Source: a virus (lineage: Duplodnaviria > Heunggongvirae > Uroviricota > Caudoviricetes). Taken from it: a stretch of DNA of 6,094 bases. The position numbers and the translations under genes are program-made. This document shows, piece by piece, positions 1-6,094 of this stretch; within the stretch, counting starts at the first letter, position 1; every line of letters begins with the position of its first letter. The notes beneath the pieces were generated by a model, which did no database searches, was not told the DNA's origin, and saw nothing but the letters and a program-made list of their open reading frames with translations. The DNA lies in the IMG/VR virus record IMGVR_UViG_3300023487_000043, positions 1 through 6,094 of that record. One strand, 5' to 3'.

Positions 1-161
1 GAAGCGATCTCCTTTCTTCCCTTTGCCGTTGTGATATCAGGCACAAAGGACATAACTTCACGTTCAACCTTTTTAAGGATTTCTTCAATCTGGTCGGCAG
101 ACTGAAATACAGTCATTGCATTTGCTTTTTCAATAACAACTAAATCTGTTACTTCACTCAT
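1..161 (-). CDS. Partial ORF (first 53 codons, continues beyond window start); hypothetical early-operon protein
   Basis: Minus-strand ATG at 161-159 preceded by GGAGG (166-170, 5-nt spacer). Hand translation MSEVTDLVVIEKANAMTVFQSADQIEEILKKVEREVMSFVPDITTAKGRKEIA runs open to the window edge. Not in the ORF track because no stop lies in the window. No family recognised. Confidence 0.45.
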   Translation of the reverse strand, partial: MSEVTDLVVIEKANAMTVFQSADQIEEILKKVEREVMSFVPDITTAKGRKEIA

Positions 162-173
162 ATATCCTCCATC

Positions 174-200
174 AAAAAAATCGCCCTCACATCGGAGGGC
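174..200 (-). terminator. Intrinsic terminator between the 62-aa ORF and the partial ORF
   Basis: Stem GCCCTC (183-188) / GAGGGC (195-200) with 6-nt loop; on the minus strand it is followed by GA then a 7-T run (plus A174-180). Confidence 0.55.
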
Positions 201-295
201 AAAGAAGATTTCCAATAATCAGAACAAGTCGGCTCCTGTTTAGTTACGAGCGACATTGCTCCGTGTATTCACTCGTTGGAATGAATACACAGTGC

Positions 296-484
296 TTATT
301 CGTCATGCATTTCAGGTAATTCTTCGTATTCGACTCCCCATACGAGTTTACACCAAGTGACTCGCTCATATCTTTTACAAAAATCAGACCACATAACTTG
401 TGTTCCATCATGGTTTGTTATTACTTCTGTAATATCACCAACACTAACAAAACTGGTATTAGAAGCAGTTATTTTTACTTTCAT
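296..484 (-). CDS. Hypothetical small protein (62 aa)
   Basis: ORF track. Its ATG (484-482) overlaps the upstream stop by 1 nt (TAATG coupling). No recognisable motif. Confidence 0.4.
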   Translation of the reverse strand: MKVKITASNTSFVSVGDITEVITNHDGTQVMWSDFCKRYERVTWCKLVWGVEYEELPEMHDE

Positions 485-771
485 TACTTATCCCCAAGAG
501 CTTTTCTGATTGCTGCGATACCTTTATTAACAGCTCCATACCATTCTGGATATGTTGTCGTTGTTCTATTTTTGGTTTGCTTAAGTAATAACTGAAGTGC
601 TTCGAGAAGGTCAGGAGCTGCTGCTATCAGTAGCGCATCCTCCCTTTCATTTCTTGTTGCTGCTTCAATGTATGTGTCACCAATCGTCACACCATGGAAC
701 GTAGTCATCATCTCGTTGACGTTTCTAACCGTGTACTTCCATTTACCAGGCGTACCCTTAAACTCTTTCAT
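484..771 (-). CDS. Hypothetical protein (95 aa from ATG at 771; ORF track extends to GTG at 777)
   Basis: ORF track 484..777. The in-frame ATG at 771-769 has GAGG 5 nt upstream, so it is the preferred start. No family recognised. Confidence 0.5.
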   Translation of the reverse strand: MKEFKGTPGKWKYTVRNVNEMMTTFHGVTIGDTYIEAATRNEREDALLIAAAPDLLEALQLLLKQTKNRTTTTYPEWYGAVNKGIAAIRKALGDK

Positions 772-793
772 ATCCACCTCTGTTGTTTATGCC

Positions 794-819
794 AAAAATA
801 AAGGCCGACTATGCGGCCT
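794..819 (-). terminator. Putative intrinsic terminator overlapping the stop of the 156-aa ORF
   Basis: Stem AGGCCG (802-807) / CGGCCT (814-819) with 6-nt loop; minus strand continues TTATTTTT (plus 794-801). Could be an N-overridden tL-type terminator. Confidence 0.45.
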
Positions 820-1288
820 AGTAGAATACCCAATTTTCTGTTTCTTGGTTGTGTCCAAAGTTATATTCAATATCTGGTGTTGATGTATCAATATTCTTCA
901 TCCCATCAACAAGAGTTGATACAACAGCCAAATCTTGTTTGATTCTCATTAAATGGTACTTCTTCCGGCGCAATAAACTTTCAATGGCAAGTTTCTTCGT
1001 TGGGAATGCAAAAGATCTTTCTGCATTTTTTGCTACTTTCTTAATTGCATATCTATTTCTCCTTTGTTTCCATTCCTGTAACCACTGATTTGGTGCTGGT
1101 TTAAAATTAACAATCCAATGCGCAGGAACCAACCATGCATAATGCTCTGTCTGATGAAAAGCTATATATTGAAGTGCGAATATTTTGATTCCATCTTCTT
1201 CAACTGTCGCCTGGAATCTCCAGAAAACAGGCATTCCCTCATGTTCAGTTTCTGATTCAGGAAAAGGTACGCTCCATGATTTTGTCAT
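818..1288 (-). CDS. Hypothetical early protein (156 aa) immediately downstream of the N-like gene
   Basis: ORF track. Start ATG 1288-1286 with GAGGTGA upstream; this SD overlaps the N-like stop (1297-1299). No hydrophobic segments or known motif seen. Confidence 0.55.
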   Translation of the reverse strand: MTKSWSVPFPESETEHEGMPVFWRFQATVEEDGIKIFALQYIAFHQTEHYAWLVPAHWIVNFKPAPNQWLQEWKQRRNRYAIKKVAKNAERSFAFPTKKLAIESLLRRKKYHLMRIKQDLAVVSTLVDGMKNIDTSTPDIEYNFGHNQETENWVFY

Positions 1289-1296
1289 ATCTCACC

Positions 1297-1596
1297 TCAA
1301 ATAAGTGGTTTGCTGCCTAATTTCATTTTCTGGCGACCAACACAAGTCACACCCATTTCACTGCGTGGCTTGCTGTAGTAAATACGGTTCTGTTTACGCT
1401 CGACTTCTTCTGCCTTCTTGCAGCGAAGGCTTCCGAGTGATGCTGCTTTATCTGCTCTGACGCAACCAGAGAGCTTTAGCGCAATTTTTCGCGCCAGTCG
1501 CTGCTCTTGCATTGCCTGCTCACGTTGAGCCTGTCTGCGTGCTCTGCGGCGATTTCTGGCGTTATCGTCAGCCAGATATGTAATGACTACTGTCAT
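1297..1596 (-). CDS. N-like transcription antiterminator (P22 gene 24 / lambda N family)
   Basis: 99 aa. N-terminal MTVVITY followed by an arginine-rich motif NARNRRRARRQAQREQ typical of N-family boxB-binding peptides. First gene downstream of pL/nutL. GGAGG 5 nt upstream of the ATG. Confidence 0.7.
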   Translation of the reverse strand: MTVVITYLADDNARNRRRARRQAQREQAMQEQRLARKIALKLSGCVRADKAASLGSLRCKKAEEVERKQNRIYYSKPRSEMGVTCVGRQKMKLGSKPLI

Positions 1597-1703
1597 GTTG
1601 ACCTCCGATGATTGACTTTGGCGGTGACGCGCCGGGTGCTTATCTTCCGGTTGCCGTCGTGCAGCTGCACTTCACGTCACCCCAAAGCCAACTACTCTTT
1701 GGT

Positions 1704-1744
1704 TCCCGCATTTCGGCGGGACAATCCCATCAATGTTAAAGAGC
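1704..1744 (-). promoter_or_regulatory. nutL (boxA + boxB)
   Basis: Minus strand reads GCTCTTTAACA (boxA, plus 1734-1744), a 12-nt spacer, then hairpin UCCCGC-CGAAAU-GCGGGA (plus 1704-1721). The same boxA and an identical boxB recur at nutR. Confidence 0.6.
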
Positions 1745-1790
1745 CTGCCAATCTGTTCCGTTTGGCTTCCAGCGTCCTGCTGATGGCTTA

Positions 1791-1844
1791 AATTTAAGAT
1801 CTCTTTAATTAATGGTCAAGAGTATTTTTGAAGAAAACTTAAAT
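1791..1844 (-). promoter_or_regulatory. OL operators and putative pL
   Basis: 18-bp site ATTTAAGATCTCTTTAAT (1792-1809) fits the P22 c2 half-site pattern ATTTAAG/CTTTAAT. A second site TTTGAAGAAAACTTAAAT (1827-1844). Minus-strand -35 TTGACC (plus 1814-1819), 17-bp spacer, weak -10 TAAATT (plus 1791-1796). Confidence 0.55.
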
Positions 1845-1882
1845 TTTCTTTCGTAACTTAAGTTTGGCTTTGATTTTTAAAG

Positions 1883-1910
1883 GAAATAAAAAAAAGGGGC
1901 GAATGCCCCC
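1883..1910 (-). terminator. Intrinsic terminator immediately after the c2 stop
   Basis: Minus strand after the TAA stop: GGGGC-AUUC-GCCCC followed by 8 U (plus stem 1896-1900/1905-1909, A-run 1884-1895). Confidence 0.6.
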
Positions 1911-2561
1911 TTATGGAAGGTTTGCTAGTTTTGCATCGACAACTACGCCGATGATTTTGCAGTTTCCGTTGATCTCGATCATCGGATATTGTGGGTTAAG
2001 TGGTTTTAGAAACTTCCTGCCTGCATCAATAACTAACTTCTTGAAAGTTGCCTCGTTTTCTCCTTCGAGCTTTGCAACTACCAGTTTCCCGTTACGCGGC
2101 TCTACTTCAGGATCGACGAGTATTATCATTCCTTCAGGGATACTGAGACCGGCCGGAGCCGTCATTGAGTCTCCCTTCACATCCAACCAAAACGAATCTT
2201 CTGAACAGTCTACGGTTGTATCGTACCAGTTATCTATTGCACGCTTATGATATGGTTCTACAGCTTCCATCCAGCATCCTGCGCTCACCCAGCTAATCAG
2301 AGGGTATGACCCTCTTGGATCATGCCTACTGTGATAGGCAATGTTTGAAAGACTTTCCTCTCCTTTCATCAGATAGTCAGGGGAACACTTCAACGCATTA
2401 GCCAGGGCGAGAAGATTCTCTCCATTTGGCTCTGTCTCAGAGCGTTCCCACTGAGATATGGCAACATTAGACACGCCGACCATCTTTCCAAGTGCGGCCT
2501 GCCTGATCTTGAGTTCTTTTCTCCGAGCGCGAATGCGCTCTCCCATCAATTGAGTTTTCAT
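1911..2561 (-). CDS. c2: Prophage repressor, P22 c2-type (N-terminal HTH, C-terminal S24/LexA-like autopeptidase)
   Basis: 216 aa. Near-identical by recollection to P22 C2 (MKTQLMGERIRARRKELKIRQAALGKMVGVSNVAISQWERSE...). C-terminal GDSM serine motif. Divergent from cro across an operator region. Confidence 0.93.
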   Translation of the reverse strand: MKTQLMGERIRARRKELKIRQAALGKMVGVSNVAISQWERSETEPNGENLLALANALKCSPDYLMKGEESLSNIAYHSRHDPRGSYPLISWVSAGCWMEAVEPYHKRAIDNWYDTTVDCSEDSFWLDVKGDSMTAPAGLSIPEGMIILVDPEVEPRNGKLVVAKLEGENEATFKKLVIDAGRKFLKPLNPQYPMIEINGNCKIIGVVVDAKLANLP

Positions 2562-2562
2562 A

Positions 2563-2627
2563 GTTAAGACATCTTAAATAAACTTGACTTAAGATTCCTT
2601 TAGTGGATAATTTAAGTGTTCTTTAAT
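2563..2627. promoter_or_regulatory. OR1-OR2-OR3 with pR (rightward) and pRM (leftward)
   Basis: Three 18-bp sites at roughly 23-24 bp spacing: OR3 AGTTAAGACATCTTAAAT (2563-2580), OR2 ACTTAAGATTCCTTTAGT (2587-2604), OR1 ATTTAAGTGTTCTTTAAT (2610-2627). pR -35 TTGACT (2584-2589) and -10 GATAAT (2606-2611). pRM hexamers not confidently placed. Confidence 0.85.
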
Positions 2628-2641
2628 TTCGGAGCGAGTCT

Positions 2642-2827
2642 ATGTACAAGAAAGATGTTATCGACCACTTCGGAACCCAGCGTGCTGTAGCTAAAGCGTT
2701 AGGCATTAGCGACGCAGCAGTCTCTCAGTGGAAGGAAGTCATCCCAGAGAAAGACGCCTATCGACTGGAAGTCGTTACAGCTGGCGCCCTGAAGTATCAA
2801 GAAAGCGCTTACCGCAAAGCGGCATAA
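2642..2827 (+). CDS. cro: Cro (P22-type)
   Basis: 61 aa MYKKDVIDHFGTQRAVAKALGISDAAVSQWKEVIPEKDAYRLE..., matching P22 Cro by recollection. GGAG 7 nt upstream. First gene of the pR operon. Confidence 0.9.
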   Translation: MYKKDVIDHFGTQRAVAKALGISDAAVSQWKEVIPEKDAYRLEVVTAGALKYQESAYRKAA

Positions 2828-2834
2828 GCAAATT

Positions 2835-2877
2835 GCTCTTTAACAGTCATGGTCCTCATTCCCGCCGAAATGCGGGA
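2835..2877 (+). promoter_or_regulatory. nutR (boxA + boxB)
   Basis: GCTCTTTAACA (2835-2845), 14-nt spacer, hairpin TCCCGC-CGAAAT-GCGGGA (2860-2877), identical to the nutL boxB. Confidence 0.65.
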
Positions 2878-2884
2878 ATACAAC

Positions 2885-2902
2885 GCGCATAAGTTGATGC
2901 GC
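2885..2902 (+). other. Hairpin between nutR and cII (tR1-like position)
   Basis: GCGCAT (2885-2890) / ATGCGC (2897-2902) with 6-nt loop, followed by a T-rich stretch. Lambda tR1 is Rho-dependent, so function here is uncertain. Confidence 0.3.
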
Positions 2903-2917
2903 ATAACTTCTTATTTG

Positions 2918-2958
2918 TTAAGGAAATACTTACATATGGTTCGTGCAAACAAACGCAA
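2918..2958 (-). promoter_or_regulatory. pRE with CII-binding TTGC-N6-TTGC repeats
   Basis: Minus strand TTGCGTTTGTTTGC (plus 2945-2958) overlaps the first cII codons; -10-like AAGTAT (plus 2926-2931). Matches the lambda pRE arrangement by recollection. Points leftward through cro toward c2. Confidence 0.65.
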
Positions 2959-3229
2959 CGAGGCTCTAAGAATCGAGAGTGCGTTGCTTAACAAAATCGC
3001 AATGCTTGGAACTGAGAAGACAGCGGAAGCTGTGGGAGTTGATAAGTCGCAGATCAGCAGGTGGAAGAGGGATTGGATTCCAAAGTTCTCAATGCTGCTT
3101 GCTGTTCTTGAATGGGGCGTCGTCGACGACGACATGGCTCGATTGGCACGACAAGTTGCTTCGATTCTCACCAATAAAAAACGCCCGGCGGCAACCGAGC
3201 GTTCTGAACAAATCCAGATGGAATTCTGA
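2936..3229 (+). CDS. cII: CII transcriptional activator (lambda-type)
   Basis: 97 aa MVRANKRNEALRIESALLNKIAMLGTEKTAEAVGVDKSQISRWKRDWIPKFSMLLAVLEWGVVDDDMARLARQVASILTNKKRPAATERSEQIQMEF, essentially identical to lambda CII by recollection. The ORF-track start at 2849 is an upstream frame extension. Confidence 0.92.
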   Translation: MVRANKRNEALRIESALLNKIAMLGTEKTAEAVGVDKSQISRWKRDWIPKFSMLLAVLEWGVVDDDMARLARQVASILTNKKRPAATERSEQIQMEF

Positions 3230-3251
3230 GGTAATTACTGGATCAATCCAC
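3176..3251 (-). ncRNA. OOP-like antisense RNA (terminator present, promoter uncertain)
   Basis: Minus strand CGCUCGG-UUGCCG-CCGGGCG followed by UUUUUU (plus 3182-3201, A-run 3176-3181) inside the cII 3' end, as in lambda OOP. The 5' end is inferred by analogy at about 3251. Confidence 0.45.
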
Positions 3252-3261
3252 AGGAGTAATT

Positions 3262-3906
3262 ATGACATACGAAAATGACAAATTCCAGGTTCTGAAGAGC
3301 ATGAAGGTGCCAGATGATTTTAAATCAAATGGCTTTGTTTATGTGCTTTCGAATGAGTGCATGCCAGGAATTTATAAGATTGGGATGACTAAGCATTCAC
3401 CAGAAGTTAGGGCTAAAGAAATTTCAGCCTCTACTGGCGTTCCTAAGCCATTTAAGGTGATAGCAGCCTTTCATTCAAATAATCCAGCATCAGATGAAAA
3501 ACTCATTCATAAAGCCTTTGCAAAAGAGAGGCTTAGTGATAATCGAGAGTTTTTCAAGCTTGAAGATAATGAGCTTTCTGAATCTCTAAATGAAATAAGG
3601 GCGCTGGTTGGCCCTGAAAGAAATGGCGAGACGGCAGAATACGCAATTTACGACGCATTCATTTCTTTTCGCCATGAAAATGAGCTTGATCTTAATGAGG
3701 AGCTTATAGAGCAAGGTCTGGGTAGTGTAGTTGGTCATCTTCCTGCGGTGAAAAATTTCCTTATTCGCGCCGGAATTGATTACGCGAAGCAACTGATAAG
3801 CAAATATAACTCATCGATAGTTATTAATACAGATGGCAGTGTGGTGATGGTTAAGTCTCTTGAAGCCCAATGCTTTGATGCGGAGGTTGGAAATGAGCCT
3901 GGCTGA
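3262..3906 (+). CDS. T5orf172 / GIY-YIG-like domain protein (214 aa) with uncharacterised C-terminal half
   Basis: AGGAG (3253-3257) then ATG 3262. Motifs GFVYVLSN...PGIYKIGMT...EVRAKE...PFKV...EKLIHKAF...NREFF match the T5orf172 pattern. AT-richer than flanking genes by eye. Sits between cII and the O-like gene. Confidence 0.7.
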   Translation: MTYENDKFQVLKSMKVPDDFKSNGFVYVLSNECMPGIYKIGMTKHSPEVRAKEISASTGVPKPFKVIAAFHSNNPASDEKLIHKAFAKERLSDNREFFKLEDNELSESLNEIRALVGPERNGETAEYAIYDAFISFRHENELDLNEELIEQGLGSVVGHLPAVKNFLIRAGIDYAKQLISKYNSSIVINTDGSVVMVKSLEAQCFDAEVGNEPG

Positions 3907-4735
3907 AGTATTTTACCTGCCGAAGAGTGAACCTGTTGAACAGGAGCGAAGAGTGGCTGATATCGATGATGGTTACACCAGATTCGCTAACGAGCTGCTG
4001 GAAGCTATCGCAAGTGCCGATTTAACCGCTCGCCAGTTGAAAGTTATGCTGGCCTACGTCCGGAAAACATATGGCTTCAATAAGAAAACAGATCGAATAG
4101 CCGATGAGCAAATTGCTCAGTTAACAGGACTGTCAAGGCAGAATGTTAACAAGGCTAAAAAAGAACTGATTTCAATGAATTGCCTGTTTATGGATGGAAA
4201 TCAAATCGGTGTAAACAGGGAGGTATCTGCGTGGCAATTCAGCAAGTGTCTCCAAGTTAGCAACTTTGTCTCGAAGTTAGAGACAAAAAGTGTCTCCAAA
4301 TTAGAGACACTCAATGTCTCGAAGTTAGAGACACACAAAAGACATTCTTTAAAGACAAAAGAAAATATTAATAAACCCCCTATATCCCCCAAAAAAGTTT
4401 CTCAGAAGTTCGACCCGCTAGAAACAGAGTTGCCTGATTGGTTATCAGCAGAAACATGGTTGTCGTGGGTTACCTATCGCAAGGAGATAGGTAAGTCGAT
4501 CAAGTCTAAGCAAAGTGTCACTCAGGCTATCAACGTTCTATGCAGAAGTCTGGAGAAGGGATATACACCTGAAGAAATTATAAACCAGAGCATCGCCAGT
4601 GGTTGGCAGGGTATTTTTGAGCCCAAGACTCCAAAGGGGAAATCTCAACCGAGGCCGCAGCATCGAGCTATGCAGGAAAACTTTGCCACCAAAGATTACG
4701 GACAAACTGAAATGCCTTCATGGGCGCAGGAGTGA
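3893..4735 (+). CDS. Replication initiator, lambda O-like (280 aa from ATG 3893)
   Basis: QERRVADIDDGYTRFANELLEA...RQLKVMLAYVRKTYGFNKKTDRI aligns with the lambda O N-terminal domain (QERNVADLDDGYARLSNMLLEA...). GGAGG 6 nt before ATG 3893. Iterons lie mid-gene. The upstream TTG (3860) and ATG (3878) lack an SD. Confidence 0.85.
   Translation: MSLAEVFYLPKSEPVEQERRVADIDDGYTRFANELLEAIASADLTARQLKVMLAYVRKTYGFNKKTDRIADEQIAQLTGLSRQNVNKAKKELISMNCLFMDGNQIGVNREVSAWQFSKCLQVSNFVSKLETKSVSKLETLNVSKLETHKRHSLKTKENINKPPISPKKVSQKFDPLETELPDWLSAETWLSWVTYRKEIGKSIKSKQSVTQAINVLCRSLEKGYTPEEIINQSIASGWQGIFEPKTPKGKSQPRPQHRAMQENFATKDYGQTEMPSWAQE
4247..4400. repeat. Replication origin: four iterons plus AT-rich region inside the O-like gene
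   Basis: 17-bp iterons at 4248-4264 (GTCTCCAAGTTAGCAAC), 4268-4284 and 4316-4332 (GTCTCGAAGTTAGAGAC), 4292-4308 (GTCTCCAAATTAGAGAC), each with GTCTC/GAGAC dyad ends. Followed by an A/T-rich tract 4333-4400. Confidence 0.8.
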
Positions 4736-4737
4736 AC

Positions 4738-5583
4738 ATGACGCTGGATGAAAAGATCTCCCAACTGGAGAAAAAACTTGCAGAATTGAGTTCTCCGCCA
4801 ATTGCTATCGAGCATACAGCTGTAGAAATTGGCACTGGCATCTGTGAAAAACATGGTGAGTTTGAGCAGCGTAACCGTTACTCGACTGGGCCAATTAAGT
4901 TTGCCTCAAGACCTAGCGAATGCCCGGAATGCATGAGAGATGAGCTTATTCGGCTACAGGCAGAGAAGATTAAAATCGACGAGGAATCACGTAAGCGCAA
5001 TGTCGAGTTTCTGTTGAATAATCTTGATATTCCTGAACGATTCAAGGGTTGCACACTACAGAACTACGAGCCAGTCAACGACGATGCAAAGAGAGTGCTC
5101 AGGGTGTGTCAGGCATACGCCAGCAAATGGCCTGAGAGGTTACAGAAAGGCGGTGGGCTGGTTATGTGTGGAAAGCCTGGTACTGGAAAGAATCATCTTG
5201 CACTGGCTATCGCCCGGCACGCAATTACGGAACATCAAAGCTCAGCTATTTTCACAACGGCGCTGAAAATTGCCAGAGAATATAAATCAACATGGTCGAA
5301 AAACTCCACCCGCACAGAGGATGAAGTGATCCGACAGTTCACTAAACCTGACCTGCTAATTATCGATGAGGTTGGTGTGCAGTTCGGAAGCGAGGCGGAA
5401 AAGATGATCATGTTCGAAATCATCAACACCCGCTACGAGCGCATGAAGCCAACAATCCTGATTAGCAACCAGAGCAAAGATGAACTGTCTGCATTCATTG
5501 GTGAGCGTGTTATTGACAGGATGAATGATGGCGGCGGATGCACCCTTGCGTTTACATGGGATAGTTACAGGAGCAGAACGTGA
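4738..5583 (+). CDS. DnaC-like helicase loader (AAA+ ATPase, IstB/DnaC family)
   Basis: Walker A GKPGTGKNHLALAI and Walker B LLIIDEVG. AGGAG (4728-4732) 5 nt before ATG 4738, directly after the O-like stop (4733-4735). The ORF-track start at 4720 has no SD. N-terminal Cys/His cluster (CEKH...CPEC). Confidence 0.85.
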   Translation: MTLDEKISQLEKKLAELSSPPIAIEHTAVEIGTGICEKHGEFEQRNRYSTGPIKFASRPSECPECMRDELIRLQAEKIKIDEESRKRNVEFLLNNLDIPERFKGCTLQNYEPVNDDAKRVLRVCQAYASKWPERLQKGGGLVMCGKPGTGKNHLALAIARHAITEHQSSAIFTTALKIAREYKSTWSKNSTRTEDEVIRQFTKPDLLIIDEVGVQFGSEAEKMIMFEIINTRYERMKPTILISNQSKDELSAFIGERVIDRMNDGGGCTLAFTWDSYRSRT

Positions 5584-5870
5584 CTGGAAAAGAAATCATC
5601 CTGGAATATCTGAAAACTCATGAACAATTCTCCCCACATGAATTAGCACTGATCACCGGAATACCAAATAACAGAATCGCTCAAGCAGCAAGGCATATGG
5701 TGAAACAAGGACATTTGAGTGTTGTTGAGCGTAAGTGGAAGACGGTTATTTATGCAAAACGCAAAGTGAAGAAGGAGCCAATTAAAAGAAATCCAGATGG
5801 TACGGGGTGGGGATGTGCAAATCCAATGACGGCGTTTATTAATAGGGCGCTTATGGAGGTAAGGCAATGA
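5580..5870 (+). CDS. Ren-like small protein (96 aa), possibly winged-helix
   Basis: GTG start overlapping the loader stop (GTGA) with AGGAG 6 nt upstream. N-terminus MTGKEIILEYLKTHEQF resembles lambda Ren by recollection, and the gene follows the helicase loader as ren follows P. Confidence 0.5.
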   Translation: MTGKEIILEYLKTHEQFSPHELALITGIPNNRIAQAARHMVKQGHLSVVERKWKTVIYAKRKVKKEPIKRNPDGTGWGCANPMTAFINRALMEVRQ

Positions 5871-5896
5871 CCATCTACATCACTGAGCTAATAACA

Positions 5897-5924
5897 GGGG
5901 CTATTTACACAGTAGCCCTTTTTT
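5897..5924 (+). terminator. Intrinsic terminator (tR2-like position)
   Basis: GGGCTA (5898-5903) / TAGCCC (5913-5918) with 9-nt loop, followed by TTTTTT (5919-5924). Confidence 0.6.
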
Positions 5925-5951
5925 ATTGGATTAAGAACGAGGGGGATCCTG

Positions 5952-6094
5952 ATGGACACCGTTAACGGAATGTGTTCAGACGCACCGCGTGCCAAAAAAT
6001 GTAAATGCGGAAAATCACCGACAATATTCGACATGGAGAACGGGTGCCAAATCTACTGCGCTAACCACGCCGCTGTGGCGGCCGCGAATTATCG
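5952..6094 (+). CDS. Partial ORF (47 codons, continues past window end); Cys-rich hypothetical protein
   Basis: GAGGGGGA upstream of ATG 5952. Hand translation MDTVNGMCSDAPRAKKCKCGKSPTIFDMENGCQIYCANHAAVAAANY has no stop. Absent from the ORF track because it is incomplete. Confidence 0.4.
   Translation, partial: MDTVNGMCSDAPRAKKCKCGKSPTIFDMENGCQIYCANHAAVAAANY

What the first reader, a model, noticed from the sequence alone, without database searches (positions are those of the whole stretch)
296..1288. Three unrecognised early-left ORFs directly downstream of the N-like gene
The 156-aa, 95-aa and 62-aa ORFs are tightly packed (SD overlapping the N stop; TAATG coupling at 484) in the N-antiterminated pL operon. 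In lambdoid phages this position carries anti-restriction, exclusion and host-takeover genes such as ral, sieB and kil. None of the three matches a family I recognise, and none looks membrane-spanning, so they are candidates for anti-defence or host-modulating functions.
Basis: inference. Interest (0 to 1): 0.5.

Follow-up and report, generated by a model that had tools for sequence, protein, structure and literature searches.

The report
Three uncharacterised early-left lambdoid phage genes
The three ORFs are real, conserved phage genes of unknown function that sit where lambdoid phages keep anti-restriction and other accessory genes; two of them form a conserved coupled pair, but no function could be assigned, so this is a reasonable yet fairly ordinary lead.

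Summary
Three minus-strand ORFs (818-1288, 484-771, 296-484) follow an N-like gene in a CUS-3-type lambdoid immunity region. All three are conserved under purifying selection and are soluble, AT-rich proteins.

They are not uncatalogued:
- ORF-A is HK97 gp45 / 933W gp19 / phi24B vb_24B_11c (phrog_1636). Its DNA is in 598 of 5426 complete E. coli genomes.
- ORF-B belongs to phrog_1273 / PF27050. PGAP names some alleles "XkdD/Y8K6 family".
- ORF-C is phrog_10407. The domain also occurs in T4-like, 9NA-like and P2-like phages and on large (134-342 kb) viral contigs.

None resembles a characterised protein by Pfam, NCBIfam, PADLOC, PDB sequence search or fold search; the AlphaFold models were weak.

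New anatomy:
- ORF-A lies before the first terminator-like hairpin, so it is probably made together with N.
- ORF-B and ORF-C are a translationally coupled pair. The adjacency is kept in 52 of 80 viral loci, across strong divergence and even with the gene order reversed.
- The cargo slot ends at a near-identical copy of lambda's tL2a/PreS sRNA element.
- The same slot holds ral in CUS-3 and lambda.

The best reading is early lytic accessory proteins acting in counter-defence or host modulation. This rests on context only. Interest is modest.

The parts
1297..1596 (-). N-like antiterminator gene (99 aa). Context: this is the gene just upstream of the finding.
   Evidence: phrog_271 'anti-termination protein N-like', E 5e-37. 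Weak Pfam N_peptide hit. CUS-3 has a 300-nt N annotated in the matching position of its cI-N immunity region.
1700..1819 (-). pL-like promoter (1819-1791) and nutL-like boxA (GCTCTTTAACA) plus a boxB-like hairpin (CCCGC...GCGGG)
   Evidence: Promoter consensus scan. boxA and boxB were read by eye from the sequence; their coordinates are approximate.
818..1288 (-). ORF-A, 156 aa, basic (pI 9.1), Trp-rich and soluble. HK97 gp45 / 933W gp19 / phi24B vb_24B_11c family (phrog_1636). Its Shine-Dalgarno overlaps the N stop codon.
   Evidence: Its DNA is in 598 of 5426 complete E. coli genomes. A wider superfamily of about 70 clusters at 20-25% identity was found.
802..819 (-). Terminator-like hairpin AGGCCGCATAGTCGGCCT followed by TTTATTTTTGG. 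It starts inside the ORF-A stop codon and is the first terminator-like site after pL.
   Evidence: Consensus scan and sequence. Its tail matches the lambda sequence just after ral. Function as a terminator is inferred.
484..771 (-). ORF-B, 95 aa from ATG 771 (an alternative GTG at 777 lies inside the Shine-Dalgarno), basic (pI 9.3). phrog_1273 / PF27050; PGAP names some alleles 'XkdD/Y8K6 family'. It has a near-invariant first 60 residues that include the LIAAAPDLLEAL helix, a hypervariable tip of a predicted helical hairpin (about residues 61-83), and a conserved tail A.AAI.KALG.
296..484 (-). ORF-C, 62 aa, acidic (pI 4.8), Trp-rich. phrog_10407. Its start overlaps the ORF-B stop (TAATG).
   Evidence: The domain is the C-terminal half of RB49p076.
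172..295 (-). Conserved non-coding element: a homologue of lambda's ral-ea10 spacer, which carries terminator tL2a and the Hfq-dependent sRNA LPR1/PreS. The terminator hairpin is at 202-181. This element is the downstream boundary of the cargo slot.
   Evidence: Near-identical to lambda over the aligned spacer, with 2 mismatches in the hairpin loop. At least 95% identical in 325 phage records. Terminator scan. RNA fold z-score -2.9. sRNA description: bioRxiv 10.1101/2024.10.31.621285.

Best explanation
Positions 296-1288 are the variable cargo slot of a lambdoid early-left (pL) operon. The slot is bounded upstream by N and downstream by the conserved tL2a/PreS sRNA element. It holds two independently mobile modules.

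Module 1 is ORF-A (HK97 gp45 family).
- It is a basic, soluble 18.6-kDa protein.
- Its ribosome-binding site overlaps the N stop codon.
- It lies upstream of the first terminator-like hairpin.
- It is therefore probably made together with N as an immediate-early product, as soon as the repressor is absent.

Module 2 is the translationally coupled pair ORF-B and ORF-C.
- ORF-B is a basic 10.7-kDa XkdD/Y8K6-type protein. Its first 60 residues are nearly invariant and the tip of its predicted helical hairpin is hypervariable.
- ORF-C is an acidic 7.3-kDa Trp-rich protein.
- The pair lies between two terminator-like hairpins, so it probably needs N antitermination.
- I infer that the two proteins work together, possibly as a complex.

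No enzymatic motif, membrane segment or separate promoter was found. The most likely mode of action is therefore stoichiometric binding of host or competitor macromolecules early in lytic growth. That means counter-defence or host-takeover accessory functions of the ral / gam / kil kind.

What is shown: the genes are real and under purifying selection, their placement, the translational couplings, the conserved B-C adjacency, and the distribution.

What is inferred: terminator function, the timing of expression, complex formation, and the counter-defence or host-modulating role. The targets are unknown.
For: Real genes:
- Full-length PHROG matches.
- dS saturated while dN is 0.2-0.5 between distant homologues, and dN/dS 0.065 for ORF-A versus HK97.

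Placement and couplings:
- Sequence read on the minus strand.
- Terminator-like hairpins at 819-802 and 202-181, and no promoter-like site on the minus strand inside 296-1288.

The slot is a cargo site:
- CUS-3, with the same cI/N immunity region, has ral plus a 140-aa ORF in the slot.
- Lambda has sieB-orf28-ral, followed by the same PreS element.
- HK97 has only gp45 before that element.
- E. coli E4 and GS04 have ral followed by B-C.
- Bas106 has ORF-A, a different ORF-B allele, and then an unrelated 70-aa gene.

The B-C pair:
- In 80 viral loci that carry an ORF-C relative, 52 have an AAAPDLLEAL-motif gene ending 0-28 nt before ORF-C. In 45 of these the overlap is 1 nt.
- This holds across at least 6 ORF-B N-terminal types and ORF-C identity of 48-100%.
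- The adjacency is kept with the order reversed (C then B) in L075 and L076.

Mobility across phage types:
- ORF-C relatives occur in T4-like Krischvirus, 9NA-like SP069, P2-like Avpd1, and viral contigs of 134-342 kb.

Accessory-gene signature:
- GC content is 34-42%, against 49% for N.
- Presence is patchy: 598, about 125 and 94 of 5426 E. coli genomes.
- ORF-B alleles recombine at the conserved LIAAAPDLLEAL motif.

No homology to housekeeping or characterised proteins was found.
Against: - No functional evidence of any kind exists, and no similarity to any known anti-defence protein was found.
- The structure models were weak: ORF-A mean pLDDT 54, ORF-B 69 with a low-confidence N-terminal half. 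Fold searches were uninformative.
- Hot-spot position is only guilt by association. The same operon also carries recombination, SSB-like and regulatory genes.
- ORF-A is basic. In Vibrio phage PvVp04 and in Brenneria it sits near RecE/YqaJ-type genes, which would fit a role in DNA transactions.
- ORF-A is not always next to N. It is the last gene before xis-int in Pectobacterium and Brenneria.
- The terminators and the promoter are consensus matches only.
- ORF-B/ORF-C allele pairing shows no obvious co-variation. Part of the adjacency could therefore reflect linkage within one cassette rather than a physical interaction.
Confidence: 0.45

Rival explanations
1. One or more of the proteins, ORF-A above all, are accessory DNA-transaction proteins. 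They would help recombination, replication or DNA-end handling, like Ea10/SSB, Arf or Abc1 in the same operon, rather than act against the host.
For: - ORF-A is basic (pI 9.1) with a Lys/Arg-rich central helix and conserved aromatic residues.
- A distant homologue in Vibrio phage PvVp04 lies beside RecE-annotated genes and upstream of the replication initiator.
- The Brenneria homologue lies downstream of a YqaJ-domain gene.
- The early-left operon is rich in such functions (PMC12315714).
Against: - No match to any nucleic-acid-binding or nuclease family.
- Position relative to the Rec module varies, and ORF-A is usually far from it, next to N.
- Presence is patchy: about 11% of E. coli genomes.
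Confidence: 0.2
2. The proteins are regulators of phage development. For example, ORF-A could modulate N, transcription elongation or the lysis-lysogeny decision. That would explain its co-translation with N.
For: - The ORF-A Shine-Dalgarno overlaps the N stop codon, and ORF-A lies before the first terminator-like site.
- It lies directly after N in HK97, 933W, phi24B and many Stx phages, despite different N types.
Against: - In Pectobacterium and Brenneria the homologue lies at the far end of the operon, next to xis-int, with no N_peptide-annotated gene in the locus table.
- In Cronobacter it lies about 750 nt from N.
- CUS-3, with an N gene of the same length and position as the window's, lacks ORF-A.
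- No HTH or other regulatory domain was detected.
Confidence: 0.15
3. The genes are superinfection-exclusion or prophage-encoded defence genes that protect the lysogen, like sieB, rexAB or P22 gp17. Alternatively, B-C is a toxin-antitoxin-like addiction pair.
For: - The same region of lambdoid phages carries sieB and gp17-type exclusion genes.
- B-C is a small two-gene module with opposite charges, pI 9.3 and 4.8.
Against: - No promoter-like site on the coding strand inside 296-1288, so no expression is expected from a repressed prophage.
- No membrane segments.
- No PADLOC hit below E 0.01 and no toxin or antitoxin Pfam domain.
- ORF-C relatives occur in virulent T4-like and 9NA-like phages, where a function for the lysogen makes no sense.
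Confidence: 0.1
4. The ORFs are not functional genes (chance ORFs or decaying remnants).
For: No experimental evidence of translation is available here.
Against: - Full-length conservation across genera.
- dS saturated with a much lower dN.
- Proper Shine-Dalgarno sequences and coupled start sites.
Confidence: 0.02

Closest known systems
HK97 gp45 / 933W ST933Wp19 (NP_049479) / phi24B vb_24B_11c (phrog_1636)
   Same: ORF-A is 98.7-99.4% identical to these proteins over the full length and lies in the same place after N.
   Different: Nothing differs in sequence. The family itself has no known function. No paper in the searched library mentions the identifiers NP_049479, ST933Wp19, AAF31125 or vb_24B_11c, and the listed HK97 + gp45 hits concerned other phages' gp45.
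XkdD/Y8K6 family phage-associated protein (PGAP name), Pfam PF27050, phrog_1273
   Same: - ORF-B matches phrog_1273 (E 3e-26).
- The identical 95-aa protein carries PF27050.
- It shares the GTPGxW N-terminus, the LIAAAPDLLEAL helix and the AAI.KALG tail with alleles that PGAP names XkdD/Y8K6.
   Different: - The window allele has a different N-terminal beta region (WKYTVRNVNEMM type) from the PGAP-named alleles (WEIMMDGDEIKII type).
- The local NCBIfam library gave no hit for any of them.
- The family has no known function.
RB49p076 (phrog_16117) of Krischvirus T4-like phages
   Same: ORF-C is 53-59% identical to its C-terminal 55 residues, with the same conserved Trp/Tyr/Glu positions.
   Different: - In RB49 the domain is fused behind an unrelated 60-residue N-terminal part and lies in a block of small early ORFs.
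- No ORF-B-type gene lies next to it.
- Its function is also unknown.
Lambda Ral (with orf28), the anti-restriction gene of the same slot
   Same: - It has the same operon position, between N and the tL2a/PreS element.
- It is also a small soluble protein expressed early from pL.
- ral lies directly upstream of the B-C pair in some prophages.
   Different: There is no sequence similarity: no Pfam family passed threshold for any of the three ORFs. Alleviation of type I restriction was not tested.
Small early protein inhibitors such as lambda Gam, T7 Ocr and P22 Abc2 (a works-like analogy only)
   Same: They are also small cytoplasmic proteins without enzymatic motifs, made first in infection.
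   Different: No sequence or fold similarity was detected. ORF-C is acidic but much smaller than the known DNA mimics; that comparison rests on my own knowledge.

Membership tests
HK97 gp45 family (phrog_1636), for ORF-A | Full-length sequence match to the family profile and to its named members | tested here: met
   phrog_1636 E 7.3e-112 over 1-156 of 156. 98.7% identical to HK97 gp45 and 99.4% to the 933W protein.
XkdD/Y8K6 family / PF27050 / phrog_1273, for ORF-B | Profile match to the family | tested here: met
   phrog_1273 E 3.2e-26 over 2-96. The identical 95-aa protein P0034 and all listed homologues carry the precomputed domain PF27050.1.
XkdD/Y8K6 family / PF27050 / phrog_1273, for ORF-B | Match to NCBI's own model behind the PGAP name | tested here: inconclusive
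   The local NCBIfam release gave no hit for the window protein, and none for the two alleles that RefSeq names XkdD/Y8K6. The name probably comes from a rule that is not in this library.
phrog_10407, for ORF-C | Full-length profile match | tested here: met
   E 1.5e-45 over 1-62 of 62. It also matches the C-terminal part of phrog_16117.
Ral-type or other known anti-restriction proteins (Ral, Ocr, ArdA, KlcA) | Sequence homology to the family | tested here: not met
   Pfam-A at E up to 1 returned only sub-threshold, unrelated hits for all three ORFs. That Pfam contains models for these families is from my own knowledge.
Ral-type or other known anti-restriction proteins (Ral, Ocr, ArdA, KlcA) | Relief of restriction when expressed | not testable with these tools
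   This needs plating of unmodified phage on restricting hosts, with and without the gene.
Catalogued anti-defence families (AntiDefenseFinder / dbAPIS type) | Profile match to a catalogued anti-defence protein | not tested
   No such library was available here. Indirect evidence: phages phi296, phi315 and phi367 carry ORF-A, and their authors report only methyltransferase, Ral and Gam from DefenseFinder's anti-defence search (PMC12502783).
SieB / superinfection-exclusion membrane proteins | Membrane-spanning segments, and expression from the prophage | tested here: not met
   The highest 19-residue Kyte-Doolittle mean is 0.56, 1.49 and 0.77 for A, B and C. There is no promoter-like site on the coding strand within 296-1288 and no Pfam hit.
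Known anti-phage defence systems (PADLOC) | Profile match to a defence protein | tested here: not met
   The only hit was ORF-A versus Cas1_II at E 0.018 (12 bits), taken as noise. There were no hits for ORF-B or ORF-C.
Type II toxin-antitoxin pair, for ORF-B/ORF-C | Two small coupled genes | tested here: met
   TAATG overlap at 484, and a conserved pairing.
Type II toxin-antitoxin pair, for ORF-B/ORF-C | Own promoter, and a recognisable toxin or antitoxin domain | tested here: not met
   No promoter-like site. No toxin or antitoxin domain in Pfam, NCBIfam or PADLOC.

The most novel reading that the evidence does not exclude
ORF-B and ORF-C together form a previously undescribed two-protein counter-defence or host-takeover module. 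ORF-C would be a small effector domain shared by temperate lambdoid, P2-like, 9NA-like and T4-like phages and large viral contigs. ORF-B would be an adaptor whose hypervariable helical-hairpin tip sets target specificity. ORF-A (HK97 gp45) would be an immediate-early inhibitor made with N in most Stx phages.
Probability: 0.3. Interest if true: 0.6.

Novelty: new member of a known kind. Interest (0 to 1): 0.32.

Why it matters
ORF-A is present in about 11% of complete E. coli genomes and in many Stx-converting phage records, including 933W, phi24B, BP-4795 and H-19B. It is probably expressed at the very start of induction. A role in overcoming host defences or in reprogramming the host would therefore bear on Stx-phage spread. 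HK97, 933W and phi24B are available as sequenced phages in which it could be deleted.

The conserved B-C pair and the wide spread of the ORF-C domain across unrelated phage types give a concrete, cheap candidate for anti-defence screens. If the proteins turn out to be ordinary DNA-handling or regulatory helpers, the result only fills a gap in annotation.

Tried and rejected
1. Profile libraries. Pfam, NCBIfam and PADLOC scans of all three proteins gave nothing above noise. PHROGs gave only 'unknown function' families.

2. PDB sequence searches, with single sequences and with profiles A1-A4, gave nothing significant.

3. A weak ORF-B match to E. coli RNA polymerase beta' residues 1222-1286 (E 0.03) disappeared when the family profile was used. 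I rejected it as chance.

4. AlphaFold2 models.
- ORF-A: mean pLDDT 54.
- ORF-B: mean pLDDT 69, with only the helical hairpin confident.
- Foldseek against PDB and BFVD gave no match at E <= 0.001, only generic helical hairpins and unnamed phage proteins.
- The AFDB library was unavailable.

5. A profile search of 1.84 billion representative proteins widened the ORF-A family to about 70 distant clusters. None of them has a Pfam domain or a PDB relative.

6. ORF-B was compared with the Ea22-like protein of a related prophage, because I recalled the AAAPDLLEAL motif there. There was no similarity.

7. Literature searches. The accession numbers, locus tags and PHROG/Pfam ids returned no papers. 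'HK97 + gp45', 'XkdD' and the anti-defence/lambdoid term searches returned papers, but nothing about these proteins. The supplements of a phage accessory-gene screen do not contain these sequences.

8. The idea that ORF-A is functionally tied to N was weakened by homologues that lie next to xis-int.

9. Rfam found no known RNA family in the window.
Full report
**Where the window comes from.** The window is the immunity and early region of a lambdoid E. coli phage or prophage.
- It carries a LexA-like cI repressor (1911-2561, minus strand), a P22-type Cro, CII, an O-type initiator and a DnaC-type loader.
- On the minus strand it carries an N-like antiterminator (1297-1596; phrog_271, E 5e-37).
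- CUS-3 has a cI (651 nt) and an N (300 nt) of the same lengths in the same arrangement.
- The best overall DNA match for the left 1.7 kb is a prophage of E. coli E7476. It has the same three genes in the same order.

**Check of the observation.**
- Read on the minus strand, the N stop codon is embedded in TGAGGTGAGATATG. The ORF-A ribosome-binding site therefore overlaps the N stop.
- The ORF-B stop and the ORF-C start share a base (TAATG at 484).
- The mechanical ORF list starts ORF-B at a GTG (777, 97 aa). That GTG is part of the Shine-Dalgarno GAGGTGG.
- One amendment is needed. ORF-A and ORF-B are separated by 46 nt that carry a GC-rich hairpin followed by TTTATTTTTGG (819-802). This is a typical intrinsic-terminator signature.
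- A second such hairpin lies at 202-181, after ORF-C.
- A pL-like promoter (1819-1791) and a boxA (GCTCTTTAACA) plus a boxB-like hairpin precede N.

**Are they genes?** Yes.
- Each matches a PHROG family end to end.
- ORF-A homologues from Pectobacterium, Brenneria and Cronobacter are 58-63% identical to it. They have dN near 0.3 with saturated dS. The window versus HK97 comparison gives dN/dS 0.065.
- ORF-B and ORF-C homologues from Providencia, T4-like, 9NA-like and P2-like phages behave the same way.
- None of the three has a hydrophobic stretch long enough to cross a membrane.
- All three are AT-rich (GC 34-42%, against 49% for N).

**ORF-A.**
- It is 98.7% identical to HK97 gp45 and 99.4% identical to the gene after N in 933W (ST933Wp19), phi24B (vb_24B_11c), BP-4795 and many other Stx phages; H-19B is 98.7% identical. 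In all, 83 phage records match.
- Its DNA is in 598 of 5426 complete E. coli genomes, with up to four copies per genome.
- It is annotated as hypothetical everywhere. No paper in the searched library mentions its accession numbers or locus tags, and the HK97 + gp45 search turned up nothing about it.
- A profile search of 1.84 billion representative proteins found 87 hits. About 70 of them are 125-160-aa proteins at 20-25% identity, including one from a Vibrio phage. They share a core K..I.K...SRFAF.TKE.A...L..RK..Q..HL.R.L.
- None of these relatives has a Pfam domain or a solved relative.
- The AlphaFold model was poor (mean pLDDT 54). It shows a three-stranded sheet followed by a long helix. 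Fold search gave nothing usable.
- Position varies. ORF-A lies directly after N in HK97, 933W and the window. It lies about 750 nt after N in Cronobacter. It is the last gene before xis-int in Pectobacterium and Brenneria. It is therefore a mobile cassette of the early-left operon and not a fixed partner of N.

**ORF-B.**
- The identical 95-aa protein and all 120 listed homologues carry Pfam PF27050, a model newer than the local Pfam copy.
- RefSeq names some alleles 'XkdD/Y8K6 family phage-associated protein'. No function is attached to either name, and a literature search for XkdD gave nothing relevant.
- The family has a striking layout. The first 60 residues are almost invariant and include the LIAAAPDLLEAL helix. 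Residues 61-83 are hypervariable, with insertions and deletions. The tail A.AAI.KALG is conserved.
- In the AlphaFold model only the two long helices (42-67 and 74-92) are confident. The variable part is the far end of this hairpin.
- Other alleles have quite different N-terminal halves but keep the central motif.
- DNA matches in E. coli break around that motif. The gene is therefore itself a mosaic that recombines there.

**ORF-C.**
- Close relatives occur only in prophages and uncultured viral contigs: 94 E. coli genomes and about 50 IMG/VR loci.
- The domain is much more widespread at lower identity. It is 53-59% identical to the C-terminal half of RB49p076 in T4-like Krischvirus phages. 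It stands alone as an opposite-strand insert among the tail genes of the 9NA-like Salmonella phage SP069. It also occurs in a P2-like Aeromonas phage and in viral contigs of 134-342 kb.
- Conserved positions include three tryptophans and a VEYEEL end.

**The B-C pair.** This is the main new point.
- In 80 viral loci that encode an ORF-C relative, 52 have a gene with the AAAPDLLEAL motif ending 0-28 nt upstream. In 45 of them the overlap is one base.
- This holds although the ORF-B partner comes in at least six N-terminal types and ORF-C identity ranges from 48 to 100%.
- In twelve more loci, ORF-C is preceded by a 44-46-aa mini-ORF. Its tail resembles the ORF-B tail and also overlaps the ORF-C start.
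- In two divergent contig types the order is reversed. ORF-C comes first, then ORF-B, then a 72-81-aa protein of the family that follows the ORF-B allele in phage Bas106. ORF-A lies before or after this group.
- Adjacency that survives divergence and reordering argues for a functional link.
- ORF-B can also pair with another downstream gene, so it is not bound to ORF-C alone.

**The slot.**
- The 125 nt after ORF-C (172-296, minus strand) are nearly identical to the spacer between ral and ea10 in lambda.
- That spacer holds terminator tL2a and the Hfq-dependent sRNA LPR1/PreS (bioRxiv 10.1101/2024.10.31.621285).
- The element is at least 95% identical in 325 phage records.
- Upstream of it the cargo differs from phage to phage:
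  - sieB-orf28-ral in lambda;
  - gp45 alone in HK97;
  - ral plus a 140-aa ORF in CUS-3;
  - ral then B-C in E. coli E4 and GS04;
  - ORF-A, then an ORF-B allele, then another gene in Bas106;
  - A then B-C in the window.
- The tail of the hairpin after ORF-A matches the lambda sequence just after ral. The B-C cassette therefore looks like an insertion between two conserved boundary sequences.

**Most likely function.**
- With no separate promoter on the coding strand, the genes should be silent in a lysogen and expressed from pL after infection or induction.
- ORF-A precedes the first terminator-like site, so it is probably made together with N. ORF-B and ORF-C lie between two such sites, so they probably need antitermination. 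These steps are inferred from consensus matches.
- The supporting features are: small soluble proteins without enzymatic motifs, AT-rich composition, patchy distribution, a slot shared with ral, and in the case of ORF-C a domain shared with virulent phages. Together they fit early accessory proteins that bind host or competitor factors (confidence about 0.45).
- Rival readings are DNA-transaction helpers (0.2), developmental regulators (0.15), and exclusion, defence or toxin-antitoxin functions (0.1). The evidence for each is given in the structured fields.
- A published DefenseFinder anti-defence scan of phages that carry ORF-A reported only methyltransferases, Ral and Gam (PMC12502783). If ORF-A is an anti-defence protein, it is not of a catalogued family.

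**Verdict.**
It needs three corrections: the families are already catalogued, ORF-A is a separate immediate-early cassette, and ORF-B and ORF-C are a conserved pair.
- Uncharacterised genes are the rule in lambdoid early-left operons; PMC8022706 says as much for phage L. The finding is therefore of modest interest. Its practical value is as a list of candidates for anti-defence screens.

Noticed in passing
window 172-296 (minus strand); 32-aa ORF 158-256: The spacer after ORF-C is nearly identical to lambda's ral-ea10 spacer, which carries terminator tL2a and the Hfq-dependent sRNA LPR1/PreS. It is at least 95% identical in 325 phage records. The 32-aa ORF that overlaps it is annotated as a CDS in phage Bas106 (Bas106_0039) but is probably not a protein gene.
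   Followed up: yes
window 802-819 (minus strand): A terminator-like hairpin starts inside the ORF-A stop codon. Its T-rich tail and the following bases (GGCCTTTATTTTTGGCATAAA.AACAG) match the lambda sequence just after ral. This suggests a conserved boundary sequence at which cassettes are exchanged.
   Followed up: partly
window 3262-3906 (plus strand): A 214-aa ORF between cII and the O-type replication gene carries a T5orf172/MUG113 domain (Pfam E about 1e-15). It matches the PADLOC models PDC-S57 (E 4.5e-29) and PD-Lambda-1. It may be a phage-borne defence or nuclease-like accessory gene. The same gene is present in phage Bas106.
   Followed up: partly
window 4267-4338: Three 24-bp tandem repeats lie inside the O-type replication gene and encode the repeated peptide VSKLET. 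They are most likely the origin iterons.
   Followed up: no
window 1-161 (minus strand): This is the start of a gene that runs off the left end. Its relatives are annotated as P22/H-19B gp17, 'superinfection exclusion protein', or 'cell envelope biogenesis protein TolA'. The conflicting names suggest that the annotation is unreliable.
   Followed up: no
L002 4296-4508; L075 2942-3160; L076 2462-2707: A 70-81-aa protein family (motif MTLRDYFAAKAM ... ADAMLKARE, matching the C-terminal part of phrog_2201) is an alternative downstream partner of ORF-B-type genes. Its start overlaps or abuts the ORF-B stop.
   Followed up: partly
L019 2867-3001; L048 2868-3004: In about 12 viral loci, ORF-C is preceded by a 44-46-aa mini-ORF (MNAVEFTKWMAEQDITGADEKAVYYMAMLWIHKAKEAANALGGE) instead of ORF-B. 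Its tail resembles the ORF-B tail, and its last codons provide the Shine-Dalgarno for ORF-C.
   Followed up: partly
window 484-771 (ORF-B residues 5-69): A single-sequence search gave a weak match (E 0.03) to E. coli RNA polymerase beta' residues 1222-1286. It vanished when the family profile was used, so it is a chance match.
   Followed up: yes
window 2849-3229: The mechanical ORF for CII starts at 2849 (126 aa). The Pfam CII domain fills 2936-3229 completely (97 aa), so the real start is probably the internal ATG at 2936.
   Followed up: partly

What the first reader, a model, noticed from the sequence alone, without database searches (positions are those of the whole stretch)
1597..1703. 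Structured GC-rich leader between nutL and the N-like start codon
The leader contains a perfect 12-bp palindrome GTGCAGCTGCAC (1659-1670) nested within the inverted repeat GGTGACG (1623-1629) / CGTCACC (1675-1681). Lambda N translation is controlled by an RNase III-processed leader structure, so a comparable element here is plausible.
Basis: partly seen in the sequence, partly recalled or inferred. Interest (0 to 1): 0.35.

Follow-up and report, generated by a model that had tools for sequence, protein, structure and literature searches.

The report
RNase III-type hairpin in N leader
The GC-rich repeats are part of a conserved 82-nt RNA hairpin between nutL and the N start codon, the counterpart of the hairpin that RNase III cuts in phage lambda's N leader; it is an ordinary but well-supported member of a known kind of regulatory element.

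Summary
Taken alone they are not unusual: the window holds four 12-nt palindromes against about 1.5 expected. They belong to a larger structure on the minus-strand (pL) transcript. This is an 82-nt hairpin (1692-1611) whose outer helix has 20 bp and one bulged G (1622). It starts 11 nt after boxB and ends 4 nt before the N Shine-Dalgarno (folding z = -4.3).

The same helix, with base GCUUUGGG / C-R-CCAAAG, lies upstream of at least ten N-protein types, including lambda, 21, 933W-like, Erwinia and Yersinia phages. Covariation is strong: 94.5% of cells pair and 11 of 20 pairs change on both sides. The interior varies from 68 to 229 nt, while the distances to boxA and to the SD stay fixed.

In lambda this hairpin is the RNase III-sensitive structure that governs N translation. 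The layout here (9 bp, two near-invariant G-C pairs beside a bulged purine, 9 bp) fits the in vivo cleavage rules for E. coli RNase III.

Cleavage and RNase III-dependent N expression remain untested. The palindrome is only a weakly supported apical sub-hairpin. A second inner hairpin with a conserved 11-nt loop is well supported and unexplained.

Verdict: new member of a known kind, modest interest.

The parts
1791..1819 (-). pL promoter-like -35 TTGACC / -10 TAAATT
   Evidence: Consensus scan. HK620's annotated pL maps to window 1784-1819.
1784..1784 (-). Inferred pL transcription start (A of AUCAGCAGGACGC); gives a 188-nt leader
   Evidence: Homology to the annotated pL start of phage 21 and to the start of lambda's leader. 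Inferred, not mapped.
1737..1744 (-). nutL boxA GCTCTTTA
   Evidence: Identical to phage 21's annotated boxA-L. Lies inside HK620's annotated nutL.
1704..1721 (-). nutL boxB hairpin UCCCGC-CGAAAU-GCGGGA
   Evidence: Inverted repeat I15. Present in the MFE and the centroid. Lies inside HK620's nutL annotation.
1697..1702 (-). Upstream CCAAAG, complementary to the CUUUGG of the 5' arm (possible alternative hairpin, or 3'-terminal hairpin of the nutL fragment after cleavage)
   Evidence: Inverted repeat I12. A YCAAAG 4-9 nt upstream of the arm recurs in nearly all lineages. Its function is inferred only.
1673..1692 (-).
   Evidence: Folds. Covariation on 33 distinct arm pairs.
1659..1670 (-).
   Evidence: MFE. 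Only 83% of cells pair, one pair covaries, and it is broken in the sal4 and L100 groups. Competing pairings score similarly.
1632..1650 (-). Inner hairpin II: CCGG-AAGAUAAGCAC-CCGG, with a conserved 11-nt loop
   Evidence: MFE. 98.2% of cells pair and 4 of 5 pairs change on both sides; the loop is near-invariant.
1611..1631 (-).
1602..1606 (-). Shine-Dalgarno GGAGG of N, 4 nt after the helix
   Evidence: Sequence. The CCAAAG-to-SD distance is 8-10 nt in 42 distinct leaders.
1297..1596 (-). N-like antiterminator gene (99 aa, arginine-rich N-terminal motif)
   Evidence: ORF list. phrog_271, E=5e-37. Pfam N_peptide scores 18.5 bits, below its cut-off. Homologues are annotated as N.

Best explanation
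The region is the structured part of the pL leader of a lambdoid (HK620/N7-like) phage. The leftward transcript, with an inferred start at 1784, carries these elements in order:
- nutL: boxA 1744-1737 and boxB 1721-1704;
- an 82-nt hairpin, 1692-1611;
- the N ribosome-binding site: SD 1606-1602 and AUG 1596.

The hairpin is the orthologue of the RNase III-sensitive hairpin of lambda's N leader. Its 20-bp outer helix has 9 bp, then two G-C pairs (G1683-C1620 and G1682-C1621) beside the bulged G1622, then 9 bp.

The proposed mechanism, inferred from lambda, has two steps.
1. The helix pulls nutL to within a few nucleotides of the N ribosome-binding site. N and the Nus factors bound at nutL on the elongating polymerase can then repress N translation.
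2. Host RNase III cuts both strands across the two G-C pairs. The predicted cuts are G1682|G1681 and C1620|A1619, leaving a 2-nt 3' overhang plus the bulge. This separates nutL from the N message, relieves the repression, and ties N synthesis to RNase III activity.

Shown here: the structure, its homology to lambda, covariation, and the conserved geometry. Inferred: the cleavage, the cut positions and the regulatory outcome.
For: Folding:
- The hairpin is stable and well defined: -40.6 kcal/mol, z = -4.29, 0 of 200 shuffles, MFE equal to centroid.
- Lambda and phage 21 leaders fold the same way, z = -3.65 and -4.20.

Homology:
- The leader is about 74% identical to phage 21's and 76% identical to the leader of lambda-named records.
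- The helix base is shared with lambda NC_001416.

Covariation:
- On 33 distinct arm pairs, 94.5% of cells pair against 78.6% in shuffles (0 of 500).
- 11 of 20 pairs change on both sides. The covariation score is 0.476 against 0.170.
- Slid registers give only 31-44% pairing.
- The helix stops uniformly 9 bp above the bulge.

Generality without pattern bias:
- 79 of 80 loci chosen only by the window's N protein have the helix within 600 nt upstream.
- All 19 distinct leaders with a lambda-type boxB, from loci chosen by lambda N, fold into it. They include compensated changes in otherwise invariant pairs: G-C to A-U and G-C to U-A.
- The helix precedes at least ten different N N-termini.

Geometry:
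- The core length runs from 68 to 229 nt, yet boxA-to-arm is 40-52 nt and CCAAAG-to-SD is 8-10 nt.

Literature:
- RNase III positively regulates lambda N mRNA (PMC9032294).
- The rnc70 allele (RNase III that binds dsRNA but does not cleave) is dominant over wild type in regulating N mRNA (PMC8708148).
- In vivo, E. coli RNase III double cuts flank two paired, G-C-rich positions. In targets whose cuts lie 3 duplex positions apart, 80% have a bulge, giving one 3-nt end (PMC6212723). This matches the near-invariant GG/CC pairs beside the bulged purine.

Context:
- The ORF is N-like.
Against: - There is no cleavage or expression data for this phage or its near-identical relatives (HK620, mEpX2, N7).
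- Lambda's exact cut positions (+88/89 and +197/198) are recalled from memory. The primary papers (Steege 1987, Kameyama 1991, Wilson 1997 and 2002) were not readable here.
- The SD itself is not sequestered in the predicted fold, so any translational effect must be indirect, as proposed for lambda.
- 33 of the 80 loci chosen by the window's N protein have 150-250 nt inserted between the helix and N. Tight apposition of the helix to the N ribosome-binding site is therefore not obligatory.
- Part of the invariance of the helix base in alignment A1 was imposed by the search pattern used to collect IMG/VR sequences.
- No Rfam model exists to score membership.
Confidence: 0.8

Rival explanations
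1. The helix is only a structural tether or stabiliser. It brings nutL next to the N ribosome-binding site, or protects the RNA, but RNase III does not cleave it in this phage. Its conservation would reflect N autoregulation or RNA folding alone.
For: The conserved flank distances and covarying helix would be expected for a pure tether too. PMC8708148 reports that binding-competent, cleavage-deficient RNase III still regulates lambda N mRNA, so cleavage and regulation can be separated.
Against: The helix length (20 bp), the symmetric 9+2+9 layout, the near-invariant G-C pairs and the adjacent bulge fit the RNase III cleavage rules. The helix base is homologous to lambda's, and lambda's N mRNA is an RNase III target.
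Confidence: 0.1
2. The conserved sequences flanking a variable interior are DNA-level homology patches ('boundary sequences') that promote mosaic recombination among lambdoid phages, with no RNA function of their own.
For: The interior is highly mosaic, and different nutL, N and interior modules are joined at or near the helix base. CUS-3 annotates the whole cI-N interval as boundary sequence bsq5.
Against: Compensatory double substitutions in 11 of 20 helix pairs and 4 of 5 pairs of hairpin II are not explained by recombination homology. The uniform helix length and fixed distances to boxA and the SD point to selection at the RNA level. The two ideas can coexist.
Confidence: 0.04
3. The hairpin is a transcription terminator or pause signal between nutL and N.
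For: It is a strong GC-rich hairpin on the pL transcript.
Against: No U-tract follows it: the next bases are CAUCGGAGGUCAAC. The terminator scan reports nothing on the - strand here. Its only hit in the interval is a weak + strand match at 1617-1636. A terminator 4 nt before the first gene's SD would block N synthesis before any N exists.
Confidence: 0.02
4. The palindrome and the 7-nt inverted repeat are chance features or a DNA protein-binding or restriction site (CAGCTG).
For: 12-nt palindromes and 7-nt inverted repeats of this kind occur at near-chance rates in the window. The palindrome is not conserved as a palindrome in phage 21, the sal4 group or the L100 group.
Against: The 7-nt repeat is part of a helix with strong covariation. 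The closing pair of the palindrome shows one G-C to U-A swap between lineages.
Confidence: 0.03

Closest known systems
RNase III-sensitive hairpin of the phage lambda N leader (Steege 1987; Kameyama 1991; Wilson 1997, 2002)
   Same: - Same order of elements: pL, nutL (boxA, boxB), long hairpin, N ribosome-binding site.
- Homologous helix base, GGCUUUGGGG / CC-R-CCAAAG, with a bulged purine at the same place.
- Helix ends a few nt before the SD.

   Different: - The upper helix sequence differs by compensated changes: GUGACGUG/CGCGUCAC here, GUGUGUG/CACACAC in lambda.
- The interior is a different, shorter module: 41 nt with two small hairpins, against about 90 nt in lambda.
- boxB and the N arginine-rich motif are of a different specificity.
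- No experimental data exist for this leader.
rrn operon leader-trailer helix with boxC (RNase III processing stem flanking 16S rRNA)
   Same: - A boxA-containing antitermination site is followed at a fixed distance by the 5' strand of a long helix.
- That helix is an RNase III substrate and closes around a variable or large insert.
- Structure matters more than the boxC sequence.
(PMC10250234, PMC8632103)
   Different: - The enclosed RNA here is 41 nt in the window and up to about 190 nt in relatives, not a 1.5-kb rRNA.
- Element order is boxA-boxB-helix rather than boxB-boxA-boxC.
- The proposed purpose is control of N translation, not ribosome assembly.
- This is a resemblance in how it works, not membership.
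Other RNase III-activated phage messages (lambda cIII, T7 early mRNAs)
   Same: Host RNase III acts on a structured 5' or intercistronic region and raises expression (PMC5371410, PMC9032294).
   Different: In cIII the structure involves the ribosome-binding site itself. Here the SD is outside the helix, and the effect is proposed to work by uncoupling nutL from the ribosome-binding site.

Membership tests
Lambdoid N-leader RNase III hairpin (lambda-type) | Lies on the pL transcript between nutL and the N ribosome-binding site | tested here: met
   boxA 1744-1737, boxB 1721-1704, helix 1692-1611, SD 1606-1602, N AUG 1596.
Lambdoid N-leader RNase III hairpin (lambda-type) | Long, mostly regular dsRNA helix of about two turns | tested here: met
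   20 bp with one bulge; -40.6 kcal/mol, z = -4.29.
Lambdoid N-leader RNase III hairpin (lambda-type) | Sequence homology of the helix to lambda's leader | tested here: met
   Shared GGCUUUGGGG...CACC-R-CCAAAG. BLAST gives 76% identity to lambda-named records over 148 nt.
Lambdoid N-leader RNase III hairpin (lambda-type) | Helix maintained by compensatory substitutions among relatives | tested here: met
   94.5% paired; 11 of 20 pairs change on both sides; 0 of 500 shuffles reach this. Confirmed in sets chosen by N protein alone.
Lambdoid N-leader RNase III hairpin (lambda-type) | Local features of E. coli RNase III double-cleavage sites (two paired, G-C-rich positions between the cuts; 2-nt 3' overhang) | tested here: inconclusive
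   Near-invariant GG/CC pairs flanked by 9 bp on each side, with an adjacent bulge, fit the qualitative rule in PMC6212723. The quantitative scoring matrix (their Table S4) was not available.
Lambdoid N-leader RNase III hairpin (lambda-type) | Cleaved by RNase III in vitro or in vivo | not testable with these tools
   Needs cleavage assays or rnc+/rnc- end mapping.
Lambdoid N-leader RNase III hairpin (lambda-type) | N expression depends on RNase III and on nutL plus N | not testable with these tools
   Needs N-lacZ fusions in rnc+ and rnc- hosts.
N antiterminator / nut system | Downstream gene encodes an N-like protein with an arginine-rich N-terminal motif | tested here: met
   phrog_271, E=5e-37. 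The Pfam N_peptide hit is below its cut-off, 18.5 against 27.9 bits. Sequence NARNRRRARRQAQ.
Intrinsic terminator | GC-rich hairpin followed directly by a U-tract on the transcribed strand | tested here: not met
   No U-tract after 1611. No - strand terminator hit in 1597-1703.
Any curated Rfam family | Covariance-model match | tested here: not met
   No hit in the window at E<=1. Lambda's and phage 21's own leaders have no hit at gathering score either, so no family exists for this element.

The most novel reading that the evidence does not exclude
The outer helix may be a conserved RNase III 'excision cassette', a miniature of the rrn leader-trailer helix, and its variable interior may be cargo with functions of its own. 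The main candidate is hairpin II. Its 11-nt loop (AAGAUAAGCAC; consensus RAGAUMAGCRY) is kept across 21-, HK620-, 933W- and lambda-type N leaders and in a non-N context in Enterobacter phage ENT1, while its stem covaries. That loop could be the seed or ligand site of a small RNA released by RNase III. In one uncultivated phage the interior is tRNA-like.
Probability: 0.12. Interest if true: 0.6.

Novelty: new member of a known kind. Interest (0 to 1): 0.3.

Why it matters
It extends a classic lambda regulatory device, RNase III control of N synthesis through the leader hairpin, to the HK620/N7-type leader. That leader is present in about 10% of complete E. coli genomes.

The helix also appears to be a near-universal, covariation-supported feature of lambdoid N leaders, whatever the N/nut specificity. 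The comparison gives exact predicted cut sites and a set of natural compensatory variants for testing. It also flags two unexplained conserved pieces: the hairpin II loop and the upstream CCAAAG. No curated RNA family covers this element.

Tried and rejected
- Rfam scans of the window at E<=1, and of lambda, 21 and 15 other leaders at gathering score, found no family for the hairpin. The only hit was the cIII thermoregulator in L007.
- The primary lambda papers (PMC126142, PMC275398, PMC3545037 and a guessed id for the Court 2013 review) are not held. The lambda GenBank records carry no RNase III feature. Lambda's cut coordinates therefore rest on memory.
- A genome-contig scan with GAAGATAAGCACCNNGNC was swamped by chance matches (15 specified bases in 596 Gb). 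None of the 120 loci returned had the helix context.
- Folding 260 nt upstream of lambda-type N genes and taking the outermost pair gave spurious long-range pairs. This was replaced by folding from boxB to the SD.
- A search for a complement of the hairpin II loop in the window found only the loop's own + strand copy.
- The test of the upstream CCAAAG alternative hairpin against shuffles did not discriminate: 7.0 against 5.8 bp, and the motif is invariant.
- The tRNA idea for the interiors: ARAGORN calls one tRNA-like sequence in L129, but the Rfam tRNA model does not reach its gathering score, and none was called in the eight other loci scanned.
- Three competing pairings for the apical region were counted: the palindrome, GCUG/CGGC and UGC/GCA. 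None is clearly preferred.
- The terminator reading was rejected.

Full report
**Context.** The window is the immunity and early region of a mosaic lambdoid (P22-like, Lederbergvirus-type) coliphage. It is closest to Escherichia phage N7 (99.5% over 63% of the window), then CUS-3 and IME10.
- On the - strand lie a cI/C2-type repressor (1911-2561; Peptidase_S24 plus HTH) and an N-like gene (1297-1596; phrog_271 'anti-termination protein N-like', E=5e-37).
- On the + strand lie cro-, cII-, O- and DnaC-like genes.
- The finding sits in the cI-N intergenic region, on the leftward (pL) transcript.

**Observation.** Alone they are unremarkable.
- The window has four 12-nt palindromes against 1.5-1.7 expected, and 80% of shuffled windows have at least one.
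- It has 63 seven-nt inverted repeats with spacers of 60 nt or less, against 25 in shuffles.

Folding the - strand RNA shows what they belong to: an 82-nt hairpin from 1692 to 1611.
- The outer helix has 20 bp: 5' arm 1692-1673, 3' arm 1631-1611, and a single bulged G1622.
- Inside are a small apical hairpin made from the palindrome (GUGC-AGCU-GCAC, 1670-1659) and a second hairpin (CCGG-AAGAUAAGCAC-CCGG, 1650-1632).
- The fold is -40.6 kcal/mol, the MFE equals the centroid, z = -4.29, and no shuffle of 200 does as well. In the 176-nt leader the same hairpin and boxB are the only elements kept in the centroid.

**Anatomy of the leader.**
- pL-like hexamers lie at 1819-1791.
- The transcript start is inferred at A1784, from the annotated pL start of phage 21 and HK620's pL feature.
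- boxA GCTCTTTA is at 1744-1737 and is identical to phage 21's annotated boxA-L.
- boxB is at 1721-1704. HK620's annotated nutL maps to 1704-1745.
- The helix starts 11 nt after boxB and ends 4 nt before the SD GGAGG (1606-1602). The AUG is at 1596.

**Relatives.**
- The leader is 99-100% identical in HK620, mEpX2, ECP1, HK630 and others. It is about 74% identical to phage 21's leader and 76% identical to that of lambda-named records.
- It occurs in 543 of 5426 complete E. coli genomes.
- Lambda's own leader (NC_001416) reads GGCUUUGGGGUGUGUG...CACACACC-A-CCAAAGCU at the corresponding place. This is the same helix base with the bulged purine at the same position.
- Lambda and phage 21 leaders fold into the same kind of hairpin, z = -3.65 and -4.20.

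**Comparative test.** I collected leaders in three ways:
- BLAST hits from annotated phages;
- loci chosen only by the window's N protein or by lambda N;
- a pattern scan of IMG/VR, filtered by criteria independent of the helix: boxA, the pL start motif, or an arginine-rich N-terminus downstream.

The helix precedes at least ten different N N-termini. These include lambda, 21, HK620, 933W-like, Erwinia phage 49 and Yersinia phage 210.17 types, plus several uncultivated ones.

In a fixed register, 33 distinct arm pairs give the following:
- 94.5% of cells pair, against 78.6% in shuffles (0 of 500);
- 11 of 20 pairs change on both sides, and several positions show four to six Watson-Crick or wobble pair types;
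- the covariation score is 0.476 against 0.170;
- registers slid by 1-3 columns give only 31-44% pairing.

The helix ends uniformly 9 bp above the bulge; positions beyond that are mostly unpaired.

One caveat applies. The base GCUUUGGG/CCAAAG was imposed by the pattern for the IMG/VR sequences. The sets chosen by protein alone answer this:
- 79 of 80 loci with the window's N type have the helix within 600 nt upstream.
- All 19 distinct leaders with a lambda-type boxB fold into it. They include compensated changes in otherwise invariant pairs: GCUUUGAGUAGCGCG/CGCGUUACUCAAAGC and GGU.../...A-A-CC.

The core length varies from 68 to 229 nt. Yet boxA-to-arm stays at 40-52 nt and CCAAAG-to-SD at 8-10 nt. 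The helix therefore places nutL and the N ribosome-binding site close together, whatever it encloses.

**Inner elements.**
- Hairpin II is well supported: 98.2% paired and 4 of 5 pairs with double changes (stems CCGG, UCGAG/CUCGA, CCAG/CUGG, CACG/CGUG, CUGCG/CGCAG). Its 11-nt loop is nearly constant.
- The palindrome hairpin is weakly supported. It is 83% paired, one closing pair swaps G-C for U-A, and it is broken in the sal4 and L100 groups. Two competing pairings score similarly.
- The 'perfect palindrome' is therefore lineage-specific and may have little function of its own.

**Mechanism.** The accessible literature supports three points.
- N and Nus factors bound at NutL repress N translation, although nutL lies about 200 nt upstream, and the intervening RNA is highly structured (PMC5725501, citing Wilson 1997 and 2002).
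- RNase III positively regulates lambda N mRNA (PMC9032294, citing Kameyama 1991).
- The rnc70 allele, whose RNase III binds dsRNA without cleaving it, is dominant over wild type in this regulation (PMC8708148).

From my own knowledge of Wilson et al. 2002, which I could not re-read here: the lambda leader contains, in order, NUTL, an RNase III-sensitive hairpin and the N ribosome-binding site, and cleavage prevents N-mediated repression. I recall lambda's cuts at +88/89 and +197/198. In my register these fall on either side of the two G-C pairs next to the bulge.

This agrees with the in vivo rules for E. coli RNase III (PMC6212723):
- double cuts leave 2-nt 3' overhangs;
- the two positions between the cuts are paired and G-C rich;
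- 80% of targets whose cuts lie 3 duplex positions apart have a bulge, which gives one 3-nt end.

In the window the layout is 9 bp, then G1683-C1620 and G1682-C1621 beside the bulged G1622, then 9 bp. I therefore predict cuts at G1682|G1681 and C1620|A1619. They would yield:
- a nutL fragment of about 103 nt;
- an excised hairpin of about 62 nt;
- an N mRNA with a 23-nt leader.

The structure, homology and geometry are shown. The cleavage and its regulatory consequence are inferred.

**Rivals.**
- Terminator: excluded. There is no U-tract and no - strand hit.
- DNA-level recombination boundary: this fits the mosaicism but not the compensatory changes.
- Uncleaved tether: cannot be excluded without experiments.

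**Comparison with what is known.**
- The element works like, and by sequence and position belongs with, the lambda N-leader RNase III hairpin.
- It also resembles the rrn leader-trailer helix, whose 5' strand (boxC) follows boxA at a fixed distance and forms the RNase III stem (PMC10250234, PMC8632103). From memory, lambda's GU-rich 5' arm is what was historically called boxC of nutL.
- No Rfam family covers it.

**Novelty.** This is a new member of a known kind. The comparative picture may go somewhat beyond what is commonly stated: a near-universal helix, a hypervariable interior, the conserved hairpin II loop, and a conserved upstream CCAAAG able to pair with the 5' arm. I could not check the older comparative literature (for example Franklin 1985).

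Noticed in passing
L002 (CUS-3), L013, L004 and about 24 of the 80 loci; about 200 nt between the helix and the N SD: The same helix is followed by an insert before the N SD. The insert holds a mini-ORF (AGGAGGATTTATGTGA), a second nut-like site with a different boxB (e.g. GATGCTCTTTCTGCCCCTCAGTTCGAGGGGC) and a remnant mini-hairpin (CACTTTG...CCAAAGTTG). Two nutL-like sites thus stand in tandem upstream of one N gene.
   Followed up: partly
L005, L014, L021, L052 and relatives (9 of the 80 loci): A 39-aa hydrophobic ORF (MLDIMTNPILGGLVTTFAICFGFTIWSEVDDWMWERKNK), with its own SD, sits between the helix and N. In these phages the helix directly precedes this small gene, not N.
   Followed up: no
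L129 2758-2828 (-): ARAGORN calls a 71-nt tRNA-Ser(tga) inside an N-leader-type helix. The acceptor stem is the upper helix, and the bulged A plus the CCA of CCAAAG forms ACCA. The Rfam tRNA model does not reach its gathering score. The contig carries two such helices on one strand.
   Followed up: partly
L212 (Enterobacter phage ENT1), about 1780-1870 (-): The same hairpin I/II module (86% identical over 64 nt), with an outer helix GUAGUGCAG/CUGCACCAC, lies between two ORFs that are not N-like. The module is therefore not confined to N leaders.
   Followed up: partly
window 1697-1702 (-) with 1683-1688: A CCAAAG 4-9 nt upstream of the 5' arm is conserved in nearly all lineages and can pair with the arm's CUUUGG. 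After the predicted cut it would form a 3'-terminal hairpin on the nutL fragment. It is invariant, so covariation cannot test this.
   Followed up: partly
window 1636-1646 (-), loop of hairpin II: The loop AAGAUAAGCAC is near-invariant across leaders whose stems have diverged. No complementary target was found in the window.
   Followed up: partly
window 1692-1730 (-): A 12-codon ORF (MGLSRRNAGTKE*) spans boxB and stops at the first base of the helix. It has no SD. Lambda's nutL has a comparable mini-ORF (AUGAAGGUGACGCUCUUAAAAAUUAAGCCCUGA).
   Followed up: no
window 4267-4338: Three tandem 24-bp repeats (TGTCTCGAAGTTAGAGACACACAA) lie inside the O-like gene. They look like origin iterons and appear in the protein as repeated VSKLET.
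   Followed up: no
window 3118-3131: A 14-nt perfect palindrome, CGTCGTCGACGACG, lies inside the cII-like ORF. It is the longest palindrome in the window.
   Followed up: no
window 1893-1912 (-): A strong intrinsic terminator (AAGGGGGCATTCGCCCCTTT followed by a T-run) sits directly after the cI-like stop codon. It is the counterpart of tIMM annotated in HK620.
   Followed up: no

What the first reader, a model, noticed from the sequence alone, without database searches (positions are those of the whole stretch)
1704..2877. Matched nutL/nutR pair with rrn-like boxA and identical 18-nt boxB
Both nut sites carry GCTCTTTAACA, closer to the rrn boxA consensus than to lambda CGCTCTTA. Both carry the identical hairpin UCCCGC-CGAAAU-GCGGGA, a 6-bp stem with a hexaloop. 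This pairs with the arginine-rich motif NARNRRRARRQAQREQ in the N-like protein and defines a specific N-boxB recognition pair.
Basis: partly seen in the sequence, partly recalled or inferred. Interest (0 to 1): 0.35.

Follow-up and report, generated by a model that had tools for sequence, protein, structure and literature searches.

The report
HK620-type phage nutL/nutR antitermination sites
These are the two ordinary N-utilisation (nut) sites of a lambda-like E. coli phage, identical to sites annotated in phage HK620 in 2001, so the reading is correct but not new.

Summary
The 18-nt hairpin TCCCGCCGAAATGCGGGA sits at 1704-1721 (-) and 2860-2877 (+). Each copy lies 12-14 nt after GCTCTTTAACA, and none is expected by chance. 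The layout is the canonical lambdoid one: pL, nutL, N leftward and pR, cro, nutR, cII rightward.

Both sites are base-for-base identical to the nutL and nutR annotated in phage HK620 (GenBank AF335538). The rrn-like boxA is the same as in phage 21, so lambda is the outlier. The nutL stretch occurs in about 10% of complete E. coli genomes.

Comparative evidence supports a specific ARM-boxB pair:
- In about 190 non-redundant viral loci, the ARM NARNRRRARRQ always goes with this boxB at both sites. The phage 21 ARM always goes with the phage 21 boxB.
- boxB follows the ARM whichever of three C-terminal N modules, or about 10 immunity regions, is present.
- In Pantoea relatives the loop, not the stem, tracks the ARM.

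The window's N is a natural chimera of the HK620 ARM and the phage 21 body. Binding and antitermination remain untested. The one mildly novel idea is that the loop is a GAAA tetraloop closed by a C.U pair, by analogy with phage 21.

The parts
1791..1819 (-). pL-like promoter (TTGACC, 17 nt spacer, TAAATT)
   Evidence: Consensus scan. This stretch lies within the leader that is identical to the phage 21 pL leader.
1734..1744 (-). nutL boxA, GCTCTTTAACA
   Evidence: Identical to HK620 nutL and to phage 21 boxA-L.
1704..1721 (-). nutL boxB: UCCCGC-CGAAAU-GCGGGA, 6-bp stem with a hexaloop
   Evidence: Lies inside the HK620 feature annotated 'nutL'.
1297..1596 (-). N antiterminator gene (99 aa). 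Residues 1-33 are HK620-type, including the ARM. Residues 34-99 are phage 21 type.
   Evidence: Residues 62-99 match lambda N 74-110 in PDB 6GOV, E = 2.7e-5. Pfam N_peptide scores 18.5 bits, below its cut-off.
1516..1563 (-). Codons for the arginine-rich motif NARNRRRARRQAQREQ (residues 12-27)
   Evidence: Translation. The core A-[RK]-N-R-R-R-A-R-R is conserved in Pantoea relatives that carry the same boxB loop.
802..819 (-). Intrinsic-terminator-like hairpin in the pL operon, just after the 156-aa ORF
   Evidence: A candidate target of N-modified RNA polymerase (inference).
181..202 (-). Second intrinsic-terminator-like hairpin with a T-run in the pL operon
1911..2561 (-). cI-type repressor (HTH_3 plus Peptidase_S24), lying between the two nut sites
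   Evidence: Followed by a terminator-like hairpin at 1893-1912 (-).
2584..2611 (+). pR-like promoter (TTGACT, 16 nt spacer, GATAAT)
2642..2827 (+). cro (P22_Cro family)
2834..2845 (+). nutR boxA, TGCTCTTTAACA, a 12-nt match to the rrn leader boxA
   Evidence: Identical to HK620 and phage 21.
2858..2879 (+). nutR boxB: the same 18-nt core (2860-2877), with the stem extended to 8 bp by A-U pairs
   Evidence: Lies inside the HK620 feature annotated 'nutR'.
2885..2902 (+). Hairpin GCGCAT-AAGTTG-ATGCGC immediately after nutR, a candidate for the tR1 region
   Evidence: Folded. HK620 annotates tR1 immediately downstream of nutR, at a stretch whose sequence is identical in the window. Function is inferred.
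2936..3229 (+). cII (Phage_CII family), the first gene beyond nutR/tR1
   Evidence: Its start region is identical to that of lambda cII.

Best explanation
The two sites are the nutL and nutR sites of a lambdoid (P22-like/HK620-like) temperate phage of E. coli.

Proposed mechanism:
1. Transcripts from pL and pR carry a single-stranded boxA (GCUCUUUAACA) that recruits the host NusB/NusE proteins.
2. Twelve to fourteen nucleotides later they carry the boxB hairpin UCCCGC-CGAAAU-GCGGGA.
3. The phage N protein (1297-1596, minus strand) binds the boxB loop through its N-terminal arginine-rich helix (residues about 12-27).
4. Its phage-21/lambda-like C-terminal part binds NusA and RNA polymerase.
5. 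The modified polymerase then reads through terminators downstream in both early operons.

What is shown: the sequence anatomy, identity to catalogued nut sites, predicted folding, homology of the N C-terminus to lambda N, and covariation of ARM with boxB loop.

What is inferred: physical binding, Nus-factor dependence, and which terminators are overridden.
For: Exact duplicated boxA and boxB in divergent orientation at the canonical positions.

Identity to the nutL and nutR annotated in HK620, and to the phage 21 boxA.

The hairpin is stable in transcript context.

N residues 62-99 are homologous to lambda N 74-110, as seen in PDB entry 6GOV.

Among about 190 non-redundant IMG/VR loci, 133 carry the HK620 ARM with the HK620 boxB at both sites. 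A further 59 carry the phage 21 ARM with the phage 21 boxB at both sites. None is discordant.

The same boxB pair flanks about 10 unrelated immunity-region clusters. It also accompanies three different N C-terminal modules.

The Pantoea relatives PA-1 and L500 keep the loop CGAAAU and the ARM core A[RK]NRRRARR, although flanking DNA and stem details have diverged. Pantoea L501 has the same nutR stem as PA-1, but a phage-21-like loop (CUAAUC) together with a phage-21-like ARM (AKSRYRARR).

Terminator-like hairpins lie downstream in both operons.
Against: There is no experimental evidence here or in the searchable literature for binding or antitermination by this particular N/boxB type.

The Pfam N_peptide match is below its gathering score (18.5 against 27.9 bits).

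Within E. coli phages the boxB is invariant, so the stem offers no compensatory changes there. The related sequences are also not independent samples.

Equilibrium folding of the whole pL leader predicts boxA to be mostly paired, although co-transcriptional folding is what matters.
Confidence: 0.9

Rival explanations
1. The duplicated hairpins are conserved only because they hitch-hike with flanking DNA through mosaic recombination. They could be terminators or Rho-related elements with no specific link to the N arginine-rich motif.
For: The boxB is invariant in E. coli phages, so there is little within-host covariation. A hairpin directly follows nutR.
Against: Neither copy is followed by a T-run. 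nutL and nutR are separated by about 10 unrelated immunity regions, yet they always match each other and the ARM. The flanks are shared with phage 21 while boxB and ARM alone are replaced. In Pantoea L501 the loop switches together with the ARM on an unchanged stem.
Confidence: 0.04
2. The sites act as protein-independent antiterminator RNAs, like the put sites of HK022, or as targets of a Nun-type exclusion protein, rather than as N-binding sites.
For: Some relatives (mEpX1, mEp235) encode Nun-like proteins next to N. Nun proteins are known to bind boxB (background knowledge).
Against: An intact N gene with an ARM and a lambda-like C-terminus lies directly downstream of nutL. The element is a simple boxA plus an 18-nt hairpin. 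The put RNAs known from the literature are larger two-stem structures (background knowledge). No Rfam family matched anywhere in the window.
Confidence: 0.03
3. N binds this boxB, but recognition is not type-specific, so phage 21, P22 or lambda N would work as well. 'A specific recognition pair' would then overstate the case.
For: The ARMs of all types share the register A-x-x-R-x-x-A/E-R-R. Overlap between P22 and lambda boxB requirements has been reported (background knowledge, not checked here).
Against: No mixed ARM/boxB combination appears in about 190 loci, although recombination at the shared boxA and the shared mid-N segment is evidently frequent. This implies selection against mismatched sets.
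Confidence: 0.1

Closest known systems
Phage HK620 nutL / nutR and N (GenBank AF335538; annotated features 'nutL', 'nutR', 'antitermination protein N')
   Same: boxA, spacer and boxB are identical at both sites. The leader from nutL to the N start is 99% identical. N residues 1-64 are 98% identical.
   Different: The C-terminal third of N differs. HK620 has the ...CSGSICLPNVAIYAAGYRKSKQLTAR ending, while the window has the phage 21 ending. The immunity region between the nut sites is also different (about 1.16 kb against about 1.70 kb between the boxB copies).
Phage 21 N / boxB (NMR structure PDB 1NYB)
   Same: Identical boxA and pL leader. N residues 34-99 are 97-98% identical. boxB has the same geometry, a 6-bp stem with a hexaloop that begins with C and ends with a pyrimidine. 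The ARM is in the same register, with A13, R16, A19, R20 and R21 invariant.
   Different: The loop is CUAACC rather than CGAAAU, and the stem sequences are unrelated. The ARM is TAKSRYKARRAELIAE rather than NARNRRRARRQAQREQ. The two types never mix in nature.
Phage P22 gp24 (N) / boxB (PDB 1A4T)
   Same: The N-terminus MTV(V)ITY and the motif NA[KR]xRRxxRR are shared. boxA is CGCTCTTTA. P22 nutR boxB (ACCGC-C-GACAA-C-GCGGT) shares the CCGCCGA...GCGG core with the window's boxB, and its loop is also flanked by two unpaired pyrimidines.
   Different: P22 has a GACAA pentaloop with an extruded C (PMC12550061). Here the loop core is GAAA. The rest of the P22 N protein is unrelated to the phage-21-like body.
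Lambda N / boxB (PDB 1QFQ; transcription antitermination complex 6GOV)
   Same: Same system architecture. The ARM core A-x-x-RRR-x-RR is shared. The C-terminal segment is homologous, E = 2.7e-5. The purine-rich GAAA loop core is similar.
   Different: Lambda boxA is CGCTCTTA, not rrn-like. Lambda boxB is a 5-bp stem with a GAAAA or GAAGA pentaloop. There is no equivalent of lambda Trp18; the aligned residue here is Ala.
E. coli rrn leader boxA (NusB/NusE-dependent rRNA antitermination)
   Same: TGCTCTTTAACA at nutR is a 12-nt exact match to the rrn leader.
   Different: In the rrn leader the order of elements and the protein partners differ, and no N protein is involved (background knowledge). 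Here boxA is followed by an N-specific boxB.

Membership tests
Lambdoid N/nut processive antitermination system | Two nut sites, one early in the pL transcript and one early in the pR transcript after cro, each made of boxA, a short spacer and a boxB hairpin | tested here: met
   nutL is at 1704-1744 (-) and nutR at 2834-2879 (+).
Lambdoid N/nut processive antitermination system | N is the first gene of the pL operon: small, basic, with an N-terminal arginine-rich motif | tested here: met
   99-aa ORF at 1297-1596 (-), preceded by GGAGG, with the ARM at residues 12-27.
Lambdoid N/nut processive antitermination system | N C-terminal region homologous to the lambda N C-terminal region | tested here: met
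   Residues 62-99 align with lambda N 74-110 (PDB 6GOV chain N), E = 2.7e-5.
Lambdoid N/nut processive antitermination system | Match to the Pfam N_peptide family (PF25694) above its gathering score | tested here: inconclusive
   18.5 bits against a cut-off of 27.9, E = 0.0029.
Lambdoid N/nut processive antitermination system | N- and Nus-dependent readthrough of downstream terminators | not testable with these tools
   Only terminator-like hairpins downstream can be shown.
HK620-type nut specificity class | boxB = UCCCGCCGAAAUGCGGGA at both sites, paired with the ARM ...NARNRRRARRQ... | tested here: met
   Identical to HK620. The pairing holds in 133 of 133 informative loci.
Phage 21-like boxB structural class (a hexaloop holding a four-base GNRA-like fold closed by a pyrimidine-pyrimidine pair) | 6-bp stem with a 6-nt loop of the form C-NNNN-Y | tested here: met
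   Predicted secondary structures. The loop is C-GAAA-U against C-UAAC-C in phage 21.
Phage 21-like boxB structural class (a hexaloop holding a four-base GNRA-like fold closed by a pyrimidine-pyrimidine pair) | The inner four loop bases adopt a GNRA-like fold, and the first and sixth loop bases form a non-canonical pair when peptide is bound | not testable with these tools
   This is known for phage 21 only (PMC12550061, read). Here it is an inference by analogy.
HK022-type put RNA (protein-independent antitermination) | A larger two-stem RNA acting without N, in a phage that lacks N | tested here: not met
   An intact N gene is present. The element is boxA plus a single 18-nt hairpin. No Rfam family matched.

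The most novel reading that the evidence does not exclude
The HK620-type boxB may be a fourth, structurally uncharacterised N-recognition solution. It would be a genuine GNRA tetraloop (GAAA) closed by a C.U pair, sitting on the phage 21 hexaloop scaffold. In phage 21 the corresponding loop is a UAAC GNRA-mimic closed by a C-C pair.

On this reading, three ARM positions would form a minimal natural specificity switch between the two loops: N15/S, R17/Y and R18/K. The Pantoea prophage L501 would be an evolutionary intermediate, having the HK620-type stem with a phage-21-like loop and ARM.
Probability: 0.4. Interest if true: 0.3.

Novelty: already known. Interest (0 to 1): 0.12.

Why it matters
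For annotation, it confirms that this window is a standard lambdoid early-control region, and that its nut sites can be labelled by identity to HK620.

Beyond that, the value is modest. The data give a clean natural domain-swap demonstration that boxB specificity resides in N residues 1-33 and in the boxB loop. They also point to a common N/boxB type, present in roughly a tenth of complete E. coli genomes, that no paper in the searched open-access library has characterised biochemically or structurally. An orthogonal peptide-RNA pair of this kind could also serve as a tethering tag alongside the lambda, P22 and phage 21 pairs.

Tried and rejected
1. Natural variants of the two loop-flanking bases. 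I scanned IMG/VR for CCCGC-D-GAAA-N-GCGGG and CCCGC-N-GAAA-V-GCGGG, then filtered for an upstream boxA. The hits were unrelated GC-rich hairpins, and the single boxA-like case was a plain terminator. This gave no information on the C.U idea.

2. Literature on HK620 N/boxB biochemistry. Only one open-access paper mentions both HK620 and boxB, and only in passing. The HK620 genome paper, the P22 boxB requirement paper, the phage 21 NMR paper and a lambda review I tried were not held.

3. Rfam. No family matched anywhere in the window at E <= 1.

4. Phage 21 or P22 N peptides in the PDB. A sequence search with the whole N found only lambda N. The short ARM peptides were not recovered.

5. Terminator reading of the hairpins. 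Rejected, because neither copy has a T-run and both fit the nut position.

6. The idea that the rrn-like boxA is special. Rejected, because it is identical in phage 21 and near-identical in P22.

Full report
**What is in the window**

The 6094-nt window is the early regulatory region of a lambdoid temperate phage.

- On the minus strand lie a 99-aa N-like ORF (1297-1596) and a cI-type repressor (1911-2561, HTH_3 plus Peptidase_S24).
- On the plus strand lie cro (2642-2827, P22_Cro), cII (2936-3229, Phage_CII), a T5orf172/MUG113-domain gene (3262-3906), an ORF in the position of replication gene O (3860-4735) and an ORF in the position of the DnaC-like loader (4720-5583). The names of the last two come from the matching genes of phages N7 and CurroJimenez_Bas106.
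- The best database match is Escherichia phage N7 (Lederbergvirus): 99.5% identity over 63% of the window. Other mosaic matches include CUS-3, IME10, HK620, mEp phages and phage 21.

**Checking the observation**

- TCCCGCCGAAATGCGGGA occurs exactly twice, at 1704-1721 (-) and 2860-2877 (+). None was found in 200 shuffles even with two mismatches allowed.
- GCTCTTTAACA occurs exactly twice, at 1734-1744 (-) and 2835-2845 (+). Each copy lies 12-14 nt upstream of the hairpin on the same strand.
- The isolated hairpin folds as a 6-bp stem with the hexaloop CGAAAU, at -9.7 kcal/mol and z = -2.9. At nutR, flanking A-U pairs extend the stem to 8 bp.
- I modelled leaders running from the predicted pL and pR starts. 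The boxB stem pairs have probabilities of 0.72-0.85 at nutL and 0.99-1.0 at nutR.
- The quoted arginine-rich motif (ARM) is residues 12-27 of the ORF.

**The boxA**

- The rrn leader sequence TGCTCTTTAACAA is present in all 5426 complete E. coli genomes, a median of 7 times per genome. In the example inspected it lies about 100 nt upstream of the 16S rRNA gene.
- nutR carries TGCTCTTTAACA. Lambda has CGCTCTTA at both of its sites.
- This is not a special feature of the element, however. Phage 21 has the very same boxA with the same flanks, and P22 nutL has CGCTCTTTAAC. Among these phages lambda is the outlier.

**Identity with known sites**

- The stretch from nutL to the 5' end of N is 99% identical to phage HK620.
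- The HK620 GenBank record (AF335538) annotates 'nutL; putative N-utilization leftward' and 'nutR; putative N-utilization rightward'. It also annotates pL, pR, tR1 and 'antitermination protein N'.
- Reading those features shows boxA, spacer and boxB identical to the window at both sites.
- About 26 isolated phage records carry the same N-terminal part of N. They include HK620, HK630, HK140, CUS-3, mEp213, IME10, N7, ECP1 and some Stx phages.
- The 71-nt nutL stretch is found in 523 of 5426 complete E. coli genomes.

The feature is therefore already catalogued and common.

**The N protein is a chimera**

A three-way alignment of the window, HK620 and phage 21 shows the following:

| Segment | Window vs phage 21 | Window vs HK620 |
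|---|---|---|
| pL leader and boxA | 100% | 97% |
| boxB | 39% | 100% |
| boxB to N start codon | 73% | 99% |
| N codons 1-33 (ARM) | 43% | 99% |
| N middle | 100% | 99% |
| N C-terminal third | 99% | 28% |

The window's N is thus the HK620 ARM joined to the phage 21 body. Its residues 62-99 align with lambda N 74-110, as seen in PDB 6GOV (E = 2.7e-5). This supports homology with the lambda antiterminator, although the Pfam N_peptide hit is below threshold.

**Is it a specific recognition pair?**

I collected loci by N protein similarity, using the window N and phage 21 N as queries. I then read the ARM and the hairpin after boxA on both strands.

- Every HK620-type ARM was accompanied by the HK620-type boxB at nutL and nutR. 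Every phage 21 ARM was accompanied by the phage 21 boxB.
- After removing duplicate sequences the counts were 133 and 59, with no discordant case. The few 'none' entries are truncated contigs or longer insertions.
- The same boxB pair flanks about 10 unrelated clusters of immunity region, with 1.13 to 3.4 kb between the two boxB copies.
- The ARM and the C-terminal module assort independently. Phage 21 has ARM21 with C21. VT1-Sakai has ARM21 with the HK620-like C-terminus. HK620 has ARM-HK with C-HK. The window has ARM-HK with C21. Escherichia sp. E1V33 has ARM-HK with an mEpX1-like C-terminus.
- In all of these, boxB follows the ARM and nothing else.

This is a natural domain-swap experiment. 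It agrees with the established modular organisation of N: the ARM binds boxB, and the rest binds NusA and RNA polymerase (background knowledge).

**More distant relatives sharpen this**

- Pantoea phage PA-1 and a Pantoea piersonii prophage (L500) have N proteins only about 46-50% identical to the window's. They keep the ARM core A-[RK]-N-R-R-R-A-R-R and the loop CGAAAU.
- Their stems vary. At nutR there is a C.A mismatch compensated by extra outer G-C pairs. At L500 nutL there is an inserted U.G pair.
- A third Pantoea prophage (L501) has a nutR with the same stem as PA-1 but the loop CUAAUC, close to the phage 21 loop CUAACC. Its ARM is AKSRYRARR, close to the phage 21 AKSRYKARR.
- The loop and ARM positions 15, 17 and 18 therefore change together on a constant stem. 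This points to the loop as the specificity determinant.

**How the hairpin is probably recognised (inference)**

- All boxBs in this clade (phage 21, HK620-type, Pantoea) fold as a stem with a hexaloop that begins with C.
- A 2025 survey of GNRA-like motifs describes the phage 21 hexaloop CUAACC in PDB 1NYB. It is a UAAC (UMAC) GNRA-like fold flanked by a non-canonical C-C pair. The same survey describes the P22 GACAA pentaloop as a GNRA fold with the C looped out (PMC12550061).
- By analogy, C-GAAA-U would be a true GNRA tetraloop closed by a C.U pair.
- P22 nutR (ACCGC-C-GACAA-C-GCGGT) shares the CCGCCGA...GCGG core with the window's boxB.
- The window's ARM lacks both the Trp of lambda N and the Leu-Ala-Ile patch that occupies the aligned positions of P22 N. 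Neither of those two recognition modes need therefore apply; this last step rests on background knowledge of the lambda and P22 complexes.
- I could not test this. Scans for natural variants of the loop-flanking bases returned only unrelated hairpins.

**Targets of antitermination**

- Downstream of N in the pL operon there are terminator-like hairpins with T-runs at 819->802 and 202->181.
- Downstream of nutR there is a hairpin at 2885-2902. HK620 annotates tR1 immediately downstream of nutR, in sequence that is identical in the window.
- Which of these N actually overrides is inferred.

**Rivals**

- A hitch-hiking or terminator reading is contradicted by the missing T-runs and by the covariation across unrelated contexts.
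- A put-like, protein-independent RNA is contradicted by the intact N gene and the small size of the element. No Rfam family matched.
- Non-specific recognition by any N is made unlikely by the absence of mixed sets, given evident recombination at the shared boxA and the shared middle of N. Only cross-complementation assays can settle that point.

**Verdict**

The finding is ordinary and already known: it is the HK620-type nut/N set, in a window whose N carries a phage 21 body.

No open-access paper in the searched library reports biochemistry on this type. The only residual novelty is therefore the untested structural reading of the loop and the three-residue ARM switch. Interest is low, at 0.12.

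Noticed in passing
window 3262-3906 (+): A 214-aa gene with T5orf172/MUG113 domains sits between cII and the replication gene O. In the closest phage, N7, the cII-like gene and O are adjacent with nothing between them, so this looks like an inserted accessory gene or homing-type element.
   Followed up: partly
window 4247-4333 (+): Four copies of a 19-nt iteron (TGTCTCGAAGTTAGAGACA) at 20-24 nt spacing lie inside the O-like gene and encode the repeated peptide SKLET. This is presumably the replication origin, as in lambda.
   Followed up: partly
window 1297-1596 (-), with loci L002, L003, L289, L290, L499: N proteins are shuffled from at least two ARM modules and three C-terminal modules. Crossovers fall at the shared boxA leader and at a 94-nt segment in the middle of N that is 99-100% identical between the types.
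   Followed up: yes
loci L125-L204, region between nutL boxB and the N start codon: The distance from nutL boxB to the N start varies in steps among otherwise near-identical loci: 107, 114, 142, 194, about 311-331, 358 and more than 400 nt. This indicates insertions between nutL and N. HK140 annotates a small ORF there and CUS-3 a 'boundary sequence'.
   Followed up: no
L501 (Pantoea sp. FN060301 chromosome), about 160 nt upstream of the N start at locus position 4001, and the opposite strand: This prophage has a phage-21-like ARM (AKSRYRARR). Its two boxB loops differ from each other: CUGACA at nutL and CUAAUC at nutR. The nutR stem is the same as in phage PA-1. It may be an evolutionary intermediate between the HK620 and phage 21 specificities.
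   Followed up: partly
window about 1670-1690 (-), just downstream of nutL boxB: The motif GGCTTTGGGGTG after boxB is conserved in lambda (ggctttggggtgtgtg), in phage 21 (ggttttgggga) and partly in Pantoea PA-1. It may correspond to the boxC element of nut regions. Its role was not examined.
   Followed up: no
window 3178-3205 (-): A strong terminator-like hairpin (12 pairs plus a T-run) lies on the minus strand inside the 3' end of cII. This is the position of the oop RNA terminator in P22, as annotated in the P22 record.
   Followed up: no
window 818-1288 (-), 484-777 (-), 296-484 (-): Three pL-operon ORFs downstream of N (156, 97 and 62 aa) have no significant Pfam match. They occupy the position where related phages carry ral, sieB or other accessory genes.
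   Followed up: no
window 1734-1744 (-) within the pL leader: Equilibrium folding of the 285-nt pL leader predicts that most of boxA is base-paired (unpaired probability about 0-0.1 for the first six bases). At nutR boxA is mostly open. This may be an artefact of whole-transcript folding, or a real difference between the two sites.
   Followed up: no

What the first reader, a model, noticed from the sequence alone, without database searches (positions are those of the whole stretch)
2828..2960. Mosaic junction: P22-type immunity and nut sites joined to a lambda-type cII/pRE
c2, cro, the 18-bp operators and the nut sites (boxA GCTCTTTAACA, boxB loop CGAAAU) are P22-like or at least non-lambda. 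From pRE onward cII is essentially lambda cII. The recombination boundary should lie between nutR boxB (2877) and the pRE -10 (about 2926). The cII-dependent pRE therefore drives a heterologous repressor gene.
Basis: partly seen in the sequence, partly recalled or inferred. Interest (0 to 1): 0.4.

Follow-up and report, generated by a model that had tools for sequence, protein, structure and literature searches.

The report
Ordinary lambdoid phage module junction
This is a real but routine recombination joint in a lambda-family prophage, where a P22/phage-21-type immunity and nut region meets a lambda/434-type cII gene; the same joint is already present in sequenced phages and in about 6% of complete E. 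coli genomes.

Summary
Left of position 2919 the window is 100% identical to phages N7 and CUS-3. It belongs to the P22/phage-21 immunity family: C2 is 92% identical to P22 and 97% to phage 21, and Cro is 95% and 97%. From 2919 rightward it is 99.4% identical to phage 434 and 97.4% to lambda, and CII is 100% identical to 434 CII. Against N7, which has the same left arm but a P22-type c1, it is 2939|2940. All three allele classes share the 21 bp in between (TAAGGAAATACTTACATATGG), which holds the pRE -10, the cII ribosome-binding site and ATGG. The joint is not new. CUS-3, Gally and JEP4 carry it continuously at 98.5-98.9%, 310 of 5,426 complete E. coli genomes carry it, and so do 26 viral contigs. 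The "P22-type" label is loose. boxA is identical to phage 21's. boxB (loop CGAAAU) matches neither P22 nor phage 21, and it co-occurs with a distinct N arginine-rich motif. A lambda-type cII/pRE driving a foreign repressor is the normal lambdoid design, because the activator gene, its binding site and the -10 travel together in one cassette of about 350 bp. Interest is low.

The parts
1297..1596 (-). N antiterminator gene, itself chimeric. The 3' 200 nt are phage 21-type and the 5' 100 nt encode a different arginine-rich motif (DNARNRRRARR).
   Evidence: 199/200 identical to phage 21 at 1297-1496 but 45/99 at 1497-1596. Identical to the CUS-3 and N7 N-terminus.
1704..1744 (-). nutL: boxA GCTCTTTAACA (1734-1744) and boxB UCCCGC-CGAAAU-GCGGGA (1704-1721).
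   Evidence: Same boxB core as nutR. Mapped from the phage 21 annotation.
1791..1873 (.). pL (1819-1791, minus strand) and operators OL1-OL3 (1792-1809, 1827-1844, 1856-1873).
   Evidence: promoter scan; mapping from the annotated phage 21 operators.
1911..2561 (-). c2 repressor gene of the P22/21 family (HTH_3 + Peptidase_S24).
   Evidence: Pfam; 92% identical to P22 C2, residues 17-53 identical; 97% to phage 21 and HK629.
2562..2627 (.). OR3, OR2 and OR1 (2562-2579, 2587-2604, 2610-2627), overlapped by pR (2584-2611, plus strand).
   Evidence: the OR region matches phage 21 at 79/80 and P22 at 77/80.
2642..2827 (+). cro (P22_Cro family).
   Evidence: PF14549, E = 8.7e-28; 95% identical to P22, 97% to phage 21.
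2835..2845 (+). nutR boxA, GCTCTTTAACA.
   Evidence: the 18 nt at 2828-2845 are identical to phage 21, and 15/18 match P22.
2858..2879 (+). nutR boxB hairpin: 8-bp stem and loop CGAAAU.
   Evidence: dG -12.5 kcal/mol, z -4.07; co-occurs with the same nutL boxB and N motif in 23 of 24 contigs.
2885..2902 (+). GCGCAT/ATGCGC hairpin in the nutR-cII spacer, where lambda has tR1. The stem is shared with P22 and the loop differs.
   Evidence: dG -9.0 kcal/mol. The segment 2879-2918 matches P22 at 26/40 and lambda at 24/40.
2919..2939 (.). 21-bp linker TAAGGAAATACTTACATATGG, shared exactly by the window, N7, lambda and 434. It holds the approximate pRE +1, the pRE -10 (2926-2931, minus strand), the cII Shine-Dalgarno AAGGA (2920-2924) and ATGG. 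Breakpoints are 2918|2919 against lambda/434 and 2939|2940 against N7.
2945..2958 (-). CII binding box TTGCGTTTGTTTGC (TTGC-N6-TTGC) straddling the pRE -35, inside cII codons 4-8.
   Evidence: the only such box in the window; equivalent feature annotated in phage 21; identical to lambda and 434.
2936..3229 (+). cII, lambda/434 type.
   Evidence: 100% identical to 434 CII, 99% to lambda, 49-50% to P22 and N7 C1; PF05269, E = 1.7e-48; 288/290 nt match 434.
3176..3262 (-). oop antisense RNA region, placed by homology, with its terminator stem at 3178-3205.
   Evidence: 434 ncRNA annotation transferred by offset; terminator-like site on the minus strand, 3205-3178.
3230..3267 (.). Right-hand conserved linker of the cII cassette, running from the cII stop to the next start codon. 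Homology to lambda ends after about 3267.
   Evidence: matches HK629 at 37/38, lambda at 34/38 and N7 at 32/35, then about 50% identity from 3268.

Best explanation
The interval holds a genuine module boundary in the early region of a lambdoid (P22-like) phage or prophage.

Left of 2919 are the end of cro and a nutR site (boxA, boxB, a GC hairpin and a short spacer). This nutR belongs to an N/nut class shared by CUS-3, N7 and IME10, and here it sits next to a P22/21-family c2-OR-cro immunity module. From 2919 to about 3267 lies a 350-bp lambda/434-type establishment cassette. It contains the pRE -10, the cII ribosome-binding site and ATG, the CII box across the pRE -35 inside the first codons of cII, the cII gene and the oop region.

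Inferred mechanism, by homology to lambda: pR transcription reads cro, N loads at nutR, and transcription continues into cII. CII binds TTGC-N6-TTGC at 2945-2958. RNA polymerase then starts near 2919 and transcribes leftward, antisense through nutR and cro, into c2 to establish repression. The activator gene, its DNA target and the -10 all sit inside the cassette, and the transcript simply runs into whatever lies to its left. The cassette is therefore plug-compatible with any immunity module.

The joint sits at a 21-bp stretch conserved for function (pRE -10, Shine-Dalgarno, ATGG) that the lambda-type and N7-type alleles share exactly. It most likely arose, and has been re-used, by recombination at or next to this linker. 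The joint is inherited, not specific to this window.

Shown: the identity discontinuities, the breakpoints, the reassortment of flanks in other genomes, and the population frequency. Inferred: promoter activity, the N-nut pairing, and the recombination mechanism.
For: - Breakpoints: there are 0/460 mismatches to N7 left of 2940 but 125/280 to the right. There are 2/311 mismatches to 434 right of 2918 but 51/91 at 2828-2918 (Fisher p = 5e-63 and 7.6e-37).
- Proteins: CII is 100% identical to 434 CII, 99% to lambda, and 49-50% to P22 and N7 C1.
- Same joint elsewhere: CUS-3, Gally and JEP4 and 310 of 5,426 complete E. coli genomes.
- Linker scan: the linker occurs in at least 120 viral contigs. 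Of 117 with full flanks, 26 have a window-type nutR with lambda-type cII, 13 have a window-type nutR with P22-type c1, and 78 have lambda-type on both sides.
- Reassortment: the window-type nutR occurs next to at least three unrelated cro/repressor types, and two contigs carry cII/c1 chimeras.
- Repeated exchange: the window and CUS-3 differ at 0/460 positions left of the joint but at 9/290 in cII (p = 1.8e-4). Different lambda-type sub-alleles therefore sit on an identical left arm.
- pRE elements: they are identical to lambda and 434 from 2919 to 2968 and match the positions annotated in phage 21 and 434.
- Literature: P22 C1 and lambda CII are reported to use the same TTGCN6TTGC/T target (PMC2629481). 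cI and Cro are reported to be co-transferred as a unit in lambdoid phages (PMC9836094). P22-like phages differ by many patches of similar and dissimilar DNA (PMC8022706).
Against: - No experiment here shows that pRE fires or that CII activates it in this context.
- The exact identity in the linker is only 21 bp. That is below the minimal efficient pairing segments quoted for Red-beta (23-27 bp) and RecA (31-34 bp) (PMC3945230). Homologous crossover strictly inside the linker is therefore marginal. The joint could instead reflect illegitimate joining followed by selection, or a crossover between parents that shared longer homology than the phages sampled here.
- The fourth flank combination, lambda-type nutR with P22-type c1, was not seen among 117 contigs.
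- The direction of exchange cannot be determined.
Confidence: 0.9

Rival explanations
1. There was no recombination. One lineage has a slowly evolving cII and a fast-evolving immunity/nut region, which only gives the appearance of a junction.
For: cII is generally better conserved among lambdoid phages than the immunity genes are (general knowledge). The C-terminal end of cII is conserved even in phage 21.
Against: N7 is 100% identical to the window over 460 nt up to 2939, and then only 55% identical in c1. 434 shows the reciprocal pattern. cII is 288/290 identical to 434 at the nucleotide level, synonymous sites included. The two flanks occur in three combinations. Rate variation cannot produce incongruent nearest neighbours.
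Confidence: 0.02
2. The window is a direct recombinant of P22 proper and lambda proper.
For: C2 is 92% and Cro 95% identical to P22, and CII is 99% identical to lambda. The boxB stem core CCGCCGA..GCGG resembles P22 nutR.
Against: - Phage 21 and HK629 are closer than P22 for C2, Cro, OR and boxA.
- c2 is only 82% identical to P22 at the nucleotide level (536/651).
- The boxB loop and the N motif differ from P22.
- cII is closer to 434 than to lambda.
- The exact joint pre-exists in CUS-3, Gally, JEP4 and hundreds of E. coli prophages.
Confidence: 0.03
3. The joint arose by illegitimate (non-homologous) joining, and selection retained only recombinants with intact regulatory signals. On this view the 21-bp linker is conserved for function and was not the crossover substrate.
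For: The exact identity is only 21 bp, below the quoted minimal pairing lengths for Red-beta and RecA. Both edges of the cassette coincide with translation-start signals. The selection model predicts this pattern (the model of Juhala et al. 2000, cited; my knowledge of its content).
Against: The same 21-mer is shared exactly by three allele classes, while true P22 has only 15/21. This is what crossover within shared sequence would leave behind. Phage Rad52-like recombinases are reported to work on short and diverged homology (PMC3945230). cII/c1 chimeras with internal crossovers exist, which shows homologous exchange in this region.
Confidence: 0.3
4. The junction is an assembly chimera or sequencing artefact.
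For: No single record covers more than 74% of the whole 6.1-kb window.
Against: The 133-bp junction is found intact, many copies at 100% identity, in 310 complete E. coli genomes, in three isolated phages and in 26 viral contigs.
Confidence: 0.01

Closest known systems
Enterobacteria phage CUS-3 (CP000711), with Escherichia phages Gally and JEP4
   Same: They carry the same c2-OR-cro-nutR region joined to lambda-type cII, continuous with the window at 98.5-98.9% over 2560-3225. CUS-3 has 0 mismatches at 2480-2939.
   Different: CUS-3 has a different lambda-type cII sub-allele (9/290 differences, clustered at the 3' end). Its sequence after cII differs, and it has a 206-bp insertion between N and nutL.
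Escherichia phage N7 and Enterobacteria phage IME10
   Same: They have an identical N motif, nutL, c2, OR, cro, nutR and 21-bp linker, with 100% identity up to 2939.
   Different: They carry a P22-type c1 in place of lambda-type cII (155/280 nt, 50% amino-acid identity). Its box is TTGC-N6-TTGT.
Phage 434 and lambda cII/pRE/oop region, and the laboratory hybrids lambda imm434 and lambda imm21
   Same: The pRE -10, CII box and cII are identical or nearly so (434: 309/311; lambda: 303/311). The same cII cassette serves unrelated repressors. Lambda imm434 is reported to be identical to lambda throughout cII-O (PMC3349717).
   Different: In 434 versus lambda, homology resumes just after cro, and the two share a lambda-type nutR. 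Here the nutR is of a different type, and homology to lambda starts only at about pRE +1.
Salmonella phage P22 immC (c2-cro-c1) and coliphage 21 immunity region
   Same: Gene order and 18-bp operators are the same. C2 is 92% (P22) and 97% (phage 21) identical, and Cro 95% and 97%. boxA is identical to phage 21.
   Different: P22 has its own c1 (49% identical) and GACAA-loop boxB sites. Phage 21 has its own cII (42% identical) and a different boxB and N motif.

Membership tests
Lambda-type CII/pRE lysogeny-establishment module | CII protein of the Phage_CII family | tested here: met
   PF05269, E = 1.7e-48, full-length match. 100% identical to 434 CII and 99% to lambda CII.
Lambda-type CII/pRE lysogeny-establishment module | A TTGC-N6-TTGC box on the opposite strand within the 5' end of cII, flanking the -35, with a -10 upstream of the cII ATG | tested here: met
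   The box is at 2945-2958 on the minus strand and is the only one in the window. The -10 AAGTAT is at 2926-2931. Sequence is identical to lambda and 434 over 2919-2968. Positions match the phage 21 and 434 annotations.
Lambda-type CII/pRE lysogeny-establishment module | CII-dependent leftward transcription into the repressor gene | not testable with these tools
   Needs reporter fusions or 5' end mapping. It is inferred from sequence identity only.
P22/21-family immunity region (immC type) | LexA-like repressor (HTH + S24 peptidase) divergent from a P22_Cro-family Cro | tested here: met
   PF01381 + PF00717 for C2 and PF14549 for Cro. C2 is 92% identical to P22 C2, and Cro 95%.
P22/21-family immunity region (immC type) | Three 18-bp operators at OR and three at OL | tested here: met
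   OR matches P22 at 77/80 and phage 21 at 79/80. Operators were mapped from the phage 21 annotation. OL is more diverged (63/80 to phage 21, 67/80 to P22).
P22/21-family immunity region (immC type) | Same immunity specificity as P22 or phage 21 | not testable with these tools
   C2 residues 17-53, which include the HTH, are identical to P22. That suggests the same specificity. Cross-immunity plating is needed to confirm it.
P22-type nut/gp24 antitermination specificity | boxB with a GACAA-type loop, recognised by the gp24 arginine-rich motif | tested here: not met
   The window's boxB loop is CGAAAU at both nutL and nutR. P22 has ..GACAA.. loops. N is only 28% identical to gp24 overall and its motif differs.
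Lambdoid N/nut antitermination in general | boxA plus a boxB hairpin downstream of both pL and pR, and an N protein with an N-terminal arginine-rich motif | tested here: met
   boxA and boxB are present at both nut sites. The N motif is DNARNRRRARR. The N motif, nutL and nutR types co-occur in 23 of 24 contigs across different immunity modules. Pfam gives no hit for this N, so membership rests on alignment to the phage 21 and lambda N proteins.
Lambdoid mosaic module boundary | An abrupt identity transition, with the same flanks found in other combinations in other genomes | tested here: met

The most novel reading that the evidence does not exclude
The 21-bp pRE(-10)/Shine-Dalgarno/ATGG linker, together with the conserved linker of about 38 bp after the cII stop, may act as a recurrent crossover pair. 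Through it, lambda-type and P22-type cII cassettes would be swapped repeatedly on one nutR/immunity backbone. The nutR that abuts the linker may belong to an uncharacterised N-boxB specificity class: a GAAA-containing hexaloop paired with the DNARNRRRARR motif, distinct from the lambda, P22 and phage 21 classes.
Probability: 0.4. Interest if true: 0.3.

Novelty: already known. Interest (0 to 1): 0.15.

Why it matters
It matters little beyond annotation. The result gives a base-pair-resolution example of the modular theory of lambdoid phage evolution. The cII cassette carries its own promoter target and is bounded by short linkers conserved for function. This explains why it works next to any immunity module. 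The practical value is for prophage annotation:

- The immunity type (P22/21), the N/nut type (CUS-3/N7 class) and the cII type (lambda/434) should be called independently.
- The 126-codon "cII" ORFs annotated in CUS-3 and N7 probably start too far upstream.

The only element that might repay experiments is the uncharacterised N motif/boxB pair noticed alongside the junction.

Tried and rejected
- Rfam scan of the whole window at E <= 1 gave no family, and nothing for oop or nut.
- tblastn of the 34-aa N-terminal motif against phages gave no match. The low-complexity filter probably masks the arginine-rich query, so this is uninformative. Distribution was instead taken from nucleotide matches and a regex on translated contigs.
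- Exact scans of one-genome-per-species bacterial genomes for a 50-mer and then a 32-mer spanning the joint both gave 0 hits. The joint is an accessory prophage allele absent from the representative genomes. This says little about host range.
- The CUS-3 paper (PMC1951898) is not held, so what its authors said about "boundary sequences" could not be checked. In the record, bsq5 lies between N and cI, not at this junction.
- Literature searches found no paper characterising this boxB or N motif.
- MAFFT misaligned the boxB region against P22 (12/31). Direct inspection shows a shared stem core with P22 nutR, so the low figure overstates the difference.
- My first segment coordinates for nutL were a few bases off. 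The corrected coordinates are in the parts list.
- The original lambda record did not list a pRE transcript feature. The equivalence of window 2919 with the lambda pRE start (38343) therefore rests on my recollection and on the 7-nt distance from the -10.
- The in-frame ATG at 2849, which extends cII to 126 aa, was considered and rejected as the real start. It has no Shine-Dalgarno and the extension would encode through boxB. An open stretch of 29 codons is expected by chance about a quarter of the time.

Full report
**What the window is**

The 6,094-bp window is the early control region of a lambdoid phage or prophage. Features in order along the window:

| Feature | Coordinates | Strand | Evidence |
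|---|---|---|---|
| Small ORFs without Pfam hits | left end | - | |
| N | 1297-1596 | minus | |
| nutL | 1704-1744 | minus | |
| pL and OL1-3 | 1791-1873 | | |
| c2 (HTH_3 + Peptidase_S24) | 1911-2561 | minus | |
| OR3-OR1 and pR | 2562-2627 | | |
| cro (P22_Cro family) | 2642-2827 | plus | |
| nutR | 2835-2879 | plus | |
| GC hairpin | 2885-2902 | plus | |
| cII (Phage_CII family) | 2936-3229 | plus | |
| T5orf172/MUG113 gene | 3262-3906 | plus | |
| O-like replication gene with four 19-bp iterons | 3893-4735 | plus | |
| DnaC/IstB-like ATPase | 4738-5583 | plus | |

No single phage record covers more than 63% of the window, and no E. coli genome covers more than 74%. Every piece of it is nevertheless known.

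**Checking the observation**

- boxA GCTCTTTAACA is at 2835-2845.
- boxB is an 8-bp stem with loop CGAAAU at 2858-2879. It folds well on its own (dG -12.5 kcal/mol, z -4.07). Its 18-nt core recurs in nutL.
- The operators map one-to-one onto the 18-bp operators annotated in phage 21.
- The pRE -10 (AAGTAT, minus strand) is at 2926-2931.
- The CII box TTGCGTTTGTTTGC is at 2945-2958 on the minus strand. It is the only TTGYN6TTGY match in the window.

**Placing the breakpoint**

I aligned the window with CUS-3, N7, phage 21, HK629, P22, lambda and 434 and counted matches by segment.

| Comparison | Segment | Matches |
|---|---|---|
| 434 | 2828-2845 | 5/18 |
| 434 | 2846-2878 | 11/33 |
| 434 | 2879-2918 | 24/40 |
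| 434 | 2919-2939 | 21/21 |
| 434 | 2940-3229 | 288/290 |
| lambda | 2919-2939 | 21/21 |
| lambda | 2940-3229 | 282/290 |
| N7 | 2480-2939 | 460/460 |
| N7 | cII body (2940-3229) | 155/280 |

Both transitions are abrupt (Fisher p = 7.6e-37 for 434 and 5e-63 for N7). The breakpoint is therefore 2918|2919 relative to lambda/434 and 2939|2940 relative to N7. N7 has the same left arm as the window but a P22-type c1. All three allele classes share the intervening 21-mer TAAGGAAATACTTACATATGG exactly, whereas true P22 has 15/21.

This 21-mer contains the pRE -10, the cII Shine-Dalgarno and ATGG. Its left edge lies 7 nt downstream of the -10, at about pRE +1. By my recollection the lambda pRE start is 38343, which aligns to window 2919. 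The lambda records shown did not list that feature.

The right edge of the lambda-type segment is a second conserved linker at 3230-3267, running from the cII stop to the next start codon. It matches HK629 at 37/38 and lambda at 34/38. After it the window diverges from lambda into the T5orf172 gene. The lambda/434-type insert is thus a cassette of about 350 bp, bounded on both sides by translation-start signals.

**What the left arm is**

"P22-type" is right at family level but not the best label.
- C2 is 92% identical to P22 C2, with residues 17-53 (including the HTH) identical. It is 97% identical to the phage 21 and HK629 repressors.
- Cro is 95% identical to P22 and 97% to phage 21.
- OR matches P22 at 77/80 and phage 21 at 79/80.

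The nut sites are not P22's. The 18 nt from the cro stop through boxA are identical to phage 21 and 15/18 to P22. boxB resembles P22 nutR in its stem core (CCGCCGA..GCGG), but its loop is one base shorter: CGAAAU against CGACAAC. It is unrelated to the phage 21 boxB.

The N gene is consistent with this. Its 3' 200 nt are 199/200 identical to phage 21 N, but the 5' 100 nt, which encode the arginine-rich motif, are 45/99. The motif (DNARNRRRARR) differs from those of lambda, P22 and phage 21. Among viral contigs with enough flank, this motif, this nutL boxB and this nutR boxB co-occur in 23 of 24 cases even though the immunity modules between them differ. They never accompany a lambda-type nutR (0 of 50).

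**Is the joint new?**

No.
- CUS-3, Gally and JEP4 match the window continuously across 2560-3225 at 98.5-98.9%. Those phages carry the same mosaic, so this shows inheritance and not absence of mosaicism.
- The 133-bp interval is present at full length in 310 of 5,426 complete E. coli genomes, many at 100% identity.

Of 117 contigs with full flanks:

| Left flank | Right flank | Contigs | Distinct sequences |
|---|---|---|---|
| Window-type nutR | Lambda-type cII | 26 | 14 |
| Window-type nutR | P22-type c1 | 13 | 9 |
| Lambda/434-type | Lambda-type cII | 78 | 26 |
| Lambda/434-type | P22-type c1 | 0 | 0 |

The window-type nutR also sits beside at least three unrelated cro/repressor types, and two contigs (L045, L089) carry cII/c1 chimeras. 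Even the window and CUS-3 differ at 0/460 positions left of the joint but at 9/290 in cII (p = 1.8e-4). The window's allele is 434-like, and CUS-3's is partly lambda-like. Exchange at this boundary has therefore happened more than once.

**How it most likely works**

This is inferred from identity to lambda and 434, not shown here.
1. After infection, pR (2584-2611) transcribes cro and nutR.
2. N, whose motif matches this boxB, modifies RNA polymerase so that it reads on into cII.
3. CII binds the TTGC-N6-TTGC box inside its own first codons and recruits polymerase to the weak -10 at 2926-2931.
4. The pRE transcript starts near 2919 and runs leftward, antisense through nutR and cro, into c2.

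The activator gene, its DNA target and the -10 are all inside the cassette, and the transcript needs nothing specific from what lies to its left. Any immunity module can therefore be served. The identical CII protein sits beside the unrelated 434 repressor in phage 434.

P22 C1 and lambda CII are reported to use the same TTGCN6TTGC/T target (PMC2629481, citing Ho et al. 1992). That would explain why either cassette is tolerated on the same backbone. A weak terminator-like hairpin on the minus strand inside cro (2821-2806) lies in cro coding sequence that is 91-94% identical to P22 and phage 21. By eye the hairpin is also present in P22. It is therefore unlikely to be a new barrier to pRE read-through.

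**How the joint arose**

There are two candidates.
- Homologous exchange within the shared linker. Phage Rad52-like recombinases are reported to act on short and diverged homology (PMC3945230). The exact sharing of the 21-mer by three allele classes, and the existence of intragenic cII/c1 chimeras, fit this.
- Illegitimate joining followed by selection for intact signals. Supporting this, 21 bp is below the minimal efficient pairing segments quoted for Red-beta (23-27 bp) and RecA (31-34 bp).

The data here cannot separate the two, and the direction of exchange is unknown.

**Comparison with known systems, and verdict**

The interval is a textbook lambdoid module boundary.
- cI and Cro are reported to be co-transferred as a unit (PMC9836094).
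- P22-like genomes differ by dozens of similar and dissimilar patches (PMC8022706).
- The laboratory hybrids lambda imm434 and lambda imm21 show the same plug-compatibility (PMC3349717).

The region passes the tests for a lambda-type CII/pRE module, for a P22/21-family immunity region and for a generic N/nut system. It fails the test for P22-type nut specificity. The finding is real and correctly placed, but ordinary and already represented in public phage genomes. The only mildly interesting by-product is the uncharacterised N motif/boxB pair.

Noticed in passing
window 1297-1596 (minus strand): The N gene is itself a mosaic. Its 3' 200 nt are 199/200 identical to phage 21 N, but the 5' 100 nt, which encode the arginine-rich motif, are only 45/99. 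This places a second junction near 1496/1497, inside the gene.
   Followed up: partly
window 1704-1721 (minus strand) and 2858-2879 (plus strand): boxB at both nut sites has the loop CGAAAU (a GAAA core flanked by C and U) on a P22-nutR-like stem. It co-occurs with the N motif DNARNRRRARR in 23 of 24 viral contigs across different immunity modules. I found no paper characterising this specificity class.
   Followed up: partly
window 2849-3229: An in-frame ATG at 2849 extends the cII ORF to 126 aa. CUS-3 and N7 annotate their cII/C1 genes from this upstream ATG. It has no Shine-Dalgarno and the extension would be translated through boxB, so it is probably a longest-ORF annotation artefact.
   Followed up: partly
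window 3262-3906: A T5orf172/MUG113 (GIY-YIG-like) gene sits between cII and the O-like replication gene, where lambda has O directly. Its start codon lies in the conserved linker that lambda uses for the O start.
   Followed up: partly
window 4247-4333: Four 19-bp palindromic iterons (TGTCTCGAAGTTAGAGACA, spaced 20-24 bp apart) lie inside the O-like gene. This is the likely replication origin.
   Followed up: partly
L001 (CUS-3) about 1850-2050, compared with window 1597-1611: CUS-3 carries a 206-bp insertion between N and nutL that the window and N7 lack. It lies within the feature that the CUS-3 record calls boundary sequence bsq5.
   Followed up: no
L045 and L089 (viral contigs), cII region: These two contigs have a cII/c1 gene that is 78% lambda-type and 87% P22-type. 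They are chimeras with a crossover inside the gene, on a window-type nutR.
   Followed up: no
window 2940-3229 compared with L001 (CUS-3): The window and CUS-3 are identical over the 460 nt left of the joint but differ at 9 of 290 positions in cII (p = 1.8e-4). The window's allele is 434-like, and CUS-3's is partly lambda-like with a divergent 3' end.
   Followed up: yes
window 1791-1873: OL is much more diverged from phage 21 and P22 (63/80 and 67/80) than OR is (79/80 and 77/80), even though the repressor HTH is identical to P22's.
   Followed up: no

What the first reader, a model, noticed from the sequence alone, without database searches (positions are those of the whole stretch)
3176..3300. 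OOP antisense terminator retained but its promoter region rewritten
The OOP-type terminator hairpin and U-run inside the cII 3' end are intact. By lambda analogy the pO -10 would fall near 3258-3263 (minus-strand ATAATT/CATAAT) and the -35 inside the first codons of the downstream gene. Those codons now belong to the T5orf172 ORF. The best minus-strand -35 candidates are TTGTCA (spacer too short, about 11-13 nt) or a weak TGGAAT at 17 nt. Antisense control of cII may therefore be altered.
Basis: partly seen in the sequence, partly recalled or inferred. Interest (0 to 1): 0.4.

Follow-up and report, generated by a model that had tools for sequence, protein, structure and literature searches.

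The report
Ordinary OOP antisense unit at mosaic joint
This is the well-known OOP antisense-RNA unit of lambda-like phages: a standard module swap replaced only the upstream (-35) part of its promoter, as in most relatives, so it is ordinary and probably still works.

Summary
The OOP terminator (3205..3178, minus strand) is base-for-base that of lambda. The OOP-equivalent RNA (3251..3175) differs from lambda's at 4 of 77 positions. The -10 CATAAT (3264..3259) and its TG extension (3267..3266) are kept. The lambda -35 TTGAGT is replaced by TGGAAT (3287..3282, 3/6), inside a T5orf172 gene.

The break at 3267 is the right edge of a conserved linker (3237-3267) already described as common to lambdoid phages. 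In 267 loci this linker joins at least 5 cII/terminator types to about 10 downstream gene types. Lambda's own -35 is the minority form.

Across six apparently unrelated downstream gene families, the first three -35 bases stay T-(G/T)-G at a 17-nt spacer. All 29 T5orf172-type loci keep a minus-strand hairpin and T-run.

P22 and BTP1 carry TGGTCA at this position and both produce a detected OOP RNA.

Most likely pO still works here as an extended -10 promoter with a weak "TGG" -35. A change in its strength cannot be excluded. Novelty and interest are low.

The parts
2936..3229 (+). cII gene (97 aa). Its last 55 nt, stop codon included, are overlapped by the antisense RNA.
   Evidence: PF05269 E=1.7e-48; 96.6-98.9% identical to lambda/434/HK633 cII DNA
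3175..3251 (-). OOP-equivalent antisense RNA, 77 nt by lambda analogy (+1 = 3251, 3' end about 3175)
   Evidence: 4 differences from lambda OOP and the same two-hairpin fold. The ends are inferred from lambda, not measured.
3176..3205 (-). tO intrinsic terminator: hairpin 3205..3178 plus T-run (plus-strand A-run 3176-3181)
   Evidence: sequence identical to lambda tO
3237..3267 (.). Conserved lambdoid linker ACTGGATCAATCCACAGGAGTAATTATGACA, the mosaic joint. It holds OOP +1, a GATC, a CTG-N10-CAG motif, the SD and ATG of the downstream gene, and the pO -10 with its TG.
   Evidence: Lambda-type homology ends at 3267 and Bas106 homology starts at 3237. 100% identical over 31 bp in 86 further phage records. 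Published as a 33-bp conserved sequence (PMC3349717).
3238..3253 (.). CTGGATCAATCCACAG: CTG-N10-CAG, a LexA-box-like motif across OOP +1. It contains ATCCACA (3246-3252), which resembles a DnaA-box core.
   Evidence: Read from the sequence. A LexA site within oop-pO is cited in PMC5869508, and DnaA boxes downstream of pO in PMC3985674. Placing them on this motif is my inference.
3259..3264 (-). pO -10 hexamer CATAAT
   Evidence: Same hexamer as lambda. The lambda pO- mutation lies in this hexamer, 2 bp from the O start codon (PMC3985674).
3266..3267 (-). TG of an extended -10 (TGTCATAAT)
   Evidence: Read from the sequence. The scan flags 'TG yes' for the same bases in lambda and BTP1.
3282..3287 (-). 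-35-position hexamer TGGAAT (17-nt spacer, 3/6 to TTGACA). It belongs to the TGGnnn class shared by most non-lambda modules.
3285..3289 (.). CCAGG (a Dcm-type CCWGG site), found at the identical offset from the ATG in 202 of 267 linker loci
3262..3906 (+). T5orf172/MUG113 (GIY-YIG-like) gene in the variable 'orf' slot between oop and O
   Evidence: PF10544 E=1.4e-15, PF13455 E=5.7e-16; RefSeq annotates its homologues as 'GIY-YIG nuclease family protein'
3893..4735 (+). O-like replication initiator with four 19-nt iterons (4247-4333)
   Evidence: PF04492 E=4.3e-36; iterons

Best explanation
The region is a normal lambdoid cII-oop-pO unit sitting on a module boundary.

How it arose: homologous recombination within the conserved 31-bp linker (3237-3267) joined a lambda-type cII/OOP body to a module that begins with a T5orf172 gene in the 'orf' slot upstream of O.

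What was kept: the linker carries the OOP start, the -10 hexamer CATAAT and its TG extension, so these came through intact. Only the -35 is supplied by the incoming gene. It is TGGAAT, a member of the TGGnnn class used by most lambdoid phages.

How it works (inferred): sigma-70 RNA polymerase initiates leftward at about 3251 from an extended -10 promoter with a weak -35. It terminates at tO near 3175. The 77-nt RNA pairs with the 3' end of cII mRNA and lowers cII expression, as in lambda.

Shown here: the sequence anatomy, the mosaic joint, and the conservation across loci. Inferred: that pO fires here, its strength, and the downstream RNase III-type effect.
For: 1. Joint mapping. Lambda, 434 and HK633 match up to 3267, and Bas106 matches from 3237.

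2. Combinatorial mosaic. The linker joins at least 5 cII-3'/terminator types to about 10 downstream types in 267 loci. The T5orf172 type occurs on 4-5 different cII ends.

3. Retained OOP unit. 29 of 29 T5orf172-type loci, and 264 of 266 loci overall, keep a stable minus-strand hairpin plus T-run 61-79 nt from the predicted +1, even though the terminator sequences are unrelated.

4. -35 conservation. The plus-strand C[AC]A at columns 24-26 after the ATG (minus-strand T[GT]G, the first three -35 bases at a 17-nt spacer) is invariant in representatives of six apparently unrelated gene families. A shuffle test gave such a motif anywhere in 39 of 100,000 trials, and at that exact place in 0 of 100,000.

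5. The TG extension is present. The same scan flags it in lambda and BTP1.

6. Experimental precedent for TGG-type pO. The P22 record annotates the oop promoter as TGGTCA-17-CATAAT, and P22C-oop RNA was sequenced at 1513 RPM (PMC13397905). OOP-BTP1 was detected by transcriptomics (PMC7067206), and BTP1 has the same promoter.

7. The literature already describes the 33-bp conserved sequence and the orf slot (PMC3349717).
Against: - The window's -35 (TGGAAT, 3/6) is poorer than that of the two TGG-type phages with detected OOP (TGGTCA, 4/6). It fails the consensus scan that lambda and BTP1 pass.
- I found no transcript data for any T5orf172-type, HK97-type (TGGTAT) or HK022/Stx-type (TGGTAA) locus.
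- The -10 is not a perfect TATAAT.
- The representatives for the conservation test were chosen after looking at the data. One T5orf172 homologue (T8) does not fit the 17-nt frame (TGCTTT at 17 nt, TTGCTT at 18 nt).
- Some downstream types lack the TG extension.
Confidence: 0.75

Rival explanations
1. pO is effectively dead or much weaker in this recombinant. On this view the OOP body and terminator are a recent hitch-hiker of the lambda-type cII module, so cII escapes antisense control.
For: The -35 is only 3/6, no better than chance, and the scan does not call the site while it calls lambda and BTP1. The exact lambda-cII + T5orf172 joint is rare: 4 of 5426 complete E. coli genomes and 4-5 IMG/VR loci. 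The combination could therefore be young.
Against: The TG-extended -10 is intact. Every T5orf172-type locus, on 4-5 different cII 3' ends, keeps a minus-strand hairpin and T-run. The T-(G/T)-G at -36..-34 is conserved across apparently unrelated genes, which argues that the promoter is selected in all modules. From general knowledge, extended -10 promoters tolerate poor -35 elements.
Confidence: 0.15
2. The conserved linker and the downstream CCAGG/T-K-G patch are kept for reasons other than pO. Candidates are the ribosome-binding site and start codon of the slot gene, a recombination target, or shared ancestry of the first 9 codons. On this view their promoter-like look says nothing about OOP synthesis.
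For: The linker contains AGGAG-N5-ATG for the downstream gene. Three CCAGG-bearing families share a [YF]-Q at codons 8-9 and weak N-terminal similarity (T1 against T4, E=0.006 in a tiny database). CCAGG extends two bases beyond the -35 hexamer.
Against: The T-K-G is also present in lambda O, the T7 type and the N type, which lack CCAGG and lack the YQ motif. Between the ATG and the patch, T1 and T4 are only 3/12 identical, as I counted from the sequences, so generic shared ancestry is unlikely. A mutation in the -10 inside the linker inactivates lambda pO (PMC3985674). OOP is detected in P22 and BTP1.
Confidence: 0.1

Closest known systems
Lambda OOP RNA / pO / tO
   Same: Same position and orientation, antisense to the last 52 codon bases plus the stop of cII. 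Identical terminator, 73/77 identical RNA, same -10 CATAAT with TG, and the same inferred start base.
   Different: The -35 hexamer is TGGAAT instead of TTGAGT. It lies in a T5orf172 gene rather than in O.
P22 / BTP1 oop (orf48-type lambdoid phages)
   Same: Same linker, same -10 with TG, a TGGnnn -35 with CCAGG at the identical offset, and a slot gene between oop and the O-like gene. OOP was detected experimentally in both.
   Different: P22 and BTP1 have TGGTCA (4/6), a different cII-like gene (c1) and a different 62-nt OOP body and terminator. Their slot gene is the 48-aa orf48, not a 214-aa T5orf172 protein.
Phage CurroJimenez_Bas106 (PQ850599) and the prophages of E. coli strains 222, 103, JNE120393 and 2A
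   Same: Same T5orf172 slot gene and the same pO region, 99-100% identical. The four E. coli genomes also have the lambda-type cII joint.
   Different: Bas106 carries a BTP1-type cII 3' end and terminator instead of the lambda type.
Lambdoid 'boundary/linker' sequence (Clark et al. 2001 'sequence 5'; Hayes et al. 2012 Fig. S1)
   Same: Window 3237-3267 matches the published consensus ACTGGATCaATCcACAGGAGTaATTATGaCAAA over all 31 of its positions, up to ATGACA.
   Different: The last two consensus bases (AA) are not kept. The window continues with TACG.

Membership tests
Lambdoid OOP antisense RNA unit (oop/pO/tO) | [quoted passage not shown] | tested here: met
   The predicted RNA 3251..3175 overlaps cII 3175-3229. 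Lambda has a 52-base overlap (PMC5869508).
Lambdoid OOP antisense RNA unit (oop/pO/tO) | Intrinsic terminator (hairpin plus U-run) at the 3' end | tested here: met
   identical to lambda tO
Lambdoid OOP antisense RNA unit (oop/pO/tO) | Conserved 31-33 bp sequence holding the pO -10 and the OOP 5' end | tested here: met
Lambdoid OOP antisense RNA unit (oop/pO/tO) | -10 hexamer CATAAT, the site of the inactivating lambda pO- mutation | tested here: met
Lambdoid OOP antisense RNA unit (oop/pO/tO) | -35 hexamer at a 17-nt spacer with at least 4/6 match (lambda TTGAGT, P22 TGGTCA) | tested here: not met
   TGGAAT is 3/6 and the scan does not call it. It does keep the T-(G/T)-G shared by all module types.
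Lambdoid OOP antisense RNA unit (oop/pO/tO) | A transcript of about 60-80 nt is actually made, and it lowers cII expression through RNase III | not testable with these tools
   No expression data for this locus. Rfam holds no usable OOP model: the lambda control is also negative.
Extended -10 (TGn) sigma-70 promoters | TG at -15/-14, one base upstream of a good -10 hexamer | tested here: met
   TGTCATAAT at 3267..3259. Activity without a good -35 follows from general knowledge and was not tested here.
T5orf172 / GIY-YIG-like domain proteins | Pfam PF10544 match above the gathering score | tested here: met
   58.1 bits against a cut-off of 20

The most novel reading that the evidence does not exclude
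The -35 of pO is embedded in the first codons of whatever gene follows. It is nevertheless held as T-(G/T)-G in every module. In about three quarters of the sampled loci it sits in a conserved CCWGG (Dcm-type) site at -38..-34. That site could make OOP synthesis sensitive to cytosine methylation or to an unknown factor, giving 'orf-slot' phages such as this one a different input into the lysis-lysogeny decision from lambda.
Probability: 0.1. Interest if true: 0.4.

Novelty: new member of a known kind. Interest (0 to 1): 0.15.

Why it matters
It matters little for this locus. The result removes a false lead: the 'rewritten' promoter is the normal state of most lambdoid phages.

One modest general point emerges. 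A promoter element that lies inside the coding start of interchangeable genes is still conserved (T-K-G at the -35 position). This is indirect evidence that OOP-type antisense control is selected across the whole lambdoid pool, not only in lambda.

It also records a GIY-YIG/T5orf172 gene as one more occupant of the variable slot between oop and O.

Tried and rejected
- Rfam scan of the window: no hit. The lambda control was also negative, so Rfam says nothing about OOP.
- Supplements of PMC7067206, searched for the mapped 5' end of OOP-BTP1: nothing held.
- NC_002371 fetched at the coordinates given in the P22 sRNA paper: the numbering differs. BK000583 was used instead.
- IMG/VR scan for linkers followed by ATGACB: no hits.
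- A literature search for direct OOP detection in Stx phages found only statements that similar sequences exist. VT2-Sakai is an orf48/TGGTAA type.
- An alternative promoter further upstream on the minus strand: the nearest scan hit is at 3939..3910, too far away to drive an OOP-sized RNA.
- TTGTCA (3281..3276) as the -35: rejected, because the spacer is 11 nt.
- An mRNA hairpin between CUGG (3238-3241) and CCAG (3285-3288) as the reason for the conserved CCAGG: rejected by inspection. Only 4-5 pairs form across a loop of about 43 nt, and they do not extend in the other module types.
- No quantitative promoter-strength model was available offline. I did not invent one.

Full report
**Context.** The window is a lambdoid immunity and replication region:
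- LexA-like repressor, 1911-2561, minus strand
- P22-type cro, 2642-2827
- cII, 2936-3229 (PF05269)
- T5orf172/MUG113 ORF, 3262-3906 (PF10544)
- O-like initiator, 3893-4735
- DnaC-like loader, 4738-5583

**Observation.**
- The scan finds a minus-strand hairpin at 3205..3178 followed by a T-run. It is identical in sequence to lambda tO found by the same scan.
- By lambda analogy OOP would start at 3251 and end near 3175. This 77-mer differs from lambda OOP at four positions and folds into the same two hairpins (an earlier fold offset by one base gave z = -3.4).
- CATAAT lies at 3264..3259.
- With a 17-nt spacer the -35 position reads TGGAAT (3287..3282, 3/6).
- TTGTCA (3281..3276) has an 11-nt spacer.
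- As controls, the same scan calls lambda pO (TTGAGT-17-CATAAT, TG yes) and BTP1 pO (TGGTCA-17-CATAAT, TG yes). It does not call the window's pO or that of HK633. The loss of a consensus-grade -35 is therefore real.

**What the 'rewriting' is.**
- Megablast shows that homology to lambda, 434, HK633 and many others stops at window 3267, directly after ATGACA. Homology to phage CurroJimenez_Bas106 starts at 3237 and runs through the T5orf172 gene into O.
- The 31 bp shared by both, ACTGGATCAATCCACAGGAGTAATTATGACA, is the joint. It is 100% identical in 86 further phage records that diverge on either side.
- This is a published feature. Hayes et al. 2012 (PMC3349717) describe a 33-bp sequence (Clark et al. 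2001 'sequence 5') conserved in 23 lambdoid phages, covering the pO promoter and the 5' end of oop.
[quoted passage not shown] Lambda is the phage that lacks the orf (orf48 in P22 and HK022, p43 in HK97).
- The window simply has a T5orf172 gene in that slot.

**Population view.**
- Five IMG/VR scans for the linker (one found nothing), plus the reference loci, gave 267 linker-bearing loci.
- The linker joins at least five cII-3'/terminator types to about ten downstream types.
- The T5orf172 type (29 loci, all identical over the first 40 nt of the gene) occurs on the BTP1/Bas106-type, TCCCCGG-type, lambda-type and lambda-variant cII ends.
- The exact lambda-cII + T5orf172 joint is found in 4 of 5426 complete E. 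coli genomes.
- A stable minus-strand hairpin plus T-run lies 61-79 nt from the predicted +1 in 29 of 29 T5orf172-type loci and in 264 of 266 loci overall. The terminator sequences themselves are unrelated between cII types.
- An OOP-like unit is therefore maintained whatever gene follows.

**The -35 position across modules.** With the 17-nt spacer the hexamers are:

| Downstream type | -35 hexamer |
|---|---|
| lambda O | TTGAGT |
| HK97-type small ORF | TGGTAT |
| orf48 of HK022 / VT2-Sakai | TGGTAA |
| orf48 of P22 / BTP1 | TGGTCA |
| T6 | TGGTAC |
| window T5orf172 | TGGAAT |
| T5 (T5orf172 homologue) | TGGTAT |
| T7 | TTGTAC, TTGTAA |
| N-type | TTGAAT |

- One exception is T8, which reads TGCTTT at 17 nt and TTGCTT at 18 nt.
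- In one representative of each of six apparently unrelated families, plus-strand columns 24 and 26 after the ATG are invariant (C and A), and column 25 is always A or C. This is T-(G/T)-G on the minus strand.
- The only other invariant column is the first base after the ATG.
- Shuffling each sequence gave such a pattern anywhere in 39 of 100,000 trials, and at that exact place in 0 of 100,000.
- The representatives were picked after inspection, so these numbers are indicative only. They still argue that the first three -35 bases are under selection inside otherwise unrelated coding sequences.
- 202 of the 267 loci carry CCAGG at the same offset. The loci came from pattern-directed scans, so this is not a population frequency.

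**Experimental anchors.**
- In lambda, a single change in the -10 (2 bp from the O start codon) inactivates pO (PMC3985674). That hexamer is intact here.
- The curated P22 record annotates the oop promoter as the 29 bp that read TGGTCA-17-CATAAT, and it annotates the oop terminator.
- A 63-nt P22 oop RNA was sequenced from infected cells at 1513 RPM (PMC13397905). Its sequence matches the RNA predicted from the linker in my set, starting 3 nt inside the lambda-analogous +1.
- OOP-BTP1 was detected by transcriptomics (PMC7067206), and BTP1 has the same promoter.
- TGG-type pO promoters therefore fire.
- I found no data for the 3/6 or 2/6 variants (TGGAAT, TGGTAA, TGGTAT). For Stx phages the literature only says that similar sequences exist.

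**Mechanism proposed.** Steps 1 and 2 are inferred from the sequence. Steps 3 and 4 are carried over from published work on lambda.
1. RNA polymerase uses the TG-extended -10 with a weak TGG-type -35 and starts leftward near 3251.
2. It terminates at tO.
3. The RNA pairs with the 3' end of cII mRNA and promotes its decay, as in lambda (Krinke and Wulff, cited).
4. Convergent transcription against pR may also modulate expression of the T5orf172-O-P operon, as proposed for lambda (PMC3985674).

The linker also keeps a GATC (3241-3244), a CTG-N10-CAG motif (3238-3253) and ATCCACA (3246-3252). A LexA site within oop-pO and DnaA boxes downstream of pO are reported for lambda. Equating them with these motifs is my inference.

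**Verdict.** This is a new member of a known kind, of low interest. The residual uncertainty is quantitative (how strong pO is here) and needs an experiment.

Noticed in passing
window 3285-3289; same offset in L002, L125, L263, L269 and 202 of 267 linker loci: CCAGG (a Dcm-type CCWGG site) lies at exactly the same distance from the slot-gene ATG in three apparently unrelated slot-gene families: the HK97-type small ORF, orf48, and T5orf172. The 12 nt between the ATG and this patch are at random-level identity. Only the first three bases are explained by the -35. The extra two conserved bases are unexplained.
   Followed up: partly
window 1704-1721 (-) and 2860-2877 (+): An identical 18-nt hairpin-forming sequence, TCCCGCCGAAATGCGGGA, occurs once leftward and once rightward of the immunity region (0 expected by chance). 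The two copies are placed like the nutL and nutR boxB sites. The ORF 1297-1596 (-) starts with an arginine-rich stretch like an N-type antiterminator.
   Followed up: partly
window 4247-4333: Four 19-nt direct repeats (TGTCTCGAAGTTAGAGACA, spacing 20-24 nt) lie inside the O-like gene. They are positioned like the ori iterons of lambda.
   Followed up: partly
L125 30567-30713 (BTP1); L269 727-870 (VT2-Sakai): The 48-aa orf48 slot gene is present but not annotated in the BTP1 and VT2-Sakai records.
   Followed up: no
L125 30582-30595; the same place in L263: In orf48-type phages the -35 of pO sits in a 14-nt palindrome, GTCCTGGTCAGGAC (GTCCTGGTAAGGAC in the HK022/Stx type). The terminator scan picked it up as a small hairpin. 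It could be a protein-binding site. It is absent from the window.
   Followed up: no
window 3893-3906: The T5orf172 ORF and the O-like ORF overlap by 14 nt (ATG at 3893, TGA at 3904-3906), which suggests translational coupling of the slot gene with O.
   Followed up: no
L265 (IMGVR_UViG_648276652_000010), around 4434-4500: One locus has the linker followed by only a 9-codon ORF (MNRPGNPGD). It is probably a decayed or truncated prophage joint.
   Followed up: no

What the first reader, a model, noticed from the sequence alone, without database searches (positions are those of the whole stretch)
3262..3906. T5orf172 (GIY-YIG-like) gene occupying the start of the replication gene
The sequence from the cII stop through AGGAG and ATGACA (3230-3267) matches what I recall as the lambda cII-O intergenic region and O start. 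After two codons the reading frame becomes a 214-aa protein with T5orf172 signatures (GFVYVLSN, PGIYKIGMT, EVRAKE, NREFF) instead of an O N-terminus. The O-like gene restarts at 3893 with its own SD, overlapping this ORF by 14 nt. The ORF is visibly AT-richer than cII and the O-like gene, consistent with a horizontally acquired cassette. This site is not a classic lambdoid moron location. The gene would be expressed early from pR with the replication genes. GIY-YIG-like single-gene modules are candidates for homing endonuclease or superinfection exclusion/defence roles. The C-terminal ~110 aa matches nothing I recognise.
Basis: partly seen in the sequence, partly recalled or inferred. Interest (0 to 1): 0.78.

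Follow-up and report, generated by a model that had tools for sequence, protein, structure and literature searches.

The report
Accessory nuclease gene ahead of phage replication gene
A lambda-like prophage carries an optional 214-residue GIY-YIG-type (T5orf172) nuclease gene that takes over the start signals of the replication initiator gene; it is a real, well-conserved gene of a known nuclease kind, but its target and role remain untested.

Summary
Window 3262-3906 is a separate 214-aa gene. Residues 24-112 match Pfam T5orf172 and MUG113 above threshold and model as a GIY-YIG fold. Lambda homology ends at 3267, after ATGACA. The O-like gene restarts at 3893 with its own GGAGG and a 14-nt overlap.

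An isogenic prophage (E. coli SC406) is 99.4% identical on both sides. There, 42 bp of canonical O codons 3-16 stand in place of window 3268-3937 (670 bp).

The gene is not a one-off insert. Relatives down to 35% identity lie directly upstream of the replication initiator in all 12 distinct genomic contexts examined beyond near-identical E. coli copies. Those initiators belong to at least five kinds. dN/dS is about 0.09 in both halves.

The C-terminal half has no Pfam, PDB or viral-structure relative. By profile search it occurs only in this family. It is acidic, with no recognisable DNA-binding module.

Best reading (about 0.45): a free-standing, homing-endonuclease-like nuclease cassette that moves by recombination at conserved linkers. 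A domesticated, partner-directed nuclease is nearly as likely.

The cassette also removes the -35 element of the oop promoter pO.

RefSeq already labels the protein "GIY-YIG nuclease family protein". Interest is moderate.

The parts
3237..3261 (+). Conserved cII-O intergenic linker (ACTGGATCAATCCACAGGAGTAATT), including SD AGGAG at 3252-3256. It is the left recombination boundary of the cassette.
   Evidence: Homology to Bas106-type and L016-type contexts begins at 3237. The box is conserved in Pantoea, Enterobacter and Proteus loci.
3262..3906 (+). T5orf172/GIY-YIG-type nuclease gene, 214 aa. Codons 1-2 (ATGACA) are the canonical O start.
   Evidence: RefSeq WP_047083737.1, 'GIY-YIG nuclease family protein', is 100% identical. 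dN/dS is 0.088.
3331..3597 (+). Nuclease domain, residues 24-112. Y27, Y38, R50, H83 and E96 are invariant.
3598..3903 (+). Family-specific acidic C-terminal domain, residues 113-214 (net charge -8, pI 4.6). Order of elements: beta, alpha, long alpha, beta-hairpin, alpha.
3268..3937 (+). The 670-bp segment that isogenic empty-site prophages and phages replace with 42 bp (canonical O codons 3-16).
   Evidence: SC406: window 1286-3267 and 3938-6094 match at 99.4%. N7 matches from 3938 at 99.85%.
3882..3886 (+). SD GGAGG for the O-like gene, inside the 3' end of the nuclease ORF.
   Evidence: Read from the sequence.
3893..4735 (+). O-like replication initiator. Its first 15 codons (3893-3937, MSLAEVFYLPKSEPV) belong to the cassette and replace canonical MTNTAKILNFGRGNFA.
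   Evidence: Pfam Phage_rep_O E 4e-36. N-termini compared.
3178..3267 (-). Remains of the oop/pO unit. The oop terminator (3205-3178) and the pO -10 with its TG (reverse complement of ATTATGACA, 3259-3267) are kept. The -35 element is replaced by cassette sequence.
   Evidence: Lambda pO is found as TTGAGT-17-CATAAT. No promoter is called at the equivalent place in the window. The terminator is found in both.

Best explanation
Shown: window 3262-3906 is an optional, separately translated gene for a two-domain protein. The N-terminal domain is a T5orf172-type GIY-YIG nuclease with an intact catalytic set. The C-terminal domain is acidic and specific to this family.

Shown: the gene is the core of a 670-bp cassette lying between two conserved lambdoid linkers. 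These are the cII-O ribosome-site box and the 5' end of the initiator gene. The cassette takes the initiator's SD and first two codons for itself. It gives the initiator a new SD and a new 15-codon N-terminus, with a 14-nt overlap between the two genes.

Inferred: the protein is made with the replication genes from pR during lytic growth or induction.

Inferred, and the mechanism I think most likely: it acts as a homing-endonuclease-like selfish nuclease. It would cut the unoccupied junction of co-resident or co-infecting lambdoid genomes, that is, the canonical 42-bp O 5' sequence that its own allele lacks. Recombinational repair from the occupied allele would then copy the cassette and adjacent markers into the cut genome. 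This would fit its position exactly at a mosaic boundary next to an essential gene.
For: - Nuclease identity: Pfam hits above cut-off, GIY-YIG fold, invariant Y27, Y38, R50, H83 and E96.
- The only experimental support comes from other T5orf172-type GIY-YIG domains. Mutating the conserved Glu abolishes the anti-PLE function of ICP1 Odn (E180A; double-strand cleavage of the PLE origin was shown) and abolishes SNIPE defence (E414A) (PMC8263062; bioRxiv 10.1101/2025.11.03.685801).
- Presence/absence in near-identical backbones with sharp ends: SC406 at 99.4% on both flanks, 670 bp against 42 bp. N7 against Bas106 shows the same ends.
- The occupied allele lacks the canonical 42 bp. Its replacement is not significantly similar (27 of 48 matches, z 2.6).
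- SNPs lie close to both junctions (3233, 3258; 3948 or 3969). This suggests import by homologous exchange.
- All four combinations of cII type and occupancy exist.
- The nuclease is better conserved than its neighbours and is paired with unrelated initiators: 69% against 39%, 61% against 25%, 56% against 26%.
- T5orf172 genes are already regarded as putative HEGs that sit next to essential genes and at boundaries of genetic exchange (PMC10448857).
- The ORF is AT-richer than its flanks.
- Possible degenerate copies exist: P0027, P0032, P0055, P0056.
Against: - No DNA-binding module was found. The C-domain and the whole family are acidic (pI 4.5-5.1) and have no fold relative. The source of site specificity is therefore unexplained.
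- The cassette occupies about 1% of canonical junctions in E. coli: 19 genomes against about 1,344. Near-identical copies are always linked to one O type. That is poor spread for an active homing element.
- dN/dS of about 0.09 in both domains matches or beats the essential O gene at 0.126. The position is also fixed upstream of five kinds of initiator across distant hosts. Both points fit a gene that benefits the phage at least as well.
- Ordinary lambdoid linker recombination could produce the same junctions without any cleavage.
- Homing by T5orf172 genes has not been verified experimentally, even in ICP1.
Confidence: 0.45

Rival explanations
1. Domesticated accessory nuclease that benefits the phage in conflicts during lytic growth. 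It would act against competing phages, satellites or a host defence. Targeting would come from a partner protein bound by the acidic C-domain, not from its own DNA-binding module.
For: - Strong purifying selection on both domains.
- Always placed at the head of the replication module, whatever the initiator or loader type.
- Acidic C-domain with no DNA-binding features.
- Precedent for T5orf172 nucleases turned to conflict roles: Odn, coliphage Odn-like genes, SNIPE/PD-lambda-1.
- The N-domain matches PADLOC candidate PDC-S57 at E 4.5e-29.
Against: - The gene is dispensable. N7 is a viable phage, and many prophages with the same O lack it.
- No partner or target has been identified.
- The C-domain is not shared with initiators or satellite proteins, so there is no Odn-type chimera.
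- PDC-S57 matches only the nuclease domain, and I found no publication on it.
Confidence: 0.3
2. Replication-linked, structure-specific nuclease. It would be Slx1-like and made with O and the helicase loader. It would process replication or recombination intermediates, possibly recruited through host replisome or SSB-partner proteins.
For: - It lies directly upstream of the initiator gene in every context, overlapping it or within about 10 nt.
- The best structural matches are Slx1 and HIGLE, which are structure-specific GIY-YIG enzymes.
- The sister subfamily ends in acidic tails with a terminal Phe, such as DFDDAPF and SDDSDIPF. From memory these resemble the E. coli SSB C-terminal tip.
Against: - Isogenic phages do without it.
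- The window protein itself lacks the SSB-like tail.
- I know of no lambdoid replication step that needs such a nuclease.
Confidence: 0.12
3. Prophage-encoded defence or superinfection-exclusion gene that acts in the lysogen, as a single-gene PDC-S57-like or PD-lambda-1-like system.
For: PADLOC hits to PDC-S57 and PD-Lambda-1. Prophages commonly carry defence genes.
Against: - The gene sits inside the pR operon downstream of cro and cII, which the repressor silences in lysogens.
- No convincing own promoter: the one + strand match in the 3050-4100 scan lies inside the ORF, and the scan's hit count (2) equals that of shuffled sequence.
- Only the nuclease domain matches. The TM and DUF4041 parts of SNIPE are absent.
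Confidence: 0.05
4. Catalytically inactive T5orf172 protein that acts as a regulator, for example of the lysis-lysogeny decision. The cassette's main effect would then be loss of the oop promoter.
For: InterPro/UniProt names the domain 'Bacteriophage T5 Orf172 DNA-binding', as seen in the BFVD hit descriptions. CapR is a regulator derived from a HEG. The cassette removes the pO -35 element.
Against: All GIY-YIG catalytic positions are invariant over the family. The protein is acidic. CapR keeps the DNA-binding domain, not the nuclease domain.
Confidence: 0.05

Closest known systems
Free-standing T5orf172 putative homing endonuclease genes of ICP1, T5-like and other phages (Barth, Dunham & Seed 2023, PMC10448857)
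   Same: Same Pfam nuclease domain. Free-standing gene next to an essential gene. Variable presence between closely related genomes. Located at a boundary of genetic exchange.
   Different: The domain order is reversed, with the nuclease at the N-terminus. There is no CapR, DUF723 or DUF4397 zinc finger and no RepA_N domain. An acidic domain specific to this family takes their place. The host phages are temperate lambdoids, and the slot is fixed upstream of the initiator. Most copies are intact and under strong purifying selection.
I-TevI and T4 Seg-type GIY-YIG homing endonucleases
   Same: N-terminal GIY-YIG catalytic domain followed by a C-terminal second domain. An intronless, free-standing arrangement beside the presumed target gene, as for the Seg genes. 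The occupied allele differs in sequence at the presumed target.
   Different: I-TevI has a defined DNA-binding C-terminus (zinc finger plus helix-turn-helix; from established knowledge). No such module is detectable here, and the protein is acidic. Cleavage and homing are untested.
Odn (ICP1 Gp88), origin-directed T5orf172 nuclease (PMC8263062)
   Same: T5orf172 nuclease encoded by a phage. It has a functional link to replication modules.
   Different: Odn takes its specificity from a RepA_N domain copied from its target's initiator. Here the C-domain has no relative outside the family.
SNIPE / PD-lambda-1 (bioRxiv 10.1101/2025.11.03.685801) and PADLOC candidate PDC-S57
   Same: The nuclease domain is homologous: E 4e-12 to PD-Lambda-1 and 4.5e-29 to PDC-S57.
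   Different: SNIPE is a roughly 490-aa bacterial membrane protein with TM and DUF4041 regions, which are absent here. PDC-S57 matches only profile positions 3-94 of 212 and is an unvalidated candidate.
HK97 gp53-like small ORF at the cII-O junction (HK633_051)
   Same: It occupies the same slot. It starts at the same ATGACA behind the same ribosome-site box and overlaps the initiator start by 14 nt.
   Different: It is an unrelated 53-aa basic protein with no nuclease domain.

Membership tests
T5orf172 (PF10544) / GIY-YIG superfamily | Profile HMM match above the curated threshold | tested here: met
   PF10544 scores 58.1 bits against a cut-off of 20. PF13455 scores 59.3 against 22.3. All 30 aligned homologues carry both families.
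T5orf172 (PF10544) / GIY-YIG superfamily | GIY-YIG alpha/beta fold | tested here: met
T5orf172 (PF10544) / GIY-YIG superfamily | Catalytic residues conserved (two Tyr, Arg, His/Tyr, Glu) | tested here: met
   Y27, Y38, R50, H83 and E96 are invariant in 30 sequences down to 33% identity. A pairwise alignment maps Y27, Y38, R50 and E96 onto I-TevI Y6, Y17, R27 and E75.
T5orf172 (PF10544) / GIY-YIG superfamily | Metal-dependent nuclease activity | not testable with these tools
   This needs purified protein and E96A or R50A controls.
Free-standing homing endonuclease gene | Sporadic presence between otherwise near-identical genomes, with sharp insertion boundaries | tested here: met
   SC406 is 99.4% identical on both flanks, with 670 bp against 42 bp. 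N7 and Bas106 show the same. 19 E. coli genomes are occupied, and roughly 26-45 are empty with the same O.
Free-standing homing endonuclease gene | A DNA-binding module that confers recognition of a long target | tested here: not met
Free-standing homing endonuclease gene | Target present in the empty allele and absent or altered in the occupied allele | tested here: inconclusive
   The canonical 42 bp is absent from the occupied allele, and its replacement is not significantly similar. Whether that sequence is the cleavage site is unknown.
Free-standing homing endonuclease gene | Horizontal spread decoupled from the flanking genes | tested here: inconclusive
   The nuclease is better conserved than its neighbours and is paired with at least five kinds of initiator. 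Copies at >=94% identity, however, always accompany one O type. Occupancy is about 1% of canonical junctions.
Free-standing homing endonuclease gene | Super-Mendelian inheritance in mixed infection, dependent on the nuclease | not testable with these tools
   This needs crosses of Bas106 with N7 or lambda.
ICP1-type T5orf172 HEG architecture (Barth et al. 2023) | N-terminal CapR, DUF723 or DUF4397 zinc-finger domain(s) followed by a C-terminal T5orf172 domain | tested here: not met
   T5orf172 is N-terminal here. Pfam finds no other domain. There is no CxxC motif. The architecture is described.
Odn-like origin-directed nuclease | DNA-binding domain homologous to that of a replication initiator (RepA_N) | tested here: not met
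   A profile of the C-domain finds only 13 clusters among 1.84 billion representatives. All belong to this family, and none is an initiator.
SNIPE / PD-lambda-1 | N-terminal transmembrane segment plus DUF4041 plus C-terminal GIY-YIG domain | tested here: not met
   The PADLOC match covers only profile positions 354-450 of 491-496. Pfam finds no DUF4041.
PADLOC PDC-S57 candidate | Full-length match to the PDC-S57 profile | tested here: not met
   The best model, PDLC05041, matches only positions 3-94 of 212, which is the nuclease domain.

The most novel reading that the evidence does not exclude
The family is not a sequence-specific homing enzyme. It is a nuclease directed by a partner protein and co-expressed with the replication genes. 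Its acidic C-domain would dock on a replisome or recombination protein. In the sister subfamily an SSB-tip-like acidic tail ending in Phe would do the same. The enzyme would then cut replication intermediates of rival replicons, or the phage's own, which would explain why it always heads the replication module whatever the initiator family. Loss of the pO -35 element would in addition rewire oop/cII control in carrier phages.
Probability: 0.15. Interest if true: 0.7.

Novelty: new variant of a known kind. Interest (0 to 1): 0.42.

Why it matters
The cII-O junction is conserved at 95% identity or more in about a quarter of complete E. coli genomes. It contains the oop promoter and the initiator start.

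A nuclease cassette that occupies exactly this joint gives a concrete and testable case for a broader question: do nucleases drive the mosaic exchange of lambdoid phage modules, or do phages keep them as weapons?

The material is available. Bas106 is an isolated phage in the BASEL collection that carries the cassette, and N7 and lambda lack it. A defined family of about 214-245 residues with an uncharacterised acidic partner domain is also a small, tractable target for biochemistry.

If the gene turns out to be only a selfish passenger, the result is ordinary.

Tried and rejected

2. Odn-type chimera with an initiator domain. Rejected: the C-domain profile hits only its own family.

3. Specificity of the C-domain for the phage initiator or loader. 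Rejected: the 214-aa subfamily is paired with three initiator kinds and with both DnaC-type and P-type loaders.

4. ORF as the N-terminal domain of the initiator. Rejected: it has its own stop codon, O has its own SD, and the same O works without it in N7.

5. Sequence search of solved structures with the family profile. Nothing relevant was found.

6. The AFDB50 fold library was unavailable.

7. Clustering of flank SNPs as a co-conversion signal. The counts are too few to be more than suggestive.

8. The new O N-terminus as a diverged copy of the canonical linker. Not significant: z 2.6 for the window and -0.1 for L016.

9. Literature. No paper holds GIY-YIG, lambdoid and cII together, and none holds PDC-S57.

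10. The promoter and terminator hits inside the cassette are at chance level.

Full report
**Setting.** The window is the immunity and replication region of a lambdoid prophage. In order it contains:
- an N-like gene (1297-1596, minus strand);
- an S24/HTH repressor (1911-2561, minus strand);
- a P22-type cro (2642-2827);
- a lambda-type cII (2936-3229);
- the ORF in question (3262-3906);
- an O-like initiator (3893-4735);
- a DnaC-like loader (4738-5583);
- a small MarR-like gene (5580-5870).

These assignments rest.

**Observation.**
- The 214-aa ORF matches Pfam T5orf172 (58.1 bits, cut-off 20) and MUG113 over residues 24-112.
- Homology to lambda (96.6%) runs from 2919 to 3267. It stops exactly after ATGACA, the first two codons of O.
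- AGGAG lies at 3252-3256.
- The O-like gene restarts at 3893 behind GGAGG (3882-3886) and overlaps the stop codon of the ORF by 14 nt.
- The ORF is 40.6% GC, against 49.3% for cII and 43.9% for O. That is a real but modest difference, within the range of other genes in the window.
- The C-terminal 102 residues match no Pfam family, even at E<=10.

**Anatomy of the insertion.** The prophage of E. coli SC406 (NZ_LR778140) is an isogenic empty site.
- Window 1286-3267 and 3938-6094 align with it at 99.45% and 99.40% without gaps.
- Window 3268-3937 (670 bp) corresponds to just 42 bp there: AATACAGCAAAAATACTCAACTTCGGCAGAGGTAACTTTGCC. These are canonical O codons 3-16, identical to lambda.
- Phage N7 shows the same empty state with a P22-type c1 gene. 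Phage Bas106 shows the occupied state with that same c1 type. Occupancy therefore assorts independently of the cII type.

The cassette has four parts:
- codons 3-214 of the nuclease gene;
- a new SD;
- a new 15-codon initiator N-terminus, MSLAEVFYLPKSEPV in place of MTNTAKILNFGRGNFA;
- the canonical ribosome site and ATGACA, which it keeps for its own gene.

The new initiator 5' end is not significantly similar to the canonical 48 nt (27 matches, z 2.6). A few SNPs lie close to both joints: 3233 and 3258 on the left, and 3948 (N7) or 3969 (SC406) on the right. This fits exchange by homologous recombination in the conserved flanks better than a precise insertion, but the numbers are small.

**Distribution.**
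- Nineteen of 5,426 complete E. coli genomes carry the gene at 98.6-100% identity, all in chromosomes. RefSeq annotates it there as 'GIY-YIG nuclease family protein'.
- To the right, every copy is joined to the same O and DnaC-type module. To the left, homology breaks at 3237 into several cII and immunity types.
- The canonical 75-bp junction occurs at 95% identity or more in about 1,344 genomes, roughly 1,900 places. The cassette therefore holds about 1% of such sites.
- Among prophages with this particular O type, occupied and empty states are of the same order: 19 against roughly 26-45. The upper figure may include occupied alleles that just reach the coverage limit.

**The family.** Full-length homologues of 211-245 aa, down to about 35% identity, occur in Klebsiella, Pectobacterium, Cronobacter, Pantoea, Enterobacter and metagenomes.

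In every context I fetched, the gene lies directly upstream of the replication initiator. In all but one it lies downstream of a cII-like gene; in L019 a YdaT-like gene takes that place. That is 12 distinct contexts:
- Bas106;
- Pantoea, Pectobacterium and Enterobacter;
- four metagenomic contigs;
- the E. coli copies L021 and L022, which share one context with a different immunity region;
- three more distant phages that share only the N-domain: Salmonella S107, Proteus Brookers and Burkholderia KL4.

The initiators are of at least five kinds:
- N7-type O;
- a Pantoea-type O;
- an HK633-type protein;
- a 'MARSRNIKPGFF' protein;
- a DnaD-like protein.

The loaders are of both DnaC and lambda-P type. 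The nuclease is better conserved than its neighbours: 69% against 39%, 61% against 25%, and 56% against 26%. For the pair where synonymous sites are not saturated, dN/dS is 0.088 (N-domain 0.094, C-domain 0.070), against 0.126 for O. The gene is therefore a functional, constrained, long-resident occupant of this slot and not a recent accident.

The slot is also used by other genes. HK633 and HK97 carry a gp53-like 53-aa ORF that starts at the same ATGACA and overlaps O by the same 14 nt.

**The protein.**
- The family alignment gave an AlphaFold model with pLDDT 87 and pTM 0.71.
- Foldseek against viral models returns T5orf172, BRO and GIY-YIG proteins, but only over about 95 columns.
- Y27, Y38, R50, H83 and E96 are invariant. 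A pairwise alignment maps Y27, Y38, R50 and E96 onto I-TevI Y6, Y17, R27 and E75.
- A profile of the C-domain finds only 13 clusters among 1.84 billion representatives. Nearly all have the same architecture.
- The whole family is acidic (pI 4.5-5.1), and the C-domain carries a net charge of -2 to -11.
- There is no zinc finger, helix-turn-helix or other recognisable DNA-binding module.

**What is known.**
- Barth, Dunham and Seed (PMC10448857) describe T5orf172 genes as a GIY-YIG subfamily of putative homing endonuclease genes. These genes lie beside essential genes and at boundaries of genetic exchange. Their architecture is N-terminal zinc fingers followed by a C-terminal nuclease, and homing itself has not been verified.
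- Odn of ICP1 is a T5orf172 nuclease directed at a satellite origin by a RepA_N domain copied from its target. Its function depends on the conserved Glu.
- SNIPE (PD-lambda-1) is a membrane-bound bacterial defence nuclease with a homologous domain. Its defence is abolished by E414A.
- I found no paper on a GIY-YIG gene at the lambdoid cII-O junction and none on PDC-S57.

**Interpretation.** I am confident (above 0.9) that this is a separate, functional, optional gene for a T5orf172/GIY-YIG-type nuclease carried on a discrete cassette. How it works is less certain.

The homing-like reading fits these points:
- the isogenic presence/absence;
- the loss of the canonical 42 bp in the occupied allele;
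- the position at a mosaic joint beside an essential gene;
- the family precedent.

Four points count against it:
- the missing DNA-binding module and the acidic charge;
- the low occupancy;
- the tight linkage to one O type among recent copies;
- selection as strong as on the essential neighbour.

I put homing-like behaviour at about 0.45. A domesticated, partner-directed conflict nuclease gets about 0.30, and a replication-linked structure-specific nuclease about 0.12. Defence expressed in the lysogen and a non-catalytic regulator get about 0.05 each. Expression from pR together with O is inferred from the operon layout. No + strand terminator was detected between cII and the ORF, and the scan found no convincing promoter of its own.

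**Side effect.** The scan finds lambda's pO (TTGAGT-17-CATAAT, with an upstream TG). Its -10 element lies over the O start codon and its -35 element in O codons 7-9. In the window the oop terminator and the -10/TG are intact. The -35 element is replaced by cassette sequence, and no promoter is called. Phages carrying the cassette probably make less oop antisense RNA, which could alter cII control. The same applies to the gp53-like occupant.

**Verdict.** The gene belongs to a known kind, but it has an undescribed architecture and a conserved position. Its role is open and can be tested with existing phages. Interest is moderate.

Noticed in passing
window 3178-3290, minus strand: The cassette replaces the -35 element of the oop promoter pO. 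In lambda pO reads TTGAGT-17-CATAAT, with the -10 over the O start. The oop terminator (3205-3178) and the -10 with its TG (3259-3267) are kept. Oop antisense control of cII is probably weakened in carrier phages.
   Followed up: partly
L015 (phage HK633) 1844-2005: A different, unrelated 53-aa ORF (HK97 gp53-like) occupies the same cII-O slot. It starts at the same ATGACA behind the same ribosome-site box and overlaps the initiator start by 14 nt. The junction is therefore a general variable slot.
   Followed up: partly
P0031, P0035, P0040, P0054, P0030, P0037, P0057 (sister subfamily, about 232 aa): These relatives end in a conserved 'GIYGP...' segment followed by an acidic tail with a terminal Phe, such as IPDFDDAPF, SDDSDIPF and VEESIPF. 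From memory this resembles the E. coli SSB C-terminal tip (DFDDDIPF). The window protein lacks it.
   Followed up: no
window 4247-4333: Four direct 19-nt repeats (TGTCTCGAAGTTAGAGACA, spaced 20-24 nt) lie inside the O-like gene. They are the presumed origin iterons.
   Followed up: partly
L017 4133, L018 4132, window 3893: Initiators of unrelated families downstream of the nuclease gene share a short N-terminal motif (MSLAEVFYLP, MNTAEVIKFP, MDTAEILEFP; compare lambda MTNTAKILNF). The first roughly 10 initiator codons may therefore act as a shared linker that travels with the upstream module.
   Followed up: partly
P0032, P0055, P0056, P0027, P0059: Some database relatives are fragments. One is a fusion of the nuclease C-terminus with O (P0032). 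Others are truncated or frameshifted copies. P0059 is a possible stand-alone 95-aa C-domain. These may be decaying copies or assembly errors.
   Followed up: no
phrog_8430: The best PHROG profile has 439 positions, but the window protein matches only positions 275-439. What fills positions 1-274 could not be determined here.
   Followed up: no
H114, H115 (E. coli TST3 and TBE6): In two cassette-bearing prophages an IS5-like ISKpn26 element is annotated within the O/loader region next to the nuclease gene.
   Followed up: no
L020 4827-5373 and L018 1278-1772: Other nuclease-type accessory genes lie in related prophages: a NUMOD4 domain protein after ninB in SC406, and an HNH_3 protein left of the repressor in L018.
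   Followed up: no

What the first reader, a model, noticed from the sequence alone, without database searches (positions are those of the whole stretch)
4247..4400. Iteron origin with dyad-symmetric 17-bp repeats encoding a VSKLET peptide repeat
Four iterons at 20-24 bp spacing, each bounded by GTCTC...GAGAC, are followed by an A/T-rich tract. This is an ori-lambda-like architecture with a different iteron sequence, implying different initiator specificity. Because the origin is in-frame in the O-like gene, the repeats are translated as FVSKLETKSVSKLETLNVSKLET in the inter-domain linker.
Basis: seen in the sequence. Interest (0 to 1): 0.4.

Follow-up and report, generated by a model that had tools for sequence, protein, structure and literature searches.

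The report
Lambdoid prophage origin, GTCTC-type iterons
This is the replication origin of a lambda-like E. coli phage, sitting inside its own initiator gene as in phage lambda but with a different repeat sequence; it is an ordinary, if neatly documented, new specificity variant of a textbook system.

Summary
Four copies of a 19-nt repeat (TGTCTC-N7-GAGACA) start at 4247, 4267, 4291 and 4315. Copy 1 has a degenerate right arm. The least stable duplex tract of the window (4333-4375) follows directly.

The repeats lie in an O-like initiator gene (3893-4735), just after its Phage_rep_O N-terminal domain. A DnaC-like loader gene comes next.

The geometry nearly copies annotated ori-lambda: spacing 20/24/24 against 20/24/23. 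Both are followed by ACACAAAAGACA and an A-rich tract.

Across about 47 distinct relatives the arms are invariant, even at synonymous codon positions. The centre and the encoded peptide vary, so selection acts on the DNA.

Iteron type tracks the N-terminal domain and not the C-terminal domain. The GTCTC type goes with 68-100% N-domain identity. The GTCAC, P22 (TTACC), HK97 (TTAGC) and lambda (TCCCT) types go with 47-63%.

The same N-domain-plus-iteron module occurs with DnaC-like, DnaB-like, lambda-P-like and DUF6475 partners. Copy number ranges from 2 to 10 in natural prophages.

The sequence is about 99% identical to phages N7, mEpX1 and Bas106, where the gene is annotated but the origin is not. 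Verdict: a new member of a known kind, of low to moderate interest.

The parts
3893..4735 (+). O-like replication initiator gene (280 aa, stop included). ATG at 3893 is preceded by GGAGG at 3882-3886.
   Evidence: ORF list. Pfam Phage_rep_O aa 20-114, E = 4e-36. PHROG 'replication initiation O-like', E = 2e-80. Annotated as O-like in phages Bas106, mEpX1 and N7 at 98.7-99.9% identity.
3950..4234 (+). Coding region of the N-terminal origin-binding domain (aa 20-114), a putative winged helix. The candidate recognition helix is around aa 81-94 (LSRQNVNKAKKELI).
   Evidence: Pfam match. 48% identity to lambda O aa 5-115. Type-specific residues cluster at aa 39-52 and 79-84. Low-confidence AF2 topology: H64-78, H82-94, E98-101, E104-107. 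Weak CRP/FNR winged-helix hits, E = 0.08.
4247..4265 (.). Iteron 1, TGTCTCCAAGTTAGCAACT. The left arm and centre are intact; the right arm is degenerate (probably a weak site or half-site). It is read in a different frame from iterons 2-4.
   Evidence: Positions 1-12 are invariant in 47 distinct relatives, including four wobble positions.
4267..4285 (.). Iteron 2, TGTCTCGAAGTTAGAGACA (perfect 6-bp dyad arms, 7-nt centre).
   Evidence: Arms invariant, centre variable.
4291..4309 (.). Iteron 3, TGTCTCCAAATTAGAGACA.
4315..4333 (.). Iteron 4, TGTCTCGAAGTTAGAGACA. It abuts the A/T-rich tract.
   Evidence: It occupies the same position relative to ACACAAAAGACA as lambda iteron 4.
4333..4375 (.). A/T-rich, A-strand-biased tract (ACACAAAAGACATTCTTTAAAGACAAAAGAAAATATTAATAAA). 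Inferred DNA-unwinding element.
   Evidence: Least stable 30-nt window of the 6094 bases, z = 3.0. Its start is identical to the lambda ori A/T-rich region. It is conserved in relatives carrying all five iteron types.
4376..4390 (.). CCCCCTATATCCCCC block bounding the A/T-rich tract (encodes PPISP). Role unknown; possibly a G+C clamp, or only a proline-rich linker.
   Evidence: Conserved as C5-TAWAK-C5 in the GTCTC, GTCAC and TTACC loci, with a related CCCCCTTACCCCC in P22 and HK446. Absent from lambda, Sf101 and Pm34.
4391..4732 (+). Coding region of the C-terminal domain of the initiator. It is unrelated to the lambda O C-terminus and is inferred to recruit the helicase loader.
   Evidence: No similarity to lambda O beyond aa 115. 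No Pfam family. PHROG 18589 and 6451 'primosomal protein'. AF2 gives three helices at pLDDT about 70, aa 186-236.
4738..5583 (+). DnaC-like AAA+ helicase loader gene. It takes the place of lambda P and starts 2 nt after the O stop codon.
   Evidence: Pfam IstB_IS21 E = 2e-18 and Bac_DnaA E = 2.5e-8. PHROG 50 'DnaC-like helicase loader', E = 6.5e-86. Annotation of Bas106 and mEpX1.

Best explanation
The region 4247-4390 is the origin of theta replication of a lambdoid (pro)phage of Escherichia, embedded in its own initiator gene.

Inferred mechanism, by homology with ori-lambda:
1. Dimers of the O-like protein bind the dyad-symmetric iterons through the N-terminal winged-helix domain. There are three full sites and one weak site, each TGTCTC-N7-GAGACA.
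2. The bound dimers assemble into a wrapped nucleoprotein complex, the 'O-some'.
3. On supercoiled, transcriptionally active DNA, the strain opens the adjacent A/T-rich tract (4333-4375).
4. The C-terminal domain of the initiator brings in host DnaB through the phage's DnaC-like loader (4738-5583) instead of lambda P.

The iteron sequence and the N-terminal domain form one specificity module, here the GTCTC type. It is distinct from the lambda, P22, HK97 and GTCAC types. The VSKLET peptide repeat is a by-product of translating the binding sites in a length-tolerant linker.

Shown here: the repeats, their statistics and geometry, the homology of the gene and of the A/T-rich tract, DNA-level purifying selection on the arms, and covariation with the N-domain.

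Inferred: binding, unwinding, loader recruitment and origin firing.
For: 1. Four in-register repeats at spacing 20/24/24, with 0 of 200 shuffles matching.

2. The host gene has a Phage_rep_O domain and is 48% identical to lambda O in the N-terminal 111 aa.

3. The lambda record annotates four ori iterons at 39034, 39054, 39078 and 39101, a spacing of 20/24/23. They begin at codon 117 of O; here the repeats begin at codon 119.

4. After the last iteron both phages read ACACAAAAGACA and then an A-rich tract. That tract is the least stable 30-nt stretch of the window.

5. The P22 record annotates a rep_origin 'similar to phage lambda' at the equivalent place in gene 18. It has TTACC-type repeats and the same ACACAAAAGACA.

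6. In 47 distinct GTCTC-type sequences, 83 of 98 third-codon positions of the N-domain coding part vary. In contrast, 0 of 6 wobble positions inside the arms of iterons 2-4 vary, while centre positions 7, 10, 11 and 12 vary freely, including non-synonymous changes. A rough chance estimate is 0.15^6, about 1e-5.

7. Iteron 1 is read in another frame, yet its left 12 nt are invariant.

8. Iteron type follows the N-domain. GTCTC goes with 73-100% N-domain identity in 67 distinct proteins, whatever the C-terminal identity (0-100%). GTCAC goes with 57-63%, TTACC with 47-50% and lambda with 48%, although those C-termini are 54-67% identical to the window's. Proteus phage Pm34, at 68% N-domain identity, still has GTCTC iterons.

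9. In 2.9 million viral contigs, 65 of 66 loci with two adjacent GTCTC-type iterons have them in this context.

10. Near-identical sequence occurs in isolated, plaque-forming phages N7, mEpX1 and Bas106.

11. Background on O, iterons and the A/T-rich tract: PMC7466680 and PMC3349717.
Against: - There is no experimental evidence for this iteron type. No paper in the searchable library contains the sequence, and none of the phage records annotates an origin here.
- Iteron 1 lacks a right arm, so only three full sites are present.
- The iteron centres (GAAGTTA, CAAATTA) lack the lambda-type A4 tract, so intrinsic bending may differ. Curvature was not computed.
- The C-terminal half of the initiator and the loader are not lambda-like, so the steps after O binding are less securely transferred.
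- The structure model was of low confidence (mean pLDDT 44.6).
- Invariant palindromic arms alone would also fit a hairpin-based function.
Confidence: 0.9

Rival explanations
1. A coding tandem repeat only. The VSKLET repeat is a protein-level low-complexity linker that arose by slippage, and the DNA has no cis-acting role.
For: - Copies 2-4 are exactly 24 nt (8 codons) apart and in frame.
- Copy number varies in 24- or 48-nt steps among prophages, as for a minisatellite.
Against: - Synonymous positions in the arms are invariant, while the peptide changes. Examples are VSKSET, VSSLET and VSNPET in relatives.
- Copy 1 shares the DNA motif in a different reading frame.
- The DNA is dyad-symmetric, which a peptide repeat does not require.
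- The motif covaries with the N-terminal DNA-binding domain.
- The arrangement is positionally homologous to the annotated lambda and P22 origins.
Confidence: 0.03
2. A nucleic-acid structure element. The palindromes act as hairpins or a cruciform in mRNA or single-stranded DNA, for example as an antisense terminator, a translational pause or a primosome-assembly site, not as protein-binding iterons.
For: - The 101-nt stretch folds far better than shuffles as ssDNA (-20.2 kcal/mol, z = -5.6).
- A terminator-like site is called on the minus strand at 4312-4288.
- Dyad symmetry is kept in every iteron type.
- PMC7466680 discusses possible hairpins in lambdoid origins.
Against: - Within the type the arms never show compensatory double changes; they are simply invariant.
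- Arm sequence switches only together with the initiator's N-domain.
- No Rfam family matches.
- The strong fold is an automatic consequence of repeated palindromes.
- Hairpins could contribute to origin function, so this is not a true alternative.
Confidence: 0.03
3. Binding sites for a different factor, or an origin remnant that is no longer used. The repeats would be operators that autoregulate O or titrate another protein, or this element replicates from another site.
For: - Lambda iterons cloned on plasmids do act as inhibitory or titrating sites (PMC3349717).
- Only 6 kb of the element is visible, so a second origin cannot be excluded.
Against: - Strong purifying selection on the arms across many prophages and isolated phages argues against a remnant.
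- The adjoining conserved unwinding tract and the loader gene next door are what an active origin needs.
- No other repeat family or DnaA-box cluster is present in the window. There is 1 DnaA-box match against 0.8 expected.
Confidence: 0.04

Closest known systems
ori-lambda with the O initiator (Escherichia phage lambda, NC_001416 39034-39160)
   Same: - The origin lies inside the initiator gene, directly after the Phage_rep_O N-domain (codon 117 in lambda, 119 here).
- Four 18-19-bp dyad-symmetric iterons at spacing 20/24/23, against 20/24/24 here.
- An A-rich unwinding tract starting ACACAAAAGACA.
- The gene follows cII and precedes the helicase-loading gene.
   Different: - Iteron arms are TCCCT/AGGGA in lambda and GTCTC/GAGAC here.
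- The N-domain is only 48% identical.
- The first iteron here is degenerate.
- The centre lacks the A4 tract.
- The right side has a C5-TATAT-C5 block in place of lambda's palindromic region.
- The C-terminal domain is unrelated, and the partner is a DnaC-like AAA+ loader instead of P.
P22 ori in gene 18 (NC_002371 rep_origin 32840-32984), and the HK97/HK446 and Sf101 origins
   Same: - The same in-gene layout.
- The same ACACAAAAGACA-led A-rich tract.
- P22 and HK446 carry a related CCCCCTTACCCCC block; Sf101 does not.
- The same family of N-domain, 51-54% identical.
   Different: - Arm sequences differ: TTACC/GGTAA in P22, TTAGC/GCTAA in HK446/HK97, GTCAC/GTGAC in Sf101.
- Partner genes differ: DnaB-like helicase in P22 and HK446, a toprim protein in Sf101.
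Origins of Stx phages 933W and P27 (six lambda-type iterons; PMC7466680)
   Same: Iteron number varies naturally, and each added iteron lengthens the O protein in frame. The distal iterons bind weakly.
   Different: Those phages keep the lambda iteron sequence and the O-P pair. Here the specificity type differs, and copy number ranges from 2 to 10 among relatives.
Plasmid iteron origins (pSC101, R6K, F, P1 with Rep_3-type initiators)
   Same: Directly repeated initiator-binding sites lie next to an A/T-rich unwinding element.
   Different: - Plasmid iterons lie outside the rep gene and are usually not dyad-symmetric.
- They work with DnaA boxes and a different initiator fold family.
- No Rep_3 match and no DnaA-box cluster were found here.

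Membership tests
Lambdoid in-gene origin (ori-lambda / O-type initiator system) | Initiator protein with a Phage_rep_O (PF04492) N-terminal domain | tested here: met
   E = 4.3e-36, 123.8 bits against a cutoff of 28.7, aa 20-114. 48% identity to lambda O.
Lambdoid in-gene origin (ori-lambda / O-type initiator system) | Three or more dyad-symmetric 18-19-bp iterons inside the initiator gene, just after the N-domain coding part, about two helical turns apart | tested here: met
   Copies at 4247, 4267, 4291 and 4315, spacing 20/24/24, starting at codon 119. Lambda: spacing 20/24/23 from codon 117. Copy 1 has only a left arm.
Lambdoid in-gene origin (ori-lambda / O-type initiator system) | A/T-rich, strand-asymmetric tract immediately right of the last iteron, homologous to lambda's | tested here: met
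   ACACAAAAGACA followed by an A-rich run, shared with lambda, P22, HK446 and Sf101. Least stable 30-nt window of the sequence.
Lambdoid in-gene origin (ori-lambda / O-type initiator system) | Gene order in the early-right operon: cro, cII, initiator, helicase loader or helicase | tested here: met
   CI 1911-2561(-), Cro 2642-2827, CII 2849-3229, then a T5orf172 insert, O-like 3893-4735 and DnaC-like 4738-5583.
Lambdoid in-gene origin (ori-lambda / O-type initiator system) | Iteron sequence is specific to, and co-inherited with, the initiator's N-terminal domain | tested here: met
   GTCTC type goes with 68-100% N-domain identity whatever the C-terminus. The other four types go with 47-63%.
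Lambdoid in-gene origin (ori-lambda / O-type initiator system) | Initiator binds the iterons and forms an O-some; the region fires as an origin | not testable with these tools
   Needs EMSA or footprinting and a replication assay. DNA-level purifying selection on the arms is indirect support only.
Lambda O-P pairing (replication module of the lambda type in the strict sense) | C-terminal domain of O homologous to lambda O, and a lambda P (PF06992) partner gene | tested here: not met
   No similarity to lambda O beyond aa 115. The next gene is IstB/DnaC-like, not Phage_lambda_P. So this is an O-type origin but not a lambda-type O-P module.
Plasmid-type iteron replicon (Rep_3 / RepA initiators) | Rep_3-family initiator, iterons outside the rep gene, adjacent DnaA boxes | tested here: not met
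   Only Phage_rep_O is found. The iterons are inside the gene. One DnaA-box match in the window at 4843, against 0.8 expected by chance.

The most novel reading that the evidence does not exclude
The GTCTC-type iterons and their N-domain form an orthogonal origin-initiator pair. This pair would not be cross-recognised by lambda, P22, HK97 or even the one-base-different GTCAC-type initiators.

The switch between GTCTC and GTCAC would be set by two or three residues of the putative recognition helix (LSRQNVN against LPRQKVN).

The in-frame iteron array, with 2 to 10 copies in natural prophages, would act as a rheostat. It would change origin strength and initiator linker length together.
Probability: 0.35. 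Interest if true: 0.4.

Novelty: new member of a known kind. Interest (0 to 1): 0.2.

Why it matters
It adds one more iteron specificity class (GTCTC-N7-GAGAC) to the classical set of lambdoid origins. It also allows the origin to be annotated in phages N7, mEpX1 and Bas106 and in about 1% of complete E. coli genomes, where it is currently unmarked.

The comparative set gathered here covers five iteron types, all sharing one unwinding tract, with N-domains that covary with the iterons. This is a ready-made natural experiment for working out how O-type winged-helix initiators read DNA. It also offers material for building mutually compatible phage-derived replicons.

It does not change the understanding of how such origins work.

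Tried and rejected
- **Structure prediction.** Mean pLDDT was 44.6 and pTM 0.28. That is too poor to test the linker claim or to run a fold search, so only the helix-helix-hairpin topology is quoted, as a hint. The homologue search returned almost only near-identical proteins, and I ran no further search on it.
- **PDB sequence search.** Only weak CRP/FNR winged-helix hits at E = 0.08, so there is no solved relative.
- **Rfam.** No family matches in the window.
- **Literature.** A search for the iteron strings found only the lambda iteron, in PMC7466680. The mEpX1 papers do not discuss replication.
- **DnaA boxes.** One match, at chance level.
- **Promoter scan of 3200-4800.** At chance level. 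The excess of terminator-like hits includes iteron 3 itself and was set aside as a by-product of the palindromes.
- **Candidate inverted repeat right of the A/T tract.** GTTTCT...AGAAAC at 4397-4425 is not conserved in relatives and was dropped.
- **DNA curvature.** Not computed, because I had no validated wedge parameters to hand.

Full report
**1. Observation**

The repeat finder returns one family of four in-register 19-nt copies:
- 4247-4265 TGTCTCCAAGTTAGCAACT
- 4267-4285 TGTCTCGAAGTTAGAGACA
- 4291-4309 TGTCTCCAAATTAGAGACA
- 4315-4333 TGTCTCGAAGTTAGAGACA

Start-to-start spacing is 20, 24 and 24.

A degenerate pattern with up to three mismatches finds these four sites and nothing else in 6094 bases. 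The expected number is 0.01, and 0 of 200 dinucleotide-preserving shuffles match it.

Copies 2-4 have perfect 6-bp inverted arms around a 7-nt centre.

The following tract, 4333-4375, has 25 A, 9 T, 3 G and 5 C in 42 nt. By nearest-neighbour free energy it is the least stable 30-nt window of the whole sequence (z = 3.0). It is also the least stable 40-nt window inside its gene.

The peptide FVSKLETKSVSKLETLNVSKLET is indeed the in-frame translation. Copy 1 lies 20 nt from copy 2 instead of 24, so it is read in another frame (CLQVSN).

**2. Context**

The repeats lie in a 280-codon gene, 3893-4735, whose ATG is preceded by GGAGG.
- Residues 20-114 match Pfam Phage_rep_O (E = 4e-36) and PHROG 'replication initiation O-like'.
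- Residues 4-114 are 48% identical to lambda O, but the C-terminal half shows no similarity to lambda O.
- The next gene, 4738-5583, is a DnaC/IstB-like AAA+ protein.
- Upstream lie a CI-like repressor, a P22-type Cro and a CII.

So this is the early-right replication module of a lambdoid phage.

The O gene is 98.7-99.9% identical to phages CurroJimenez_Bas106, N7 and mEpX1. The 201-nt origin stretch occurs in 47 of 5426 complete E. coli genomes, always on the chromosome. Those phage records annotate the gene as O-like, but none marks an origin.

**3. Comparison with the reference origin**

The lambda record annotates four ori iterons at 39034, 39054, 39078 and 39101 inside O.
- Lambda's spacing is 20/24/23, starting at codon 117. 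The window's is 20/24/24, starting at codon 119.
- Directly after iteron 4, lambda reads ACACAAAAGACACTATTACAAAAGAAAAAAGAAAAG.
- The window reads ACACAAAAGACATTCTTTAAAGACAAAAGAAAATATT.

The architecture is therefore positionally homologous, not merely similar. Only the iteron arms differ: TCCCT/AGGGA in lambda against GTCTC/GAGAC here.

The P22 record annotates a rep_origin 'similar to phage lambda' at the same place in gene 18. It has TTACC/GGTAA repeats and the same ACACAAAAGACA.

The papers read describe the lambda scheme (PMC7466680 and PMC3349717):
- O dimers bind the iterons.
- The A/T-rich tract is needed for unwinding but not for O binding.
- The two iterons next to the A/T tract suffice in vitro.
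- Extra iterons in Stx phages lengthen O in frame.

**4. Is the constraint on the DNA or on the peptide?**

I collected related loci from IMG/VR, both by protein and by a two-iteron DNA pattern.

Forty-seven distinct GTCTC-type sequences align without gaps over the N-domain coding part and the origin.
- In the N-domain part, 83 of 98 third-codon positions vary.
- In the arms of iterons 2-4, none of the six third-codon positions varies (the C of Val GTC and the G of Glu GAG).
- The arms are otherwise invariant too, apart from a single sequence.
- Centre positions 7, 10, 11 and 12 vary freely, and the peptide changes with them (VSKSET, VSSLET, VSNPET).

Taking 0.15 as the chance that a wobble site stays fixed, six fixed sites give roughly 1e-5. 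This is a rough figure, because the sequences are related.

The left 12 nt of iteron 1 are also invariant, including four wobble positions, although this copy is read in a different frame. The conservation pattern follows the dyad and not the codons.

Of the 66 viral-contig loci that hold two adjacent GTCTC-type iterons, 65 have them in this exact context.

**5. Specificity**

I split the initiators at the origin and compared each half with the window's protein.

| Iteron type | Example | N-domain identity | C-domain identity |
|---|---|---|---|
| GTCTC | 67 distinct proteins | 73-100% | 0-100% |
| GTCAC | TGTCACCAAAACAGTGACA, 27 proteins | 57-63% | 54-67% |
| TTACC | 4 proteins | 47-50% | 64% |
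| TCCCT | lambda | 48% | none |

Proteus phage Pm34, at 68% N-domain identity, still carries GTCTC iterons. It combines them with a lambda-like right arm and a P gene. HK446 (HK97-like) has TTAGC/GCTAA and Sf101 has GTCAC.

So iteron type tracks the N-domain and not the C-domain, as expected if the N-domain reads the iterons.

Residues that are fixed within a type but differ between types cluster at aa 39-52 and 79-84. For aa 80-86 the types read:
- GTCTC: LSRQNVN
- GTCAC: LPRQKVN
- TTACC: ILPHKCS
- lambda: LPVKRCN

The second cluster coincides with the second helix of a helix-turn-helix followed by a beta hairpin in the (low-confidence) model.

**6. Modularity**

The GTCTC module is found fused to unrelated C-terminal domains and followed by different partners:
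- a DnaC-like loader (the window, L002, L047)
- a DnaB-like helicase (L083, L136, L132; Pfam DnaB_C E = 1e-62 for the L136 protein, the other two assigned by sequence resemblance)
- a lambda P homologue (L043; PF06992 E = 1e-68)
- a DUF6475 protein (L124)

The megablast match to Hafnia phage Pocitis76 ends at window 4392, the right edge of the origin. The junction of the two halves of the initiator thus coincides with the conserved A/T-rich tract.

**7. Linker claim**

Several observations fit a length-tolerant linker whose sequence is dictated by the DNA sites:
- The Pfam domain ends at aa 114.
- The segment tolerates natural in-frame changes. Arrays have 2 copies in L026, 5 in L012, L015 and L030, 6 in P0061 and 10 in P0001.
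- I confirmed P0001 at the DNA level in E. coli assembly GCA_012885585.1: nine perfect iterons plus the degenerate first copy.
- The encoded peptide differs completely between iteron types.

A direct structural test failed. The only alignment I was allowed to submit was nearly invariant, and the model had mean pLDDT 44.6.

**8. Rivals**

- A purely coding repeat is contradicted by sections 4 and 5.
- A hairpin or terminator role draws on the strong ssDNA fold (z = -5.6) and a minus-strand terminator-like hit at 4312-4288. Both follow automatically from repeated palindromes. Within the type there are no compensatory changes, and Rfam finds nothing.
- A plasmid-type iteron replicon is excluded. 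There is no Rep_3 match, the iterons are inside the gene, and DnaA boxes are at chance level.
- A disused origin is unlikely, given the purifying selection and the occurrence in isolated phages.

**9. Verdict**

Region 4247-4390 is the lambdoid origin of this element, of a GTCTC-N7-GAGAC specificity type, working with an O-like initiator and a DnaC-like loader.

The kind of system has been known since the classical lambda, phi80, 82 and P22 comparisons (my own knowledge, and the reviews cited in PMC7466680). This particular iteron type does not appear in the searchable literature and is not annotated in the matching phage records.

I rate it a new member of a known kind, with interest 0.2. Binding, unwinding and firing are inferred, not shown.

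Noticed in passing
window 3262-3906: A 214-aa T5orf172/MUG113-domain gene sits between cII and the O-like gene and overlaps the O start by 14 nt. Phages N7 and mEpX1 lack it: their match to the O gene starts only at window 3938. Bas106 and E. coli locus L155 have it. It occupies the place where P22 has orf48 and the oop promoter, so it looks like a mobile insert or moron.
   Followed up: partly
L026, L012, L015, L030, L155 (1851-2114); proteins P0061, P0001: The iteron array is polymorphic in natural prophages, with 2, 4, 5, 6 or 10 copies in all. It always changes in 24- or 48-nt in-frame steps. The 10-copy version was confirmed at the DNA level in E. coli GCA_012885585.1.
   Followed up: yes
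window 4376-4390: A CCCCCTATATCCCCC block lies directly right of the A/T-rich tract. It is conserved (C5-TAWAK-C5) in the GTCTC, GTCAC and TTACC loci from IMG/VR, and P22 and HK446 have a related CCCCCTTACCCCC. It is absent from lambda, Sf101 and Pm34. It could be a G+C clamp limiting unwinding, or only a proline-rich linker (PPISP).
   Followed up: partly
L083, L136, L132, L043, L124; L153 (Proteus phage Pm34): The same GTCTC iterons and N-domain are fused to unrelated C-terminal domains. The partner genes that follow differ: a DnaB-like helicase, a lambda P homologue, a DUF6475 protein or a DnaC-like loader. The recombination joint coincides with the conserved A/T-rich tract.
   Followed up: partly
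L049, L051-L078, L154 (Sf101); L079-L084, L151 (P22); L152 (HK446): Three further iteron types share the same layout and the same ACACAAAAGACA tract: GTCAC-N7-GTGAC, TTACC-N7-GGTAA and TTAGC-N7-GCTAA. The GTCAC arrays have five or six copies.
   Followed up: partly
window 4288-4312, minus strand: A terminator-like hit (11-bp stem then a T run) is made by iteron 3, its flanks and the AAAAA spacer. It is probably a by-product of the palindrome, but it would face leftward transcription.
   Followed up: no
L133 524-600: This is the one viral contig where the two-iteron pattern is not in an origin context. It has three copies of TGTCTC-C6/7-GAGACA, about 22 nt apart, in an unrelated sequence.
   Followed up: no
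window 5580-5870: The 96-aa gene after the DnaC-like gene overlaps its stop codon. It matches PHROG families named 'MarR family regulator' and 'Ren-like exclusion protein', and occupies the position of lambda ren.
   Followed up: no
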